In this document: positions 1 through 64,000 of the stretch, in pieces
How positions within the stretch are numbered: the first letter of the stretch is position 1
How the letters are laid out: the number at the start of each line of letters is the position of its first letter
DNA from: an uncultured delta proteobacterium
Lineage (GTDB): Bacteria; Myxococcota; Myxococcia; Myxococcales; Myxococcaceae
Direction of reading: 5' to 3'
Assembly: GCA_963776345.1 (NCBI GenBank)
Contig: CAVZMH010000015.1
Coordinates: 32,001-96,000 of the forward strand
Length of the DNA: 64,000 bases
Made by a program: the position numbers and the translations under genes
Notes under the pieces: model-generated
Database searches by the model: none
The model's input: only the letters and a program-made list of their open reading frames with translations
What the model was told of the DNA's origin: nothing

Positions 1-11
1 GCCAGAGGGCC

Positions 12-2558
12 ATGGCCACCGCGCTGGTGAAGGTCGACGACAGCGAGGCCGCGCTCCGGCACGAGTTCGGCCCCACCGGCCGCGCGCTGGGGCGCCGGTA
101 CTGTCCGTACGTCCGGGTGACGCCAGCGGCGGAGGCCGAGCTGCGGCGGATCAGCGCCGAGGGCTTCGTGGTGCACGTGCAGCGGACCGCGGCCTGGGTG
201 AGCTTTCTCTACCTCGCCTGGCTCCTGGTCAGCCGCGCCCTCCCGCCGATCCGCGCCGTGGTGAACATGCGGCGGTGGTTCGGCCGGCCCTGGCGCCGGG
301 TGGCGCAGCGCGGACCGCTCGACGTCCGCTTCACCTTCGCCCGGAGGCAGGGCGGCTCGGCGCTGGTCTTCCTCCAGCAGACGGCGATCGGGCGGGCCGG
401 CGGCCGGAGCGGCCGGGAGGACCCCTTCCCCGCCCTGGTGGCGATGGCCCGGAAGAGCGACCGGCCGGTGTTCCTCGTCCCCGAGCTGGTGGTCTGGGAG
501 AAGTGGAGCGTCCGGATCAAGCCCGCCTGGGCGGACTACGTCTTCGGGACGCCCGAGGCGCCGGGCTTCCTCCACTCGGTGCTGGCCTTCCTCCGGAACC
601 ACAAGCGGGCGCAGTTCCGGGTGGGCGAGCCCATCGACCTCCGGGCCTTCGCCGCGCAGAACCCGGAAGAATCGGACGTGGTGGTCGCCCGGAAGGTCCG
701 CGCCGTGCTCCACGTGCATCTCGCCCGCGAGACCCGTGCCGTCTTCGGGCCGCCGTACAAGCCGCCCGAGCGGGTCATCGAGGAGACGCTGCGTGACCGC
801 ACGCTGCGCCAGACCATCGAGCAGACCGCCACCCGCAGCGGGAAGGACCCGGCGGCGCTGGAGCGCGAGGCCCGGCGGAACCTCAATGCCATCGCCGCAC
901 GGCTGCACCCCACGGTGCTCGCGGTCGTCGCGCCGCTGATGGGCTGGGTGTTCGACCGGATCTACGACGGCATCAACGTGGACGAGGCCGGGCTGGAGCG
1001 CGCGCTCCGGGCCGGACTCAACGGCGCGCCGATCGTGCTCTGCCCGAGCCACAAGAGCCACGTGGACTACCTGGTCATGTCCTGGGTGCTGTGGAAGCGT
1101 GGCTACCAGGTGCCGGTGGTGGCCGCCGGGGCGAACCTCTCCTTCTTCCCGCTGGGGCCGGTGCTCCGGCGCGTCGGGGCGTTCTTCCTCCGCCGCAGCT
1201 TCGGCACCGACCGGCTCTACACCGCGACCTTCAAGGCCTACGTCAAGAAGCTGGTGCGCGACGGCGTGCACCAGGAGTTCTTCCCCGAGGGCGGCCGCTC
1301 CCGGACCGGCAAGCTCCTCCCCGCCAAGCTGGGGCTGCTCGGCTGGGAGGTGGACGCGGTCCTGGAGGGGGCCCGGAACGACCTCGCCTTCATCCCGGTG
1401 GCCATCGATTACGAGAAGATCGTCGAGGGCAGCAGCTACAGCAGGGAGCTGGTCGGCGGGGAGAAGAAGCCCGAGGACGTGGGCGCGCTCATCCGGGCGC
1501 CACAGGTGCTGCTCCGTCGCTACGGCACCATTCACCTGCGCTTCGACGAGCCGGTGCTCCTCCGCGACTTCATGCGGGGCCGCGGCCTGGAGGACCCGGG
1601 CAGCATCGGCGAGGAGGAGAGGCGCGGCCTGGTCCGGGCGCTGGGGCACCGCATCATGTGGGGCATCGCCCGCGTGTCCACGGTGACGCCGCACGCGCTG
1701 GTGAGCAGCGCCCTCCTCGCGCACCCCGGCCGGGGGCTGCCAGCCTCCGCGCTCGGCGCGCGGGTGGACGCGCTCCGGGGGATGTGCCTCGAGGAGGGCT
1801 CGGCGCTGTCCACCGGCCTCGCCGGAGCCCCGAGCGACCCGACCGTGGCGGGCCCGGTGCGCACCGCGGTGCTCGGCTTCGTCGAGGACAAGCTGGTCCG
1901 CACCGAGCAGGCCAAGGGCGAGACGGTCTACCTGCCGGTGGACGAGCGGCGGGTCCAGCTCGCCTACTACAAGAACACCATCCTGAACCTGATCGCCCCG
2001 CGCGCGCTGGTGGCCTGCGCCGTGCTCCGGGGCGTGCTCGACGGCACCGAGGAGTCGGTCCGGACCAAGGCCCTCTTCCTCTCCCGGCTGTTCAAGCTGG
2101 AGTTCATCTACCGGGTGGGCGCGCCCTTCGAGATCATCTTCGCCGAGACGGTGGACAAGCTGGTGGCGGCCGGGCTCCTGGTGCGGCGCGACGGGTCGCT
2201 CCTCCCCCCCGATGCGCAGGCCCGCGGCGTGCTCGAGTTCCTGGCCGACATGATCCGCGACTACCTGCAGTCGTACCTGCTCGCCGCGCTGACGCTGGAC
2301 GACCTCGCCACGGGCCCCATGGACCGGAAGGCGTTCCTCCGGGCCGCGCTGGAGACCGGGCGGATGGAATTCCTCTCCGGGCGCCTCGACGCCGCCGAGG
2401 CCATCAGCCGGACCACGCTGGAGAACGCGCTGGCCTGGCTCCTCGAGCAGGAGATGGTGGCCGAGCGGGACCGAAAGCTGGTCCTCGGCCCCACCGCGGA
2501 GCGGCCCGAGCCGCGCGAGGCGTTCCGCGACGAGCTGCGCGCCTACCTCGACCGGTAG
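12..2558 (+). CDS. plsB: Glycerol-3-phosphate acyltransferase (PlsB/DHAPAT-like)
   Basis: 848 aa; acyltransferase motifs PSHKSHVDY (HxxxxD), GAFFLRR and FFPEGGRSRTGK. Confidence 0.85.
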   Translation: MATALVKVDDSEAALRHEFGPTGRALGRRYCPYVRVTPAAEAELRRISAEGFVVHVQRTAAWVSFLYLAWLLVSRALPPIRAVVNMRRWFGRPWRRVAQRGPLDVRFTFARRQGGSALVFLQQTAIGRAGGRSGREDPFPALVAMARKSDRPVFLVPELVVWEKWSVRIKPAWADYVFGTPEAPGFLHSVLAFLRNHKRAQFRVGEPIDLRAFAAQNPEESDVVVARKVRAVLHVHLARETRAVFGPPYKPPERVIEETLRDRTLRQTIEQTATRSGKDPAALEREARRNLNAIAARLHPTVLAVVAPLMGWVFDRIYDGINVDEAGLERALRAGLNGAPIVLCPSHKSHVDYLVMSWVLWKRGYQVPVVAAGANLSFFPLGPVLRRVGAFFLRRSFGTDRLYTATFKAYVKKLVRDGVHQEFFPEGGRSRTGKLLPAKLGLLGWEVDAVLEGARNDLAFIPVAIDYEKIVEGSSYSRELVGGEKKPEDVGALIRAPQVLLRRYGTIHLRFDEPVLLRDFMRGRGLEDPGSIGEEERRGLVRALGHRIMWGIARVSTVTPHALVSSALLAHPGRGLPASALGARVDALRGMCLEEGSALSTGLAGAPSDPTVAGPVRTAVLGFVEDKLVRTEQAKGETVYLPVDERRVQLAYYKNTILNLIAPRALVACAVLRGVLDGTEESVRTKALFLSRLFKLEFIYRVGAPFEIIFAETVDKLVAAGLLVRRDGSLLPPDAQARGVLEFLADMIRDYLQSYLLAALTLDDLATGPMDRKAFLRAALETGRMEFLSGRLDAAEAISRTTLENALAWLLEQEMVAERDRKLVLGPTAERPEPREAFRDELRAYLDR

Positions 2559-3038
2559 TCAGCGCGGCGCAATCAGCGCGTCGAGCTTCCGGGCCAGCGT
2601 CGCGTTGGAGACCAGGCCCTCGTACCGCCCCACCATCGTCCCGTCGGCCGAGACCAGGAAGGTGGCGGGCACCGTCTCCAGGCCCAGGGGCGCGAGCATC
2701 TCGCTCTCCGCCGCGGCGACGGGCATCGTGCGGAGGCCCATCTTCTCGGCCGCGACCCGAATCCGGGTGCGGTCGGGGGCGATGGAGACGGCGATGAACC
2801 CCACCCGGCCCTCGTACTGCTTCGCCAGCTTCTCCAGCTCGGGCAACTCCCGAGCACAGACGCCTCAGCCGGGCATCCAGAGGTTCACCAGCCACGGCCG
2901 GCCGCGCATCGTCTTCGGGGTGACGCTCGCGCCGTCGAGACCGCGCGCGCTGAAGGAGTCGGGCAGCGGCCGCGGGGTGTAGGAGGGCTGGCAGGCGGCG
3001 CCGAGCACGAGCAGGAGGAGAACGGGCAGACTGCGCAT
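2559..3038 (-). CDS. TlpA/redoxin-family lipoprotein, probable selenoprotein (UGA=Sec at codon 58, UxxC)
   Basis: ATG at 3038 gives MRSLPVLLLLVLGAAC (lipobox)...PWLVNLWMPG-TGA(2867-2865)-GVCARELPELEKL...VPATFLV. The TGA aligns with the first Cys of the TlpA NFWAxWCxxC motif. 159 aa with readthrough; the ORF track shows only the C-terminal 95 aa. Confidence 0.85.
2837..2855 (-). promoter_or_regulatory. Candidate bacterial SECIS hairpin
   Basis: Minus strand GCTCGGG-AGTTG-CCCGAGC: perfect 7-bp stem; loop starts 16 nt after the in-frame TGA and has G at position 2 followed by U. Confidence 0.7.
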
Positions 3039-4248
3039 GCCTGGTCCTCGACGCTTTCACAGCCCTCACGGGGCTGGCAAGGTGCTCCGGCCGTCACCCA
3101 TCGTGCTCGAGCCCACCCTTCCCCCGTCCGACGCACCCGAACCTCCGGTACCCGCCGAGCGGCTGGGATGGCTCGCGCTGGTCGGCGCGCTGGCGCTCTT
3201 CTACCTGGTCGGCGTGCCGCTGCAGATGGTGAGCGCCGGCGCGGGCATCTGGTTCGCCGAGGTGTTCCTCTTCCTCGGCTCCGGCTGGGCGCTGACCCGC
3301 TGGAGCGGCCGGGCACCGGCGCCGTACCTCGGGCTTCGATGGCCCGGGATCCGGCCTCTCCTGTTCGCGCTCGGCGTGGCCGTGGCCAACTACTTCGCGC
3401 TGGTCATCCCGCTGCAGTTCCTGGTCCAGCTGGCCGCCCCACAGTCGTGGGTGGAGATGTTCGACCAGACCCAGGTGTTCGAGCGGAGGAGCGGCCTCGA
3501 GCTGTTCCTGGCCATGACCGGCGCGGTGGCCGCCGCGCCGATCGGCGAGGAGGTCGTCTTCCGGGGCCTCTTGCTCCAGGGCCTTCTCCGCCGGGGCGTG
3601 GCCGTCATCCCGGCGGTGATCGCCTCGGCGGCCATCTTCAGCCTCTGCCACGTCAACCTCATCGGGCTTCCCGCGCTCTTCGAGCTGGGGGTGGTCTTCG
3701 GGCTCCTCTACGTCCGGACCCGGACCGTGCTTCCGGGGATGGTGGCCCACCTGGGGAGCAACCTGACGGCCACCCTGCTCTACGTCGCCGGGAAGGGACA
3801 GGAGCCGGGGCCGGTCGAGCTGTCCGCGCTTCCCGCCATCCTCGGCGCGAGCGCTGCCGGATGGGTGGTGCTGGGCCTCGTCCTGTCCGCCGCCCGCCGG
3901 GTGCCCGGGGCCTGGGGTCAGCGCCGGGAGGAGGACGTGGCCCGACCCCGGATCCCGCTCTCGCGGGCGCTCGCGCCCTGGGCCGTGGCGGCCGCGGCCT
4001 CGCTCGTCGTCTGGGGCCTCGCGGACCGCCGCGGCCTCGAGCTCGACCTCGCGGACGTCCAGGCCCGGCTGCCGCCGCCCCGCTCCAGCGAGCCGGGATG
4101 GGCGCGCGAGCGCCGGGATGAGGTCGAGACGCTCCGGGAGGACGTGCGCCAGGGAAAGGCGAGCCTCGAGACCTACCGCCAGGCGCGCCGCGTGCTCGCC
4201 GGAGCGCTGGCAGCCGACGCCGGGACCCCGGACGGGGGAGCGCCCTGA
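3037..4248 (+). CDS. CPBP/CAAX (Abi) intramembrane metalloprotease
   Basis: Multiple TM segments; motifs EEVVFRG, FSLCH, HLGSN. True start is probably GTG 3082 or 3103. Confidence 0.85.
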   Translation: MPGPRRFHSPHGAGKVLRPSPIVLEPTLPPSDAPEPPVPAERLGWLALVGALALFYLVGVPLQMVSAGAGIWFAEVFLFLGSGWALTRWSGRAPAPYLGLRWPGIRPLLFALGVAVANYFALVIPLQFLVQLAAPQSWVEMFDQTQVFERRSGLELFLAMTGAVAAAPIGEEVVFRGLLLQGLLRRGVAVIPAVIASAAIFSLCHVNLIGLPALFELGVVFGLLYVRTRTVLPGMVAHLGSNLTATLLYVAGKGQEPGPVELSALPAILGASAAGWVVLGLVLSAARRVPGAWGQRREEDVARPRIPLSRALAPWAVAAAASLVVWGLADRRGLELDLADVQARLPPPRSSEPGWARERRDEVETLREDVRQGKASLETYRQARRVLAGALAADAGTPDGGAP

Positions 4249-4267
4249 CCGCCGGTGGCTCCCGCGC

Positions 4268-4483
4268 TCAGAAGGCCTTGTAGCGACGCACCCGGAGCAC
4301 CGGACCGACCATGGCGATGCCGGCTGCCGCGGCGTCCACATCGCCGTCGATCTCCACCCGCTGCCCTTCCTTGAGCAGCGACGAGCGGCCACCGGCGAGC
4401 TGGTACGTCTTCCCGTCGTCCCCGGCGAGCACCCAGACGCCCATCTCCACGTCGCGGAACTCGACCGTCCCCCGGATCCTCAT
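4268..4483 (-). CDS. Small hypothetical protein (DUF5818-like, predicted beta-rich)
   Basis: MRIRGTVEFRDVEMGVWVLAGDDGKTYQL..., 71 aa; ATGA overlap with the S8 peptidase stop. Confidence 0.7.
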   Translation of the reverse strand: MRIRGTVEFRDVEMGVWVLAGDDGKTYQLAGGRSSLLKEGQRVEIDGDVDAAAAGIAMVGPVLRVRRYKAF

Positions 4484-6252
4484 CGCCGCGTCTCTCGCCG
4501 GAGCATCGCCCGGGACAGCAGCGCCGCCAGGAGCCCGTTCAGCACCAGCCAGGGCCGGGCGAGGAAGGTGAAGGGAAGGTAGGCGATGCTCGGCGCCTTC
4601 GCCCAGGCCGCGTAGAGCAAGAATCCCGCAAACCCGAGCGACAGTCCGGCCACGACCGGCCGCAGCCCCCGCCACTTCAGCGCGAGGAGCGCCGCCACGG
4701 TCGGGACCAGCGCGCTGTACATCAGGGGGCTCGCGAGCCGCCCGCGCCCGAAGAGGATGCGCCCCCAGTCGGGCAGCGGCAGCGAGAGCACCTCGGCGGC
4801 GGCCGGCGGGTGCCCGACGTAGCGCTGCCAGAGAAGCTTGAGGAACCACAGCCCGACCGTGCTCAGGAGCAGCGGAAGGAGCGTCGCGGGGTTGAGCAGC
4901 ACGTTCAGGTAGCCCGGGCGCACCTTGGTCTTCAGCGAGATCAGGAGCAGCGCCAGCAGCGCCGCGCTCCAGGCGAGCGGCACCCAGTCGACCGGGCCAG
5001 CGGTCTTGCCGAGCGCCTCCAGCGCTCCGAGCGCATCCAGCCGGCCGTGCCCGGCCCGCGGAGTCCAGGCGCCCCCGGACCCGGCGCCCTCGAACAGGGC
5101 CCTCTCCACCTCGTCGGGCGTCCTCGCCCCCGCGGCGAAGAGCAGCGCCGCCACCCCCGCCACGTGGGGCGTGGCCATGGACGTGCCCTGGTACTCGGCG
5201 AGGACCGGCTTCCTGAAATCCGCGCGGTCGAGCGTCGCCTGGAGGATGCCGTTGCCCGGACCGAGCTTGGTGTTCCCACCCGGCGCGACGATGTCCAGCG
5301 CCTCCCCGTAGGACGAGTACGGCGCGAGCGCCCCATCCGGCCCCACCGCGCCCACCGCCACCGCGCCGGCGTACGCCGCGGGGTACGAGACCTGCCCCAG
5401 CCCGCTGTTGCCCGCGGCGCAGACCACCACCGCCCCCTTGCTCCGGGCGTAGGCCACGGCGCGCTCCATGACGCCCGAGTACCCGGGGCCGCCGAGCGAG
5501 AGGTTCAGCACCTTGGCCCCGTGGTCCACCGCCCAGCGGATGGCATCGGCGATGTCCGCCGAGTTCCCGAGCCCCGAGCGGTCCAGGACCTTGAGCGGCA
5601 TGAGCCGCGCCTCGAAGGCGACGCCCGCGACGCCCACGCCGTTGTTGGTGCGCTGGGCGATGGTGCCGGCGACGTGGGTGCCGTGACCGTTGTCGTCGTT
5701 GGGATGGTCGGTGTCGTTGACGAAGTCGTAGCCCGGGACGAAGCGCGCGCCCGTCAAGTCGGGCACCCGCACGAACTCCTCCCGGTCCTCGTAGGCGATG
5801 CCGGTGTCGATGACCGCGACCACCACGCCCTTGCCCCGCGAGCGCTCCCAGGCCTCGGGCATGTGGATCATCCGGAGGTTCCACTGCTTCGGGAAGTCCG
5901 GGTCGTTCGGGGTGAAGGCCAGCGCCTCCACCTGGACCAGCGGCTCGGCCTCCTCCACCTCCGCGTCACCGCGAACCCGGGCCAGCGCGGCATCCACGTC
6001 GTCGACGCCGTCGGCGATGGCGATGCCCGAGCGCAGGCCCTCGACCGAGTTGAGGTGGAGCGGGAGTCCCCAGCGCCGCGCTCGCTCGGCGATCTCCTCG
6101 GCGGGCGTACCGTCGCGGAAGTCGACCACCAGCGCGTGCGGCACGGCGGAGGCGCGGGCCGTCCCCGGGGGAGTCGCCTTGGTGTGCGCGGGGGCGGGCG
6201 CACACGCCGCCGCGAGCAGCACCACTCCGCTCAGGCACCAGCCAGACCGCAT
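4480..6252 (-). CDS. S8 subtilisin-like serine peptidase, lipoprotein with C-terminal membrane domain
   Basis: Catalytic triad motifs VAVIDTG, HGTHVAG, GTSMATPHVAG; LAAAC lipobox; GGAAGGAG RBS before ATG 6252. Confidence 0.92.
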   Translation of the reverse strand: MRSGWCLSGVVLLAAACAPAPAHTKATPPGTARASAVPHALVVDFRDGTPAEEIAERARRWGLPLHLNSVEGLRSGIAIADGVDDVDAALARVRGDAEVEEAEPLVQVEALAFTPNDPDFPKQWNLRMIHMPEAWERSRGKGVVVAVIDTGIAYEDREEFVRVPDLTGARFVPGYDFVNDTDHPNDDNGHGTHVAGTIAQRTNNGVGVAGVAFEARLMPLKVLDRSGLGNSADIADAIRWAVDHGAKVLNLSLGGPGYSGVMERAVAYARSKGAVVVCAAGNSGLGQVSYPAAYAGAVAVGAVGPDGALAPYSSYGEALDIVAPGGNTKLGPGNGILQATLDRADFRKPVLAEYQGTSMATPHVAGVAALLFAAGARTPDEVERALFEGAGSGGAWTPRAGHGRLDALGALEALGKTAGPVDWVPLAWSAALLALLLISLKTKVRPGYLNVLLNPATLLPLLLSTVGLWFLKLLWQRYVGHPPAAAEVLSLPLPDWGRILFGRGRLASPLMYSALVPTVAALLALKWRGLRPVVAGLSLGFAGFLLYAAWAKAPSIAYLPFTFLARPWLVLNGLLAALLSRAMLRRETRR

Positions 6253-6337
6253 CCAGGCTCCTTCCAGCCCCGGGGAAAGGGCAGACCCTGGAGTCATACG
6301 CCCCTGGCCTTCCCCGATTGGGGACCCAGGTCATTCT

Positions 6338-6964
6338 TCACGATTCCAGGTGCTTGCTGGCTCCCTCGATCCAGCGGAGCGCGACCCGGCCGACCTCGGA
6401 CAGGTGCCGCTGGAACCGGGCATCGGCGCCGGCGACGGCCTCGACCCGCCCTCCGGCCTCGGACGCGGCGGCCACGAGCCCTGCCCGACCAGGCTCGTCC
6501 TCCCCGACGATGCAGAGGAGCGGGACACCGAGGCGACGGGGCATCGTCGTCGCAGGGGGGCTGACCAGGACGACGGCCACGATGCCCGGATGCTCGCTTG
6601 CCAGCCGAACGGCCGTGTCTGCCGAGGCCCCCACCGCCGCGACGGCCACCTCGACCCGGGCCGTGTTCTCGCGGAGAAGGCGCAGCGCGGCGGCCGCGTC
6701 CTCGAGCCGTGACTCCGCATCGCCCCGCAGCCCCTGGCTGGCCCCGACGCCGCGGAAGTTGAACCGGAGCACCGGACGCCCGGCGCGCGCCGTGGCCCAG
6801 GCGAGCTCGGCGCAGACCACGTGATCCATCGACCCGGCCTCGGGTGGCGGCGGCAGGACGAGGACCGGAGGCGACTTGCTGCCCCGGTGCCACAGCCCCT
6901 CGAGCACCTCGTGACCGACCCGGACCAGCGCCGGCCGCTCGAGGTACTGGCCCCGGCTCACCAC
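6338..6964 (-). CDS. Alpha/beta hydrolase
   Basis: GSMDHVV and VLRFNFRGVGASQG motifs; GTG start overlaps the upstream stop. Confidence 0.75.
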   Translation of the reverse strand: MVSRGQYLERPALVRVGHEVLEGLWHRGSKSPPVLVLPPPPEAGSMDHVVCAELAWATARAGRPVLRFNFRGVGASQGLRGDAESRLEDAAAALRLLRENTARVEVAVAAVGASADTAVRLASEHPGIVAVVLVSPPATTMPRRLGVPLLCIVGEDEPGRAGLVAAASEAGGRVEAVAGADARFQRHLSEVGRVALRWIEGASKHLES

Positions 6965-8154
6965 GAGGTCACCCGGAGCACCAGGAGCTTGAGGTAGCGC
7001 CCCTCCGGGAACTGGAGGCGGATGGGGTGGTCGGGTGGCTGGTAGCGCTCCTCGACCAGCGTGAGGTCCACGCCGGCCTTGAAGCCCGCCTCCTTCACCG
7101 CGCCCTGGAAGGCCTCGGGCGTGACCCGGGCCGAGCACGAGGCGGTGACCAGGAGGCCGCCGGGCGCCACGACCTCGAGCGCCTGCCGGTTGAGCGAGGC
7201 GTACCCGTCGATGGCCGCCTCCACCGCGCGCTGGCTCTTGGCGAAGGCCGGCGGGTCGAGGATGACGACGTCGAACCGGCGCCCCTCCTCGCGGAAGGAG
7301 GAGAGCAGCGTGAACACGTCCGCCGCCAGGAAGTCGTGGGCGTTCGGGTCGAGGCCGTTGCGCACGAAGTTGTCCCGGGCGAGGGCGATCGCGTCGGCGT
7401 CCTGGTCGACGCTGAACACGCGGGTCGCACCGCCGAGCGCCGCGTTGACGCTGAAGCCTCCCGAGAAGCTGAAGCAGTTGAGCACCGTGGCCCCGCGGGA
7501 CAGACGCCGGACCAGCGCCCGGTTCTCTCGCTGATCGAGGAAGAAGCCGGTCTTCTGCCCGCGCCGGACGTCGACGCCGAAGCGCACCCCACGCTCGAGG
7601 ATGACCACCGGATCGGGCGGCTCCTCGCCCCACAGCAGGCGCCCCCCGCTCCGCCCGTCCTCGTCGCCTTCCTCGCCTGCGAGCTGGTCGCGGCCCAGCA
7701 CCGCGCGAACCCCGGGGAGCGCCCGGAGCGCCTCGACCAGGAGGCCCCGCGCCGGGGTGAGCCCGGCCGAGTAGAGCTTGAGCACCACCGTGCCCGCATA
7801 GAGGTCGGCCACCACGCCCGGCAGCCCGTCCGCCTCGCCGTGGACGAGACGGAAGCTGTCGGTGTCGGTCCGGTCCAGCAGCCGCTCGCGCAGCTCCCAC
7901 GCCGACCGCACGCGCCGCCGGAAGAAGTCGCCGTCGATGACCTCGCGCGAATCGCGGGTCAGGACGCGCACGGCGATGGGGCTCAGCGGATCGAAGTACC
8001 CGCGAGCGACGAACTTCCCGCCCTCGGTCAGGTCCACCACGCTCCCGGGCGGGATCTTCGGAAGCTTCTCCACCGCCTTGCGGAACACCCAGGGGTGGCC
8101 GGCCCGGAGGTGGCGTCCGAGGCCCCGCTGCAGCTCGAGCCGGACCAGGTTCAC
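6958..8154 (-). CDS. rlmI: RlmI/RlmK-like 23S rRNA methyltransferase
   Basis: PUA-like GHPWVF, GEADGLPG, GQKTGFFLDQRENR, VLNCFSFSGGF, ILDPPAF; GTGA overlap at start. Confidence 0.85.
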   Translation of the reverse strand: MNLVRLELQRGLGRHLRAGHPWVFRKAVEKLPKIPPGSVVDLTEGGKFVARGYFDPLSPIAVRVLTRDSREVIDGDFFRRRVRSAWELRERLLDRTDTDSFRLVHGEADGLPGVVADLYAGTVVLKLYSAGLTPARGLLVEALRALPGVRAVLGRDQLAGEEGDEDGRSGGRLLWGEEPPDPVVILERGVRFGVDVRRGQKTGFFLDQRENRALVRRLSRGATVLNCFSFSGGFSVNAALGGATRVFSVDQDADAIALARDNFVRNGLDPNAHDFLAADVFTLLSSFREEGRRFDVVILDPPAFAKSQRAVEAAIDGYASLNRQALEVVAPGGLLVTASCSARVTPEAFQGAVKEAGFKAGVDLTLVEERYQPPDHPIRLQFPEGRYLKLLVLRVTSW

Positions 8155-8951
8155 GCCCTGGCCCTCCGCGCCCGGAGCACCGCCCGGGCGACCTCCTCGA
8201 AGCCGGCGCCCTCGGGCGCGCGGGTGACGAAGCGTGGCCGGTGCTCGAGCCGCTCCAGCACGGCGCGCACGTTGGCCACCCCCACGCTCAGCGGGAAGGC
8301 TGCGAAGAGCGGCGCGTCGTTGAGGCTGTCGCCGACGTACAGGTAGCGGCGGTCGTCGGGGCGAAGCCGCGCCTGCCAGACCGAACGCAGGAACCGGCGC
8401 ACCATCCACGCCTTGTCGAAGGGGCCGATCCAGGCGTTCACGTGGACGCTCGAGCGCACCGCGTTCACCCCGCGGGCGGCAAGGAACGCCTCCAGCCGCC
8501 GCGCGGCCTCCGGCCCCAGGCGGACCTCCTCATTGACGTCGATGGCCAGATCCACCTCGGCGTAGCGGCTGTCGGTGGACATGCGCGCCCCGGGCACGGC
8601 GCGCAAGGCGGACCGCACCACCCGCTGGAGCCGGCGGCGCTCCCGGTCCCGGACCGGGGCGGGACGGGCGTAGGACTTGCGGAGCGCGCCCCGGGCGTCG
8701 AGCCGGACCGAGAGGCCCCCGTTCTCGGCGATGACTCCCGCCACCGGGAGCGTCCGGGCCCAGGCCTCGGCGAACCCGGCCGGCCGGCCGGTGACCAGCA
8801 CCAGCGCCACGCCCGCCCGGTCGAGCCGCTCGAGCATCGCCAGCGTCGACGCCCGGAGGCGCCCGCCGGTGGTGAGCGTGCCGTCGACGTCGGTGAACAC
8901 GGCCTCGACCCGGGAGAGGTCGGCCTCGCGCAGCGGTCTGAGCTCGGGCAT
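8151..8951 (-). CDS. HAD-IIB family hydrolase
   Basis: FTDVDGTLT, VTGR, AENGG, VGDSLND motifs. Confidence 0.85.
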   Translation of the reverse strand: MPELRPLREADLSRVEAVFTDVDGTLTTGGRLRASTLAMLERLDRAGVALVLVTGRPAGFAEAWARTLPVAGVIAENGGLSVRLDARGALRKSYARPAPVRDRERRRLQRVVRSALRAVPGARMSTDSRYAEVDLAIDVNEEVRLGPEAARRLEAFLAARGVNAVRSSVHVNAWIGPFDKAWMVRRFLRSVWQARLRPDDRRYLYVGDSLNDAPLFAAFPLSVGVANVRAVLERLEHRPRFVTRAPEGAGFEEVARAVLRARRARA

Positions 8952-8985
8952 CGGGGGCGGGCGCACCCTACCCCAGGCCGGGGGC

Positions 8986-10131
8986 TCACTCGGCGAGCGG
9001 CAGGCCGGCGAGCAGCGCCCGGAACTCCTCGGCCAGCCGGCCAACCTCCTCGGCGGCGACCACGGCCAGGCTCTCCTTCCGGGCCCGGCGGAGGAAGTCG
9101 TCGAGCGGCTCGCTCCGGCCGTAGAGCCCGGCGGCGATCTCCGCCGCCTCGGCCAGGGCCACCGCGGCGGCCCGGCGGTCGGCGGCCAGGAGCGACTCGG
9201 CCTGCTCGAGCTTCACCCCGCTCCGGGCCCAGACCTCGTGGTCGTGCCGCCGGAGCAGCGTCCGCTGGTTGACCACCACCAGGCTCTTCACCAGCTCGAG
9301 CACGCGCTGACAGAGATCCATCACGTCCGCCTTCGCCGGGAGCGGCAGGGCGGCCATGCTCCGGACCTCGTGCCGGTACTCGATGAGCCGGCGCTTGTCC
9401 TGGGCGCGCAGCGAGCGGTACGGAGCCGTGCGCCCGAAGGCGTCCATCTCCTGCTCGAGGTGCTGGGCATGCCACTGCACGTCCTCGGCACTTGCCTGCC
9501 GGAGCTTGCCCGCGCGGGCCTCCAGGACGCGGCGCAGATCGGCCACCGCCGCCCGGACCCCGACGGCGCCGGCCACCTCCTCGGCGTGTCCGGGGACGAC
9601 CTCCGCGCGCTCCACGTCGCCGAAGGGTGCCACCAGGTCGAAGACCACCGTGCCGATGTGCTCGCGGATCCGGGTCCGCGACGCCTGGACCTCGGCGAGC
9701 AGGTTCCACCGGTCGGCGACCACGCCCGGATCACGCACCTTCGCCCCGAGCATCTGGACCTGCTCGAAGAGCTGGGCGGCCGCCGACTCGAGCACGCGCT
9801 CGAGCCGTGCCCGGGTCGCGTCGTCGAGCACCGCGTCCTCCACCAGCGACGCGAGGCCGTTGCCGCGCGAGGCGGGCTGGGCGGCGAGCTGCGTCCGCAC
9901 GAGGTCGATGAAGGCGTTCACGTCTCGCAGCGTCGCCGCGACCACCGGGGCCATCTCCTCCCAGGTGGAGAGATCGAGGCTCGAGGCCGTCACCGGCGAC
10001 TCGTACTGGAGCAGGTCCAGGTCGGTGAGCCCCACCAGCGCGTTCGCCGCCCCGTGACAGACCTGCCGGAGACGGGTGGCCTGCGACTCCGGGACTGCGG
10101 AAAGTGCCGATTCGAGCGCGGGAGGCAGCAA
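8986..10131 (-). CDS. Hypothetical helical protein
   Basis: About 380 aa with natural codon bias and helical composition; start uncertain (TTG 10131 or ATG 10179). Confidence 0.7.
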   Translation of the reverse strand: MLPPALESALSAVPESQATRLRQVCHGAANALVGLTDLDLLQYESPVTASSLDLSTWEEMAPVVAATLRDVNAFIDLVRTQLAAQPASRGNGLASLVEDAVLDDATRARLERVLESAAAQLFEQVQMLGAKVRDPGVVADRWNLLAEVQASRTRIREHIGTVVFDLVAPFGDVERAEVVPGHAEEVAGAVGVRAAVADLRRVLEARAGKLRQASAEDVQWHAQHLEQEMDAFGRTAPYRSLRAQDKRRLIEYRHEVRSMAALPLPAKADVMDLCQRVLELVKSLVVVNQRTLLRRHDHEVWARSGVKLEQAESLLAADRRAAAVALAEAAEIAAGLYGRSEPLDDFLRRARKESLAVVAAEEVGRLAEEFRALLAGLPLAE

Positions 10132-10184
10132 GGGACAGTCCGAGAGCTTGCACGGACTCCACGCGGCGATCCATGTCACTCGGC

Positions 10185-10973
10185 ATGCCTACATGGACCG
10201 CTCCTGGAGGAATCCGGCTCCGCTTTCGCGACGTCGGCAGTGGCCCGCCGGTGGTGCTCCTTCATGCCTTCCCGCTGGAGGGCGAGATGTTCGAGCCGCA
10301 GTGGTCGGCGCTGGCCGAGCGCGGGCGGTTCATCGTCCCGGACCTGCGCGGATTCGGCGGGAGCAGCGTCCTGGCCGGCCCGAGCGAGATGGGCGCGATG
10401 GCGGACGACGTGCTCGCGCTCCTGGACCATCTGTCGATCGACTCGGCGGTCGTGGGCGGGGTGTCGATGGGCGGCTACGTGGCGCTCGCGCTGCTCCGGA
10501 ACGATCCGGGCCGGGTCCGCGCCCTGGTGCTCGCCGACACCCAGACCTCCGCCGACGACGCGCAGGGGCGGGCCGCCCGCGAGGCGACGGCGCAGGAGGT
10601 GCTGGCGAAGGGCTCGACGGCGCTGCTCCCGATCATCGCCCGGCTGCTCGGGCCGTCGGCTTCGGCCGACCTGCGGTCGCGGGTCTCCGCCTGGATCACC
10701 GCCGGCTCGCCCGAGGGTCAGGCCGCCGCCCTGCGCGGGATGGCGCTCCGCCCGGACACCCGCGACATCCTCACCCGGTTCGGCGGGCCGGTCCTGGTCG
10801 TGGTCGGCACCGACGATGTCATCACTCCGCCGGCGAAGGCGCGGACGATGGCGGAGCTGGTCCCCGGGGCGGAGCTGGTGGAGATCTCCGGCGCAGGCCA
10901 CCTGGCGAACCTCGAGCAGCCCGAGGCCTTCAACGCCGCGCTCGGCCGCTTCCTGGCGCGCGTCGGCGGCTGA
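10185..10973 (+). CDS. Alpha/beta fold hydrolase (PcaD-like)
   Basis: LLHAFP, PDLRGFG, GVSMGG nucleophile elbow, GAGHLANLEQP. Confidence 0.9.
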   Translation: MPTWTAPGGIRLRFRDVGSGPPVVLLHAFPLEGEMFEPQWSALAERGRFIVPDLRGFGGSSVLAGPSEMGAMADDVLALLDHLSIDSAVVGGVSMGGYVALALLRNDPGRVRALVLADTQTSADDAQGRAAREATAQEVLAKGSTALLPIIARLLGPSASADLRSRVSAWITAGSPEGQAAALRGMALRPDTRDILTRFGGPVLVVVGTDDVITPPAKARTMAELVPGAELVEISGAGHLANLEQPEAFNAALGRFLARVGG

Positions 10974-10979
10974 GCTCCC

Positions 10980-11081
10980 GGCGAGCTCATGCCCTGGCGG
11001 GCCTCACCCTGGCCGGGGTGGATCCAGGGCGCCATCCACTCGGGGCTCCGCGCCGCCCGCGAGGTCGCCGCGACCGTCTGA
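10980..11081 (+). pseudogene. Relic of a flavin monoamine oxidase-family gene (C-terminus only)
   Basis: Frame reads GELMPWRASPWPGWIQGAIHSGLRAAREVAATV*, matching the family C-terminal GE..(W)xGWxxGAxxSGxRAAxEV motif; no upstream body. Confidence 0.55.
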
Positions 11082-12126
11082 GGCGGGCCTTCGCCGCGTG
11101 ATCTCCCCGAGCACCTCGGCCAGGAAGCGGCGGAGGTTCAGGCCGAGGATGCGCTCGACGCGGGGCCGCGGGTGGCCGCGCCCGAGGAGCAGCGCGGTCA
11201 GCTTCCAGAAGATCCGTCACGTCCCGCATCCCGACCGGCAGGGGCACGAGCCCGTCGAAGTCGCTGCCGAGGCAGACCGCCTCCTCGCCCGCCACGCGGA
11301 CCGCGTGCTCGATGTGGTCGGCGACGGCGTCGAGCCGCCGGTCGCCGAGGTAGGGCGTCCCGAAGATGATTCCGATGACCCCGCCCCGATCGGCGATGCG
11401 CCGGAGCGCGGCGTCGTCGAGGTTGCGCCACCGCGGACCGAGCGCGGCCACGCCGGTGTGGGAGCAGAAGATGCGCGCCTGCTCCTGCCCCAGCAGCGCG
11501 GCGAGGAGACGGGGCGAGGCGTGCGCAACGTCCACCGCCAGGCCTTGGCTCGCCATCGCCTCGAGCACCTGCGCTCCGAGGAGGGTGAGCCCGAGCCGGC
11601 GGCGGAACGGGAAGGAGGAGCCGCCGAGCTCGTTGGGGACCAGGTGGGTGAGCCCCATGAACGCCACGCCGCGCCGGGCGAGCTCGGCCACCCGCTCGAC
11701 CCGGCCCTCGATCGCCTGGCCGCCCTCGACGCCCAGCACGCAGGCCAGCTTCCGGTCGCGCTCGGCGCCGTCCAGCATCGCCGGAGTCCGGGCGAGCACC
11801 GCGGCGCCGGACGCGCAGGCCTCGGCGAGCCGATCGAGCTGGAACAGCGTCCGCGTCCACGGGCTCCGGACGGCGGCGAGCGGCCAGCCGTGCGCGAGCG
11901 CAAAAGCCGGGAATCCGCCGATGAACGGGAACCCTCGCGAGACGACGGTGAAGACCTGGAGCCGGACGCCCGCCTCGGCGAGGCGGACGAAGTCGACGTG
12001 CCCCCGGCGCTGTCGGACCCGGAGGTCGCGGTTCCAGAGCAGCGCGTCGGCGTGGGCGTCGGCCACGTACGCCTGCCGATGCAGCGTGCGTGCTTCCTCC
12101 TCGAGGGCTCGGCTCCGATTCAACAC
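11004..12126 (-). pseudogene. Membrane dipeptidase (M19 family), frameshifted near the C-terminus
   Basis: DAHAD, LGVEGG, DVAHAS, SHTG, RNLDD, LGSDFDG. One extra base at about 11209-11210 shifts the conserved end WKLTALLLGRG..VERILGLNLRRFL out of frame; real lesion or assembly error. Confidence 0.8.
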
Positions 12127-12179
12127 GCAGAGGCTACCCCGGAGGGAACTGCCAGGCACCCCGCGCTAGACTCGGGCGC

Positions 12180-13031
12180 GTGCCCCCGTCGACTGCACCG
12201 ATGCGCGTGAGTCGCGACGAGCTGCGCTTCGACTTCGGCGAGGCGCGGTTCCGGCTGCCACGCGACCGGGAGCTCCTCGGGTGGATCGTCGATCAGTTCC
12301 TCTACGGCGAGGTCACCGGCATCCAGGTCGGCCACTGGCTGTACGCCGCGCCCTCGCTCGAGGCCGCCACCTTCTTCGCCCGCCAGGCGAGCGAGGAGCT
12401 GGCCCACGTCCGCGTCTTCCTCCGCATCCACGCCCTGCTCGGGACGACCCCCGGGCCGCCCCACCCCGTGGTCCGCTTCCTCTCCACCGGGGCGATGGGG
12501 TCGGACTACGCCGAGCACGTGGCCACCGAGATGGCCGTCGGCGAGGGCCTGGTCCTGGCGGTGTTCCAGGCGCTCATCGACACCGTGGACGCGCCGGAGA
12601 TCGTCCGGCTCCTCGAGGCCGCGGCCCGGCAGGAGGAGCGCCACGTCGCCTTCGGAGAGGCGGAGACGGCGCGGCTCCTCGCCGAGCGCCCGGGCCTGGC
12701 CGACGACCTCCTCGGCGCGAACCTCCTCACGCTGCTCGCCCTGCCCCGGCTGGCGCGCTTCATTCAGCGGCGGCTCGGGAGCGAGCACGAGGTCCTGCGC
12801 CACATCGAGGCGTTCCTCGGCCACGTCGTCGGGCTGACCGAGCTGCGGCTCCAACGGCTCGGTATCCTCCGGGGCTCCCTCCCGGACCTCGGGTGGGGAC
12901 GCCGCGCCTGGCTCGTCGCCCGCGCCTACCTCCGGCACCAGCTCAACCGCTTCCGCCGGCCTCGCCGGCTGACCGACACGTACCTGTCGGATCCTCTGCT
13001 CCGGCACGCGGAGACGGAGGCCGCCGAGTGA
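12180..13031 (+). CDS. Ferritin-like (diiron) domain protein
   Basis: Carboxylate/His pattern FLYGE...EELAH...VGEG...EERH. Start GTG 12180 (7 nt after TAGACT) or ATG 12201. Confidence 0.75.
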
Positions 13032-13228
13032 CCCTCACCGTCAATGGAGAGCGCCGCGACGTCGCGGACGGGCTGACGGTCGCCGCCCTGGTGACCGAGC
13101 TGGGCGTCCGCGGGCGGGTGGCGGTCGAGCTCAACGGCGAGGTGCTCCGGCAGGCCCAGCATCCGGAGGTGACGCTCCGCGAGGGCGACACCCTCGAGGT
13201 GGTGACGTTCGTGGGCGGAGGGGCGTAG
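13028..13228 (+). CDS. thiS: Sulfur carrier protein ThiS
   Basis: TLTVNGE...VAVELNGEV...[18 protein letters not shown] overlap; precedes thiG. Confidence 0.9.
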
Positions 13229-13238
13229 AACTCTCTCC

Positions 13239-14012
13239 ATGGACGACGCTCTGGTCATCGCGGGCAAGCGGTTCGGGTCCCGTCTCCTCATCGGCACCGG
13301 GAAGTACCCGAGCCACGAGGTGATGAAGCGCTGCCACGAGGCCTCCGGCGCGGAGATCGTCACCGTCGCCGTCCGGCGGCTCGACCTCGCCGCGAAGGGG
13401 GAGGCCTCGCTCCTCCACTGGATCGACACCCGCCGGATGACCCTCCTGCCCAACACCGCGCTCTGCTACACGGCCGACGACGCGGTGCGGACCTGCCGGC
13501 TCGCCGCCGAGCTGGGGATGAGCAAGTGGGTGAAGCTCGAGGTGCTCGGCGACGAGCGCACCCTGTTCCCGGACGTGGAGCAGACGGTCGCCGCGGCGCG
13601 GACCCTGGTGAAGGAGGGCTTCACCGTCCTCCCCTACACCTCCGACGACCCCGTCACCGCCCGGAAGCTCGAGGACGCCGGCTGCGCCGCGGTGATGCCG
13701 CTGGCGGCCCCCATCGGCTCCGGCCTCGGCATCCGCAACCCCCACAACATCCGGCTCATCCGCGAGGTGGTGAAGGTGCCGGTCATCGTCGACGCCGGGG
13801 TGGGGACGGCGTCGGACGTGGCCATCGCCATGGAGCTCGGGTGCGACGGGGTGCTCCTCAACACCGCCGTCGCCGGAGCGAAGGACCCGGTCCGGATGGC
13901 GCAGGCGATGAAGCTCGCCGTCGAGGCCGGCCGCGCGGCCTTCCTCGCCGGGCGGATCCCGCGCAAGGCATACGGCTCGGCCTCGAGCCCGCTCGAGGGC
14001 CTGGTCGACTGA
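13239..14012 (+). CDS. thiG: Thiazole synthase
   Basis: [40 protein letters not shown]. Confidence 0.97.
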
Positions 14013-14617
14013 GGCTCCCGAAGCTCATCGTCCTCACCGACTGGACGCTGCCCGAGGCGTCCCACCGGGCCGCGCTCGAGGCGGTGGCGAACCTCGGATC
14101 CGACGTCTGCATCCAGCATCGGGACCCGGGCGCGCCGGTGCGCGGCTTCCTCGAGCGGGCGCGCTGGCTCGCCGGGCTCACCCGGCGCGGCGGAGCGCAG
14201 CTGGCCATCAACGGGCGGCTAGACGTCGCGCTCCTGGTCGACGCGCACCTCCATCTTCCGGTCGATGCGCCCAGGCCCCGCGAGGTCCGGCCCCACCTCC
14301 CGCCGGAGCGCTGGCTCAGCGCGGCCGCCCACTCGACCGAGGAGCTGCGCGCGGCGAGCGGCTGCGATGCCCTGCTCCTCTCTCCCGTCTACGCGCCCGG
14401 GTCGAAGCCCGGCGACAGCCGCCCGCCGCTCGGGACCGAGGGCTTCGAGCGCCTCGCCCGCGCCGCGGCGCCCACGCCCTGCTACGCGCTCGGGGGGATG
14501 ACGCCGTCGCGGCTCCGATCGCTCTCCGTGGCCGGAGGCGTCGCCGCGCAGAGCGCCATCCTCCACGCGCCGGATCCGGCCGCCGCCGCACGCGCGCTCC
14601 TCGCCGCGCTCCGCTGA
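14009..14617 (+). CDS. thiE: Thiamine phosphate synthase / TenI-family protein
   Basis: [33 protein letters not shown]. Apparent CTG start overlapping the thiG stop (CTGA). Confidence 0.75.
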
Positions 14618-14797
14618 ACGCATCTTCGTTGCGCTCGCACCGCTCTCTGCGCTCCGATCGCGTGCGGATGCGCTCGAAGGCGTCGGGCGCCCGCCGCCCG
14701 CGCCGGGCGACTCTGGGCATACCCCCCGAGCGAGCCCTGGATGGATAGTTCGCCACCCGCGCGCAAACGCGTCGTGGGATCCCTCCCTCGCGACGCA

Positions 14798-14821
14798 CGG
14801 ATTGCAGTCCGGATGGCAGTC
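14798..14821. repeat. 12-bp tandem direct repeat, candidate enhancer-binding-protein site
   Basis: CGGATTGCAGTC CGGATGGCAGTC (11/12 identical), ending about 85 bp upstream of a sigma54 motif. Confidence 0.5.
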
Positions 14822-14905
14822 CCCGGGCATGGAATCCCGAGGAGATTCGCGGGCCGACCCGATCCACTGTATGAACTCCCGCGCAACGCCGAGTCTCCCG
14901 CGCGG

Positions 14906-14921
14906 TGGCACGTCGCCTGCT
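14906..14921 (+). promoter_or_regulatory. Sigma54 -24/-12 promoter of the ccm operon
   Basis: TGGCACGTCGCCTGCT vs consensus TGGCACG-N4-TTGCW; exact GG-N10-GC spacing; 45 nt upstream of ccmA. Confidence 0.65.
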
Positions 14922-14966
14922 TGCGTTTTCGCCGGTTTTCGGACAGGTCAACCCCTCTCGGACGAC

Positions 14967-15611
14967 GTGGAACACGCCCCTGCTCTGCAGCTGCACGAGG
15001 TCAGCAAGCGCTACGGAGCGCGGTGGGCGCTCGTCCGGCTCTCGCTGACCGTGAAGCGCGGCGCGGCGCTGCTCCTCACCGGTCACAACGGGTCGGGGAA
15101 GACGACGCTGCTCCGCGTGCTGGCCACCGCGGTCCGCCCCTCGGCGGGACGGGTGGAGGTGCTGGGGCTCGACACCGCGCTCGAGCCGGAGAAGGTCCGG
15201 GCGCAGGTGGGCCTCCTGAGCCACGCCCACTTCGTCTACGAGGACCTCTCCGGGCTGGAAAATCTCGTGGTCCTCGCGCGGCTGCTCGGCGAGCCCGAGT
15301 CCGCCGCCACCGGCGCGCTGGAGCGCGTGAGCCTCTCACCCAAGGACGACCGGCCAGTCCGGACGTACTCGGCCGGGATGCGCCGGCGGCTGGCCCTGGC
15401 GCGGCTCTTCCTCAAGCAGCCCGCCGTGGCCCTCCTCGACGAGCCCTTCGTCGAGCTGGACCCGACCGGCATCTCCGAGCTCGAGGCGCGCATCCGCGAG
15501 CTGCGCGCCGCCGGCACCACGCTGGTCCTCGCCACCCACCACATCGAACAGGGGCTTCAGCTCTGCACGGACCGATTGCATCTGGAACAGGGACGATCGA
15601 TCGCCGCATGA
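14967..15611 (+). CDS. ccmA: Heme ABC exporter ATP-binding protein CcmA
   Basis: GHNGSGKT, YSAGMRRRLALARL, LLDEPF; first gene of the ccm operon. Confidence 0.92.
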   Translation: MEHAPALQLHEVSKRYGARWALVRLSLTVKRGAALLLTGHNGSGKTTLLRVLATAVRPSAGRVEVLGLDTALEPEKVRAQVGLLSHAHFVYEDLSGLENLVVLARLLGEPESAATGALERVSLSPKDDRPVRTYSAGMRRRLALARLFLKQPAVALLDEPFVELDPTGISELEARIRELRAAGTTLVLATHHIEQGLQLCTDRLHLEQGRSIAA

Positions 15612-16294
15612 GGCTCCCTGGCCTCCTGGCCTCGACGTGGGTCCTCTTGAAAAAGGACCTGCTCCTCGAGTGGCGCTCGCTCGCGCGCGTCAACGCGCTG
15701 CTCTTCTTCTCGCTCGCCACCTTGCTCCTCTTCTCCTTCGCGCTCGGGCCGGACACCGCGCTGCTCCGGCGGAACGCCGGCGGCTACCTGTGGCTCGCGC
15801 TCCTGCTCGCCAGCGTCCTTGCCCTGGGCGAGTCGTTCCGGGTGGAGCGCGAGAACGCCACGCTGGAGGGGCTGCGGCTGGTGCCGGTGAACGCCCGGTC
15901 CATCTTCCTGGCCAAGGCCATCGCCAACGCGGTGCTGCTCGCCGCGCTCGGCGTGCTCCTGGTCCCGGTGCTGGTGGCGCTGCTCGACGTGCGGATCGTG
16001 CTCTCCTGGGGGCAGCTCCTCACCCTCATCGCGCTCGGCTGCCTGGCCATCGCCGCGCCGGGCACGCTCTACGGCGCCATCGCCAGCCACGCCCGGGCCC
16101 GGGACGTGCTCCTTCCGCTCCTCCTCTTCCCCATCCTCATCCCCGCCCTGGTGGCGGCGGCCAAGGGCACGGCGCTGGTGTTCGAGGGGGACCCGATGGG
16201 TCAGTTCCCCTCATGGCTCGCCCTCCTGACCAGCTTCGATCTGATCTACTGGGGGCTGGGGGTCCTGTTGTTCCCCCGGGTTGTCGAGGAGTAA
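15608..16294 (+). CDS. ccmB: Heme exporter permease CcmB
   Basis: LLKKDLLLEWRS, SFRVERENATLEGL, LLPLLLFP; ATGA overlap. Confidence 0.92.
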   Translation: MRLPGLLASTWVLLKKDLLLEWRSLARVNALLFFSLATLLLFSFALGPDTALLRRNAGGYLWLALLLASVLALGESFRVERENATLEGLRLVPVNARSIFLAKAIANAVLLAALGVLLVPVLVALLDVRIVLSWGQLLTLIALGCLAIAAPGTLYGAIASHARARDVLLPLLLFPILIPALVAAAKGTALVFEGDPMGQFPSWLALLTSFDLIYWGLGVLLFPRVVEE

Positions 16295-16313
16295 GCACCA
16301 TGGGTTCCTTCCT

Positions 16314-17003
16314 ATGAGCAAGCCACTCCGAATCGGGTTCGTGCTCCTCACGCTCGCCCTCCTCGTCTCCGGGGCGTGGATCGGCCTGGCCTGGGCGCCT
16401 CCCGACCGCGAGATGGGTCACGTGCAGCGCATCATGTACATGCACGTGCCCGCGGCCTGGATGGCGCTCCTCGCGGCGACGATGAACTTCGGCACCTGCG
16501 TCTCGTACCTCTGGAAAGCCTCGTGGAAGAAGGACGCCTTCGCCGAGGCCACCGCGGAGGTGGGGCTGCTGTTCGGGACCATCGCCATCCTCCTCGGCTC
16601 CATCTGGGGGCGGCCGACCTGGGGCGTGTACTGGGCGTGGGATCCCCGTCTGACCACCATGGCGATCCTCCTGGTGGCCTACGCCGGGTACCTCGCGCTG
16701 CGGCGCTTCGTGGACGACCCCGACCGGCGCGCGGTCTGGTCCGCGGTGGTGGGCATCATCATCGCGGTCGACGTCCCGGTCGTGTACTTCAGCGTGAAGT
16801 GGTGGAAGAGCCTCCACCAGGTGCAGTCCACGCCCAAGACGGTGGACCCGCAGATGGTGCTCGCGCTCCGCTGGAACGCCGTCGCCTTCCTCGCCGTCCT
16901 GATCATCTTCCTCGTCGCCCGCTACCGCATCGCGCTCGCCTCGCGGATGCGGGAGACGACCGTGCCGGATGCGCCGACCGGCGCCCGGGAGGCAGTCGTC
17001 TGA
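16314..17003 (+). CDS. ccmC: Cytochrome c biogenesis protein CcmC
   Basis: RIMYMHVPAAW; WWD motif GSIWGRPTWGVYWAWDPRLT; WWKSLHQ. Confidence 0.95.
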   Translation: MSKPLRIGFVLLTLALLVSGAWIGLAWAPPDREMGHVQRIMYMHVPAAWMALLAATMNFGTCVSYLWKASWKKDAFAEATAEVGLLFGTIAILLGSIWGRPTWGVYWAWDPRLTTMAILLVAYAGYLALRRFVDDPDRRAVWSAVVGIIIAVDVPVVYFSVKWWKSLHQVQSTPKTVDPQMVLALRWNAVAFLAVLIIFLVARYRIALASRMRETTVPDAPTGAREAVV

Positions 17004-17158
17004 TGAACACCCTGAACCTGGTTCTCGCCGCCGTCGGCGAGGGACGCATCCGCGGCGGCTGGGAGTACGTGTGGACGGCGTACGGCATCGCCTGGACCGG
17101 CCTGTCGCTCTACGCCCTGTCCTTGTGGGCCCGCTGGCCGCGGGAGGAGCGGAAGTGA
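17003..17158 (+). CDS. ccmD: CcmD-like small membrane protein
   Basis: 51 aa with WEYVWTAYG and one TM helix, between ccmC and ccmE with overlapping start/stop. Confidence 0.75.
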   Translation: MNTLNLVLAAVGEGRIRGGWEYVWTAYGIAWTGLSLYALSLWARWPREERK

Positions 17159-17624
17159 ACCCCACCACCCGCAATCGCCTGGTCGCCCTCGGCGCGCTGC
17201 TGGTCGCCGGCGCCGGCCTGTCCTTCGTCGCCTTCGGCAACATCGGGCAGAACCTGGTCTTCTACTGGACCCCGGGAGAGATGCTCGCCCAGGGCAGCAA
17301 GGCGTACGGGCCCACCATCCGCCTCGGGGGCGTGGTCCAGCCGGGCAGCCTGCAATGGGACGCCGCGCACACCCACCTCACCTTCCGGGTGGCGGACAGC
17401 GCCCAGCCGGGCGCGCCCTCGGTGGTGGTGCAGTCGCGCGAGACCCCGCCGCAGATGTTCCGCGAGCGGATCGGCGTGGTGGTGGAGGGAACGTTCGACA
17501 AGTCCCAGACGTTCACTTCGTCCAGGCTCATGGTGAACCACTCCAACGAGTACCGGCCGCCGAAGCCGGGTGACGGTCCCGACAAGTGGAAGACCACCGT
17601 CTCCGCTCCCACCGCGGAGGCCCG

Positions 17625-17628
<4 letters not shown>
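17155..17628 (+). CDS. ccmE: Heme chaperone CcmE
   Basis: NLVFYWTP, IRLGGVVQPGS, PQMFRE..VVVEG, heme-binding HxxxY (HSNEY). Confidence 0.92.
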
Positions 17629-19633
<2,005 letters not shown>

Positions 19634-19637
<4 letters not shown>

Positions 19638-20191
19638 GGAGGCGCGGGCTGTGGATCGGCCTGTCGCTGGCCGCGGTGACCGCGGTGCTGCTCTTCGTCC
19701 TGGCCAAGGGCTTCGGGCGCGATCCGCACGCGGTCCCCTTCCAGCTCCGGGGCAAGCCCGCCCCCGACTTCACCCTGAAGCGGCTGGACAACGGCGCGCC
19801 GGTGAAGCTCTCGGACCTCAAGGGCAAGCCCCTGGTCCTGAACTTCTGGGCCAGCTGGTGCGGGCCCTGCAAGATGGAGCATCCGGTCATCGCCTGGGGC
19901 GCCAAGCGGTTCGCACAGGAGGTGCAGTTCTACGGGGTGGTGTTCGAGGACACCGAGGAGAACGCCCGGGCGTTCGCCGGGAACCCGGACCCGAGCTTCC
20001 CCCAGCTCATCGACGAGCGCTCGCGGATGGCGGTGGACTACGGTGTGACCGGTGTGCCCGAGACGTACTTCATCGACGCCCAGGGCATCCTCCGCGACAA
20101 GGTGGCGGCCCCCGTGGACCCGACGACGCTGATGGAGAAGCTCGCCGCCCTCAAGCAGCCGCCCGGGCCGGTCTCGGAGGTCGTCCGATGA
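19634..20191 (+). CDS. ccmG: CcmG/DsbE thiol-disulfide oxidoreductase
   Basis: N-terminal TM, LNFWASWCGPCKMEHP, YGVTGVPETYFID. Confidence 0.9.
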
Positions 20192-20655
20192 CCGCGCTGG
20201 TCCTGGGCCTGGTGCTGTCCGCCTACGCCCCGCAGCAGGCCGGGAGCGCGCTGCTCGATCCGCCGCGCGAGGCGCGGGTGCAGGCCCTGGGCAAGCAGCT
20301 CCGCTGCCCGATGTGCCAGGGCCTCTCCATCGCCGACTCGAACTCGTCCGCGGCCCGCGCCCAGATGGACAAGGTGCGGGAGCTGGTGGCGGCCGGGAAG
20401 ACCGACCGGGAGATCCGCGACTACTTCACCGCCCGCTACGGCGAGTGGGCGCTGCTCGACCCGCCGGCGAGCGGGATGAACGTCCTGGTCTGGCTGCTCC
20501 CCCTGGCGCTGCTCCTGGGCGGCGGCCTGGCCATCGCCCGGACCATGCGGCGGCCCGTCCCCGCCCCCGCGCCGGACGCGCCGGGAGCGGCCAAGGGGCA
20601 ACCACCGTCCGATGACCCGTACCTCGAGGCGGTGCGGGCGGAGATGCGCCGGTGA
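20188..20655 (+). CDS. ccmH: Cytochrome c biogenesis protein CcmH
   Basis: LRCPMCQGLSIADS, YFTARYGEWALLDPP. Confidence 0.93.
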   Translation: MTALVLGLVLSAYAPQQAGSALLDPPREARVQALGKQLRCPMCQGLSIADSNSSAARAQMDKVRELVAAGKTDREIRDYFTARYGEWALLDPPASGMNVLVWLLPLALLLGGGLAIARTMRRPVPAPAPDAPGAAKGQPPSDDPYLEAVRAEMRR

Positions 20656-21593
20656 CCGAGACCCACTGGATCCCGGGCATCGTCGTTCTCTCCCTCGGGC
20701 TCATCGGCGGGGCGCTCTACCTCCTGTTCTGGCGCAAGCCTTCCGCGGCCGGCCCGGCCGACCGCGTGAGCGACACCCAGAACCGGGTGGATTCGCTGCT
20801 GGCCCAGCTCCGCGAGCACCAGGGCGAGCGGCACCAGATGGACGCAGCCGCCTGGGAGGCCGAGCGCGACCGGCTGGAGCGGGCGGCGGCGGACGCGATG
20901 CGCACCCGGGACGAGGCGGCCGGGACGCCGGAGAAGTCGGCATCCGGGAAGAAGAAGGAGGCGCCGGCCCCTGCGTCCGCGACGCCCAGCGGCTTCTTCG
21001 GCCGGCACCCACATCTGGTAGGCGCCGCCTGGGGCGCGGGCGTGGTCGTCTTCTTCGGCGCGCTCGGGCTCTGGCTGTCGCAGGACCAGAAGCCGCGGGA
21101 AGCCGGCGACACCGCCACCGGGACCGTGGGCCGGGGCGGCACCGCAGCGGCGGGCCCCGAGGGCGAGGACCGGGACTTCCAGGCCGCGCTGGCCCGGGTG
21201 AAGGACAACCCGGGCTCGGACCTGCCGCTCACCTCCGAGGTGGTGCGCGAGCTCATCAGCCGGAGCGACTTCCAGCAGGCGCTCGAGCTCAACGAGCGGG
21301 CGCTCGCCGCGGATCCGTTCCGGACCGACCTGCGCATCCACCGCGCCTTCCTCAAGGTGGTCCAGGGCGAGAAGGAGGCCGGGATGGCGGAGCTGGGAAA
21401 GATCGCCGACCTCTACCCGGACGGCACCTCCGCGCTCATCTTCCGCGGGATGATCCACATGCAGGCCCGTGAGACCCGCGAGGCGCTGGCCGACTTCGAG
21501 GGCTACCTGGCGGTCACTCCTCCGCAGAACGTCCCGCCACAGATGCGGGCCGGCGTGGCCCAGCTCCGACGCGAGGTCACCGGAGCACCCTGA
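20652..21593 (+). CDS. TPR membrane protein (CcmI/CycH-like)
   Basis: Two TM segments, helical linker and TPR-like C-terminus; last gene of the ccm operon. Confidence 0.7.
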   Translation: MTETHWIPGIVVLSLGLIGGALYLLFWRKPSAAGPADRVSDTQNRVDSLLAQLREHQGERHQMDAAAWEAERDRLERAAADAMRTRDEAAGTPEKSASGKKKEAPAPASATPSGFFGRHPHLVGAAWGAGVVVFFGALGLWLSQDQKPREAGDTATGTVGRGGTAAAGPEGEDRDFQAALARVKDNPGSDLPLTSEVVRELISRSDFQQALELNERALAADPFRTDLRIHRAFLKVVQGEKEAGMAELGKIADLYPDGTSALIFRGMIHMQARETREALADFEGYLAVTPPQNVPPQMRAGVAQLRREVTGAP

Positions 21594-21600
21594 CTCGCCC

Positions 21601-22278
21601 ATGGCCGCGGCCGGCTCCAGCGCACGCCGCCCGGGCGGCGTGATCTTCGATCTCGACGGCACCCTGGCGGACTCGCTGGCGGACATCGCCTCGGCGATGA
21701 ACCGCACCCTCCGGGCGCACGGGTTCCCGGTGCACCCGGTCTCCGCGTACCGGACGTTCGTCGGCGAGGGCGTGCGGAAGCTGGTCGAGCGTGCGCTCCC
21801 GCCGGGCACCGAGGACGTGCGCGAGGCGTTCGTCGCCGCGTACCAGGCGGACTATGCCGAAAATCTCCTGAACGAGACGCGCCTGTTCCCCGGCATCCCC
21901 GAGGTGCTGGACCGGCTCCAGTCGGCGAGCATCCCCGTGGCGGTGTTGAGCAACAAGCCCGAGGAGCCGACGCGGCGGCTGGTGGACACGCTGTGCAGCC
22001 GGTGGGAGTTCCGCGCCGTCTTCGGCGAGCGACCCGGGGTGCCCCGGAAGCCCGATCCGGCCTCCGCGCTCGCGCTGGCCGATGTGCTCGCCGCGCCGCC
22101 GGAGTCGGTGGCCTTCGTCGGCGACACCAGCGTGGACATGCTCACCGCGCGGGCGGCGTCGATGCGCCCCGTCGGCGTGCTCTGGGGCTTCCGGCCGAAG
22201 GAGGTGCTGGCCTCCGGCGCCGAGGCGGCCGGGACCGGCGATGAGCTCGCCCGCATCCTCGGCGTGGATCTGATCTAG
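21601..22278 (+). CDS. HAD family phosphatase (Gph-like)
   Basis: IFDLDGTL, LSNK, KPDP, FVGDTSVD, VLWGF. Confidence 0.9.
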   Translation: MAAAGSSARRPGGVIFDLDGTLADSLADIASAMNRTLRAHGFPVHPVSAYRTFVGEGVRKLVERALPPGTEDVREAFVAAYQADYAENLLNETRLFPGIPEVLDRLQSASIPVAVLSNKPEEPTRRLVDTLCSRWEFRAVFGERPGVPRKPDPASALALADVLAAPPESVAFVGDTSVDMLTARAASMRPVGVLWGFRPKEVLASGAEAAGTGDELARILGVDLI

Positions 22279-22312
22279 AAACGCTCCGGGGCGGCGCTAG
22301 GCTCGGTGCCCC

Positions 22313-22780
22313 GTGCCCGCCCACTGGCTGATCAAGAGCGAACCCTCCGCCTACGCCTTCGCCCGGCTTCAGGCCGACGGCCGAACCGAGTGGACCGGCA
22401 TCCGGAACTTCGAGGCGCGGAACAACCTGCGCGCCATGGCCGTGGGGGACCTCTGCCTCTACTACCACTCGACGGAGGAGAAGGCGGTGGTGGGCATCGC
22501 CCGCGTCTCCCGCACTGCGCGGCCGGACCCCACGGCGCCCGGCGAGGACTGGGCCTCGGTGGAGGTCGAGCCGGTGGAGCCGCTCGCGACCCCGGTGACG
22601 CTGGAGCGCATCCGCGCCGACGCCCGCCTCCGCACCTTCCCGCTGCTCACGCGCGGCCGGCTGAGCGTCGCCCCGGTGACCCCGGCGCATTACGCGCGGG
22701 TGCTCGAGCTGTCGCGCCGGCGGCAGACGCCGAGGCGCACGGCCCGCCGGGAGCCCGCGCGCAGGCGCCGGGTCCGCTGA
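22313..22780 (+). CDS. EVE domain protein
   Basis: WLIKSEP, WTGIRNFEARNNLR, YYHS, RLSVAPV. Confidence 0.92.
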   Translation: MPAHWLIKSEPSAYAFARLQADGRTEWTGIRNFEARNNLRAMAVGDLCLYYHSTEEKAVVGIARVSRTARPDPTAPGEDWASVEVEPVEPLATPVTLERIRADARLRTFPLLTRGRLSVAPVTPAHYARVLELSRRRQTPRRTARREPARRRRVR

Positions 22781-22798
22781 GCCACCCGGCGTGTGGGT

Positions 22799-23056
22799 CT
22801 AGGCAACGCTCATGCCACGCAGCCGCACCTCGAGGGCCGCGGCGTCCACCCGGAGGCGGCCGATCTCCTCGCCGTCGAGGGTGATGACCGGGGCGGCATG
22901 TCGGTACCGTTCCCAGGTGTCGGGAGCGTCCCGGATGTCCACCACCTCCAGGGTGAACGGGACCCGGGCCCGGATCTCCTCGAGCACCCGGTGCGCCTCC
23001 TCGCACAGCGAGCACCGGGGTTTCATGTAGATCCGGACCGTCACCCCCTGTGACAC
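22799..23056 (-). CDS. Glutaredoxin-like protein (DUF836-type)
   Basis: YMKPRCSLCEEA, VVDI...ERY...PV; 85 aa. Confidence 0.85.
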   Translation of the reverse strand: MSQGVTVRIYMKPRCSLCEEAHRVLEEIRARVPFTLEVVDIRDAPDTWERYRHAAPVITLDGEEIGRLRVDAAALEVRLRGMSVA

Positions 23057-23064
23057 TAGCGAAC

Positions 23065-24198
23065 ATGCGCGGCCTCTTGGGCGACCTTGCGACGATGCCT
23101 CTCCGGGACCTGGTGGCCTACCTGGGCAACCGGAAGGCGACGGGCACGCTGGTCGTCGAGCGCCCCGACGAGCGGCACCAGGTCGTCATCCGCGAGGGGG
23201 CGGTCATCCAGGCCGGGAGCAACGCCCCGCGCGAGTACCTCGCCCAGTTCCTGATGAACATGGGGATGATCACCGAGGACGAGTACACGCAGGCCTTCCA
23301 GCAACAAGTATCCACCAAGGTCGCCCTGGGGAAGATCTTGGTCGACTCGGGCAAGGTCCCGGAGGACGCCGTCCGCAACGCGCTCTCGCTCAAGTTCCGC
23401 GAGGCGCTGCTCGGCTGCTTCGACTGGAGCGAGGGGCGCTTTTCCTTCACCCCGGGCGACGCCCCCACCCCGGTGCAGGGGCTCGACGTGAGCGTGAGCC
23501 TGCTCGACGTGCACCGCGAGGCGGACCTCCGGCAGACCGCGTGGCGCGCCATCCGCGAGGTCTTCCCCACCGGACGCGTCCGGCTTCGCCTGGACCGCGA
23601 GCAGCTGGCCGGCCCACCCGAGCCCGGGAGCCTCGACGACCGGCTGTACGCGCTCATCGAGGAGGGAGCGACCATCGACGACATGGTGCTCGCGCTCCAC
23701 TCCACCGACTTCTTCCTCTACCAGCGGCTGTTCGCGCTGCACCGCCTCGGTGCGGTCTCCGTCGTCCCCACCGAGTCACCCACCGTGCCCACCGAGGTGC
23801 CCGAGGTTCTCGGCTCGGAGCAGGGCCCCGAGGAGATCCTCCGCGCCGCCGAGGCCTTCTTCGCCGCCGGCAACGTCGTCGACGCCGCCTCGCTGGCCCG
23901 ACGGGCCTACGAGGTCTCCCCGTCGACCCAGACCGCCAACTTCCTCCGGCAGGCCGAGGCGGGGCTCGCCGAGCAGCTCAAGGCCGAGCTGGCCCACGCC
24001 GGAAAGGTGCCGCACCTCCGGGTCACGCCGGCGCTGGTCAAGGAGATGCCGCTCACCGCCCCGGAGCGCTACCTCCTGTCGCGCATCGACGGGCGACGGA
24101 CGGTGCAGGCCATCGTCCAGGTCTCGCCGATCCACGAGCTGGACGCGCTCCGCTGCTTCAAGGGGTTCGTCGATCAGGGGCTGATCGAGCTTCGCTGA
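23065..24198 (+). CDS. DUF4388 domain protein
   Basis: GDLATMPLRDLV..L...KATGTL N-terminus, FDWSEGRFSF, C-terminal YLLSRIDG; typical myxobacterial architecture. Confidence 0.8.
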   Translation: MRGLLGDLATMPLRDLVAYLGNRKATGTLVVERPDERHQVVIREGAVIQAGSNAPREYLAQFLMNMGMITEDEYTQAFQQQVSTKVALGKILVDSGKVPEDAVRNALSLKFREALLGCFDWSEGRFSFTPGDAPTPVQGLDVSVSLLDVHREADLRQTAWRAIREVFPTGRVRLRLDREQLAGPPEPGSLDDRLYALIEEGATIDDMVLALHSTDFFLYQRLFALHRLGAVSVVPTESPTVPTEVPEVLGSEQGPEEILRAAEAFFAAGNVVDAASLARRAYEVSPSTQTANFLRQAEAGLAEQLKAELAHAGKVPHLRVTPALVKEMPLTAPERYLLSRIDGRRTVQAIVQVSPIHELDALRCFKGFVDQGLIELR

Positions 24199-25435
24199 CC
24201 GCCGCGAGCCGCCTCTCCCCGCTCCGCCCCACCGCGTCCAGCCCCAGCCGCATCGCCTCGCGCGCCAGCCACGGCGCGCGGATGCGCCAGCGCGGCTCGT
24301 TCACCACCACCGCGGCGACGGCGATCCGGGGGTCGTCCTTGGGAGCGAAGCCGACGAACCAGGAGTAGTCGCGGAAGGGGTTCCGGTCGGCCAGCGAGCC
24401 CGTCTTCCCCACCGCCCCGCGGAGCTCGCGCAGCCGGAAGAAGCGGCGGGCCGTGCCGTGGGTCACCGTCGCCTCCATCATCCCGGTCAGCGCCGCCGCC
24501 CGCTCCTCGCTCACGATCCGCTCGGGGTCGGGCGCGGCGGCGAGGTCGCGCTCGAGGAGGATCGGCGCCCGCCAGAGTCCGTGGTTGGCGGCGACGGAGG
24601 CGATGAGCGCGCCGTGCAGCGGGGAGAGGAACACGTCGCCGAAGCCCGCCCCGGTGCGCGCCAGCTCCAGCGGCTCGTCGGGGACCGCCGCCAGCGAGGG
24701 CTCGGTGGGGATGGCGAAGGGGATGGGGGTGTTGAAACGGAACAGCTCGGCGGCGGCGCGTAGCTTGTCCGCGTCCAGGTAGCGGTGGGTCAGCTTGGCG
24801 AAGACGACGTTGGCGCTGCGGCCCAGCGCCTCGGAGAGGCTGACGCACTGCCGGTCCCGGCTCGAGTCGGTGAGCAGCGACTCGCTCACCCGCCGCTTCC
24901 CTCCGTGGTAGCAGGACTCGTCCTCGGGGCTGACGCCCTCCTCGAGCAACGCGCTGGCGGTCACCAGCTTGAAGATGCTCGCCGCGGGGAACACCGCCTT
25001 CACCGGGAGCCCCCGGAGACCCGGCGCCACCTCGCTGTGCTCGACCATCGCCAGCACCCGGCCGGTGGACGGCTCGAGAACCACCACCGCTGCCCAGGGC
25101 GTCTGGTACTCGGCGAGGGTGTGGGAGAGGCTCTCTTGAAGCGCGGGGAGCAAGGTGAGCGCCGCCTCACCCTCCGGGCCCGACACGACGTAGTGCGATC
25201 CGTCCCGGCGGGCGCGCGCGATGAGGTCCTCGGCGGCGGAGAGCGGCCGGACCGAGGCGAGCGGCGGGGTCTTCACGCGGCTCGGCACCGGGAGGGGCGG
25301 CGCCGGGGCCGGCTCGGAGGCCACGGCGGGAGCGGCGATGGGCCCGGGGAGGGTGGCTGGATCGAGCGCCTCGTCCTCGGGGGTGAAGCCGGTCAGCAGC
25401 ACGGCGAGGACCGAGAGGGAGATCGCAGCGCGCAT
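24158..25435 (-). CDS. Penicillin-binding transpeptidase domain protein
   Basis: Signal peptide; SxxK (ASIFK), SxN (SAN), KTG; SWFVGFAP. Confidence 0.9.
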   Translation of the reverse strand: MRAAISLSVLAVLLTGFTPEDEALDPATLPGPIAAPAVASEPAPAPPLPVPSRVKTPPLASVRPLSAAEDLIARARRDGSHYVVSGPEGEAALTLLPALQESLSHTLAEYQTPWAAVVVLEPSTGRVLAMVEHSEVAPGLRGLPVKAVFPAASIFKLVTASALLEEGVSPEDESCYHGGKRRVSESLLTDSSRDRQCVSLSEALGRSANVVFAKLTHRYLDADKLRAAAELFRFNTPIPFAIPTEPSLAAVPDEPLELARTGAGFGDVFLSPLHGALIASVAANHGLWRAPILLERDLAAAPDPERIVSEERAAALTGMMEATVTHGTARRFFRLRELRGAVGKTGSLADRNPFRDYSWFVGFAPKDDPRIAVAAVVVNEPRWRIRAPWLAREAMRLGLDAVGRSGERRLAAVSEARSAPDRRTP

Positions 25436-25512
25436 GTCCCGCCATCGTACGACGGCTCCCCGCAACCGGTGAAGACTTCGGCCGGCCTCCTCTGGTAGGC
25501 CCTGGGCCCACG

Positions 25513-26376
25513 TTGAGCCCCCTCCCCGAATTGCTGGCCGTCACCCGCACCGAGCTGCTCCGGAACGTCCGGAATGCGCGGGTGCTGGTCCTGCTCCTGC
25601 TCTTCGCTACCTCCACCGCCCTGGTGGGTCTGGTGGTGGGCCTGTTGACCCGGGGGCTCGATGCCCAGGGCCCCGAGGCCGCCGCGGCCGCCAGCGCCGG
25701 CATCCTCGGCTTCCTGGTGGGCGACGACGGCGGCGCGTTCCAGCGCCTCTCAGAGCTGCCGCTGCTCATCCCCCTGGTCTTCCGGGTGAGCCTGTTCTTC
25801 CTCCCGCTCTTCATCGCCCTGCTGGGGTACGACCAGCTCAGCGCCGAGCTCTCCACGGGGAGCGTGCGCTACCTCGCGGTGCGAGCCCGCCGGGGGAGCA
25901 TCCTCGGCGGGAAGTTCGTCGCCCAGGCCCTGGTCCTCGGGGTGCTGCTCGGGGTCGTCGTTGTGGGGCTCTTCGTGGCCGGGGTGGGCCTCCGCCCGGA
26001 GCTCGAGCCCCTGCCGTATGCCTCGGCCGCGGCCCGCTTCTGGGTGGGGGGTGCAACCCTCGCCTTCAGCTACCTGGCGCTCACCGCGCTGTCCTCGGCG
26101 GTGACGTCGAGCCCCGGGGGCAGCCTGCTCCTCAACGTCGGCGCGCTCTTCTCGTTCTGGCTCCTGGACGCCGTCGGCGGCCGGGCGGCGGTGGTGCACC
26201 GGATGGGCGGCCCGGCGTCGTGGACCGAGAGCCTCCGCTGGCTGTCCCCCTCGGCATACGCGTCGGGGGTCCTCGGGTCGTCGTCGGCGCTGGTCACCTC
26301 GGCCATCGCCTACGGCGTGTTCGGGGGCGTGTTCCTCGCCGTCGCCTGGGCGGCGTTCCGGGTGAGGGACCTGTGA
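25513..26376 (+). CDS. ABC-2 type transporter permease
   Basis: Multiple TMs; ELSTGSVRYL...RGSILGGKF. Confidence 0.85.
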   Translation: MSPLPELLAVTRTELLRNVRNARVLVLLLLFATSTALVGLVVGLLTRGLDAQGPEAAAAASAGILGFLVGDDGGAFQRLSELPLLIPLVFRVSLFFLPLFIALLGYDQLSAELSTGSVRYLAVRARRGSILGGKFVAQALVLGVLLGVVVVGLFVAGVGLRPELEPLPYASAAARFWVGGATLAFSYLALTALSSAVTSSPGGSLLLNVGALFSFWLLDAVGGRAAVVHRMGGPASWTESLRWLSPSAYASGVLGSSSALVTSAIAYGVFGGVFLAVAWAAFRVRDL

Positions 26377-27308
26377 CGGTGGACGCGGCGCTCATCCTCG
26401 ATGGCGTGTCGAAGCGGTACGGGACGACGCTGGCCCTCGACCGGGTGAGCTTCCAGGTGCGCACCGGGAGCTGCCACGGGCTCGTGGGGCCCAACGGCGC
26501 GGGGAAGACGACCACGTTCGGGCTGGCCGCCGGCTTCCTCCGCGCGGGCACGGGCACCCTGCGGGTGCTGGGCAGGGATCCGCACGACCGCGGCCCTGCC
26601 CGGCCGCGGATCGGCGTCCTCCCCCAGGACGCCGCCCTGCCCTCCTACCTCGACGTCGGCACGCTGCTCACCTCCTGGGCGGGGCTGTCCGGCGAGGACC
26701 GGCCCGAGGCCGCGGCGCGCATCGCGCTCGACCGCGTCCAGCTTCCCCAGGTCTGGGACGCCTCGCCCCGGGCCCTCTCGCACGGGGTGGCCAAGCGGGT
26801 GGCGCTCGCCCAGGCGCTGCTCGGCGACCCGGCGCTGCTCCTCCTGGACGAGCCCACGGCCGGCCTCGACCCGCGTGCCGCCGCCGAAGTTCGTTCGCTC
26901 CTCGCCGGCCTGCGAGGCCAGCGGACGGTGGTCATCAGCAGTCACAACCTCTCGGAGCTGGAGCGGCTCTGCGACGCGGTGACGGTGCTGGACAGGGGCA
27001 AGGTGGTCCAGGACGGCACGCTGGCCGAGGTGACCCGGCGAGGCGCGGAGTTCTCGGTCCAGGTCACCCGCGGGGACGTCCCACTTCCCGAGCTCCGGGC
27101 GCTGGCCGGGGTGGCCGGGGTGGAGCTGTCACCGGCCGGGCGTCTCGCGGTCCGGCTGTCTCCCGATGCCCCACCCGCCGAGGACGTGATCGCCGCGGTG
27201 CTCGAGGCGCTCCTTGCCCGCGGGGTGCGCATCACCTCGCTGGCCCAGGGCAGCTCGCTCGAGCAGCGGGTGCTGGACGTGACCGGACCTCCCGGTCAGT
27301 CCGGGTAG
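26373..27308 (+). CDS. ABC transporter ATP-binding protein
   Basis: GPNGAGKTT, LSHG, LLLDEPTAGLDP, SSH. Confidence 0.92.
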   Translation: MTVDAALILDGVSKRYGTTLALDRVSFQVRTGSCHGLVGPNGAGKTTTFGLAAGFLRAGTGTLRVLGRDPHDRGPARPRIGVLPQDAALPSYLDVGTLLTSWAGLSGEDRPEAAARIALDRVQLPQVWDASPRALSHGVAKRVALAQALLGDPALLLLDEPTAGLDPRAAAEVRSLLAGLRGQRTVVISSHNLSELERLCDAVTVLDRGKVVQDGTLAEVTRRGAEFSVQVTRGDVPLPELRALAGVAGVELSPAGRLAVRLSPDAPPAEDVIAAVLEALLARGVRITSLAQGSSLEQRVLDVTGPPGQSG

Positions 27309-28318
27309 AAGAGCGGCTCTCGCTCGGCGACGAAACGGTGCAGGGCCTGGGCGGTCTCGGCGCGCAGCTCCAGGAAGCGCACTCCCACCCCGGGGAAGAG
27401 CTGGGGGGAGCGCTCGTCGAGCTCCCGGGTCCACCGGACCTCGCCCTGCACCGTGATCGAGGCCTCGCCGGGCAGGGTGAAGGTCAGATCCACCGGCGTG
27501 CCTACCGGGAGGACGTTGACGGTGGCGACGAACAGCCCACCCTCGCCGATGTCGGTGCTGAACCCGGTGAAGAGGTTCGACTCGCTCGAGAAGTTCACCT
27601 GGGTCTTCAGGGGAATCCGCGCGCCGGCGCGGCCGATCGCGACCGAGCCGGGTGCGGACATCTTCCCGAGCGCCTGGCTCCCAGGACGGGGGCGGACCGG
27701 TCCCGCGGCCTGCACGGCCCGGGAGGGCTCGGGCTGGGGAGCGGCCTCGGGGGCGGGCCCAGCGGCGCGTGCGGCACGCGCGGCGGCCTCAGCGTCACGG
27801 CGGGCGCGCGCCTGCGCCTCCCGCTGCTCCACCTCGCGGCGCTCGGCCTGCTTCCGGGCCAGCTCCGCCTGGGCCTCCGCGGCGGCGGCCTCCACCCGCT
27901 CCAGCTCGGCGGCGTCACGGGCCAGCCCGGCGCGGTGCTCGTCGAGCGCCGAGGCGCTGGCCTGCAGGAGCACCCGGGCCGTCTCCACCGCCCTCGCCCG
28001 GGCAGCGAGTGCCTGGCTGCGCGCGGCCATGGCCTCGGACGACGGGCCGGAGAGATCGGGACACTCGAGCCGGTGGCTGTGGAACCGGGCCAGGAGCCAC
28101 TCCGCCTCGGGGTGGCCGGCCTGCTGCAGCTGCGCGGCGCGATCGATCAGCGCCCGGGCGTCGGCCGCGAGCTGGACCAGGGAGCGGGCGAGCGCGTCGG
28201 CGTCGACGGCGATGGCGCGCTCGGCGTCGAGCGCGGACTGCTCGCGCTCGAGGAGCCCTCCGTCGGCAGGCGCCGGGACCGGATCGACGCTGGGGACGGC
28301 TGCGTGGCGAAGTCTCAT
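27296..28318 (-). CDS. TIGR02266-family PilZ-domain protein with N-terminal coiled coil
   Basis: SESNLFTGFSTDIGEGGLFVAT...GEVRWTR...PGVGVRF...REPLFY. Confidence 0.85.
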   Translation of the reverse strand: MRLRHAAVPSVDPVPAPADGGLLEREQSALDAERAIAVDADALARSLVQLAADARALIDRAAQLQQAGHPEAEWLLARFHSHRLECPDLSGPSSEAMAARSQALAARARAVETARVLLQASASALDEHRAGLARDAAELERVEAAAAEAQAELARKQAERREVEQREAQARARRDAEAAARAARAAGPAPEAAPQPEPSRAVQAAGPVRPRPGSQALGKMSAPGSVAIGRAGARIPLKTQVNFSSESNLFTGFSTDIGEGGLFVATVNVLPVGTPVDLTFTLPGEASITVQGEVRWTRELDERSPQLFPGVGVRFLELRAETAQALHRFVAEREPLFYPD

Positions 28319-28332
28319 GGCCCACGGGTCAC

Positions 28333-28348
28333 TTCAAGCCCGGTGCCA
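28333..28348 (-). promoter_or_regulatory. Sigma54-like promoter (GG-N10-GA variant)
   Basis: Minus strand TGGCACCGGGCTTGAA, 14 nt upstream of ATG 28318. Confidence 0.45.
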
Positions 28349-28362
28349 GCGCCGCCGGGCCG

Positions 28363-28650
28363 TCATCCCGCGGTGTTGGACTCCTGCCCCCCCGGGGTCC
28401 CCGGAACCCAATCCCGCCCCCGAGAGGTCAGCTCGACCCGGATCCGCCACCCACCGGGACCCCGGTCCGCGGACAGAACGCGGTGGCCGAACCGCGTGCA
28501 CCACACGTCCACGTCCGGGCCGATGGCCGGGTCCGAGCCGGTGAGGTCCACCAGATCGCCGGCATCCAGTCCGCGGGCGCACTCGGCGAGTCGCACGATG
28601 GGCAGAGGACAGGGCAGCGCCCCGACCCGAAGCTGGACGACCCGGGCCAT
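28363..28650 (-). CDS. TusA/SirA-family sulfurtransferase
   Basis: ALPCPLPIV (CPxP), SDPA...DV..WC. Confidence 0.75.
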   Translation of the reverse strand: MARVVQLRVGALPCPLPIVRLAECARGLDAGDLVDLTGSDPAIGPDVDVWCTRFGHRVLSADRGPGGWRIRVELTSRGRDWVPGTPGGQESNTAG

Positions 28651-28707
28651 GCCGGAGTATCCCTACCACGCCCGCCCCAGCTCTCCCGAGGAGCGGCTCT
28701 ACCCACC

Positions 28708-30069
28708 ATGAAAGTCAGCGCGATTCTCACCCTCTTCGCGGGGCTCATCCTGGGCTTCTTCATCGGCCAGGCCACCCGCAGCTCCGTCCCGTCCAGTGTG
28801 ACCCAGCGCCCGGGGACGACGCCCACCCGCCCCCGGCCGACGCCGGATGCAGCCGCGTACCGGCTCCCGCTGGAGGACTCGCCGGTGCGCGGCCCCGCCG
28901 ACGCGCTGGTGACGCTGATGGAGTTCAGCGACTACCAGTGCCCCTACTGCCGGCAGGCGCACGCCACCGTCACCCAGGTGGAGAAGAAATACGCGGGCAA
29001 GATACGGCTGGTGATGAAGCAGTACCCCCTCCCCTTCCACCCGCAGGCCCGGCCGGCGGCGCTGGCCGCCATCGCCGCGGGGATGCAGGGCCGGTACTGG
29101 GAGATGCACGACCGGCTCTTCGCCTCGCCCCAGCTCGACCCCGAGACCCTCGAGCGGTACGCGAAGGAGATCGGCCTCGACGTCGAGCGCTGGAAGCACG
29201 ACCAGAACGACCCGAAGGTCGCCGCCATCATCCAGCGGGACATGGACCTCGCCACCAACGTGAACGTCAGCGGCACCCCCGCCTTCTTCGTGAACGGCCG
29301 GCGGCTCCCGGGCGGCGCGGCCCCGCTGGATGCCTTCAGCGCCCTCGTCGACGAGGAGCTGGCCAAGGCCGAGGCGATGGTGCGCCAGGGCGTCCCGGCG
29401 AGCCAGGTGTACGCCCGGCTTCAGGAGAAGTCGCTGGCCTCGGCCATCCCGCCGCCGGTCATCAAGAAGGTGGACGTCCCGGCCGACGCCGCGACGTTCG
29501 GCCCGGCGGTGGCCAAGGTCACCATCGTGGAGTGGAGCGACTTCCAGTGCCCGTTCTGCGCCCGGGCGGCGCCGCTGGTGGAGCAGATCCGCCAGGCGTA
29601 CCCGAAGGACGTGCGCTTCGTGTTCCTGCACTACCCGCTGCCGATGCACCCGGACGCGCCGACAGCGGCGAGGGCCGGCGTCGCCGCGCAGGCGCAGGGC
29701 AAGTTCTGGCCGATGCACGACTGGATGTACGCCCACCAGCGGGAGCTGGACTCGGCGTCGCTGGAGAAGGCGGCCGGCTCGCTGGGGCTCGACGTGGCGA
29801 AGTTCAAGGCCGCGATGGGTAGCCCCGCCACCGAGGCGCGGGTGAAGGCGGACATGCAGGCCGCGCAGGCGATCGGCGTCTCGGCCACCCCCACCTTCTT
29901 CGTGAACGGCCGGGAGCACGTGGGCGGCATGCCCTTCGAGCAGCTGAAGACGGAGATCGACCGGGAGATCGCCCGGGCGGACAAGCTCCTGTCCTCGGGC
30001 GTGAAGCCGGCCGACCTCTACGGGCGGCTGGTGGCGGACGCGGCCGGGCCCTCCGGCGCGCGGAACTGA
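28708..30069 (+). CDS. Tandem two-domain DsbA-family oxidoreductase
   Basis: EFSDYQCPYC...GTPAFFVNG and EWSDFQCPFC...ATPTFFVNG; N-terminal TM. Confidence 0.9.
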   Translation: MKVSAILTLFAGLILGFFIGQATRSSVPSSVTQRPGTTPTRPRPTPDAAAYRLPLEDSPVRGPADALVTLMEFSDYQCPYCRQAHATVTQVEKKYAGKIRLVMKQYPLPFHPQARPAALAAIAAGMQGRYWEMHDRLFASPQLDPETLERYAKEIGLDVERWKHDQNDPKVAAIIQRDMDLATNVNVSGTPAFFVNGRRLPGGAAPLDAFSALVDEELAKAEAMVRQGVPASQVYARLQEKSLASAIPPPVIKKVDVPADAATFGPAVAKVTIVEWSDFQCPFCARAAPLVEQIRQAYPKDVRFVFLHYPLPMHPDAPTAARAGVAAQAQGKFWPMHDWMYAHQRELDSASLEKAAGSLGLDVAKFKAAMGSPATEARVKADMQAAQAIGVSATPTFFVNGREHVGGMPFEQLKTEIDREIARADKLLSSGVKPADLYGRLVADAAGPSGARN

Positions 30070-30078
30070 CCGCCGCCC

Positions 30079-30465
30079 TCAGCCCACGGCGATCGCGTCG
30101 ATCTCCACCCGGGCGCCCTTGGGGAGTCCGGCCACCTGCACCGTGGCCCGCGCCGGGGGTGCGGTGCGGAACGCCTGGCCGTAGACCTTGTTGACCGCGG
30201 CGAAGTCCCCGAGGTCCACCAGGAAGATGGTGCAGCGGACGACGTGATCGAAGGACACCCCGGCGGCGGTGAGCACCGCCCCGAGGTTCTTCATCACCTG
30301 CGCGGTCTGGGCGCTCACGTCCCCGGAGACGAGCTCGCCGGTCGCCGGGTCGAGCGGGATCTGCCCAGAGAGGAACACCATCCGCGAGGCGGGCACGGCG
30401 ATCGCCTGCGAGTAGGGGCCGATGGCCCTGGGCGCCTGGAGGGACTCGATGACGGACCGGTGCAT
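30079..30465 (-). CDS. ridA: RidA family enamine/imine deaminase
   Basis: APRAIGPYSQA, FLSGQIPLDP, PPARATVQV..LPK.ARVEIDAIA. Confidence 0.92.
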   Translation of the reverse strand: MHRSVIESLQAPRAIGPYSQAIAVPASRMVFLSGQIPLDPATGELVSGDVSAQTAQVMKNLGAVLTAAGVSFDHVVRCTIFLVDLGDFAAVNKVYGQAFRTAPPARATVQVAGLPKGARVEIDAIAVG

Positions 30466-30644
30466 GGCCCGCCTGCTACTCCGGCGCACCCGGACGGCGC
30501 AACTCGCCTGGGTGAAGCCTGCCCCGGACCCGAGCGTTGACCCGCCGGCGCGCCCGACCCGCTCCGGCTCAACCAGGCGTCCCGCCTCGGGCCGCACGCG
30601 GCAGGAGGCGTCGGCTGGCCCGTTGCAAGCACATCGGGGACCGC

Positions 30645-31214
30645 ATGCTCTCCCCTGCTCCGACCTCCCGGGATCCCCGCCTCGACATCTCGCAGGCCCG
30701 CCAGGTGCTCAAGGAGGCCCTGCGCACCCACGATGCGCGGGAGATCGTCCGGTGGCTCCAGGAGAACACCCACGAGCTCACCCGCTCCCGCTTCTTCGAG
30801 CTGATGTTCTCGTTCGGGCCGCTGGCCGGAACCCTCCTGAACGCCGTGTCGCAGCTGCTCCCCGCCGAGCGCCGCCTCCTGGGCGAGGCGCTGGGCCGGG
30901 CGTTCGCGCTCGGCGCGGTCCGTCCCGAGGACGTCCGCCGCGCGGTCCCGGAGCACTGGAGCGGCGCCGCGCCCGGGGACCCCCACCTGGGGCTGGCGGA
31001 GGTGCTCATCCTCACCGGCCGCCCGGCGATGGTCCTCATCTACCTGGAGCGCGAGCTGGAGATCTGCCGGAAGCCGCACGGACAGGACCGGCAGCGCATC
31101 GCAGCGGCGCGCATGGCGTTCATCGCGCTCCCCGCCGATGTCCGGGCCGAGCTGCAGTCCCGGCACGCCGAGCTCTCGCCCGGACCGGCGAGCCCGAACG
31201 CCGAGGCGGCCTGA
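30645..31214 (+). CDS. Hypothetical protein
   Basis: 189-aa ORF with natural codon bias filling the gap between ridA and rel. Confidence 0.6.
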   Translation: MLSPAPTSRDPRLDISQARQVLKEALRTHDAREIVRWLQENTHELTRSRFFELMFSFGPLAGTLLNAVSQLLPAERRLLGEALGRAFALGAVRPEDVRRAVPEHWSGAAPGDPHLGLAEVLILTGRPAMVLIYLERELEICRKPHGQDRQRIAAARMAFIALPADVRAELQSRHAELSPGPASPNAEAA

Positions 31215-31218
31215 GCAG

Positions 31219-33447
31219 TTAGACGCGCTCCACCGAGTACACGCCCTTCAGCCGCTCGATGGTCTTCATGAGATCGGTGAGCTGCTTCAGGTCCGAGATG
31301 GTGACCTCGAAGGTGTTCACCGCCCGGTCGTCGCCCGTCGCCCGGCAGTTCGCCTGGCTGATGTTGACGCCCTTCTTGCTGAAGATGTTCGACATGTCGG
31401 CCAGGAGGCCCGGCCGATCGGCGGTGAGCACCCGGAGCGTGACCGGCCGCTTGTAGTCGCCGCGCACGTCCCACGCGACGTCCACCCGGCGCTCGGGGTC
31501 AGTGGCCAGCGCGCGCTCGCAGCCCACGGTGTGCACCGTCACTCCCTGGTTCCGGGTGATGAAGCCGACGATGGGGTCACCGGGGACGGGGTTGCAGCAC
31601 CGGCCGAAGCGAACCAGCACGTCGTCCACCCCGCCGATGAGCACGCCAGTCCGGCTGCGGCGGCCGACCAGCTTCCTGGCCAGCTCGGTCACCCGGCCGA
31701 ACCCGTTCGCCGTCGGAGTCTCCGCACCGGTCTCCGAGGCAGGAGCCCCGTTGGCCGGCTCGGCCTTGGCGCTGCGCTCCTTCTCCGTCTCGGCCAGCTT
31801 CTCAGGCGGGAGGAGCCGGGCCAGCAGCTGGTTGGGCACGACCTTGCCGTACCCGACCGCCACCATCAGGTCGTCCTCGATGCGGTACCCCAGCTCGGCC
31901 GCCACCGGCTTCAGTTCGCCTGCCCGGAGCAGCTTGTTCAGGTTCAGGCCGACGCGGCGGAACTCCTTGTCCAGGAGCTCGCGGCCGAGCTGCTGGCTCT
32001 TCTCGCGCTGCTGCTGCTTGATGAAGCTGCGAATGCGCTGCTGGGCGCGGCTGGTCTTGACGAAGGTCAGCCAGTCCTTGCTCGGATGGGCGCCGGGGCT
32101 GGTGAGCACCTCCACGGTGTCCCCGTTCTTCAGCTTGTAGCGGAGGGGGACGATCTTCCCGTTCACCTTCGCCCCCACGCAGCGTCCGCCGACGTCGGAG
32201 TGGATGGCGTAGCCGAAGTCCACCGGGGTCGCGCCGCGGGGCAGGCTCTTCACGTCGCCCTTGGGGGTGAAGACGAAGACCTCGTCGGCGAAGAGATCCA
32301 CCTTCACCGTCTCCAGGAACTCCTTGGGGTCCTTGAGGTCCTGCTGCCACTCCATCAGCTGCCGGAGCCAGGCGAACTTCTCGTCGTCCCCGCTGACCAG
32401 CGCCTTGCCCTCCTTGTAGGCCCAGTGGGCGGCGATGCCCTCTTCAGCGATGCGGTGCATCTCCTCGGTGCGGATCTGCACCTCCACCCGCTCCCCCAGC
32501 GGTCCGATGACCGTGGTGTGGAGCGACTGGTACATGTTGGGCTTGGGGATGGCGATGAAGTCCTTGAACCGCCCCGGTACCGGCTTCCACAGCTGGTGGA
32601 TGAGCCCCAGCGCCTCGTAGCAGGAGCCCACGGTGGGCATGATCAGCCGGAAGGCGATCATGTCGTGCACCTGGTCGAAGTCGATGCCGTTGGCCCGCAT
32701 CTTCTTCCAGATGCTGTACAGGTGCTTGAAGCGGCCGGAGACCCTGGCGTGGAGATCGCGCTCGGCGAGCTTCCGCTCGATGAGCCGGACCACGTCGTCG
32801 ATGTACTGCTCGCGCTCCTTCTTGCGCTTTCCGACGCGCTCGGCGAGGTCCGCGTACTCGGCGGGCTTGAGCCAGCGGAAGCTCAGGTCCTCCAGCTCGG
32901 TCTTGATCCAGCTGATGCCCAGCCGGTTGGCCAGGGGCGCGTAGATGTCCAGCGTCTCCTGGGCGATGCGCTGGCGCTTGTCCTCGCGCATGTACTCCAG
33001 CGTCCGCATGTTGTGGGTGCGGTCGGCGAGCTTCACCAGGATGACGCGGATGTCCTGCGCCATCGCGATGATCATCTTCCGGAAGTTCTCGGCCTGCTTC
33101 TCCTCCTGGCTGAGCGTGGGGCTGGCCTGGAACTTGGAGAGCTTGGTCACCCCGTCCACCAGCTGGGTGACCTCCGCTCCGAAGAGCTCGGTCAGCTCCT
33201 CCGGCGTCGCCAGGGTGTCCTCGATGGTGTCGTGGAGGAGCCCGGTGACGATGCTCGCCTCGTCCAGCTTGAGGTCGGCCAGGATGCCCGCGACCTCCAG
33301 GGGGTGCACCAGGTAGGGCTCGCCCGAGCGCCGGAGCTGCCCCTGGTGGACCTTGGCCGAGTAGACGTACGCCTTCTTGATGGCGTCCAGATCCGGGTCG
33401 GGATGGTAACTCTTGACCTGGGTCAGGATGTCGTTGAGGCGAATCAT
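31219..33447 (-). CDS. relA: Bifunctional (p)ppGpp synthetase/hydrolase (RelA/SpoT homolog)
   Basis: HD domain (LHDTIED), KLADRTHNMRTL, GRFK, KPNMYQSLHT, TGS (FTPKG), CCNPVPGD, ACT domain. Confidence 0.97.
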   Translation of the reverse strand: MIRLNDILTQVKSYHPDPDLDAIKKAYVYSAKVHQGQLRRSGEPYLVHPLEVAGILADLKLDEASIVTGLLHDTIEDTLATPEELTELFGAEVTQLVDGVTKLSKFQASPTLSQEEKQAENFRKMIIAMAQDIRVILVKLADRTHNMRTLEYMREDKRQRIAQETLDIYAPLANRLGISWIKTELEDLSFRWLKPAEYADLAERVGKRKKEREQYIDDVVRLIERKLAERDLHARVSGRFKHLYSIWKKMRANGIDFDQVHDMIAFRLIMPTVGSCYEALGLIHQLWKPVPGRFKDFIAIPKPNMYQSLHTTVIGPLGERVEVQIRTEEMHRIAEEGIAAHWAYKEGKALVSGDDEKFAWLRQLMEWQQDLKDPKEFLETVKVDLFADEVFVFTPKGDVKSLPRGATPVDFGYAIHSDVGGRCVGAKVNGKIVPLRYKLKNGDTVEVLTSPGAHPSKDWLTFVKTSRAQQRIRSFIKQQQREKSQQLGRELLDKEFRRVGLNLNKLLRAGELKPVAAELGYRIEDDLMVAVGYGKVVPNQLLARLLPPEKLAETEKERSAKAEPANGAPASETGAETPTANGFGRVTELARKLVGRRSRTGVLIGGVDDVLVRFGRCCNPVPGDPIVGFITRNQGVTVHTVGCERALATDPERRVDVAWDVRGDYKRPVTLRVLTADRPGLLADMSNIFSKKGVNISQANCRATGDDRAVNTFEVTISDLKQLTDLMKTIERLKGVYSVERV

Positions 33448-33570
33448 CGATACTGGACAATCGTAACTGTGCGATCGGGGGTGTTCAACGCACCGACCCG
33501 CAAACCCCCCGTCGGCCCTGAACATTGACCGGCCGCCGAGCAGGTTCCTACAGTGCCCGACGCCCGCCCC

Positions 33571-34494
33571 ATGTCCCGCCTCCTGGTGAGTCAGCTCGGC
33601 GTGGTCTGCCCGTCCTGCGACGTGCTGAGCGCAGCAGGGGCAGTCCGCTGCGAAGCCTGCGGAAAGACCTGGGGAAGGGCCCAGGCCCCGGCCCGGAAGC
33701 CCACCGCCCCGGGTCCCCCGGCAGCGGCGCCCGCGCGGCCCCCGGCGGCGGCCAGCCCTTCCGGGGCCGGGCTCCGCCCCTCGCCCACGCCGTCCGGCGG
33801 CGTCCCTCGGACCGGCTCCACCGGACGCCCCGCCGCCGCGGCGCCGGTCCCGAGCCGTTTCATCCTCAGCGTGAGCGCCGGGCCCGCCCGCGGCCAGCGC
33901 TTCCGCCTGATGGCCAACGGCTGCAGCGTGGGTCGCCAGCGGGGAGCCATCCTCTTCACCGACGACCCCTTCGTCTCGCCCCATCATGCCGCCTTCCGGA
34001 TCCGCGAAGGGCAGCTCACGGTGAAGGACGAGGACAGCGTCTCCGGCGTCTACGTCGCCATCACCGCCCAGGAGGTGCTGATGCCCGGGGCGCTCTTCTC
34101 GGTCGGCCCCCATGTGCTCCGGTACGTGGGCCCTCTGCTCCCGCGGGCGGCCGAGCCGGGAAAGCCGCGGACCTACGGCGCGCCGGTGCCCCAGGCCGGC
34201 GGGCTCTGGGGCATCGAGGAGATCCTGGTCGGGCTCCGGCCCGGCCGGGCGGTGGTCACGGCCCATCCCGCGCTGACGCTCGGATCCTCGGGCGCGGACC
34301 TGGTCTTCGCCCCGGATGCACAGCTCGCCGCCCGGCACTGCGAGATCAGCCCGACGCCGCAGGGCGCCGTGCTCCGCGACCTCTCGAGCGGCCTGGGGAC
34401 GTTCGTGCGCCTCGGCGCCCAGGAGCGGCCTCTCAAGCAGGGTGACCGGGTCCGCATCGGCCAGCAGACGCTGACCGTCGAGCTCGCCGCGTAG
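33571..34494 (+). CDS. Zinc-ribbon plus tandem FHA domain protein
   Basis: CPSC..CEAC; VGR...DPFVSPHHA; second degenerate FHA (ARHC...GTFVR...GDRVRIG). Confidence 0.85.
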   Translation: MSRLLVSQLGVVCPSCDVLSAAGAVRCEACGKTWGRAQAPARKPTAPGPPAAAPARPPAAASPSGAGLRPSPTPSGGVPRTGSTGRPAAAAPVPSRFILSVSAGPARGQRFRLMANGCSVGRQRGAILFTDDPFVSPHHAAFRIREGQLTVKDEDSVSGVYVAITAQEVLMPGALFSVGPHVLRYVGPLLPRAAEPGKPRTYGAPVPQAGGLWGIEEILVGLRPGRAVVTAHPALTLGSSGADLVFAPDAQLAARHCEISPTPQGAVLRDLSSGLGTFVRLGAQERPLKQGDRVRIGQQTLTVELAA

Positions 34495-34498
34495 CGCC

Positions 34499-36028
34499 TC
34501 AGCGGGTGGAGAGCGGCTGCTCGACGTCCGGGTACCACTCCCGGACGACCGAGCGGGCGGGCGATCCCGGTGACTCCTTCAGCGCGCGTCCGAAGAAGCC
34601 GCGGGCCTCGGCCTCCCCCTCGGCGCCGCGCAGCCGGGCGAGCATGCCCAGCTTGAGGGCCACCGCGGCGGTCGGGTCGGCCTCGAACGCCTCGAGGTAC
34701 TTGGTCCGTGCCAGCGCACGATCCCCGGCGAGGTACAGGTTGTCGCCGTCCTGCACCAGCGCCGTTGCCCGGGCGGGGTCGCGCCGGTCCGCGGGGGTCT
34801 CCCGGCTCCACGGCTGCGCCTGCGTCGCCACCGGAGGAGCGGCCGGAGGCACGGGGCTCGGGGTATCGGTCAGCGGCTTGAAGGCGAGCACGCCCGCGCC
34901 GGCGGCCGCGACGAGCACCAGCGCCCCCAGCACCAGCTGCAGGCCTCGACCGCTCCGGCGCGCCGGGCGCTTGCCCGAGGCCAGGGTGGGCGCGCTCGCA
35001 AGGGCAGCCTCGCCGGAGGCCGACCCCACCATCCCCAGCGGGATGGGGACCCGGGCGGTCCGCGGCGCGTGGACGGCCTCCGCGGCCGGCAGGAGATTCA
35101 GCGACTCGAGGAACGCCTCGGCCGTCTGGGGGCGGTCGGCAGGCTCCTTGCGGAGCGCCCACAGGATGACCGCCTCGAGCTCCCGGCTGCTGCAGCCCGG
35201 ACGCAGCACGTTGGGCGGCTTCGGGTCCTCGGTCAGGTGCTTGGTCGCGTAGCCCATCGCCGAGTCGGAGCTGAACGGCAGCTGCCGGGTCACCATCTGG
35301 TAGAGCAGCACCCCCACCGAGTAGAGGTCGCTCCGGGCGTCGAGCGGCGCTCCGCGGGCCTGCTCCGGGCTCATGTACTCGGGGGTGCCACAGACGAAGC
35401 CGGTCCGGGTGAGCGACGGCCCTTCCTCGGAGGAGCCGTCGATGATCTTGGCGATGCCGAAGTCGAGCACCTTCACCACGTCCGACTCGCCGCCGCGCCG
35501 GGCCATCACCATCACGTTCTCGGGCTTGAGGTCGCGGTGGATGACCCCGGCCTGGTGCGCGTCCGCCAGCGCCGAGAGCACCTGGGTGACGATGCGGATC
35601 ACCCGTGGCTCGGGGAGCGGCCAGTCCTCGGTGAGGACCCGGTGGAGGTCGCGGCCGTCCACGAACTCCATGGCGATGAACAGCGCGCCGTCGTCCGTCT
35701 GGCCGAAGTCCAGCACGTCGATGGAGTTGGGATGGTTGAGCCGGCTCGCCGCCTTGGCCTCGCGCTGGAAGCGGGCCACGGTCCGGGGGTCCTTCTGCAG
35801 CGTGGGGTGGAGCAGCTTCAGCACCACCGGCTTCTCCAGGACCAGCTGGTTCGCGCGGTACACGCGTCCCATGCCGCCCTCGCCGAGCAGCTTGTCCACC
35901 CGGTACTTCCGGGCCACCACCTGGCCGATGTAGGGGTCCCCGGCCGTCTCCCGGGGGAGCACGTTCCCGCAGGCCGCGCAGAACTGGGCGTGCGGGGCGG
36001 TCTCGGTGGAGCAGGAGGGACAGTTCAC
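34499..36028 (-). CDS. Membrane Ser/Thr protein kinase with N-terminal zinc ribbon
   Basis: CPSC..CAAC, LGEGGMGRVY, HRDLKPEN, DFG, GTPEYMSPEQ, TM helix, TPR-like C-terminus. Confidence 0.95.
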   Translation of the reverse strand: MNCPSCSTETAPHAQFCAACGNVLPRETAGDPYIGQVVARKYRVDKLLGEGGMGRVYRANQLVLEKPVVLKLLHPTLQKDPRTVARFQREAKAASRLNHPNSIDVLDFGQTDDGALFIAMEFVDGRDLHRVLTEDWPLPEPRVIRIVTQVLSALADAHQAGVIHRDLKPENVMVMARRGGESDVVKVLDFGIAKIIDGSSEEGPSLTRTGFVCGTPEYMSPEQARGAPLDARSDLYSVGVLLYQMVTRQLPFSSDSAMGYATKHLTEDPKPPNVLRPGCSSRELEAVILWALRKEPADRPQTAEAFLESLNLLPAAEAVHAPRTARVPIPLGMVGSASGEAALASAPTLASGKRPARRSGRGLQLVLGALVLVAAAGAGVLAFKPLTDTPSPVPPAAPPVATQAQPWSRETPADRRDPARATALVQDGDNLYLAGDRALARTKYLEAFEADPTAAVALKLGMLARLRGAEGEAEARGFFGRALKESPGSPARSVVREWYPDVEQPLSTR

Positions 36029-36151
36029 GACCGGAAGGCGACGCTCCCACTCTGCGGGCGGAGCCGCAAGGCTGCATGGTACGCTCGCGCGGCCCCGGAT
36101 GGCCGAATCCCCGATGACACGGACCTCTGCACCCCGCCTGGCCGGGGGACG

Positions 36152-36811
36152 ATGGTGATGGGACGTCCAGGCGCCACGCGGCTCCAGGTCAGCTTCCGCG
36201 TCGTCCGCGCCGACGGCGGGCCCGAGCTGTCCGTGCCCATGAAGGGGGAGACGCTGACCTGCGGGACCCGCGCCGACCTGACCCTGCCGGACGACCCGTT
36301 CATCGCCCCGGTGCAGGCCCGCTTCTTCTTCTCAGGGCAACGCCTGGCCGTCGAGGACCTGGGGGGAGGGAACGGCGTGTTCGCCCGACTCAAGGCCGAG
36401 AACGAGCTGCAGGTGGGGGGAGAGCTCCGGCTGGGCCGCCAGCGCCTGGTGCTCGAGGCCATCCCGCCCGTGAGCCCGGGCGAGGGCGGGACCATCGCCT
36501 GGGGATTGGCCGACCCCGGGTTCAAGCTCCGCATCGTGCAGCTGCTCGAGGGCGGGATGCGGGGCGCGGCGTTCTGCCTGCGCGAGGGCGAGAACCTGCT
36601 CGGGCGCGAGGTGGGCGACATCACCTTCCCCGGCGACGGCTTCGTGTCCGGACGCCACGCGGTGCTCAACGCGCGCGGAGAGCGCCTCACGGTGAAGGAC
36701 GTCGGGAGCTCCAACGGCACCTTCCTCCGCATCTCCGCGCCGACCTTCGTCGAGAACGGGGACCAGTTCCTCGTCGGCCGTGAGCTGGTGCGTGTCGAGC
36801 TGAGCGGCTGA
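36152..36811 (+). CDS. Tandem FHA domain protein
   Basis: Two FHA domains (DPFIAP..NGVF; LGR...FVSGRHA...SSNGTF). True start may be ATG 36099 with an indel in the G5 run at 36144-36148. Confidence 0.85.
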   Translation: MVMGRPGATRLQVSFRVVRADGGPELSVPMKGETLTCGTRADLTLPDDPFIAPVQARFFFSGQRLAVEDLGGGNGVFARLKAENELQVGGELRLGRQRLVLEAIPPVSPGEGGTIAWGLADPGFKLRIVQLLEGGMRGAAFCLREGENLLGREVGDITFPGDGFVSGRHAVLNARGERLTVKDVGSSNGTFLRISAPTFVENGDQFLVGRELVRVELSG

Positions 36812-36832
36812 CCCCGGCCCCGGGCTCCTCCG

Positions 36833-38068
36833 ATGCACCCCGCCCTCCCCGCCTCCCGCCCACAGCCGGCCGCGGTGGACGGGGCCGGAGCGGCGCGCTG
36901 GGGGCCGGTGCTGGCGCTGGCCGGGCTGCACGGGGCGGTCACCCTGGCGTGGGTGGTCTACACGCTCTACCTGGTCGCCCTGCTGGCGCGGGCCGGGTTC
37001 GACGCCTACCTCGCCTCGGTGCTGCTCACGGTCGAGGGTCTGGTGGGGGCGGTCCTCGAGCCGCTCGCGGGCACGCTCTCCGACCGGGCCCGCCGCGGGC
37101 TCTTCCGCCGCTTCTTCCTGGTGATGGGGGGAGTGCTGGCCACCAGCTTCCTCTTCGTGGCGTTGCCGCTGACCGCGGCGAGCTCGAGGCCGGGACCGGC
37201 GTCGCTGCTCCCCGCCCTGCTCATCGCCTGGTCGTGCGCCATGGCCGTGTTCCGTGCGCCGGCGCTGTCCCTCCTCGGACGGTATGCCCGGCCCAGGTCG
37301 CTCCCGCTGGCTGCCTCGGTGCTCACCACCGCTGGGGGGCTGGTGAGCGCGGCGGCCCCGTCGGCCCGCGCGTGGCTCCTGTCGCTCGGGCCATTGCCCA
37401 CCTTCGCGGCGGCCTCGGCGGCGCTGGTGCTGACCGCGCTGGTCCTCCGGGCGCTGGACCGCCGGATGCCGCTCGCGATCGCCGCGCCAGGGCCGGTGCC
37501 CGTCCCGGACCGGGCTGCGGTGCGCGCCGCGTGGTCGCTCTTCCTCGTGGGGACGACCGCAGCCCTGGCGTTCCGATTCCTCGTCGACGGGCTGCCACGC
37601 GCCGGCGCCGCGCCGGGGGCGCCCGCGGCGCTCATCACCACGGCGTTCTTCCTGGCCATGGCGATGGCGGGCATTCCGCTCGGGCGGCTCGCGCTGGGGC
37701 GCGTCGGCGGAGGTTCGGTCACCGCCGGCGGGCTCGGGGTGCTGGTCCTCGGCGCTGCCGCCCCGCTGGTCCTCGCGGGTTCAGTGTCGGTCCTCCTCTG
37801 CGCGGCCCTCCTCGGCGCGGCGCTGGCGGCGGTGCAGAACGGCCTCCTTGCCTACTCGCTCTCGGCGGTGCGGGTCGAGCGCGCCGGCCTGGGGATGGGG
37901 CTCCTGCTCGGCGGCGGAGGGCTCGCGCTCGGCCTCTTCAACCTGCTGCTCGCCGTGCGCAGGCCGGCGCCGGCGACCTCGCTGCTCGCCGCTGCGGGGC
38001 TGTATGCGCTGACCCTGCTCCTGCTCCGGGGCGTCCGCCGCGGAGTCCGGGCGGCGGAGCGCGCCTGA
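36833..38068 (+). CDS. MFS transporter
   Basis: About 12 TM segments; motif A-like GTLSDRARR. Confidence 0.8.
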   Translation: MHPALPASRPQPAAVDGAGAARWGPVLALAGLHGAVTLAWVVYTLYLVALLARAGFDAYLASVLLTVEGLVGAVLEPLAGTLSDRARRGLFRRFFLVMGGVLATSFLFVALPLTAASSRPGPASLLPALLIAWSCAMAVFRAPALSLLGRYARPRSLPLAASVLTTAGGLVSAAAPSARAWLLSLGPLPTFAAASAALVLTALVLRALDRRMPLAIAAPGPVPVPDRAAVRAAWSLFLVGTTAALAFRFLVDGLPRAGAAPGAPAALITTAFFLAMAMAGIPLGRLALGRVGGGSVTAGGLGVLVLGAAAPLVLAGSVSVLLCAALLGAALAAVQNGLLAYSLSAVRVERAGLGMGLLLGGGGLALGLFNLLLAVRRPAPATSLLAAAGLYALTLLLLRGVRRGVRAAERA

Positions 38069-38088
38069 GCCACGGGGGCCTCGGCTCG

Positions 38089-38210
38089 GTCCCCCGCACC
38101 AGGGGGACGCCTGCGGAAGCGCGCAGTCGCGCGCCGCCGACGAGGCTCAGTCCCCCGCACCAGGGGGACGCCTGCGGAAGCGCGCAGTCGCGCGCCGCCG
38201 ACGAGGCTCA
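38089..38210. repeat. Perfect 61-bp tandem duplication with internal hairpins (REP-like)
   Basis: Units 38089-38149 and 38150-38210 are identical; each has GTCCCCC-GCACCA-GGGGGAC and GCGCG-CAGT-CGCGC inverted repeats; lies between convergent genes. Confidence 0.9.
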
Positions 38211-38570
38211 GCCGTACGACTTCTCCTTCTTCTCCTGCTCTTCCTTGCAGCGGATGCAGAGGGTGGTGACCGGCCGGGCCTCCAGGCGCTTGGGGGAGAT
38301 GGGCTCCTCGCAGCGCTCGCAGACGCCGAAGGTGCCGTCCTCGATCCGCATCAGCGCCTTCTCGATCTTCTTCAGCAGGAACTTCTCCCGGTCCCGGAGC
38401 CGGAACACCATGGACTGGGCGTACTCGCTGGATGCGAGGTCGATCTCGTCCGGGAGGTCGTCGGTGTCGAAGTTCGACTCCTCCATGAGGGTCTTCTTCG
38501 CGCTCTCGAGGAGGGACGTCTTGCTGTCCTCGAGCATCTTCCTGTAGCGCTTCAGATCTTTCTGATTCAA
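38208..38570 (-). CDS. dksA: DksA/TraR C4 zinc-finger RNA polymerase-binding protein
   Basis: PDEIDLAS coiled-coil tip, FRLRDRE, CERC...RLEARP...CIRC; TTG start. Confidence 0.92.
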   Translation of the reverse strand: MNQKDLKRYRKMLEDSKTSLLESAKKTLMEESNFDTDDLPDEIDLASSEYAQSMVFRLRDREKFLLKKIEKALMRIEDGTFGVCERCEEPISPKRLEARPVTTLCIRCKEEQEKKEKSYG

Positions 38571-38696
38571 AGGTGCGACTCCGTGACCCTTTCGTCGCCG
38601 GGGTGGGTGCGGCCGTCGTCGGACGTTCAACCCGGAAAAAAAGGCCGCGGAGTCTTATCTGGCGCCCTGGTGAAGTCAAGGTAACCTGCCGTGCCC

Positions 38697-39599
38697 ATGC
38701 CGGATTCGGAGAAGACGCGGCAGGAGCTGACCCGGTTCGACCGGGAGTTCCTGCGCTCGGCGCTGGCGCTCGCCGGCAAGCCGGACATCGACCACTTCCT
38801 CTACATCTGCGACACGCCCATCGCCCCCGACGACCTCCGGCGAAAGCAGGCCAAGAGCAAGCTGGTCTACGCGGTCACCGCCGAGCAGATCGCGGCCGAC
38901 CTGCAGGCCCGGAAGCTGCGGGCGCTGGTCATCCCCGCCTACGACTACAGCCGCGTGGAACGGGTGAAGGTGGCGCTGGTCTCCGCGCTCGCCCAGGGAG
39001 CGTTCAAGGAAGGTGACCTGGTGCTGTGCATGACCGGCCGGGTGGGCATGGCGCCGGACACCCTGATGCAGATGCGCATCGGCGGCTCGCTCGACGACCG
39101 CGTGGCCATCGAGGGCATCAAGCTCGGCGACCAGTTCAACAGCCAGGTGGTGGACGCGCTCCTCCAGCTCGCGCTGCAGATCGGCCAGGAGGGGTACGAG
39201 GGACACCCCGTCGGGACCATCATCACCATCGGCGACCACAACAACGTGCTGGAGAAGAGCCGGCAGATCACCATCAACCCCTTCCAGGGAATGGGCGAAA
39301 GCGAGCGCAACGTGCTCGACCCGCGGATCCGCGAGGCGATCAAGAACTTCTCGGTGCTCGACGGCGCCTTCATCATCCGCGAGGACGGCGTGGTGCTGTC
39401 GGCAGGCCGCTACCTCTCGGCGGGCGACGAGGATGCGAAGGTGCCGCTCGGCCTCGGCGCCCGTCACGCCGCCGCAGCCAACATCACCGCCGCGACGCAG
39501 TGCCTCGCCCTGGTCGTCAGCCAGACCTCGGGCGCGGTGCGCCTCTTCAAGGAGGGCGGCATCCTCCTCGAGCTGCACCAGAGCGCCCGCCGCACCTGA
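38697..39599 (+). CDS. Diadenylate cyclase (DisA_N/DAC domain) with N-terminal extra domain
   Basis: EGHPVGT, LDGAFII, GLGARHAAAA, VVSQTSGAVRLF. Confidence 0.85.
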   Translation: MPDSEKTRQELTRFDREFLRSALALAGKPDIDHFLYICDTPIAPDDLRRKQAKSKLVYAVTAEQIAADLQARKLRALVIPAYDYSRVERVKVALVSALAQGAFKEGDLVLCMTGRVGMAPDTLMQMRIGGSLDDRVAIEGIKLGDQFNSQVVDALLQLALQIGQEGYEGHPVGTIITIGDHNNVLEKSRQITINPFQGMGESERNVLDPRIREAIKNFSVLDGAFIIREDGVVLSAGRYLSAGDEDAKVPLGLGARHAAAANITAATQCLALVVSQTSGAVRLFKEGGILLELHQSARRT

Positions 39600-39663
39600 G
39601 CGCGCGGGACCGGTGCCACTGGACATCCCCGGGCGCTGGCCGTTCTGGTCTTCCCCCACTCTC

Positions 39664-40215
39664 TCAACCGGAACGCTCGCGGTCCTCACGCCAGACCTCG
39701 GCGAGGGCGTGCGCGCGCTCGACCTCGTCACGGGCCGCGTCCACGGCCACCAGCCGGCGAAGGCGGTCGGCCCGGGAGCGCAGCGCCTCGGCGGCGAGCG
39801 CCGTCCCCGCCGTCAGCCGGGCAGCGGCGAGCTCGCGCTCCGACCGGAGCCGGTCGAGCTGCTGTCCGACGCGGCGCGCCGCCTGCTCGAGCTGTTCCAC
39901 GTCCGACTCGGTCCGGACGAGCTCCTCGCGGAGCGCGCTCGCCCGGCCGTCTTCCCGGAGCGCATCGGCGGCGAGCACCTCGGCCGCGCGAACGTCTCCG
40001 CCCGCGCGGGCCCGGTCCCCGCGCTCGCGCAGCATCCCGCCGACCTGCTCCACTCCGGAGAGCTCGCGGCCCAGCCGCGCCCGGACGATGAGCAGCGTCG
40101 CGGCCGCTCGCCGGAGCTCGGCCGCCTCGGCCGCGAGGTCCGACACCAGGTCGTCGTACGCCGCGATCGGATCCGGTGCGGGAGGCGGGCGTCGGCGGAA
40201 CCACCGGAAGGCCAT
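39664..40215 (-). CDS. PspA/IM30-like coiled-coil protein
   Basis: 183 aa, all helical; DPIAAYD..., LRRAAATLL, ARAGGDVRAAEVL resembles the PspA helix 1-2 pattern. Confidence 0.6.
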   Translation of the reverse strand: MAFRWFRRRPPPAPDPIAAYDDLVSDLAAEAAELRRAAATLLIVRARLGRELSGVEQVGGMLRERGDRARAGGDVRAAEVLAADALREDGRASALREELVRTESDVEQLEQAARRVGQQLDRLRSERELAAARLTAGTALAAEALRSRADRLRRLVAVDAARDEVERAHALAEVWREDRERSG

Positions 40216-40228
40216 GGCAGGGCGCACT

Positions 40229-42352
40229 CTAGCGCGCGGGACGGCAGAGCAGCCGGACGCGGCGCAGCGCCTCGGCGGTGCGCGGACCCGGCCGCGCGTG
40301 CCGCACCAGGTACCCCGCCACGGGCATTCCCCGCTGCGCCAGCAGACCTTCGAGCAGCAGCACGGCCTCACCCGCACGCTCCTCGAAGGGCGCGAGCGAC
40401 GCGGCCTCGGCGATGGCCTCGAGCGCGTCCACCGTCCAGGGGTCGTCCTTGCCGAGGTCCTCCGGGGGCTCGGGGAACATCGCATCGAACCGGGCGGGGT
40501 CGACGGGCGGCGGCCCGGGCTCCTCCCCCGCTGCGACGCGGGCCAGCGCGTCCAGGTGAGGCCGCAGCCGCTCGAGGTCGACCCCTTGCACCCGCTCCGG
40601 TCCGGGCAGCAGCGTGGGCGGCCGGAAGTCGAAGTCGAGGGGCATCCCGGCGAGGCTCGCGTCGTCCAGGTGCAGCCAGCCGGCGTCCCGGCCCGCCGCG
40701 CGCAGCCGGGCCACCCACCCCTTGAGCCACCGGTTCTCCTCGCCGACGCACACCACCCGGAGCGACACCGGGAGGCCCCGGAGAGGCGCCCACGCGGCCT
40801 CGATGCGCTCGACGTCGACCGCGTCCTCGCCATCCGTGACCACCACCAGGAGCGCCGAGGCGAGCGCCGGGTCGCGCCGGGCATCGTGGAGCCAGCGCGC
40901 CGCGCCAGCCAGCGCCGCGCTCAGCTCGGTCATCCCGCTGCAAGGGCCGCCGCCCAGGAGCCGGCCGATCCACGCCCGGGCCGTGTCCGCGGTCTCGATG
41001 CGCTCGAACCGGAGCGTGCGGTCGCCGAAGAAGCACACGTCGAGCGGGTCCAGTGGCACACCCCCCAGCGCCTGCCGCCGGAGCGCGTCCAGCTCGGCGA
41101 GCAGCAGCCCGTCCCGCAGCCGCGCGCGCGGGCCCCGCATCGAGCCCGAGGCGTCGGCGAGGTACACCCGCGCACGGACTCGCCGCGCCGGGCGTGGGGC
41201 CGTGCCTCCCACCAGCCGCCGCACGCGCTGCGCGCCCGAGGCGAGGTCGTGCACCAGCCGCCGGGGGTCCTCCACCACGAAGTCGCGGACCTCGGCGACG
41301 CTCGAGGTGACCGCCAGCTCCAGTCGCCGGTCGGGCGCGATGTGGCGGCTGTCCGCCGACGCGACCCGCTCCCCGGCGAGCGGTGCGTCGTCCCAGGCGA
41401 CCAGCCGCGCCGCCGCGCGGCCGAGGCCGAGGTCGAGGCGAGGACGGTCCTCGGCCCCGGGCTCGAGCAGGAGCTCCACCAGCCGGTCCTCCCCGGCCGC
41501 CTCTGCGGGCTCCGGGGGAGGCGCCACCGGGCCGGACGCCGGGAGCTCGACCCGGAACGCCTCCAGCGCGGCGCGGAGCTCGTGCGCGGCCTCGACGCTC
41601 CCGGCCTCGACCGCCCGGAGGAACTGGATGCGAAGCGCCGCATAGGCCGCGCGGGGGTCCAGGCGCGCGTGGGCCAGCGTCCACGATGCCTGCCCGGCCC
41701 AGCCGCGGACCTCCGCGGGCACCGCGGCGTCCCAGGAGCGATCGCGCGCCGCACGGAGGCGGAGCGCCGTGGCGTCCTCCTCCAGTGCCCCCGCCTCCAG
41801 CAGGGCATGGGCCCGCTGCACGTCGAGCCGCCGCCGCTCGGGGTCGGCGACCTCGGCCAGCCCTCGCTCGAGCAGCAGGCTGGCCAGCACCGTCCGTGGC
41901 CTCTCCCACCGGCGTGGCGCCGGAAGCGACGGAGGCTGCGCCGGCCACTCCGGAGCCACCTCGCCCGGCGTCTCCAGCAGATCCGCGGTGCGCGCCACGC
42001 GCTCGGCCTGGAGGAAGGCCCGCTCGAGCCGGGCTCGCTCCCCCGCGCCCCAGCGTCCATGGGCGGTGCGCCGGCTCCAGCCGAGGCGTGCCTCCAGCGC
42101 GGCGAGCGCGGCGTCGGCGCGCTCGCCGAACCGCCGGGCGAGCTCGGCCTGCGTCCCCTCGTGCCGCGCCAGGCGCAGGAGGAGCCGGAGGTCCGCCGCG
42201 GTGTGCACGCCCGCCCGGGTCAGCCGGGCATCGAGGCGCTCCAGCGGCTCGAGCGACGGCGGCGGGCGCTTTCCGAGGAGAGAACGCCGGGGCCCGTTGG
42301 CCCGGAGCCGCTCGAACCGCGCCCGGAGGCGCTCCAGCCGCTCCGCCCGCAC
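40229..42352 (-). CDS. vWA domain protein (ViaA-like)
   Basis: MIDAS motif VYLADASGSM, GMTELSAAL, VVVTDGED; 707 aa. Confidence 0.8.
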   Translation of the reverse strand: MRAERLERLRARFERLRANGPRRSLLGKRPPPSLEPLERLDARLTRAGVHTAADLRLLLRLARHEGTQAELARRFGERADAALAALEARLGWSRRTAHGRWGAGERARLERAFLQAERVARTADLLETPGEVAPEWPAQPPSLPAPRRWERPRTVLASLLLERGLAEVADPERRRLDVQRAHALLEAGALEEDATALRLRAARDRSWDAAVPAEVRGWAGQASWTLAHARLDPRAAYAALRIQFLRAVEAGSVEAAHELRAALEAFRVELPASGPVAPPPEPAEAAGEDRLVELLLEPGAEDRPRLDLGLGRAAARLVAWDDAPLAGERVASADSRHIAPDRRLELAVTSSVAEVRDFVVEDPRRLVHDLASGAQRVRRLVGGTAPRPARRVRARVYLADASGSMRGPRARLRDGLLLAELDALRRQALGGVPLDPLDVCFFGDRTLRFERIETADTARAWIGRLLGGGPCSGMTELSAALAGAARWLHDARRDPALASALLVVVTDGEDAVDVERIEAAWAPLRGLPVSLRVVCVGEENRWLKGWVARLRAAGRDAGWLHLDDASLAGMPLDFDFRPPTLLPGPERVQGVDLERLRPHLDALARVAAGEEPGPPPVDPARFDAMFPEPPEDLGKDDPWTVDALEAIAEAASLAPFEERAGEAVLLLEGLLAQRGMPVAGYLVRHARPGPRTAEALRRVRLLCRPAR

Positions 42353-42358
42353 CGGCCG

Positions 42359-44662
42359 CTAGCCCCGCGCCGCGAGCAGCGCGCGGCTGAACGTCCCGAA
42401 CCCATCGGCCAGCGCGGCGAGCTCGGCCCGGAGGTCCTGGGCGCGGCGGGACGTCGGCCCGGTGACGGCCGCCTGCAGCTCGGCGTCGAGCTTCGCGAAC
42501 TCGCCCTCCTTGAGCGCCAGCGCCGGGAACCGGCTGGTCACCAGCGAGGCGAGCCGCTGGTCGGTCTCCCGGCCAGCCGCCGGCGCACCGTGGGGGGCGA
42601 GCGCGGCGTGCAGCGCGTCGTACCAGCGCCGGAGGTAGGTGACGCGGGCGGCGAGCTCGTCCAGCGCGTCGGCCCCGCCGGGCTCCTCGCCCAGCCTCCT
42701 CAGCACCCGGGCCGGGTCGCCCTCTGCCCCGTCCAGCCCGGCACGGTAGCGGCGGTACGCCTCGCCGGAGAGCGCCTCCGCCACCTCGATTCCCGGAAGC
42801 GAGCCGGACGCCCTGGGGCGCCCCCGGGCCGCGGCGGCCAGCGCCGCGCGCACCTCATCCGAGAGCAGCTCGGTCGACTCCAGGCGCTCGAGCGCCGGGA
42901 GCAGCGGCTCGTCCGGGCCGAGCGCCGCGACGTGGCCCAGCGCCAGAGCGCGGGCGACCGGCGTGAGGTCCAGCCCCGGGCTCAGCCGGTGGATGCGCTC
43001 GGCTGCGCGGTCCAGCGCCGCCCGGAGCCGGGCGAAGCCCGCCGCGTCCCCGGGCACGGCGCCCGCTCCGGTGAGCAGCAGCTGCAGCGCCTCGACCGCC
43101 GACCTCGCTGCGGCCTCGCGTGTCCCGGTGGCCTCGGCGTCGTCCGGAGAGAGCGAGGCGCTCCAGCGCGCCAGCGGCTCGAGCGTCTGCCCCACGGCGT
43201 CCACGCTGGCCGGCGGCGCCTCCGCGAACGCGCGGGCTTCCTCGATGAACCGGACCCGGGTGGCGGCCCCCGCCTGCCGCACCCGGTCCGCCAGGCGCGC
43301 GCGCTCGGCGGCGAGCTCGGGGGCCTCCAGCAGCGCGGGGAGCTCCGCGGCACGCCGGAGCTGCGCCTCGTCGAGCTCGCCCCGGAGCAGCGGCTCCACC
43401 GTGCGCACCACCTGGCCGGCCAGGCCGAGGAGCGTGGCCCGGTGCTCGCCGCGGATGGGGCGAGCGAGCCGCTCGCGGATCGCGCCGAGCAGCGGCGCCG
43501 CCCGGCCCAGCACGACCGGGGGCGAGCCTCCGGCGCCGAGGCGCTCGGCCTCCGCGGCCAGGGTGGGAAGCTCGAGCGCGCGCGCCTCGTCGTCCGCCGC
43601 CGCGCGGGCCTCGGCGAGCGCCCGCCTCAGCGCCTCGGCGAAGCTCCGCTGCTCGTGGCGCATCGTGGACAGCTGCGCCTGCTCGCGCGGATCGGAGGTC
43701 CGGGCGATCACCGTCTCCAGCTCGGCGCCCTCCGGGCCGGCGGTGGCGAAGAACAGCGACAGGGCACCGAGGTCCTCCGGCGTGGCCCGGAGCGGCCGGT
43801 CCCGGCGGCACGCGTCCCGCACCACCGCCGCCCGGAGCGCCCAGACCGCGCGCACCAGCGTGCGCTGCGAGAACAGCCGAGTCCCGGGCTCGCCCGACGC
43901 ATCGGCCGCCAGCGCGGGCTGGAGCGCGTCGACCAGCCGCTCCAGCGCATCCCGCACCTCGACCGGGACCGCCACCTCGGGCAGCAGCGCCTGGAGCCGG
44001 GCGAGCGAGGACCGCGGAAGCGTCGCCTCCACCGCGGGGGTGCGGGCCCGGAGCGCGCCCTCGAGCAGCGCGCGGCGGCTCTCGGCCCGGGCGAAGGTCG
44101 ACGGGACGAAGGCCCGGAAGGCGATCCGGTCGGCGAAGGCGAGGAGCAGCTCCGGCACCCGGGCCACCACCTCGGACAGGAAGCGGTTGCTGGTCAGGAC
44201 CGCGGTCTCGAGCAGCCCGCGCTCCACCGACGGGCCCTGCTTCAGCTCCCGTTCGTGCAGCGCGTTGAGCACCGCCCGGAGCAGCATGTCCCGCCCGTCG
44301 AAGATCTCGTCCAGGAAGGCGTAGCGGTGGCCGAGCATCCCCTCCTCGAGGATGTGCCGGGTGCGCCCGGTCTCGGTCAGCACCTTGAAATCGACCGGCC
44401 CGAGGAGGTCGGTCTGGACCGCGCCCTCGGTGAGCTGGCGGGTGAAGAGCGAGGCGCGCCCGTCCTCCTCCACGATGCCCCCGAGCACCGCATGGGCCAG
44501 CGCGCTCTTCGCCGTGCCGGGCGGTCCGGTGAGCAGCACGTGCTCACGGGCCAGCAGGGCGAGCGCCAGCTGCTCCAGCACCGCCTCGCGCTCGAGGAAC
44601 GCGCCGCGCTGGGCGTCGAGGAAGGCCTGGAAGGCGCGGGCGTCCGGTGCGAGGTCGCTCAT
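42359..44662 (-). CDS. MoxR/RavA-type AAA+ ATPase with long C-terminal helical extension
   Basis: EHVLLTGPPGTAKS (Walker A), AFLDEIF (Walker B), TSN, AFADR; 767 aa. Confidence 0.88.
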   Translation of the reverse strand: MSDLAPDARAFQAFLDAQRGAFLEREAVLEQLALALLAREHVLLTGPPGTAKSALAHAVLGGIVEEDGRASLFTRQLTEGAVQTDLLGPVDFKVLTETGRTRHILEEGMLGHRYAFLDEIFDGRDMLLRAVLNALHERELKQGPSVERGLLETAVLTSNRFLSEVVARVPELLLAFADRIAFRAFVPSTFARAESRRALLEGALRARTPAVEATLPRSSLARLQALLPEVAVPVEVRDALERLVDALQPALAADASGEPGTRLFSQRTLVRAVWALRAAVVRDACRRDRPLRATPEDLGALSLFFATAGPEGAELETVIARTSDPREQAQLSTMRHEQRSFAEALRRALAEARAAADDEARALELPTLAAEAERLGAGGSPPVVLGRAAPLLGAIRERLARPIRGEHRATLLGLAGQVVRTVEPLLRGELDEAQLRRAAELPALLEAPELAAERARLADRVRQAGAATRVRFIEEARAFAEAPPASVDAVGQTLEPLARWSASLSPDDAEATGTREAAARSAVEALQLLLTGAGAVPGDAAGFARLRAALDRAAERIHRLSPGLDLTPVARALALGHVAALGPDEPLLPALERLESTELLSDEVRAALAAAARGRPRASGSLPGIEVAEALSGEAYRRYRAGLDGAEGDPARVLRRLGEEPGGADALDELAARVTYLRRWYDALHAALAPHGAPAAGRETDQRLASLVTSRFPALALKEGEFAKLDAELQAAVTGPTSRRAQDLRAELAALADGFGTFSRALLAARG

Positions 44663-44742
44663 GTCGCTCGGGGGCGCTGTCCACCTTACCGCCGTCCCGG
44701 GGAGAGGACGCGCCCGGACCGGCCCGATTGCCCGCAATGACA

Positions 44743-44774
44743 ACGGGGCGAGCCCGGCTGTGGGCTCGCCCCGT
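44743..44774 (-). terminator. Stem-loop downstream of dnaK
   Basis: Perfect 13-bp stem ACGGGGCGAGCCC / GGGCTCGCCCCGT with 6-nt loop; weak U tract. Confidence 0.65.
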
Positions 44775-44806
44775 CGGGACCCCGGGAACGGGGGCGTGCT
44801 CCCAGG

Positions 44807-46720
<1,914 letters not shown>

Positions 46721-46979
46721 GTGAAATGCCTCCTCGAAACTGCTTGAAATCCGGGAACTTCTGCGCCGGGACGCACCCGGCCTCACGTTGGCGAAGCTAA
46801 CCAGGGGTGCAGGTGTGTCAAACCGGGCCCCCGGGAGGCGGACCCGTGTCGGGTGCCACCGCCCCGACGCACCCAGCTGACACCTGCCGTTAGCACCTGG
46901 ACCTTCCTGCCGGCGGCTCCGTGGCCGCAACTCGTCGGAATCGTTACAGGCGGGTGACATCTCTCCACCCTCTTCAGAC

Positions 46980-46995
46980 TGGCCGAGGTTTTGAA
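46980..46995 (+). promoter_or_regulatory. Sigma54-like promoter (GG-N10-GA variant)
   Basis: TGGCCGAGGTTTTGAA upstream of AGGAG RBS (47010-47014). Confidence 0.35.
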
Positions 46996-47022
46996 CGCAC
47001 TGCGCCAGCAGGAGTCCCCGAC

Positions 47023-48102
47023 CTGACCGCACCTGTGCTTGCCCAGCTGTCGACCCGAGCCCGCGAGCCCGTCGAGCCGGCCGCGCCGCGCGTGGCCGTG
47101 CTCCTCAACGCGCGCGCCCGGAGGGTCACCCCCCGGGTGCTGCGCGCGCTGTCGCACGTGGTGCCCCGCTCCGACCTCTACCTGTCCCGCTCTCCGAAGG
47201 ATGCGCGGCGCATTGCCCGGACCATCCTCAGCCGCGGGTACGACACCGTCTTCTGCGGAGGCGGCGACGGCACCTTCATCGGCTTCGCCGACGAGATCCT
47301 CTGCGAGGCCGAACGGGCCCACGCCACGGCCCCCCGCTTCGGCGTCCTGAAGCTCGGGACCGGGAACGGGCTCGCGGCCCTGGTTCACGCCTCCCCCCTG
47401 CGCGACGGCGGCGTGGTGGACGACGTCCGGCGAGCGTGCGAGGGCGCCGTCCCCGGCTACCGGCCGCTCGAGCTGCTCAAGGTGGACGGCCGGCGAGCGC
47501 AGTTCGCCGGGCTGGGCGTCGACGCCCGGCTGCTCAACGACTACCTGGACCTGAAGTCGCGGGTGCACGGCACCTGGGGCCACTGGGCGCTCACCGGGGC
47601 GCGGGGCTACGCGCTCACCGTGGGCCTCCGCACCCTGCCCTACGTCTTGACCCACCGCCTCTCGTCCGAGGTGGAGGTCCGCAACGTGGCCGACGTCCCC
47701 GCGTACCGGCTGGACTCGAGCGGGCGCACCGTCGGCGAGGTGGCCCCCGGCGAGGTGCTCTACCGCGGGCCGGCGATGCTGGTCGCCGCGGGCACCATCC
47801 CCTTCTACGGGTATGCGCTCCGGATGTTCCCCTTCGCCGGGCAGCGCAAGGGCTACCTCCAGCTCCGGCTGGGCACGGTCAACCCGCTGGCGGCGGTGGC
47901 CAACGTCCGCTCGCTCTGGCGCGGCGAGTGGTTCCCCCGCACCATCCACGACTTCCACGCCGTGGCGGTGAGCGTGCAGGCCGCTCGGCCGATGCCCCTG
48001 CAGATCGGCGGCGACGCAGCCGGCGAGCGCACCTCGGTCGAGTTCCGGATGTCGAGCAAGCGGCTCGAGCTGGTCGACTGGTCGCAGCCGGCCTGCGCCT
48101 GA
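47023..48102 (+). CDS. Diacylglycerol/lipid kinase family protein (DAGK_cat)
   Basis: VLLNARA, GGGDGT, LGTGNG, GLGVDA, PFYGY, QIGGD. Start CTG 47023 (8 nt after RBS) or GTG 47035. Confidence 0.88.
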
Positions 48103-48405
48103 AGCCTGCGGCCGAGGGTGCTCGGAGAGGACGACGGCCGGCGCGGTGCGTGCGCTCGAGCTGACTCCGGACGGCCCGCCTCTGAGTGACGCCGGGAGGC
48201 CCGTGGGCAAGCCGGACCGGGCAGTGCGTGCGCCGGGAGCTCGCTCCAGACGGCCTGCGTGGTCTCGATGCGCTCTGGGATTGCCAGGCTGACGGGTCGC
48301 ACGGGCGGGGCGGAACTGCACCCCGGCGCGCGTTCCACGCCAGGACACCGAGAGGGCCTGGGCGACCCGGCTGCGCGGCCAGAGGGGAAACTGGAAAGGA
48401 AACGT

Positions 48406-48434
48406 ACCTGACTATTTCTCGGAAATAGTCAGGT
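48406..48434. repeat. AT-rich perfect 13-bp inverted repeat
   Basis: ACCTGACTATTTC-TCG-GAAATAGTCAGGT; third CCTGAC half-site at 48441-48446. Confidence 0.85.
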
Positions 48435-48495
48435 GACTTGCCTGACCAGTTCACGGCTCATGGTCGGCGCCCCTCGAGGCACCGCTCGCCTGGTG

Positions 48496-49194
48496 TCAGC
48501 CGCGATCCCGCGACGGCCGCGGCTTCTCGTCCGGCTCGCGCCGCCGGCCAGTCACGAGCGCGAAGCTGATCGCCGCCGCACCGGCCCGGTACAGCGCGGC
48601 CTCCTCGGCCAGCCCGTCCGGCGCCGCGCCGTAGAGCGCCTCCAGCTCGTCCAGCCCCAGGGTCTCGGCGAAGTCCGGCTCGTACCCGGCGCCGGGGAGG
48701 CTGGCCAGGAGCTCCTGCGGCGTGCGGAGCGTCAGCCCCCAGTGCTGCTCCCACTGCTCCACCAGCCCCGGGGGCGGACGCAGCAGCACCTTCACCGGCC
48801 GGACGAAGGCCACCCGTCCCTCGGGCGCCAGGAACTCCCGCGCCGCGCCCGCGACCTCCTCCCCGAGCGCGTCACGGCCGTGAAGCAGGACCAGCGCGAA
48901 CCGGCCGGCGAGCGCCGCCGGAGGCCGGTCGGCCCGGACGGCGTTCACCTCGGCGCGCACGCCCTGGAGCACCCGGTCCAGCGCCGACTCGTCCGGCTCG
49001 ACCAGGGTCACCTTCAGCCCGAGGCGGGACAGCGTGGCCGCGACGCTCCCCTGCGCCACGCCCCACTCCAGCACCTCCGCCCCGGCCGCCAGCTCGAGCC
49101 GGCGGACCAGCCGCACCACGACCGAGGGCCGACAGAACGGGGCCCGCGGGTCGCTCCCCTGGAACTCCTCGTTCGGGCGGTGGCCGCTGCGCAT
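48496..49194 (-). CDS. Class I SAM-dependent methyltransferase-like protein
   Basis: VLEWGVAQG (motif I-like), VTLVE, LAPEGRV. Confidence 0.7.
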   Translation of the reverse strand: MRSGHRPNEEFQGSDPRAPFCRPSVVVRLVRRLELAAGAEVLEWGVAQGSVAATLSRLGLKVTLVEPDESALDRVLQGVRAEVNAVRADRPPAALAGRFALVLLHGRDALGEEVAGAAREFLAPEGRVAFVRPVKVLLRPPPGLVEQWEQHWGLTLRTPQELLASLPGAGYEPDFAETLGLDELEALYGAAPDGLAEEAALYRAGAAAISFALVTGRRREPDEKPRPSRDRG

Positions 49195-49204
49195 GGGTCG
49201 CTGG

Positions 49205-49516
49205 TCAGAGGTAGTACAGGATGCGCCGCTCCTTGTGCAGCTCGGTGTAGACGTGGCGCCGCTGCTCCTCGCTCAGCAGCACCACGGTGACCGAGACCGA
49301 GAGGTAGCGTCCCTCGCGCGAGGGCTGCTCGCTCATCGAGTCGGGGGAGACCTCCTGGCCCATGATGCGGTGGAACAGCGTCCGCACGTACTCGCGAAAC
49401 CCGTGCTCCTGCTTCCCCATCACCTTGAAGGTATAGGCGTTGGGGTACTCGACCAGCGGCCGCTGCTCGGGCGACCGCCGCTCCTCCCCCGCGTCCTGTC
49501 CCTCGTCGGTGTTCAC
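49205..49516 (-). CDS. DUF493/YbeD family protein
   Basis: LVEYP..YTFKVMG, SREGRYLSVSV. Confidence 0.88.
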   Translation of the reverse strand: MNTDEGQDAGEERRSPEQRPLVEYPNAYTFKVMGKQEHGFREYVRTLFHRIMGQEVSPDSMSEQPSREGRYLSVSVTVVLLSEEQRRHVYTELHKERRILYYL

Positions 49517-50831
49517 AGGAGATTTGCCGCCAGCTCCGCGAGCGCGCTCCGCTCGCCCTTGGTCATGGTGATGTGGCCCGCGATGCGCTCCTGCTTGAAG
49601 CGGTTGACCACGTGCACCAGGCCGTTGGTCGTCGCGTCCACGTAGGGGTTGTCGATCTGGAACGGATCGCCGGTGAGGACGATCTTCGTCCCGTCGCCCA
49701 CGCGGGTGATGATGGTCTTCACCTCGTGGGGCGTCAGGTTCTGCGCCTCGTCCACGATGATGAACTGGTTGGGGATGCTCCGCCCGCGGATGTAGGTCAG
49801 CGGCTCGATTTCAAGAATTCCCAGGTCCAGGAGCTCGTGGTAGCCGCGGCCCGCCTTCTTGTCCGCGCGGCTGAGGTTCATCAGGAACTCGACGTTGTCG
49901 AAGATGGGCTGCATCCAGGGGTTGAGCTTCTGCTCCACGTCCCCGGGGAGGTACCCGATGTCGCGGCCGAGGGGGAAGATGGGCCGGCTGACGAGGAGCT
50001 TCTGGTAGTTCCCCTCCTCGGTCGTCTTGTGGAGCCCCGAGGCGATGGCCAGCAGGGTCTTCCCGGTGCCGGCCTTGCCGACGATGGTGATCAGCTTGAT
50101 CTCGTCGTTCAACAAGAGGTCCAACGTGTAGCTCTGCTCCATGTTGCGGGCCCGGATGCCCCAGACGCCCTCCTTGGCCGGCCGGACGAGCGGGACCAGC
50201 TTGCCCTTGGGGCGCTCATCCGCGCCATCGCGGTGTGCGAGGGGTTCTGGGCGTCCTTGAGCAGCACGAACTCGTTGGGCGCGAGCCCCTCCATCCCCGG
50301 GACGCTCACCTCGGCGGACGGCCGGTACATCTGGTCCACCGCCTCGCGGGAGACGAACAGCTCGGTGTGGCCGGTGAAGAGCTCGGAGATCTCCACCCGC
50401 TGCGCGTCGTAGTCCTGGGCGATGAGCCCGATGGCGTCGGCGCGGATCCGGAGCGACGTGTCCTTGGTGATGAACATCGTCGGCATCTCGGAGTCGCGCT
50501 CCTTGATGTCGAGCGCGACCGCGAGGATGCGGTTGTCCATCAGGGCCGGATCGCCCAGGGAGGCGGGGATGGTCCGGTGGGTGAAGACGACGCTCAGCAG
50601 GCCGCCACCAGGGAGCGGCACGCCCTCGGCGAGCGAGCCCTCGGCGCGGAAGGCGTCCAGGTAGCGAGCCACGACGCGGGAGTTGCGTCCCAGCTCGCTC
50701 TGGTCGCGCTTGAACTTGTCGACCTCCTCGATGACGTAGATGGGGATGACGACGTTGTTGTCGTCGAAGCTGAAAAGCGACCGCGGATCGTGCAGCAGGA
50801 CGTTGGTGTCGAGGACGAAGTTCTTTTTCAT
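49513..50831 (-). pseudogene. PIN-PhoH (PhoH2/YlaK-like) protein, split by a 1-nt frameshift
   Basis: PIN motif VLDTNVLLHDP, and PhoH motifs GKAGTGKT, YIRGRS, DEAQN in another frame. Adding one base in the run at 50209-50212 restores ...MSA-x-KGKLVPL..GVWGIRARNMEQ (1319+1 nt). Confidence 0.88.
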
Positions 50832-50940
50832 CGACGGGCCGGGGTGTTCCCTCGGGCGAGACCTCTCTCGTGCGGTGGGCCTGCGGTTCCTCGCTGTCGT
50901 TCGCGCCAGTATAGGCATGGACCCGACGCGCCCGGCCCGC

Positions 50941-51876
50941 TCAAACGTCGCCGCGAGGGGGGCGGAGAAGCTCCTGCGCGCTCTGCGGCACGGGCGGCGG
51001 GGGCATGAGGTCCCAGGGGAACCTCCGCCGGAGGCAGGCCAGGTCGAAGCGGTACACGCGCCCGGCGGCTCTCCGGCGCGCCGCGTGGCGGCGGACGGTG
51101 TTCACCGCCCGGCCGACTTTCGCGTCGAGCGGCGCGACCATCAGATCCGGGGTCCACATCACCCGTTCGCCGCCGGACCGGACGCAGCCGAGGTCCAGCG
51201 CCCAGGAGAGGAGCCAGAGGGGCCGGAGCCGCGGGTCGGCCCGGAGCGCGTCGAAGCGCGCCTGCGCCGCTCCGTCGACGAACCGGAAGTACCGGGCGTA
51301 GGCCCATGCGGCATGGAAGCTGCTCGGGCGGAGCGCCATCCCCTCGGCGCCGACCCGCTTCGCCATGAGGAGGAGCAGCTGGATGACCTCGGCGGACAGG
51401 CGGAGGCCCGGGAACTGCTGGCCGGGCAGCGGCGGATGGTGCCAGTCGAAGGACTTTCCGGGGTTTTGCAGGAGGAGCGACTCCAGGAACAGGAGCGGGA
51501 CGTCGGCCACCCGGCGCCCGAGCCCGAGCTGGTGTCCGCTGACCTGCCGGAGCGAGGCCTCCATCACCGGGGGATCGAAGAGGTCGCTGCGGACCACCAC
51601 CCGCGGGGCGAACGGATCCTGGAGCTCGAGGCTCACCGAGAGCTTGCCGAGCCCCTGCAACGCGAGACGGTCCAGCGTGCCGTAGGCGCGGGCGGCGTGC
51701 TCCAGCCCGCCTCGGCTGTAGGTCTCCCAGGCGAGACGGGTCCGTCCTTCGCGCGACGCGAGCCCGAGCTCGTCCCCGTCGCCGCCCTCCTCCTCCCCCT
51801 CCTGGGTGAGGGCAGCGAGGTTCATCCGGCGATAGATGTGCCACAGGCGCGACTGGACGCGGACGGTCTCGGTCAT
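50941..51876 (-). CDS. Hypothetical protein (LQNP..F...PPLPGQ..PGL motif family)
   Basis: 311 aa, ATGA-coupled to greB; motif recalls the C-terminal domain of long myxobacterial deacetylases (from memory, unverified). Confidence 0.7.
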   Translation of the reverse strand: MTETVRVQSRLWHIYRRMNLAALTQEGEEEGGDGDELGLASREGRTRLAWETYSRGGLEHAARAYGTLDRLALQGLGKLSVSLELQDPFAPRVVVRSDLFDPPVMEASLRQVSGHQLGLGRRVADVPLLFLESLLLQNPGKSFDWHHPPLPGQQFPGLRLSAEVIQLLLLMAKRVGAEGMALRPSSFHAAWAYARYFRFVDGAAQARFDALRADPRLRPLWLLSWALDLGCVRSGGERVMWTPDLMVAPLDAKVGRAVNTVRRHAARRRAAGRVYRFDLACLRRRFPWDLMPPPPVPQSAQELLRPPRGDV

Positions 51877-52442
51877 CCCGGGTCCCGACGGTACTGGATC
51901 GCTCGGACGACGAGCTCCACCTCGCCGCGCGGACGCCGGACCGTCACCTCGTCGCCGGACCGCTTCCCCAGGAGAGACCGGCCGAGGGGGGATTCCACGC
52001 TCACCACGGTCCCCCGGGCGTCGATCTCGTCCGGGCCCACGATCTGGTAGGTGCGCGCCGTCCCGTCCTCGTCCTCGAGCGTGACCCAGGCCCCGAACCA
52101 GACCCGCTCGGTGTCGGTCTGGTCCTCGGGCGCGACGATGGTGGAGGTGTCCAGCCGGCGCTGGAGGAAGCGGATGCGCCGGTCGATCTCCCGGAGGCGC
52201 TTCTTGCCGTAGATGTACTCGGCGTTCTCGCTCCGGTCGCCCTGGGCTGCGGCGGCGCTGACCTCGGCCGTGACGCGCGGGCGCTCCTCGTTGAGGAGCC
52301 GCAGGAGCTCGGCGTGCATCCGCTCGGCGCCGGCGCGGGTGAGGTATCGCCGCCCGGGTCCGGCGGGAACGTCGTCGTCGAGATCGTCGTCCGGGTCAGC
52401 CACGGCGCCTCCCGAAGGTGGTGCCTCGTGCGCCACCGGCAC
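51873..52442 (-). CDS. greB: Transcription elongation factor GreB
   Basis: YLTRAG, ERPRV, AAAQGDRSENAEYIYGKKRLREIDRRIRFL, IVGPDE, SPLGRSLLGK. Confidence 0.95.
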   Translation of the reverse strand: MPVAHEAPPSGGAVADPDDDLDDDVPAGPGRRYLTRAGAERMHAELLRLLNEERPRVTAEVSAAAAQGDRSENAEYIYGKKRLREIDRRIRFLQRRLDTSTIVAPEDQTDTERVWFGAWVTLEDEDGTARTYQIVGPDEIDARGTVVSVESPLGRSLLGKRSGDEVTVRRPRGEVELVVRAIQYRRDPG

Positions 52443-52487
52443 TTGCTGCGGGGCGCCCGGGTGTGACTACCTACCCCCTGCTGGCAC

Positions 52488-52560
<73 letters not shown>

Positions 52561-52663
52561 CACCGTGACGAGGGAGCCCGGGCGTCGCTGGTCACCCCCG
52601 TCGATCGGCGCTACACGGCGGGCCCCGGGGGGCCTGGCCCAACTGCCCCCGAGGAGCCGAACC

Positions 52664-53125
52664 ATGGCGAAGCCTGTTCCGGAGGGACTCCACACGCTCA
52701 CCCCGTCGCTGACGCTCGAGGGCGCGGCCGAGGCGATCGAGTTCTACAAGCGCGCGTTCGGCGCCGAGGAGCGGAGCCGCGCGCTGGACCCGACCGGCAC
52801 CAAGGTGTGGCACGCCGAGCTGCGCATCGGGAACTCCGCGTTCTTCGTGAACGACACCGCCCCGGAGATGGGCGCGACGCCCAGCTTCTCCTCCCTGTGG
52901 ATCTACACCCCGGACGCTGACGCGGCGTTCGAGCGCGCGGCGAAGGCGGGGGCGAAGGTGACCATGCCCATGGCGGACATGTTCTGGGGCGACCGCGTGG
53001 GGATGCTGGTGGACCGCTGGGGCATCAAGTGGAGCATCGCCCGGCGGGTCAAGACCCTCTCCCCCGCGGAGATGAAGGCGGCGCAGGACGCCTTCGTGGC
53101 CCAGATGCGGCAGCAGAAGAAGTAG
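52664..53125 (+). CDS. VOC/glyoxalase (PhnB-like) protein
   Basis: PEGLHTLTPSL, AIEFYKRAFGA, HAELRIG, DMFWGDR; GAGGAG RBS. Confidence 0.92.
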   Translation: MAKPVPEGLHTLTPSLTLEGAAEAIEFYKRAFGAEERSRALDPTGTKVWHAELRIGNSAFFVNDTAPEMGATPSFSSLWIYTPDADAAFERAAKAGAKVTMPMADMFWGDRVGMLVDRWGIKWSIARRVKTLSPAEMKAAQDAFVAQMRQQKK

Positions 53126-53178
53126 ACGCGCACTGGCGTTCGCACCCGCGTTCGGGTTAGTCGTCCCCCTCCGTCGCA

Positions 53179-53251
53179 GTCCCCGTCGTCTAGAGGCCCA
53201 GGACGCTGGCCTTTCAAGCCGGTAACACGGGTTCGAATCCCGTCGGGGACA
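53179..53251 (+). tRNA. tRNA-Glu (anticodon UUC)
   Basis: Acceptor GTCCCCG/CGGGGAC-A, GTCTAGAGGCCCAGGAC D arm, anticodon loop CT-TTC-AA, GGTTCGAATCC; CCA not encoded. Confidence 0.95.
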
Positions 53252-53268
53252 ATCACAGCCTGGGACGC

Positions 53269-53295
53269 CGCCGGGCGTGCTGAACCCGCCCGGCG
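53269..53295. terminator. Stem-loop after tRNA-Glu
   Basis: CGCCGGGCG / CGCCCGGCG 9-bp stem between convergent genes; no U tract. Confidence 0.4.
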
Positions 53296-53320
53296 CCTCA
53301 CCTCGTCCAGCGCGACCCGG

Positions 53321-53590
53321 TCAGGCGGTGCGCGGCAGGTCCCTGCGGACGCGGGCCCGGGCGATGAACATGGCCAGCACCGCACCCAGGACGGCGATGG
53401 CCAGGGGCGGTAACTCGGAGACCGTTCCGGGAAGGACGATCCGACCGATCAGTCCACCCACCACCCCGCCGACCCCGCCCGCCGCGACCCCCCAGGCCAA
53501 GGTGAGGCTGCGTGTCTTCCAGATCAGCGAGAGCACCGCGCCAATGACTGCCCCGAGTACGATCCAGCTCAGCAGCGCAAAGATGGTCAT
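53321..53590 (-). CDS. GlsB/YeaQ/YmgE (transglycosylase-associated) small membrane protein
   Basis: LSWIVLGAVIG...GGVGGVVGG...AVLGAVL; AAGGAGG RBS. Confidence 0.75.
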   Translation of the reverse strand: MTIFALLSWIVLGAVIGAVLSLIWKTRSLTLAWGVAAGGVGGVVGGLIGRIVLPGTVSELPPLAIAVLGAVLAMFIARARVRRDLPRTA

Positions 53591-53719
53591 GGCTGCCTCC
53601 TTCACCCAGTGGTGATGCATCGGCCATGCGCATGAACATCGGCGGGGGTCTAGCGGACCTACTCACCGCAGGAATTGCATTGATGGCTGCGCGCTTCGCA
53701 AACATTGCGCCTGCCGAGC

Positions 53720-54655
53720 TCAGACGGTGCGCGGGTGGCCTCGCAGCCCGGGCGGACACTCGAGCGCGGAGCGGTCCCACCCGCCGAGGCTGGCGGCGGC
53801 GTCGTAGGTGCTCCAGAGGAACTCGTGCAGCAGCGCGCCGGGGTCGCTCGCACGCCGCACCGCCTCGTACGGAAGGATGAACTCGCCGAGCCTGGCCTCG
53901 AAGAAGGCGTCCGTGGGCCGGACCTTCGCCTGCGCGAATCCCTCCGGCGCCGGGTAGGCGTACGAGTAGAAGGCCGCATCCTCCACCCCGGAACCGCCTG
54001 GCCAGAATCCCGCCGAGGAGACCTGGTGGCTGTAAGCCTCGCGGGTGACCGCGTCCGGCAGCCCGGGCACACCCCCGGGGTGCCGCGGCGCGGTCCGGCC
54101 GGAGAAGCGGGTCACCGCCAGATCGAAGCTCCCCCAGAACAGATGGACCGGGCTCGCCTTGCCCAGGAAGGAGGTCCGGAACTCCTTGAGCACCCGGTCC
54201 ACCTGCACCAGCGCCTGGAAGAATCGCTGCACCGCCGCCGCGTCGTACGGCCGCTCGACGTGGTCGTCGGGGAAGGGCACCGCCCCGGGCACCTCGTTGG
54301 GATGCGGATCGAGCTCGGGCGTGCCGCCGAGCCATCGGATGAGCTCCAGCGTCCGGCGATGGAACTCGGCGACGGATCCCGGCCCGAGGGAGAAGCGCGC
54401 CGAGCGCCCGTCGGAGGCGCGGCCCACCACGGCGTGCTCGAGCAGATCGAGGGCCAGGTCGACCGCTCCCGGCCCATCGGGCACCGCCGAGGTGTTCAGC
54501 CCGGAGGGCGTGACGTAGAGGGTGGCGTGCCACGAGTGGTTCTGCCATGGCGTGTGCGCCAGCCGGTACTTGCCGAGGATCTGCGCGTAGAGGTGGAGCG
54601 CCGCGCAGGTGTCGCGCCACGCGGCGAAGGGGATCTCGGGCCAGGCGTTCGGCAT
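53720..54655 (-). CDS. DUF5996 family protein
   Basis: WRDTCAALHLYAQILGK, NHSW, SPVHLFWGSFDLAVTRFSGR, EAYSH.VSSAGFWPG. Confidence 0.85.
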   Translation of the reverse strand: MPNAWPEIPFAAWRDTCAALHLYAQILGKYRLAHTPWQNHSWHATLYVTPSGLNTSAVPDGPGAVDLALDLLEHAVVGRASDGRSARFSLGPGSVAEFHRRTLELIRWLGGTPELDPHPNEVPGAVPFPDDHVERPYDAAAVQRFFQALVQVDRVLKEFRTSFLGKASPVHLFWGSFDLAVTRFSGRTAPRHPGGVPGLPDAVTREAYSHQVSSAGFWPGGSGVEDAAFYSYAYPAPEGFAQAKVRPTDAFFEARLGEFILPYEAVRRASDPGALLHEFLWSTYDAAASLGGWDRSALECPPGLRGHPRTV

Positions 54656-54779
54656 CGGGGCCTCCCAGTTCAGCGGGCGAGCACCCGCGGGGGAGCACTC
54701 TGGCTGCACCGGGCCTCCGGGACCAGCGGGCCGGCCGGGCGTCAGTCGGATCTCCGGCACCGTCCCCCGGTCCCGCGGG

Positions 54780-55229
54780 TCAGGCCGCCCGCGTCCAGCG
54801 CAGCGTCCGGACCACCGGGGTGCCATCGGCCGCGGCGGTGTCCAGCTGGATGGTCAACTCGTCGCCGGCGACGCGCATCGACCGGGTCAGCACCATCCCC
54901 ACGTTCTCCGGCGAGAGCGAGCCCACCAGGCGCTGGGTGACGGTGCCCGCCGCGTCGTCCACGCTGTAGCTGCCGAAGTACGCGTCGTAGCCCCCCACCG
55001 CCCGGCTGTTGTTGGGCCCCGAGGCCGCGGCAGGTGCCGGCGAGGCGGTCTGTCGGTCCCGCTTCATGAACTGCGCGGCGAAGTTGCCGGCGCGGTCGTA
55101 CACCAGGAGCGCGAGCGGATCCGCTCCGAGCGCTGGGTCGACGCGCCGCTCGCCAGAGGCGGTGCGGTCCTCCCGGCTGACGAGGCGCCAGGTTCCGATG
55201 AGGGCCTGCGAGAGTGGGACGTCGGGCAC
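54780..55229 (-). CDS. Lipocalin-like domain protein
   Basis: LIGTWRLVS, AYFGSYSVD, TLRWTR. Confidence 0.8.
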   Translation of the reverse strand: MPDVPLSQALIGTWRLVSREDRTASGERRVDPALGADPLALLVYDRAGNFAAQFMKRDRQTASPAPAAASGPNNSRAVGGYDAYFGSYSVDDAAGTVTQRLVGSLSPENVGMVLTRSMRVAGDELTIQLDTAAADGTPVVRTLRWTRAA

Positions 55230-55312
55230 GGGATGGGCCTCCTCCGGGAGTTCCGGGGCGGAGGACCCTGCCGCGATCCGGCGGGCGCTGGCAAGCGCCT
55301 CCGGCCGAGCCG

Positions 55313-55877
55313 TTACCGCGTCACGTCGACGTTGTAAGTGCCCGCCGGCGAGGTCGCGGTGCCGGTGATGTGCGTAGTGCCGGCCTTCCGCTGCACGCCA
55401 CCGTCCGCTCCGGCCTCCAGCTGCCCGGCGAAGGTGAGCGCCAGCGAGACCTGGCCGCTCAGCTGGCCGGACATCATGAACGACCCGTCGAGCGAGCCGT
55501 CGAGCGTCCCGGTGGGGATGCCCTTGAGGCTCATGGTCAGGACTGGCAGCCCGCTGGAGTCGGTGTTGTAGGTGACGTTGCCGTCATCGGAGTAGTTCGA
55601 GAGGGCGTCCAGCAGGGTCATGATCTTGCTGGTTCCTGAATTGCCCTGGTCGACATGACCCGTGACGGTCATCGTGCCCGACACACCACCGTCGGCGATC
55701 TGCGTGGAGATGTTGGCGCCGTTCAGCGGAGCGTTGAACCCGGCGAAGCCGAGGGTGATGGCCTTGTCCACGGACGGATCGAGGCCCAGGTAGGCCTTCT
55801 GGGCATCCTCGGTGGAGCTGACGCCACCTCCACAGGCGGCGAGGAAGCAGGAGAAGAACCATCGAGACTGGACGCAT
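55313..55877 (-). pseudogene. Lipoprotein, frameshifted within the signal peptide
   Basis: ATG 55877 gives MRPVSMVLLL; the body FLAACGGGVSSTEDAQKAY...YNVDVTR is in another frame; removing one base restores a lipobox LAAC. Confidence 0.6.
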
Positions 55878-56031
55878 CCTGAAGTGTACGGGTTTCCTCC
55901 GCGGCCACTGAAGAATCCGGAGCCGCACCTCCACAAGAAATCTCCCGAAAGGCACGACCCGGCACGCGCGCGACCACACCGCCCCACGGGTTCGGACCCG
56001 CCGGTCGATCTCTCGCGGTCGTCCTCCGCGG

Positions 56032-56150
56032 TCAGTAGCGGACGCGGAGCGAGTCCAGCGCCGGGAGCATCACCGGATGGATCTCGTGGTCGAAGAACCC
56101 GGCCTGCACCGCCGGGTCCTGGTCCATCCAGGCCTTCGCCTCCTCGGCGG
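56032..56150 (-). pseudogene. C-terminal relic of a YciI/YCII-like gene
   Basis: AEEAKAWMDQDPAVQAGFFDHEIHP...* matches the YCII C-terminal EA.....DP.V.AG...E..P pattern; no N-terminal half. Confidence 0.5.
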
Positions 56151-56274
56151 GCGCGCGTCGACGAGCCACTGCTCGAGCTCCCCCGCGTTCGGGTTCCCCT
56201 CGGGTAACGCAGCTCGCTGCGGCCGCGTCGCTGCGGATTCGCGGCGTCACGAGCGGACGATAGACTGCCACCCA

Positions 56275-57099
56275 GTGCGACGCACCCTGGTGCTTCTCCT
56301 GGTATCGGCCGCCGCGGCGTGCGCGGGCGATCCTCCTCCCCCGCCCCCGTCCACTGCCAGGACGGTCCTCGCCCCGCGGCCCGAGGTCCTGTCCGCCGGG
56401 ACCGGGGCGATGACCCCGCTGGCCATCGCGCTCGCCCGCGAGGTGTCGGCGGGCACGGGCCTGCGCGTCCGGGTGGAGCCGAGCATCGGCACCGGCGGCG
56501 GCGTCGCCGCGGCCCGCGATGGCGCCGTCGACCTCGGGCTGGTCTCGCGCCCGCTCCGGCCCGAGGAGTCCGCCGGGCTCGAGCGGGTGGACCTCGCCCG
56601 GGACGCGGTGGTGCTCGCCGCCGCCCCGGACGTCCCGGTCGACGACCTCTCCGCGGACGACCTGCACCGGCTCTACCGCGGGGAGCTGCGCGGGCTCACC
56701 GTGCTCCTCCGCGACGAGGCCGAATCGGCCAACGCCGCCCTCGAGGGGGTCCACCCCGGCCTCGCCGACGAGCGCCGCCGCTCCGCCGAGAGCGGCAGGC
56801 TCCGGGTGCTTGACCACGACGACGCGATGGCCCTGGCCCTCGCCACCACGCCGCGCGCGGTGGGGGTGTTCTCCCTCGCCGCGCTCCGCCCTCCCCTGCG
56901 CCCGCTGCGCATCGATGGCGTCGCCCCCTCGGCCGAGTCCGTGGGCAGGGGGACGTGGCGCGCGGTCCGCACCCTGGGCGTCGTCTTCCGCCCGGAACGG
57001 CGGGACCGTGTCGCCCCGGTCCTCGCCCTGGCCACCTCGGAGCGCGGACGCGCGCTGATCCGCGCGCTCGGGTATCTCCCGCTGGAGCCCGGGCGGTGA
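56275..57099 (+). CDS. PstS-like substrate-binding lipoprotein
   Basis: AAAC lipobox; AGTGAMTP, SIGTGGGVAA, DLGLVSRPL, LARDAVV, IDGVAPS. Confidence 0.8.
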   Translation: MRRTLVLLLVSAAAACAGDPPPPPPSTARTVLAPRPEVLSAGTGAMTPLAIALAREVSAGTGLRVRVEPSIGTGGGVAAARDGAVDLGLVSRPLRPEESAGLERVDLARDAVVLAAAPDVPVDDLSADDLHRLYRGELRGLTVLLRDEAESANAALEGVHPGLADERRRSAESGRLRVLDHDDAMALALATTPRAVGVFSLAALRPPLRPLRIDGVAPSAESVGRGTWRAVRTLGVVFRPERRDRVAPVLALATSERGRALIRALGYLPLEPGR

Positions 57100-58220
57100 T
57101 CCCCGTCGCCCTCACCCGACCCTTCGCCCGGCGGCTGCTGCCCCTGGTGCTGGTGGCGAGCAGCCTGTTCGCGGTCGTGGTTCCGCTCGCGCACCACCTC
57201 GATGCGCGGAGCCGGCTGGTGCTCTCGGCCCGGGAGCGCGGCCAGCGCGTGGCCCGCATCCTCGCCGAGGCCGTGCGCGACCGTCCCCTGCTCTGGCGCT
57301 ACGACGCCGCCAAGCTCTCCGGACGGCTCCAGCTGGAGGGGCTGCTGGTAACGCCCCTGGTGGTCCGCGACCGCGAGAATCGCCCGGTGCCGCTCGGCGG
57401 TCCCGCCGCGGCCGCCGTCGCCTGGGCCCGGGTGCCGGTGGAGGTCGACGGGGTCCCGGTGGCCACGGTCTGGGCCGGCGCGCCACTCACCCCGCTCTGG
57501 CACGAGTCGCTGCGTCTCCTCGCCGGCTGCCTGGTGCTCGCCTCGGTGCTCGGCGCCCTGCTCTTCCTCTTCCCGGTCCGCACCGTCGCCCGGGCCGAGG
57601 AGCGCATCGCCGCCCTGCTCGCCGAGCGCCGGGTGGCGCTGCAGGACGAGGAGCGGCGGCGCATCGCCCGCGACCTCCACGACGGCGCGGGGCAGGCCCT
57701 CACCGCCGCGAGGCTCCAGCTGCTCGCCCTTCGACGGCGAGGGCTGGCCGACGACGACGCCGCACAGGTCGAGCACCACCTGGACGAGGCGCTGGAGGAG
57801 GTGCGCCGCTCCACCTCCGCGCTGCTCCCCGCGCCGCTGGCCGCGCTCGGCTTCCTGGGCGCGCTCCGGAAGCACTGCGCGAGCTACGCCCGGGCCACCG
57901 GCGTGGACATCGCGCTCGAGACGCCGGAGGAGCTGCCCGAGCTGCCGGCCCCCCTGGCCGCGGGCCTCTACCGGATCGTCCAGGAGGCGCTGCACAACAC
58001 CGTGCAGCACGCCGGCGCCGGACGGGCCTCGGTCCGGGTGAGCCGCCTTCCCGACTCCCTGTCGCTCGAGTTCGACGACGACGGGCGCGGCTTTCCGGAC
58101 CAGGCCAGCTCGCAGTCCATCCGCGAGCGCGTGGCCGGGCTCGGCGGCGCGGTGGACTGGCCGGAGCCGGGCCGGGCTCACCTCCGGGTGCGCATCCCGC
58201 TCGGCGGGGTGAGGGCGTGA
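57096..58220 (+). CDS. Membrane sensor histidine kinase (HisKA_3, NarX-like)
   Basis: Two TMs; ERRRIARDLHDGAGQ, YRIVQEALHN, DDDGRGF. Confidence 0.92.
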   Translation: MIPVALTRPFARRLLPLVLVASSLFAVVVPLAHHLDARSRLVLSARERGQRVARILAEAVRDRPLLWRYDAAKLSGRLQLEGLLVTPLVVRDRENRPVPLGGPAAAAVAWARVPVEVDGVPVATVWAGAPLTPLWHESLRLLAGCLVLASVLGALLFLFPVRTVARAEERIAALLAERRVALQDEERRRIARDLHDGAGQALTAARLQLLALRRRGLADDDAAQVEHHLDEALEEVRRSTSALLPAPLAALGFLGALRKHCASYARATGVDIALETPEELPELPAPLAAGLYRIVQEALHNTVQHAGAGRASVRVSRLPDSLSLEFDDDGRGFPDQASSQSIRERVAGLGGAVDWPEPGRAHLRVRIPLGGVRA

Positions 58221-58850
58221 TCCACGTCGTCGTCGCCGACGATCACGCGGTCGTCCGCGCCGGGGTGCGCGCCGTGCTGGCCTCCGAGCCCGACCTGACG
58301 CTGGTGGCCGAGGCAGCCGACGCGGAGGGCGCCCTCGCCGCGGTGGTCGAGCACCGACCGGAGGTGCTGCTCCTCGACTGGACGCTCCCGGGGGAGGGTC
58401 GGTCGGTCCTCGCCCGGCTGCGCGCGGAGGCTCCGGGCACGCGGGTCTGCGTCCTCTCCATGCACCAGGAGGGGGCGACGGTGCGCGAGGCGCTGGGGGC
58501 CGGAGCCCTGGGCTACGTGGTGAAGGGTGCGGGCATCGAGCACCTCGTCACCGCGCTCCGCTCGGTGGCCGCGGGGCGTCGCTTCCTCGATCCCGCCGCC
58601 GAGAGCAGCCTCTCCGGCGGTCCCGAGCCCGAGGACGACGAGTGGGAGCGCCTCACCCCGCGCGAGCGGCTGGTGCTCCGGCGGGTGGCCGAGGGGCGCA
58701 CCAATCGAGAGATCGCCGCCGAGCTCTCGCTCTCCCCGAAGACCGTGGACACACACCGCACCAACCTCATGCGCAAGCTGGGTGTGCACGACGCCCAGGC
58801 GCTGGCGCGGTTCGCGGTGCGGCGCGGATTGCTGCTGCGCGCGGGCTCGG
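58217..58850 (+). CDS. NarL/LuxR-family response regulator (no stop at the expected position; end approximate)
   Basis: VADDH, LLLD, LSMH, GYVVK, LTPRE...GRTNREIA..LSLSPKTVDTHR..LMRKL..AVRRGL; frame stays open to 59413. Confidence 0.85.
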
Positions 58851-58922
58851 GTGTCCACCCGATTGTCGGATCCGGTCGGCTCCTCGACGATCGCCTCGGT
58901 GTCTCGCGCCGGAGGAGGACCC

Positions 58923-59750
58923 CTGAACCGCCTCGCACTGCTGACCACGCTCGCGCTCGCCTCGTCCGCCCTGGCCCAGGAGGCCGGCGGCTACTCGGCG
59001 GGCCCGGGCCTCGGCTCTCCGGATTACCAGACCACGGTCAACGCCCCGCGGGTGAAGTCCCCGGCGTACACGCAGGACCGGGTCTTCGGCGCCACCCGGT
59101 TCTGGAAGCTGGACCCGGGCCGCTTCGAGGTGGAGGTGTGGTGGGACGAGAAGTTCAACCGGAACGAGCCGAACGTCTCTCTCCTCAAGCTGGAGATCGA
59201 GATCGGCCTCACCCCCCACATCCAGATCGACATCTACCAGAACTTCATCCTCACCAACGGCCAGTTCGACGTCGAGGGGAACCAGCTCGAGCTGCGCTAC
59301 GCCTTCGCCTCCCGGTACAACGAGATCTCCTGGAACCCGGTGCTCTACGTCGAGTGGCACCCGCGGAAGAACGCGCAGGACCGGGCGGAGATCCGCCTGC
59401 TGATGGGCGGTGACCTCCCCGCCGACGGGCTCTGGGCGACCAACCTCTACGCCGAGGGCAACATCGACTACTTCAAGGCCTCCTACGCCGAGGGGTTCGA
59501 CGGCGAGCTCGGCGCGACCGCTGCGGTGAGCTTCCCGGTGGTCGCCGACGTGCTCCGGCTCGGGGCGGAGGTCCGCGGCGGTGTCGACCAGCACGGGAGC
59601 CCTCGGTTCTACGCCTCCGGCTTCGTGGGGCCGAACATCCTGCTCACCTACCGGCCGGCGGGGCTGAAGCTCACCGCCACGGCGCTCTTCGGCCTCTTCC
59701 CCGAGGACCCCGCGTGCCGACTGTTCGTCATCGCCGGGTGGCAGTTCTGA
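58923..59750 (+). CDS. Predicted outer-membrane beta-barrel protein
   Basis: GGAGGAGG RBS then CTG start; signal peptide ending ALA-QE; alternating beta-strand pattern; C-terminal GWQF. Confidence 0.7.
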   Translation: MNRLALLTTLALASSALAQEAGGYSAGPGLGSPDYQTTVNAPRVKSPAYTQDRVFGATRFWKLDPGRFEVEVWWDEKFNRNEPNVSLLKLEIEIGLTPHIQIDIYQNFILTNGQFDVEGNQLELRYAFASRYNEISWNPVLYVEWHPRKNAQDRAEIRLLMGGDLPADGLWATNLYAEGNIDYFKASYAEGFDGELGATAAVSFPVVADVLRLGAEVRGGVDQHGSPRFYASGFVGPNILLTYRPAGLKLTATALFGLFPEDPACRLFVIAGWQF

Positions 59751-59804
59751 GGCGTTGCGCATGACGGGCGTGGGGGTCATTCACCCTGGCTGGAGGAGCC
59801 CCCC

Positions 59805-59999
59805 GTGCCAGACGCCAAGCCCCCAGCCAAGCCCCCACCGAAGCCGCCCACCCCCGAGCGCCACGTCCACCAGGAGCAGGAGGTGGACGAGGCCTCCCGG
59901 GAGTCGTTTCCGGCCAGCGACCCGCCGGGCTGGACCCCGACGACGCCCGGCACGGACCTGCCGGCCCCCCCGCCGCGTGGACCTCGCCGACGTCGCTGA
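59805..59999 (+). CDS. Small hypothetical protein (SFPASDPP motif)
   Basis: VDEASRESFPASDPPGWTP; GGAGGAG RBS. Confidence 0.7.
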   Translation: MPDAKPPAKPPPKPPTPERHVHQEQEVDEASRESFPASDPPGWTPTTPGTDLPAPPPRGPRRRR

Positions 60000-60096
60000 A
60001 GGTGCGACATCGGTGTTGTGGCGAGGCGCGAGCTTTCCACCTTCCGTGAAGTCGATTCCTTGGGGTCGCCCGGGGTTCCGCTAGACTCGGCGGTCC

Positions 60097-60615
60097 ATGA
60101 AGTTCACCCCGCTCGACATCCGGCAGAAGCGCTTCGTGACCTCCTTCCGCGGCTACGCCGCGCGTGACGTTCAGGGGTTCCTGGAGCTCCTGGCGGCGGA
60201 GTTCGAGGAGGTGGTGAGGGAGAACATCGCGCTCAAGGAGGAGCTCAAGCGCACGCAGGTGGAGCTGGAGCGCCACCTCGAGCGCGAGCGCGCGCTGCAG
60301 CAGACGCTGGTCACCGCCCAGCGCGTCTCGGAGGACCTCCGCGACGCGGCGAAGAAGGAGGCGGAGATCGTCGTCGCCGAGGCCGAGCTCCAGTCCGAGA
60401 AGATCGTGCATGCCGCGCACCAGAAGCTGGTCCAGGTGGTGGACGACATCAACGAGCTCAAGCGGCAGCGGGCCCGCTTCGAGACCGAGCTGCGCTCGCT
60501 GGTCTCCGCGCACCTGAAGCTGCTCGAGGCCGTCGCGCCTCCCGACGTCGAGGCCCCGGTCCGGGTGGACGACAACGTGTCGTTCCTCGCCCCCAAGAAA
60601 ACGGGCGCGCCGTAG
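60097..60615 (+). CDS. divIVA: DivIVA domain protein
   Basis: MKFTPLDIRQKRF..SFRGY...V..FL followed by coiled coil. Confidence 0.9.
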   Translation: MKFTPLDIRQKRFVTSFRGYAARDVQGFLELLAAEFEEVVRENIALKEELKRTQVELERHLERERALQQTLVTAQRVSEDLRDAAKKEAEIVVAEAELQSEKIVHAAHQKLVQVVDDINELKRQRARFETELRSLVSAHLKLLEAVAPPDVEAPVRVDDNVSFLAPKKTGAP

Positions 60616-60905
60616 AGAACCCGCTCCGGGAGGTCCCGGGAGCGGTCGAGCTCTCGGTCCGGGTCAAGCCGCGCGCGTCCCGTCCGGGAATTGGAGAGGT
60701 CCGCGCCGGAGCGCTCGAGGTCCGGGTGAGCGCGCCGCCGGTCGAGGGCGCGGCGAACGACGCCCTGGTGGAGCTGCTGGCCCGGGAGCTGGACGTCCCC
60801 CGGCGTGCCGTCACGCTGATCTCCGGCGAGCATGGCCGGCAGAAGCGACTCCGGGTCCTGGGCCTCTCGGTTGCGGAGGTCCGCGCCCGTCTCCGGCTCG
60901 ACTGA
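60612..60905 (+). CDS. yggU: DUF167/YggU family protein (no canonical start codon)
   Basis: LSVRVKPRASR...LEVRVSAPPVEGAANDALVELLA..LDVP...V.LISGEHGRQK; absent from the ORF track. Confidence 0.8.
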   Translation, partial: VENPLREVPGAVELSVRVKPRASRPGIGEVRAGALEVRVSAPPVEGAANDALVELLARELDVPRRAVTLISGEHGRQKRLRVLGLSVAEVRARLRLD

Positions 60906-60915
60906 GCGCGCCCGG

Positions 60916-62736
60916 CTACGCCGCGAGCCCGACGGGGATCTTGAACTCGAACCGGGTGCCCTTCCCGGGCGCGCTCTCGACCGTCACCGAGCCGCCGTGC
61001 TCGTCGGCGATCTGCTTGACGATGGACAGCCCGAGGCCGGTCCCCTCCGGGCGCCCCGCGGTGGTGAAGGGGTCGAAGACCCGGTCGGCGATCTCCGGGG
61101 GGAGCCCGGGGCCGTCATCCTCGAAGCGGAGCACCAGATCGTCCGCCTCGCGGTCGATGCTGAAGAGGAAGTTGCCCCCGGTGGGCATGGCCTCCACCGC
61201 GTTGCGCGCGAGGTTGAACACCACCCGCCGCAGCTTGCCCTCGTCGAACCGTGCGGGGCCGGTGTAGCGCGGGACCACCGAGAGCCGGACGGGGCTCTTC
61301 TTGAACTCCTGGCGGAGGTAGGCCTCGGTCTCGCTGGCGAACTTCTGGAGATAGACCTTGCGGATCAGCAGCTCTCGCTCCCCCCGGGCGAAGGCCAGTG
61401 TCTCGCGCATCATCGCGTTGAGGTGCTCGAACTGCTTGTCCACCACCCCCGCGTACTGGAGCCGCTGCTGCTCCTCCGGCTCGGTGGCCATCAGCTCGGT
61501 GTAGCCGCTGATGACGGTGAGCGGCGTGCGGAAGTCGTGCACCACGCCGGAGAGCATCTGCCCGATGGCCGCCAGCCGCTCGCGCTGCTCGGCCTCGTCG
61601 CGGTTCCGGCGCACCTTGATCGATCGGCCCGCCTGCCCGGCGATGAGCGTGGCCAACCGCTCGTCGCTCTCGGTGAATCCCGAGGGCTTGTTGAGCAGGG
61701 TCAGCGCGCCCACCACCGCCTCGTCCACGGTGATCGGCACGCAGAGCACCGCATCGGCGCGGATGTCCAGCCGCGCGGGGATGCCCGGATCATGCGCCGG
61801 ATGGTCCTGGGCGTGGGCCAGACGGACGGTCTCCCCGGTCCGGGCGACGTGGCCGGCGATGCCTTGCCCCGGCTTCAGCTTGAGCGTCACCAGGGACTCG
61901 GCGTTCTCGCCCACCACGCTCTTGAAGTAGAGCGCACCCTGATCTACCGGGTCGGCGAGGAAGATGGCCGCCGCGGTGGCCCCCAGCGTCGGCGCCACCC
62001 GGGCGAGGATGATGTCCATCAGGTCGCTCTGCTTCTCGGCGCTGGACACCGCCTTCTCGGTCTCGAAGAGGAGGTCCAGGTCCTTGAGCGCGTTGGAGAG
62101 GTCCGATTTGGCCATCCGGAGCGCCTCGTTCTGGGCCCGCAGCTCCTCGTAGAGCAGCACGTTGTCCAGCACCGCGGCGATCTGCGTGGCCACTGCCTCC
62201 ACCAGCGCCAGGTCCTCGGCGGTGAAGACGTTGGTCTTGCGGTTCAGCACCTCCAGCACGCCGAGGATCCGCCCGCTCACGTGCTTCAGCGGCACGGCGA
62301 TCATCGACTTGGTGACGAAGCCGCTCATCCGGTCGATGTTGGGATGGAAGTGCGAGTCGGTGTACGCGTCGCCGAGCAGGAGGCTCTGCCCGGTGGCCAT
62401 CACGTGCCCGGCGATGCCCGTGCCGAGCGGGAGCCGGATCTCGTCCAGCCCGCCGCCGCGCAGCACCCGGCTCCAGAGCTCCTGCTTCTCCGCGTCGAGC
62501 ATGAAGAGCGTCGCGGCCTCGGCCTGGAGCAGGGAGCTCAGCCGGTCCATGACGGTCTTCAGAAGCGCGTCGACGTCGCGGACGGAGGACAGGAGGGTGG
62601 CGATCTCCAGCACCGCGGAGAAGCGCTCCGCCTGCCGTAGCACCGCCGACTCGAGCTCCTGCAGCTTGTCGGTCAGCCCGCTGAGGAGTCCGGCCGGGCT
62701 GACGGGCTCCCCCGCCTTGAGTCGATCCGCCGCCAT
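60916..62736 (-). CDS. Cytoplasmic double-GAF sensor histidine kinase
   Basis: Two GAF domains (GIAGHV, NRK/NK..FT..D), HDFRTPL, NLARNA, DDGPG, GTGLGL. Confidence 0.93.
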   Translation of the reverse strand: MAADRLKAGEPVSPAGLLSGLTDKLQELESAVLRQAERFSAVLEIATLLSSVRDVDALLKTVMDRLSSLLQAEAATLFMLDAEKQELWSRVLRGGGLDEIRLPLGTGIAGHVMATGQSLLLGDAYTDSHFHPNIDRMSGFVTKSMIAVPLKHVSGRILGVLEVLNRKTNVFTAEDLALVEAVATQIAAVLDNVLLYEELRAQNEALRMAKSDLSNALKDLDLLFETEKAVSSAEKQSDLMDIILARVAPTLGATAAAIFLADPVDQGALYFKSVVGENAESLVTLKLKPGQGIAGHVARTGETVRLAHAQDHPAHDPGIPARLDIRADAVLCVPITVDEAVVGALTLLNKPSGFTESDERLATLIAGQAGRSIKVRRNRDEAEQRERLAAIGQMLSGVVHDFRTPLTVISGYTELMATEPEEQQRLQYAGVVDKQFEHLNAMMRETLAFARGERELLIRKVYLQKFASETEAYLRQEFKKSPVRLSVVPRYTGPARFDEGKLRRVVFNLARNAVEAMPTGGNFLFSIDREADDLVLRFEDDGPGLPPEIADRVFDPFTTAGRPEGTGLGLSIVKQIADEHGGSVTVESAPGKGTRFEFKIPVGLAA

Positions 62737-62822
62737 CGTTCGTCCGGGTGTGGGACTCTACACCAGGAGCGGACGACAGGCCTCCCGGGTTTGCGGCGAC
62801 CGCGCCGCGATGTCGTCCCGGT

Positions 62823-64000
62823 TCAGTGGGCGTCGGCCCAGCTCTTCCCCACCCCCACCTCGACCTCCAGCGGCACCCGGAGCTGCGCCACGCCCATCAT
62901 GCAGCTGCGGGCCAGCTCCACCGTGCGGTCCAGCTCCTCCTCCGGCGCCTCGAAGAGGAGCTCGTCGTGAACCTGGAGGAGCATCCGGGTGCGCAGCCCC
63001 GTCTCGCGGAGCCGGTGGTCGACGCGGAGCATCGCCATCTTGATGAGGTCCGCGGCGGTGCCCTGGATGGGCATGTTGATCGCCGCGCGCTCCGCGGCCT
63101 GGGCGGTGGCCCGGTTGCTGGAGTGCAGGTCGTCCATCAGCCGCCGCCGGCCGAAGAGCGTCTCCACGCTCCCGGTGCGCCGGGCCCGCTCCACGGTCTC
63201 CTCGAGGTAGCGGCGGATGCCGGCGTAGCGGGCGAAGTACCGGTCGATGATCGACGCCGCCTCCTCGTGGGGGATGTCCAGCCGGGTCGAGAGCCCGTGC
63301 GGCGACAGCCCGTAGGCGATGCCGAAGTTCACCATCTTCGCCACCCGGCGCTGGTCGGCGGTCACCTCGCCCGGGCTCACCCCGAAGACCTCGGCCGCCG
63401 TGCGCTGGTGCACGTCCTCGTGGGCCTGGAACGCCGCCAGGAGCCCCGGGTCCTCCGAGACGTGTGCCAGGATGCGCAGCTCGATCTGGCTGTAGTCCGC
63501 CGAGACCAGCTTCCACCCCCGCTCGGCCACGAAGGCCCGCCGGATGGCGCGCCCCACCTCGGTGCGCACCGGGATGTTCTGGAGGTTGGGGTCCGAGCTG
63601 GAGAGCCGCCCGGTCGCCGTCGCCGCCTGGTGGAAGGTGGTGTGCAGCCGGCCGTCGGCGGCGACCAGCGGCACCAGCGCGTCCAGGTACGTGGTCTTCA
63701 GCTTGCTGAGCGTCCGGTACTCGAGCAGGGCGCGCGGCAAGGGGTGCTTCTCGGCCAGCTTCTCCAGCACCTCGGCGTCGGTGGACGGCCCGGTCTTGCC
63801 CTTCTTCAATACGGGAAGGCCCAGCTCGGTGTACAGCACCTGCGCCAGCTGGGCGTTGCTGTTGACGTTGAACACCCGCCCGGCCAGCGCGTGGAGCTGC
63901 TGCTCCTGGGCGGCGCACTGGGTGTCCACGTCGCGCGACAGCTCCGAGAGGACCCCGAGGTCCACCTTGATGCCGTGTCGCTCCATGCGGGTGAGCACCG
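62823..64000 (-). CDS. polA: DNA polymerase I (3' part; continues beyond the window)
   Basis: TGRLSSSDPNLQNIP, ADYSQIELRILAH, AKMVNFGIAYG, QGTAAD, LQVHDEL. Confidence 0.97.
   Translation of the reverse strand, partial: VLTRMERHGIKVDLGVLSELSRDVDTQCAAQEQQLHALAGRVFNVNSNAQLAQVLYTELGLPVLKKGKTGPSTDAEVLEKLAEKHPLPRALLEYRTLSKLKTTYLDALVPLVAADGRLHTTFHQAATATGRLSSSDPNLQNIPVRTEVGRAIRRAFVAERGWKLVSADYSQIELRILAHVSEDPGLLAAFQAHEDVHQRTAAEVFGVSPGEVTADQRRVAKMVNFGIAYGLSPHGLSTRLDIPHEEAASIIDRYFARYAGIRRYLEETVERARRTGSVETLFGRRRLMDDLHSSNRATAQAAERAAINMPIQGTAADLIKMAMLRVDHRLRETGLRTRMLLQVHDELLFEAPEEELDRTVELARSCMMGVAQLRVPLEVEVGVGKSWADAH

Follow-up and report, generated by a model that had tools for sequence, protein, structure and literature searches.

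The window analysed here, a stretch of 64,000 nucleotides from an uncultured member of the Myxococcaceae, carries a redoxin gene on its minus strand. In the genome to which the window belongs (G000, 98% complete) this gene stands alone: its neighbour on one side, a plsB-like gene, is convergent and the one on the other side, which encodes a CPBP protease, is divergent, so that no local partner is indicated. The features recognised at the locus, with the evidence for each in brackets, are as follows:

2559..3038, minus strand: coding sequence of a TlpA/ResA-like redoxin of 159 aa, TGA read through at codon 58 (frame, Pfam and model)
3045..3049, minus strand: Shine-Dalgarno-like GAGGA, 6 nt 5' of the ATG (sequence)
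2991..3038, minus strand: signal peptide of a predicted lipoprotein, residues 1-15, followed by Cys16 of the lipobox (Cys conservation among loci)
2865..2867, minus strand: TGA in frame, codon for the predicted Sec58, which would be the attacking residue at the N-terminal side of UxxC (homolog column and CcmG alignment)
2856..2858, minus strand: Cys61, predicted resolving cysteine (invariant in alignment A2, 24/24)
2837..2855, minus strand: predicted upper stem-loop of a bacterial SECIS, 7 bp, loop AGUUG at 2848-2844 (fold and conservation)
2667..2669, minus strand: Pro124 of VPATF, predicted cis-Pro of the thioredoxin fold (invariant in A2; aligned to the ResA LP/T-Pro)
2559..2846, minus strand: 95-aa fragment as reported by gene callers, starting at a TTG inside the SECIS loop; an annotation artefact (database hits)

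A ccm-type cytochrome c maturation cluster that includes a Cys-form CcmG lies at 16281-21593 on the plus strand, its gene names being read off the translations. A scan of positions 2300-4600 for promoters and terminators found nothing. Among the contigs listed for RNA run X16, which carry neither strand nor level, one covers 2976-3199 and none crosses the TGA; in the other RNA runs a fraction of 0.04-0.05 of the words was present. These contigs speak neither for nor against expression.

The interrupted frame and its predicted product

Read on the minus strand from the ATG at 3038, the frame gives MRSLPVLLLLVLGAAC...VNLWMPG-TGA-GVCARELP...VPATFLV...IAPR-TGA, that is, 57 codons, the internal TGA, 101 further codons and a TGA stop at 2561-2559. 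The original prediction had described a frame with a lipoprotein signal that runs from this ATG into VNLWMPG-TGA-GVC, and it is present as described; an ATG is likewise found 57 codons ahead of the TGA in 12 of the 13 loci of the same genus. By inspection, the N-terminal end is basic and is followed by a hydrophobic stretch and an [AGS]-C lipobox (MRSLPVLLLLVLGAA-C), here GAAC, with Gly instead of Leu at position -3. A Cys located behind a hydrophobic stretch, 40-46 residues ahead of the active site, occurs in 58 of the 60 family loci described below, preceded at -1 by Ala (38), Gly (19) or Ser (1), and this conservation makes export and lipid anchoring of the predicted protein likely. The residue at +2 differs among loci (Asp 24, Gln 14, Glu 12), and an inner or outer membrane location is therefore not predictable from the sequence.

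The read-through product scores above the Pfam cut-offs for Redoxin (PF08534, 44.6 bits versus 26.6) and AhpC-TSA (37.7 versus 26), and Pro124 is invariant in A2, in keeping with the thioredoxin-fold C-terminus with a cis-Pro that had been claimed for the same frame. The TGA had also been placed at the first Cys of the CcmG of the same window (LNFWASWCGPC), and U58 does align there (29% identity, E 2e-16). An AlphaFold2 model, computed with Cys at position 58 from a 24-row alignment, reached a pLDDT of 93.7, and Foldseek matched it to structures of ResA, DsbF, CcmG and Etrx, with TM(target) values of 0.84-0.89 for ResA and DsbF. The top match was Mycobacterium tuberculosis DsbF (3ios, E 1.5e-11), with MPT53 at rank 16, and most of the other top ranks were held by ResA, which also gave the best profile scores. 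All NCBIfam scores are nonetheless below the respective cut-offs (ResA 47.6/170, DsbE/CcmG 38.7/123, TlpA 36.9/230 and StoA 29.4/210 bits). The protein falls outside the WAxxUGC selenoproteins (NF041054), its motif being UGVC and its relatives scoring 25-30 bits versus 300. The xx dipeptide of UxxC is highly variable in the family, and the GP or PP found in CcmG is mostly absent.

Conservation of the TGA and of the hairpin that follows it

A set of 60 Myxococcota loci from 58 genomes was assembled, from which further profile-search matches with one TGA were left out. The active-site column holds TGA in 50 of these loci and TGC or TGT in the other 10 (without the unpublished G233, TGA in 49/59, conclusions unchanged), counts that overstate the support because kin are not independent. 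No Trp codon or codon for any other residue occurs at this position. Such a codon was one of three findings named beforehand as refuting the original prediction, the others being an absence of selA, selB or selC and a base-call error, and none of the three came true. In the genus of G000 the TGA is kept in 13/13 genomes, at 63-99% identity, and it is retained in frame, with both halves of the protein conserved, at identities as low as about 33%. When 301 genomes of the phylum were searched with a profile, 48 gave a match at E<=1e-25. Most of these are in the same family, and several large families, such as f7 (0/40), gave none. Three loci came out of a metagenome scan with a single protein; two belong to the redoxin family, and each of these has TGA. 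A search of 1.84 billion representatives gave some 20 single-domain relatives of full length; every one is a Cys form, and neither U nor X was found among them. Two genomes of the set carry paralogs, G031 with two TGA-bearing copies (L077, L102) and G037 with one TGA copy and one distant Cys copy (L079, L103).

The perfect 7-bp hairpin with an AGUUG loop 16 nt 3' of the TGA, also part of the original prediction, was found exactly so: GCUCGGG-AGUUG-CCCGAGC occupies +13 to +31, with seven Watson-Crick pairs, and a looser lower stem may reach across 2864-2827. The published bSECIS model requires a loop of 3-9 nt, a stem of 4-16 bp and a G in loop positions 1-2 and, in addition, a spacing of 16-37 nt and an MFE <= -7.5 (model as set out in the available part of PMC13188914); with a 5-nt loop, 7 bp, a spacing of 16 nt and -15.6 kcal/mol over 35 nt, the hairpin lies within all of these limits. 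Compared with shuffled sequences, the fold has just a mild advantage in short stretches (z -1.9 for 48 nt and -2.1 for 35 nt) and none in longer ones (z 0.19 for 68 nt and -0.57 for 88 nt), and Rfam returned no SECIS-type family, its single match being a chance one (E 0.97). Taken alone, the hairpin is weak evidence, the genome being 72% GC. When the 11 codons concerned were recoded synonymously with the codon usage of the genome, 865 of 200,000 draws reached seven Watson-Crick pairs, and 21 had these pairs plus an AGTT loop.

The comparison among loci is the strong part of the evidence on the hairpin, the fold of the single sequence being a mild one. All seven pairs are formed in 43 of the TGA loci and six of seven in the remaining 7, compared with 0-6 pairs in the Cys loci. 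The loop codon is TTG, TTT or TTA in 50/50 TGA loci and in 0/10 Cys loci, which have TTC, CTG, CTC, ATG or GTG instead; in G000, TTG makes up 1.7% of the Leu codons and TTT 2.4% of the Phe codons. Over the 25 TGA loci collected first, which make up 23 distinct rows, pairing was seen in 97.5% of the stem cells, versus 14-58% in slid controls, and three of the seven stem pairs were altered on both sides, in rows that include non-independent kin and with some of the covarying changes altering the amino acid too. Judged from these alignments, such synonymous constraint would be hard to explain by selection on the protein. In one locus, L096 (G178), GGAAGTTG (ARKL) replaces GGGAGTTG behind the TGA and the top stem pair is broken; this is either a true variant or a sequence error, and the near relative G231 keeps the stem intact.

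Selenocysteine machinery and database records

The original prediction called for selA, selB, selC and selD, and all four are present in G000: SelA (E 1.3e-124), SelD (E 3.7e-113, with an in-frame TGA of its own), SelB (wing domain, E 1.8e-17) and tRNA-Sec (70.3 bits versus a cut-off of 47). Across the family, SelA was found in 47 of the 48 TGA genomes tested, the exception being G016 (89% complete), in which SelB was found. Five family genomes lack a SelA match and four of them carry Cys (G027, G071, G220 and G291, 92-99% complete); among the 31 family genomes of one survey, the SelA-less ones are precisely the three with Cys (G071, G220 and G291), and G027 (99% complete) has TGT at the column and neither SelA nor SelB was found in it. 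Six of the ten Cys loci lie in SelA-positive genomes, which indicates that Sec is not required for this redoxin family. On a quick tree, placing the Cys label requires 9 changes, and at least 3 of them are imposed by branches with strong support. As read from these sequences, this pattern would fit an ancestral Sec with repeated reversion to Cys; it is also possible that Sec was gained repeatedly in the family.

G000 encodes other candidate selenoproteins. A formate dehydrogenase-type molybdopterin protein with V-U-HGP (G000:C2:70968, minus strand) has its TGA followed by a hairpin topped A-GUU-U, a top that is identical in 9 members of the redoxin family and that serves as a useful internal control for the redoxin SECIS. 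There are also a peroxiredoxin with a signal peptide and an in-frame TGA (TDT-U; G000:C22:339744-340310, equal to L120:1745-2311, plus strand), an exported rhodanese-domain protein with an in-frame TGA (YCSNKL-U; G000:C15:401577-401987, equal to L121:1581-1988, minus strand), which has an 8-bp hairpin (loop GGUCG) behind its TGA and for which the best NCBIfam match is TsoB, far under its cut-off, and a SelT/SelW/SelH-family protein of 74 aa with CxxU, above the TIGR02174 cut-off (G000:C2:47118-47342, equal to L122:1619-1843, plus strand). This list is a minimum, the codon-bias scan for further TGA read-throughs being insensitive enough to miss both SelD and the peroxiredoxin. Contigs C3/C4 and C8/C9 of G000 share identical gene junctions pairwise, which suggests duplicated stretches in the assembly.

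The truncation by standard gene callers that had been anticipated is general. The 109 matches of the protein search are pieces of 94-105 aa, 107 of them starting with MPEL or LPEL, i.e. at the TTG of the SECIS loop, and none of the 109 contains the active site. In M. xanthus the gene is split over records with adjacent locus tags (such as the pair QDE88944.1 and QDE88945.1), one piece having 65 aa and WAPG at its end, the other 95 aa. A GenBank record of Myxococcus fulvus / Corallococcus macrosporus, AEI66872.1, is titled 'thioredoxin family protein, selenocysteine-containing'; it is 93% identical to the C-terminal part of L062, whose read-through is in turn 44% identical to the window protein. 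The record belongs to the same family but is a truncated 95-aa C-terminal fragment without Sec. Its name shows that the Sec had already been recognised by some annotator, and our guess is that it was transferred from a curated Myxococcus annotation.

Fragments of this kind, including the 65-aa and 95-aa pieces of M. xanthus, are all that the databases annotate for the gene and are what would be expected if the TGA were a true stop, leaving a pseudogene or two short peptides. This reading is scarcely credible, since the TGA stays in frame to about 33% identity, always accompanied by the hairpin and the rare loop codons, and since a split would tear the active-site pair apart, with neither residue remaining on the C-terminal piece. 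A base-calling error, or a genetic code in which TGA means Trp or some other residue throughout the genome, has a practically negligible probability, and nothing was found in favour of either. The contig of run X1 differs from the window at 14 positions over 1001 nt and that of run X3 at 5 over 487 nt, all of them away from the TGA, where neither shows any difference; TGA terminates the redoxin gene itself and many other genes of G000, the sole tRNA of G000 with a TCA anticodon is tRNA-Sec, and homologs have Cys at the column but never Trp. What the comparative evidence points to is one conserved gene whose internal TGA is very likely read as selenocysteine at the catalytic centre of a putative thiol-disulfide enzyme anchored in the membrane.

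Gene neighbourhood and possible function

A survey of gene neighbours was carried out on 38 loci, dropping ORFs with GC3 <= 0.80, which leaves G031a, G031b and G220 almost unassessed; domains were scanned in 99 ORFs, most of them from 129 cluster representatives. The plsB-like neighbour recurs in 14/38 loci, and this looks like inherited gene order and not like partnership. A gene combining DsbD_TM and thioredoxin domains lies within about 4 kb in 6/38 loci (five by Pfam and G178 by clustering), which come from two or three related groups and include two Cys loci; in G000 itself there are two DsbD_TM genes, elsewhere in the genome. In G178 (L096), G231 (L089) and G320 (L086) the Sec redoxin is found with CcdA/DsbD-thioredoxin, YeeE/YedE-type and anti-sigma genes, to which the first two loci add DsrE, a metallophosphatase/5'-nucleotidase (SoxB-like by reading) and an ECF sigma factor, so that these surroundings are possibly a sulfur-handling island.

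The DsbD neighbours in 6/38 loci, together with the two DsbD_TM genes of G000, make an envelope reductase fed by DsbD/CcdA the somewhat more likely reading. The main rival is that the same selenoprotein acts as an envelope disulfide oxidase or isomerase, like actinobacterial DsbE/DsbF, which we consider unlikely. M. tuberculosis DsbF, the best Foldseek match, is oxidising and not reducing, and the rank of MPT53, the variable dipeptide mostly without the GP or PP of CcmG, and the 32/38 loci in which no DsbD neighbour was seen would all agree with such a role. However, ResA structures dominate the remaining top ranks and have the best profile scores, fold ranks fail to split oxidases from reductases, and DsbD/CcdA genes adjoin the redoxin again in separate rearrangements. 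It could also be that the exported Sec-peroxiredoxin is the specific partner of the redoxin, in an all-selenium relay DsbD -> Sec-TlpA -> Sec-Prx for the removal of peroxide. G000 does encode the peroxiredoxin with TDT-U, and an analogous envelope relay, ScsB(DsbD)-TlpA-PprX, has been shown experimentally in Caulobacter (available part of PMC3322552), but a query with the peroxiredoxin matched just 5 of 80 genomes at E<=1e-22 (TGA forms in four genomes of genus g50, plus a weak Cys match) and found it in 0/7 genomes of the same genus and 0/13 of g51, nearly all of which have the redoxin. The relay is accordingly very improbable, and as a conserved partner the peroxiredoxin is ruled out by the 5/80 count. 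At least as improbable is that the redoxin serves cytochrome c maturation as a second CcmG/ResA: ResA gives the best match by family and by structure, and multiheme cytochrome genes flank the redoxin in G020 and, by clustering, in G032 and G027, but the scores are far under the ResA and DsbE cut-offs given above, there are no ccm genes among the 99 neighbours scanned, and the window's ccm cluster includes a CcmG dedicated to this task. Because this dedicated CcmG exists, a general role in envelope repair or as an antioxidant is more likely than one in cytochrome c maturation.

We regard as very probable, taken as a whole, the explanation that Sec is inserted by means of the hairpin into a predicted lipid-anchored envelope enzyme that is likely a DsbD/CcdA-fed donor of electrons to oxidised proteins. 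From established bacterial Sec biology, SelB would almost surely bind the G-containing loop and bring Sec-tRNA to UGA58. The protein would then, with high probability, be exported by the general secretion pathway, cleaved by signal peptidase II and lipidated at Cys16. Reasoning from fold and family, we lean towards a reaction in which the Sec58 selenolate would attack a substrate disulfide and Cys61 would resolve it to give an Se-S bond that DsbD/CcdA would re-reduce. A broader proposal, rather doubtful, is that the redoxins form an undescribed clade extending across the Myxococcales, with Sec ancestral and several reversions, often at SelA loss, and that they may be a selenium-dependent envelope reductant of aerobic soil predators. 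If the ancestral-Sec clade is true, M. xanthus becomes a tractable system in which to ask why an oxidising compartment keeps Sec.

Relation to known selenoproteins and redoxins

To our knowledge, what is known of exported redoxin selenoproteins with UxxC comes almost solely from prediction in uncultured bacteria. The presence of the family in cultured Myxococcus species means that a standard laboratory organism is at hand in which to test whether Sec is incorporated, in which membrane the protein lies, what its redox potential is and how a Sec-to-Cys swap behaves. Moreover, a systematic annotation error is corrected, as the active site is absent from all 109 close records and M. xanthus has its gene entered in two pieces. 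The use of the result lies in a gene mis-annotated across the Myxococcales, and a specialist would find little surprise in it: the window gene adds a further, well-supported case to a kind of selenoprotein that was known before and brings no new mechanism or class.

A search of the literature, excluding subscription journals, found no published study of the myxobacterial Sec redoxin family. The Anaeromyxobacter selenoproteins listed in PMC1794560, as far as the list is available, do not include this family by name. BSepDB (available part of PMC13326102) screened the genomes of M. xanthus and M. stipitatus by tblastn with catalogued representatives, so that the redoxin family may be among its entries.

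The window protein has in common with Bacillus ResA, CcmG/DsbE, TlpA of B. japonicum and Caulobacter, pneumococcal Etrx1/2 and DsbF/MPT53 the extended thioredoxin fold (TM 0.64-0.77 by query length), the membrane anchor, the position of CxxC and the cis-Pro loop. It differs from them in sequence (about 18-29% identity), in having Sec for the first Cys and in lacking a Trp directly before this residue. Several families of UxxC TlpA-like or redoxin selenoproteins are catalogued in Table 1 of PMC13188914. The 'Redoxin family protein' selenoproteins (PF08534, UxxC) share the Pfam family and UxxC, and their representative also has a lipobox-like signal, but its active-site context, EGF-U-TVC, differs by eye. 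The 'Prx-like thiol:disulfide oxidoreductase' (PF00578, WP_010940744.1) likewise shares Pfam family and UxxC; its context, RGAW-U-PYC, differs by eye and it is longer, with no signal peptide evident. Another is the 'Thiol-disulfide isomerase-like protein' family (cd02966, UxxC) of the Sargasso Sea study (available part of PMC1088965), with which the window redoxin appears, by eye, to share a signal peptide with a lipobox Cys, a single TlpA-like domain and Sec as the first residue of UxxC. Its representative MDP6341533.1, as given in file 3 of PMC12013277, has a lipobox and WSPN-U-GQC, and the pattern W-x-P-x-U-x-x-C-x-x-E is, compared by eye, common to both proteins. The similarity to this family, judged by eye alone, is distant, and the window clade is set apart from it by its confinement to the Myxococcota in the genomes searched and by a conserved SECIS of its own (CGGGAGUU-CCCG).
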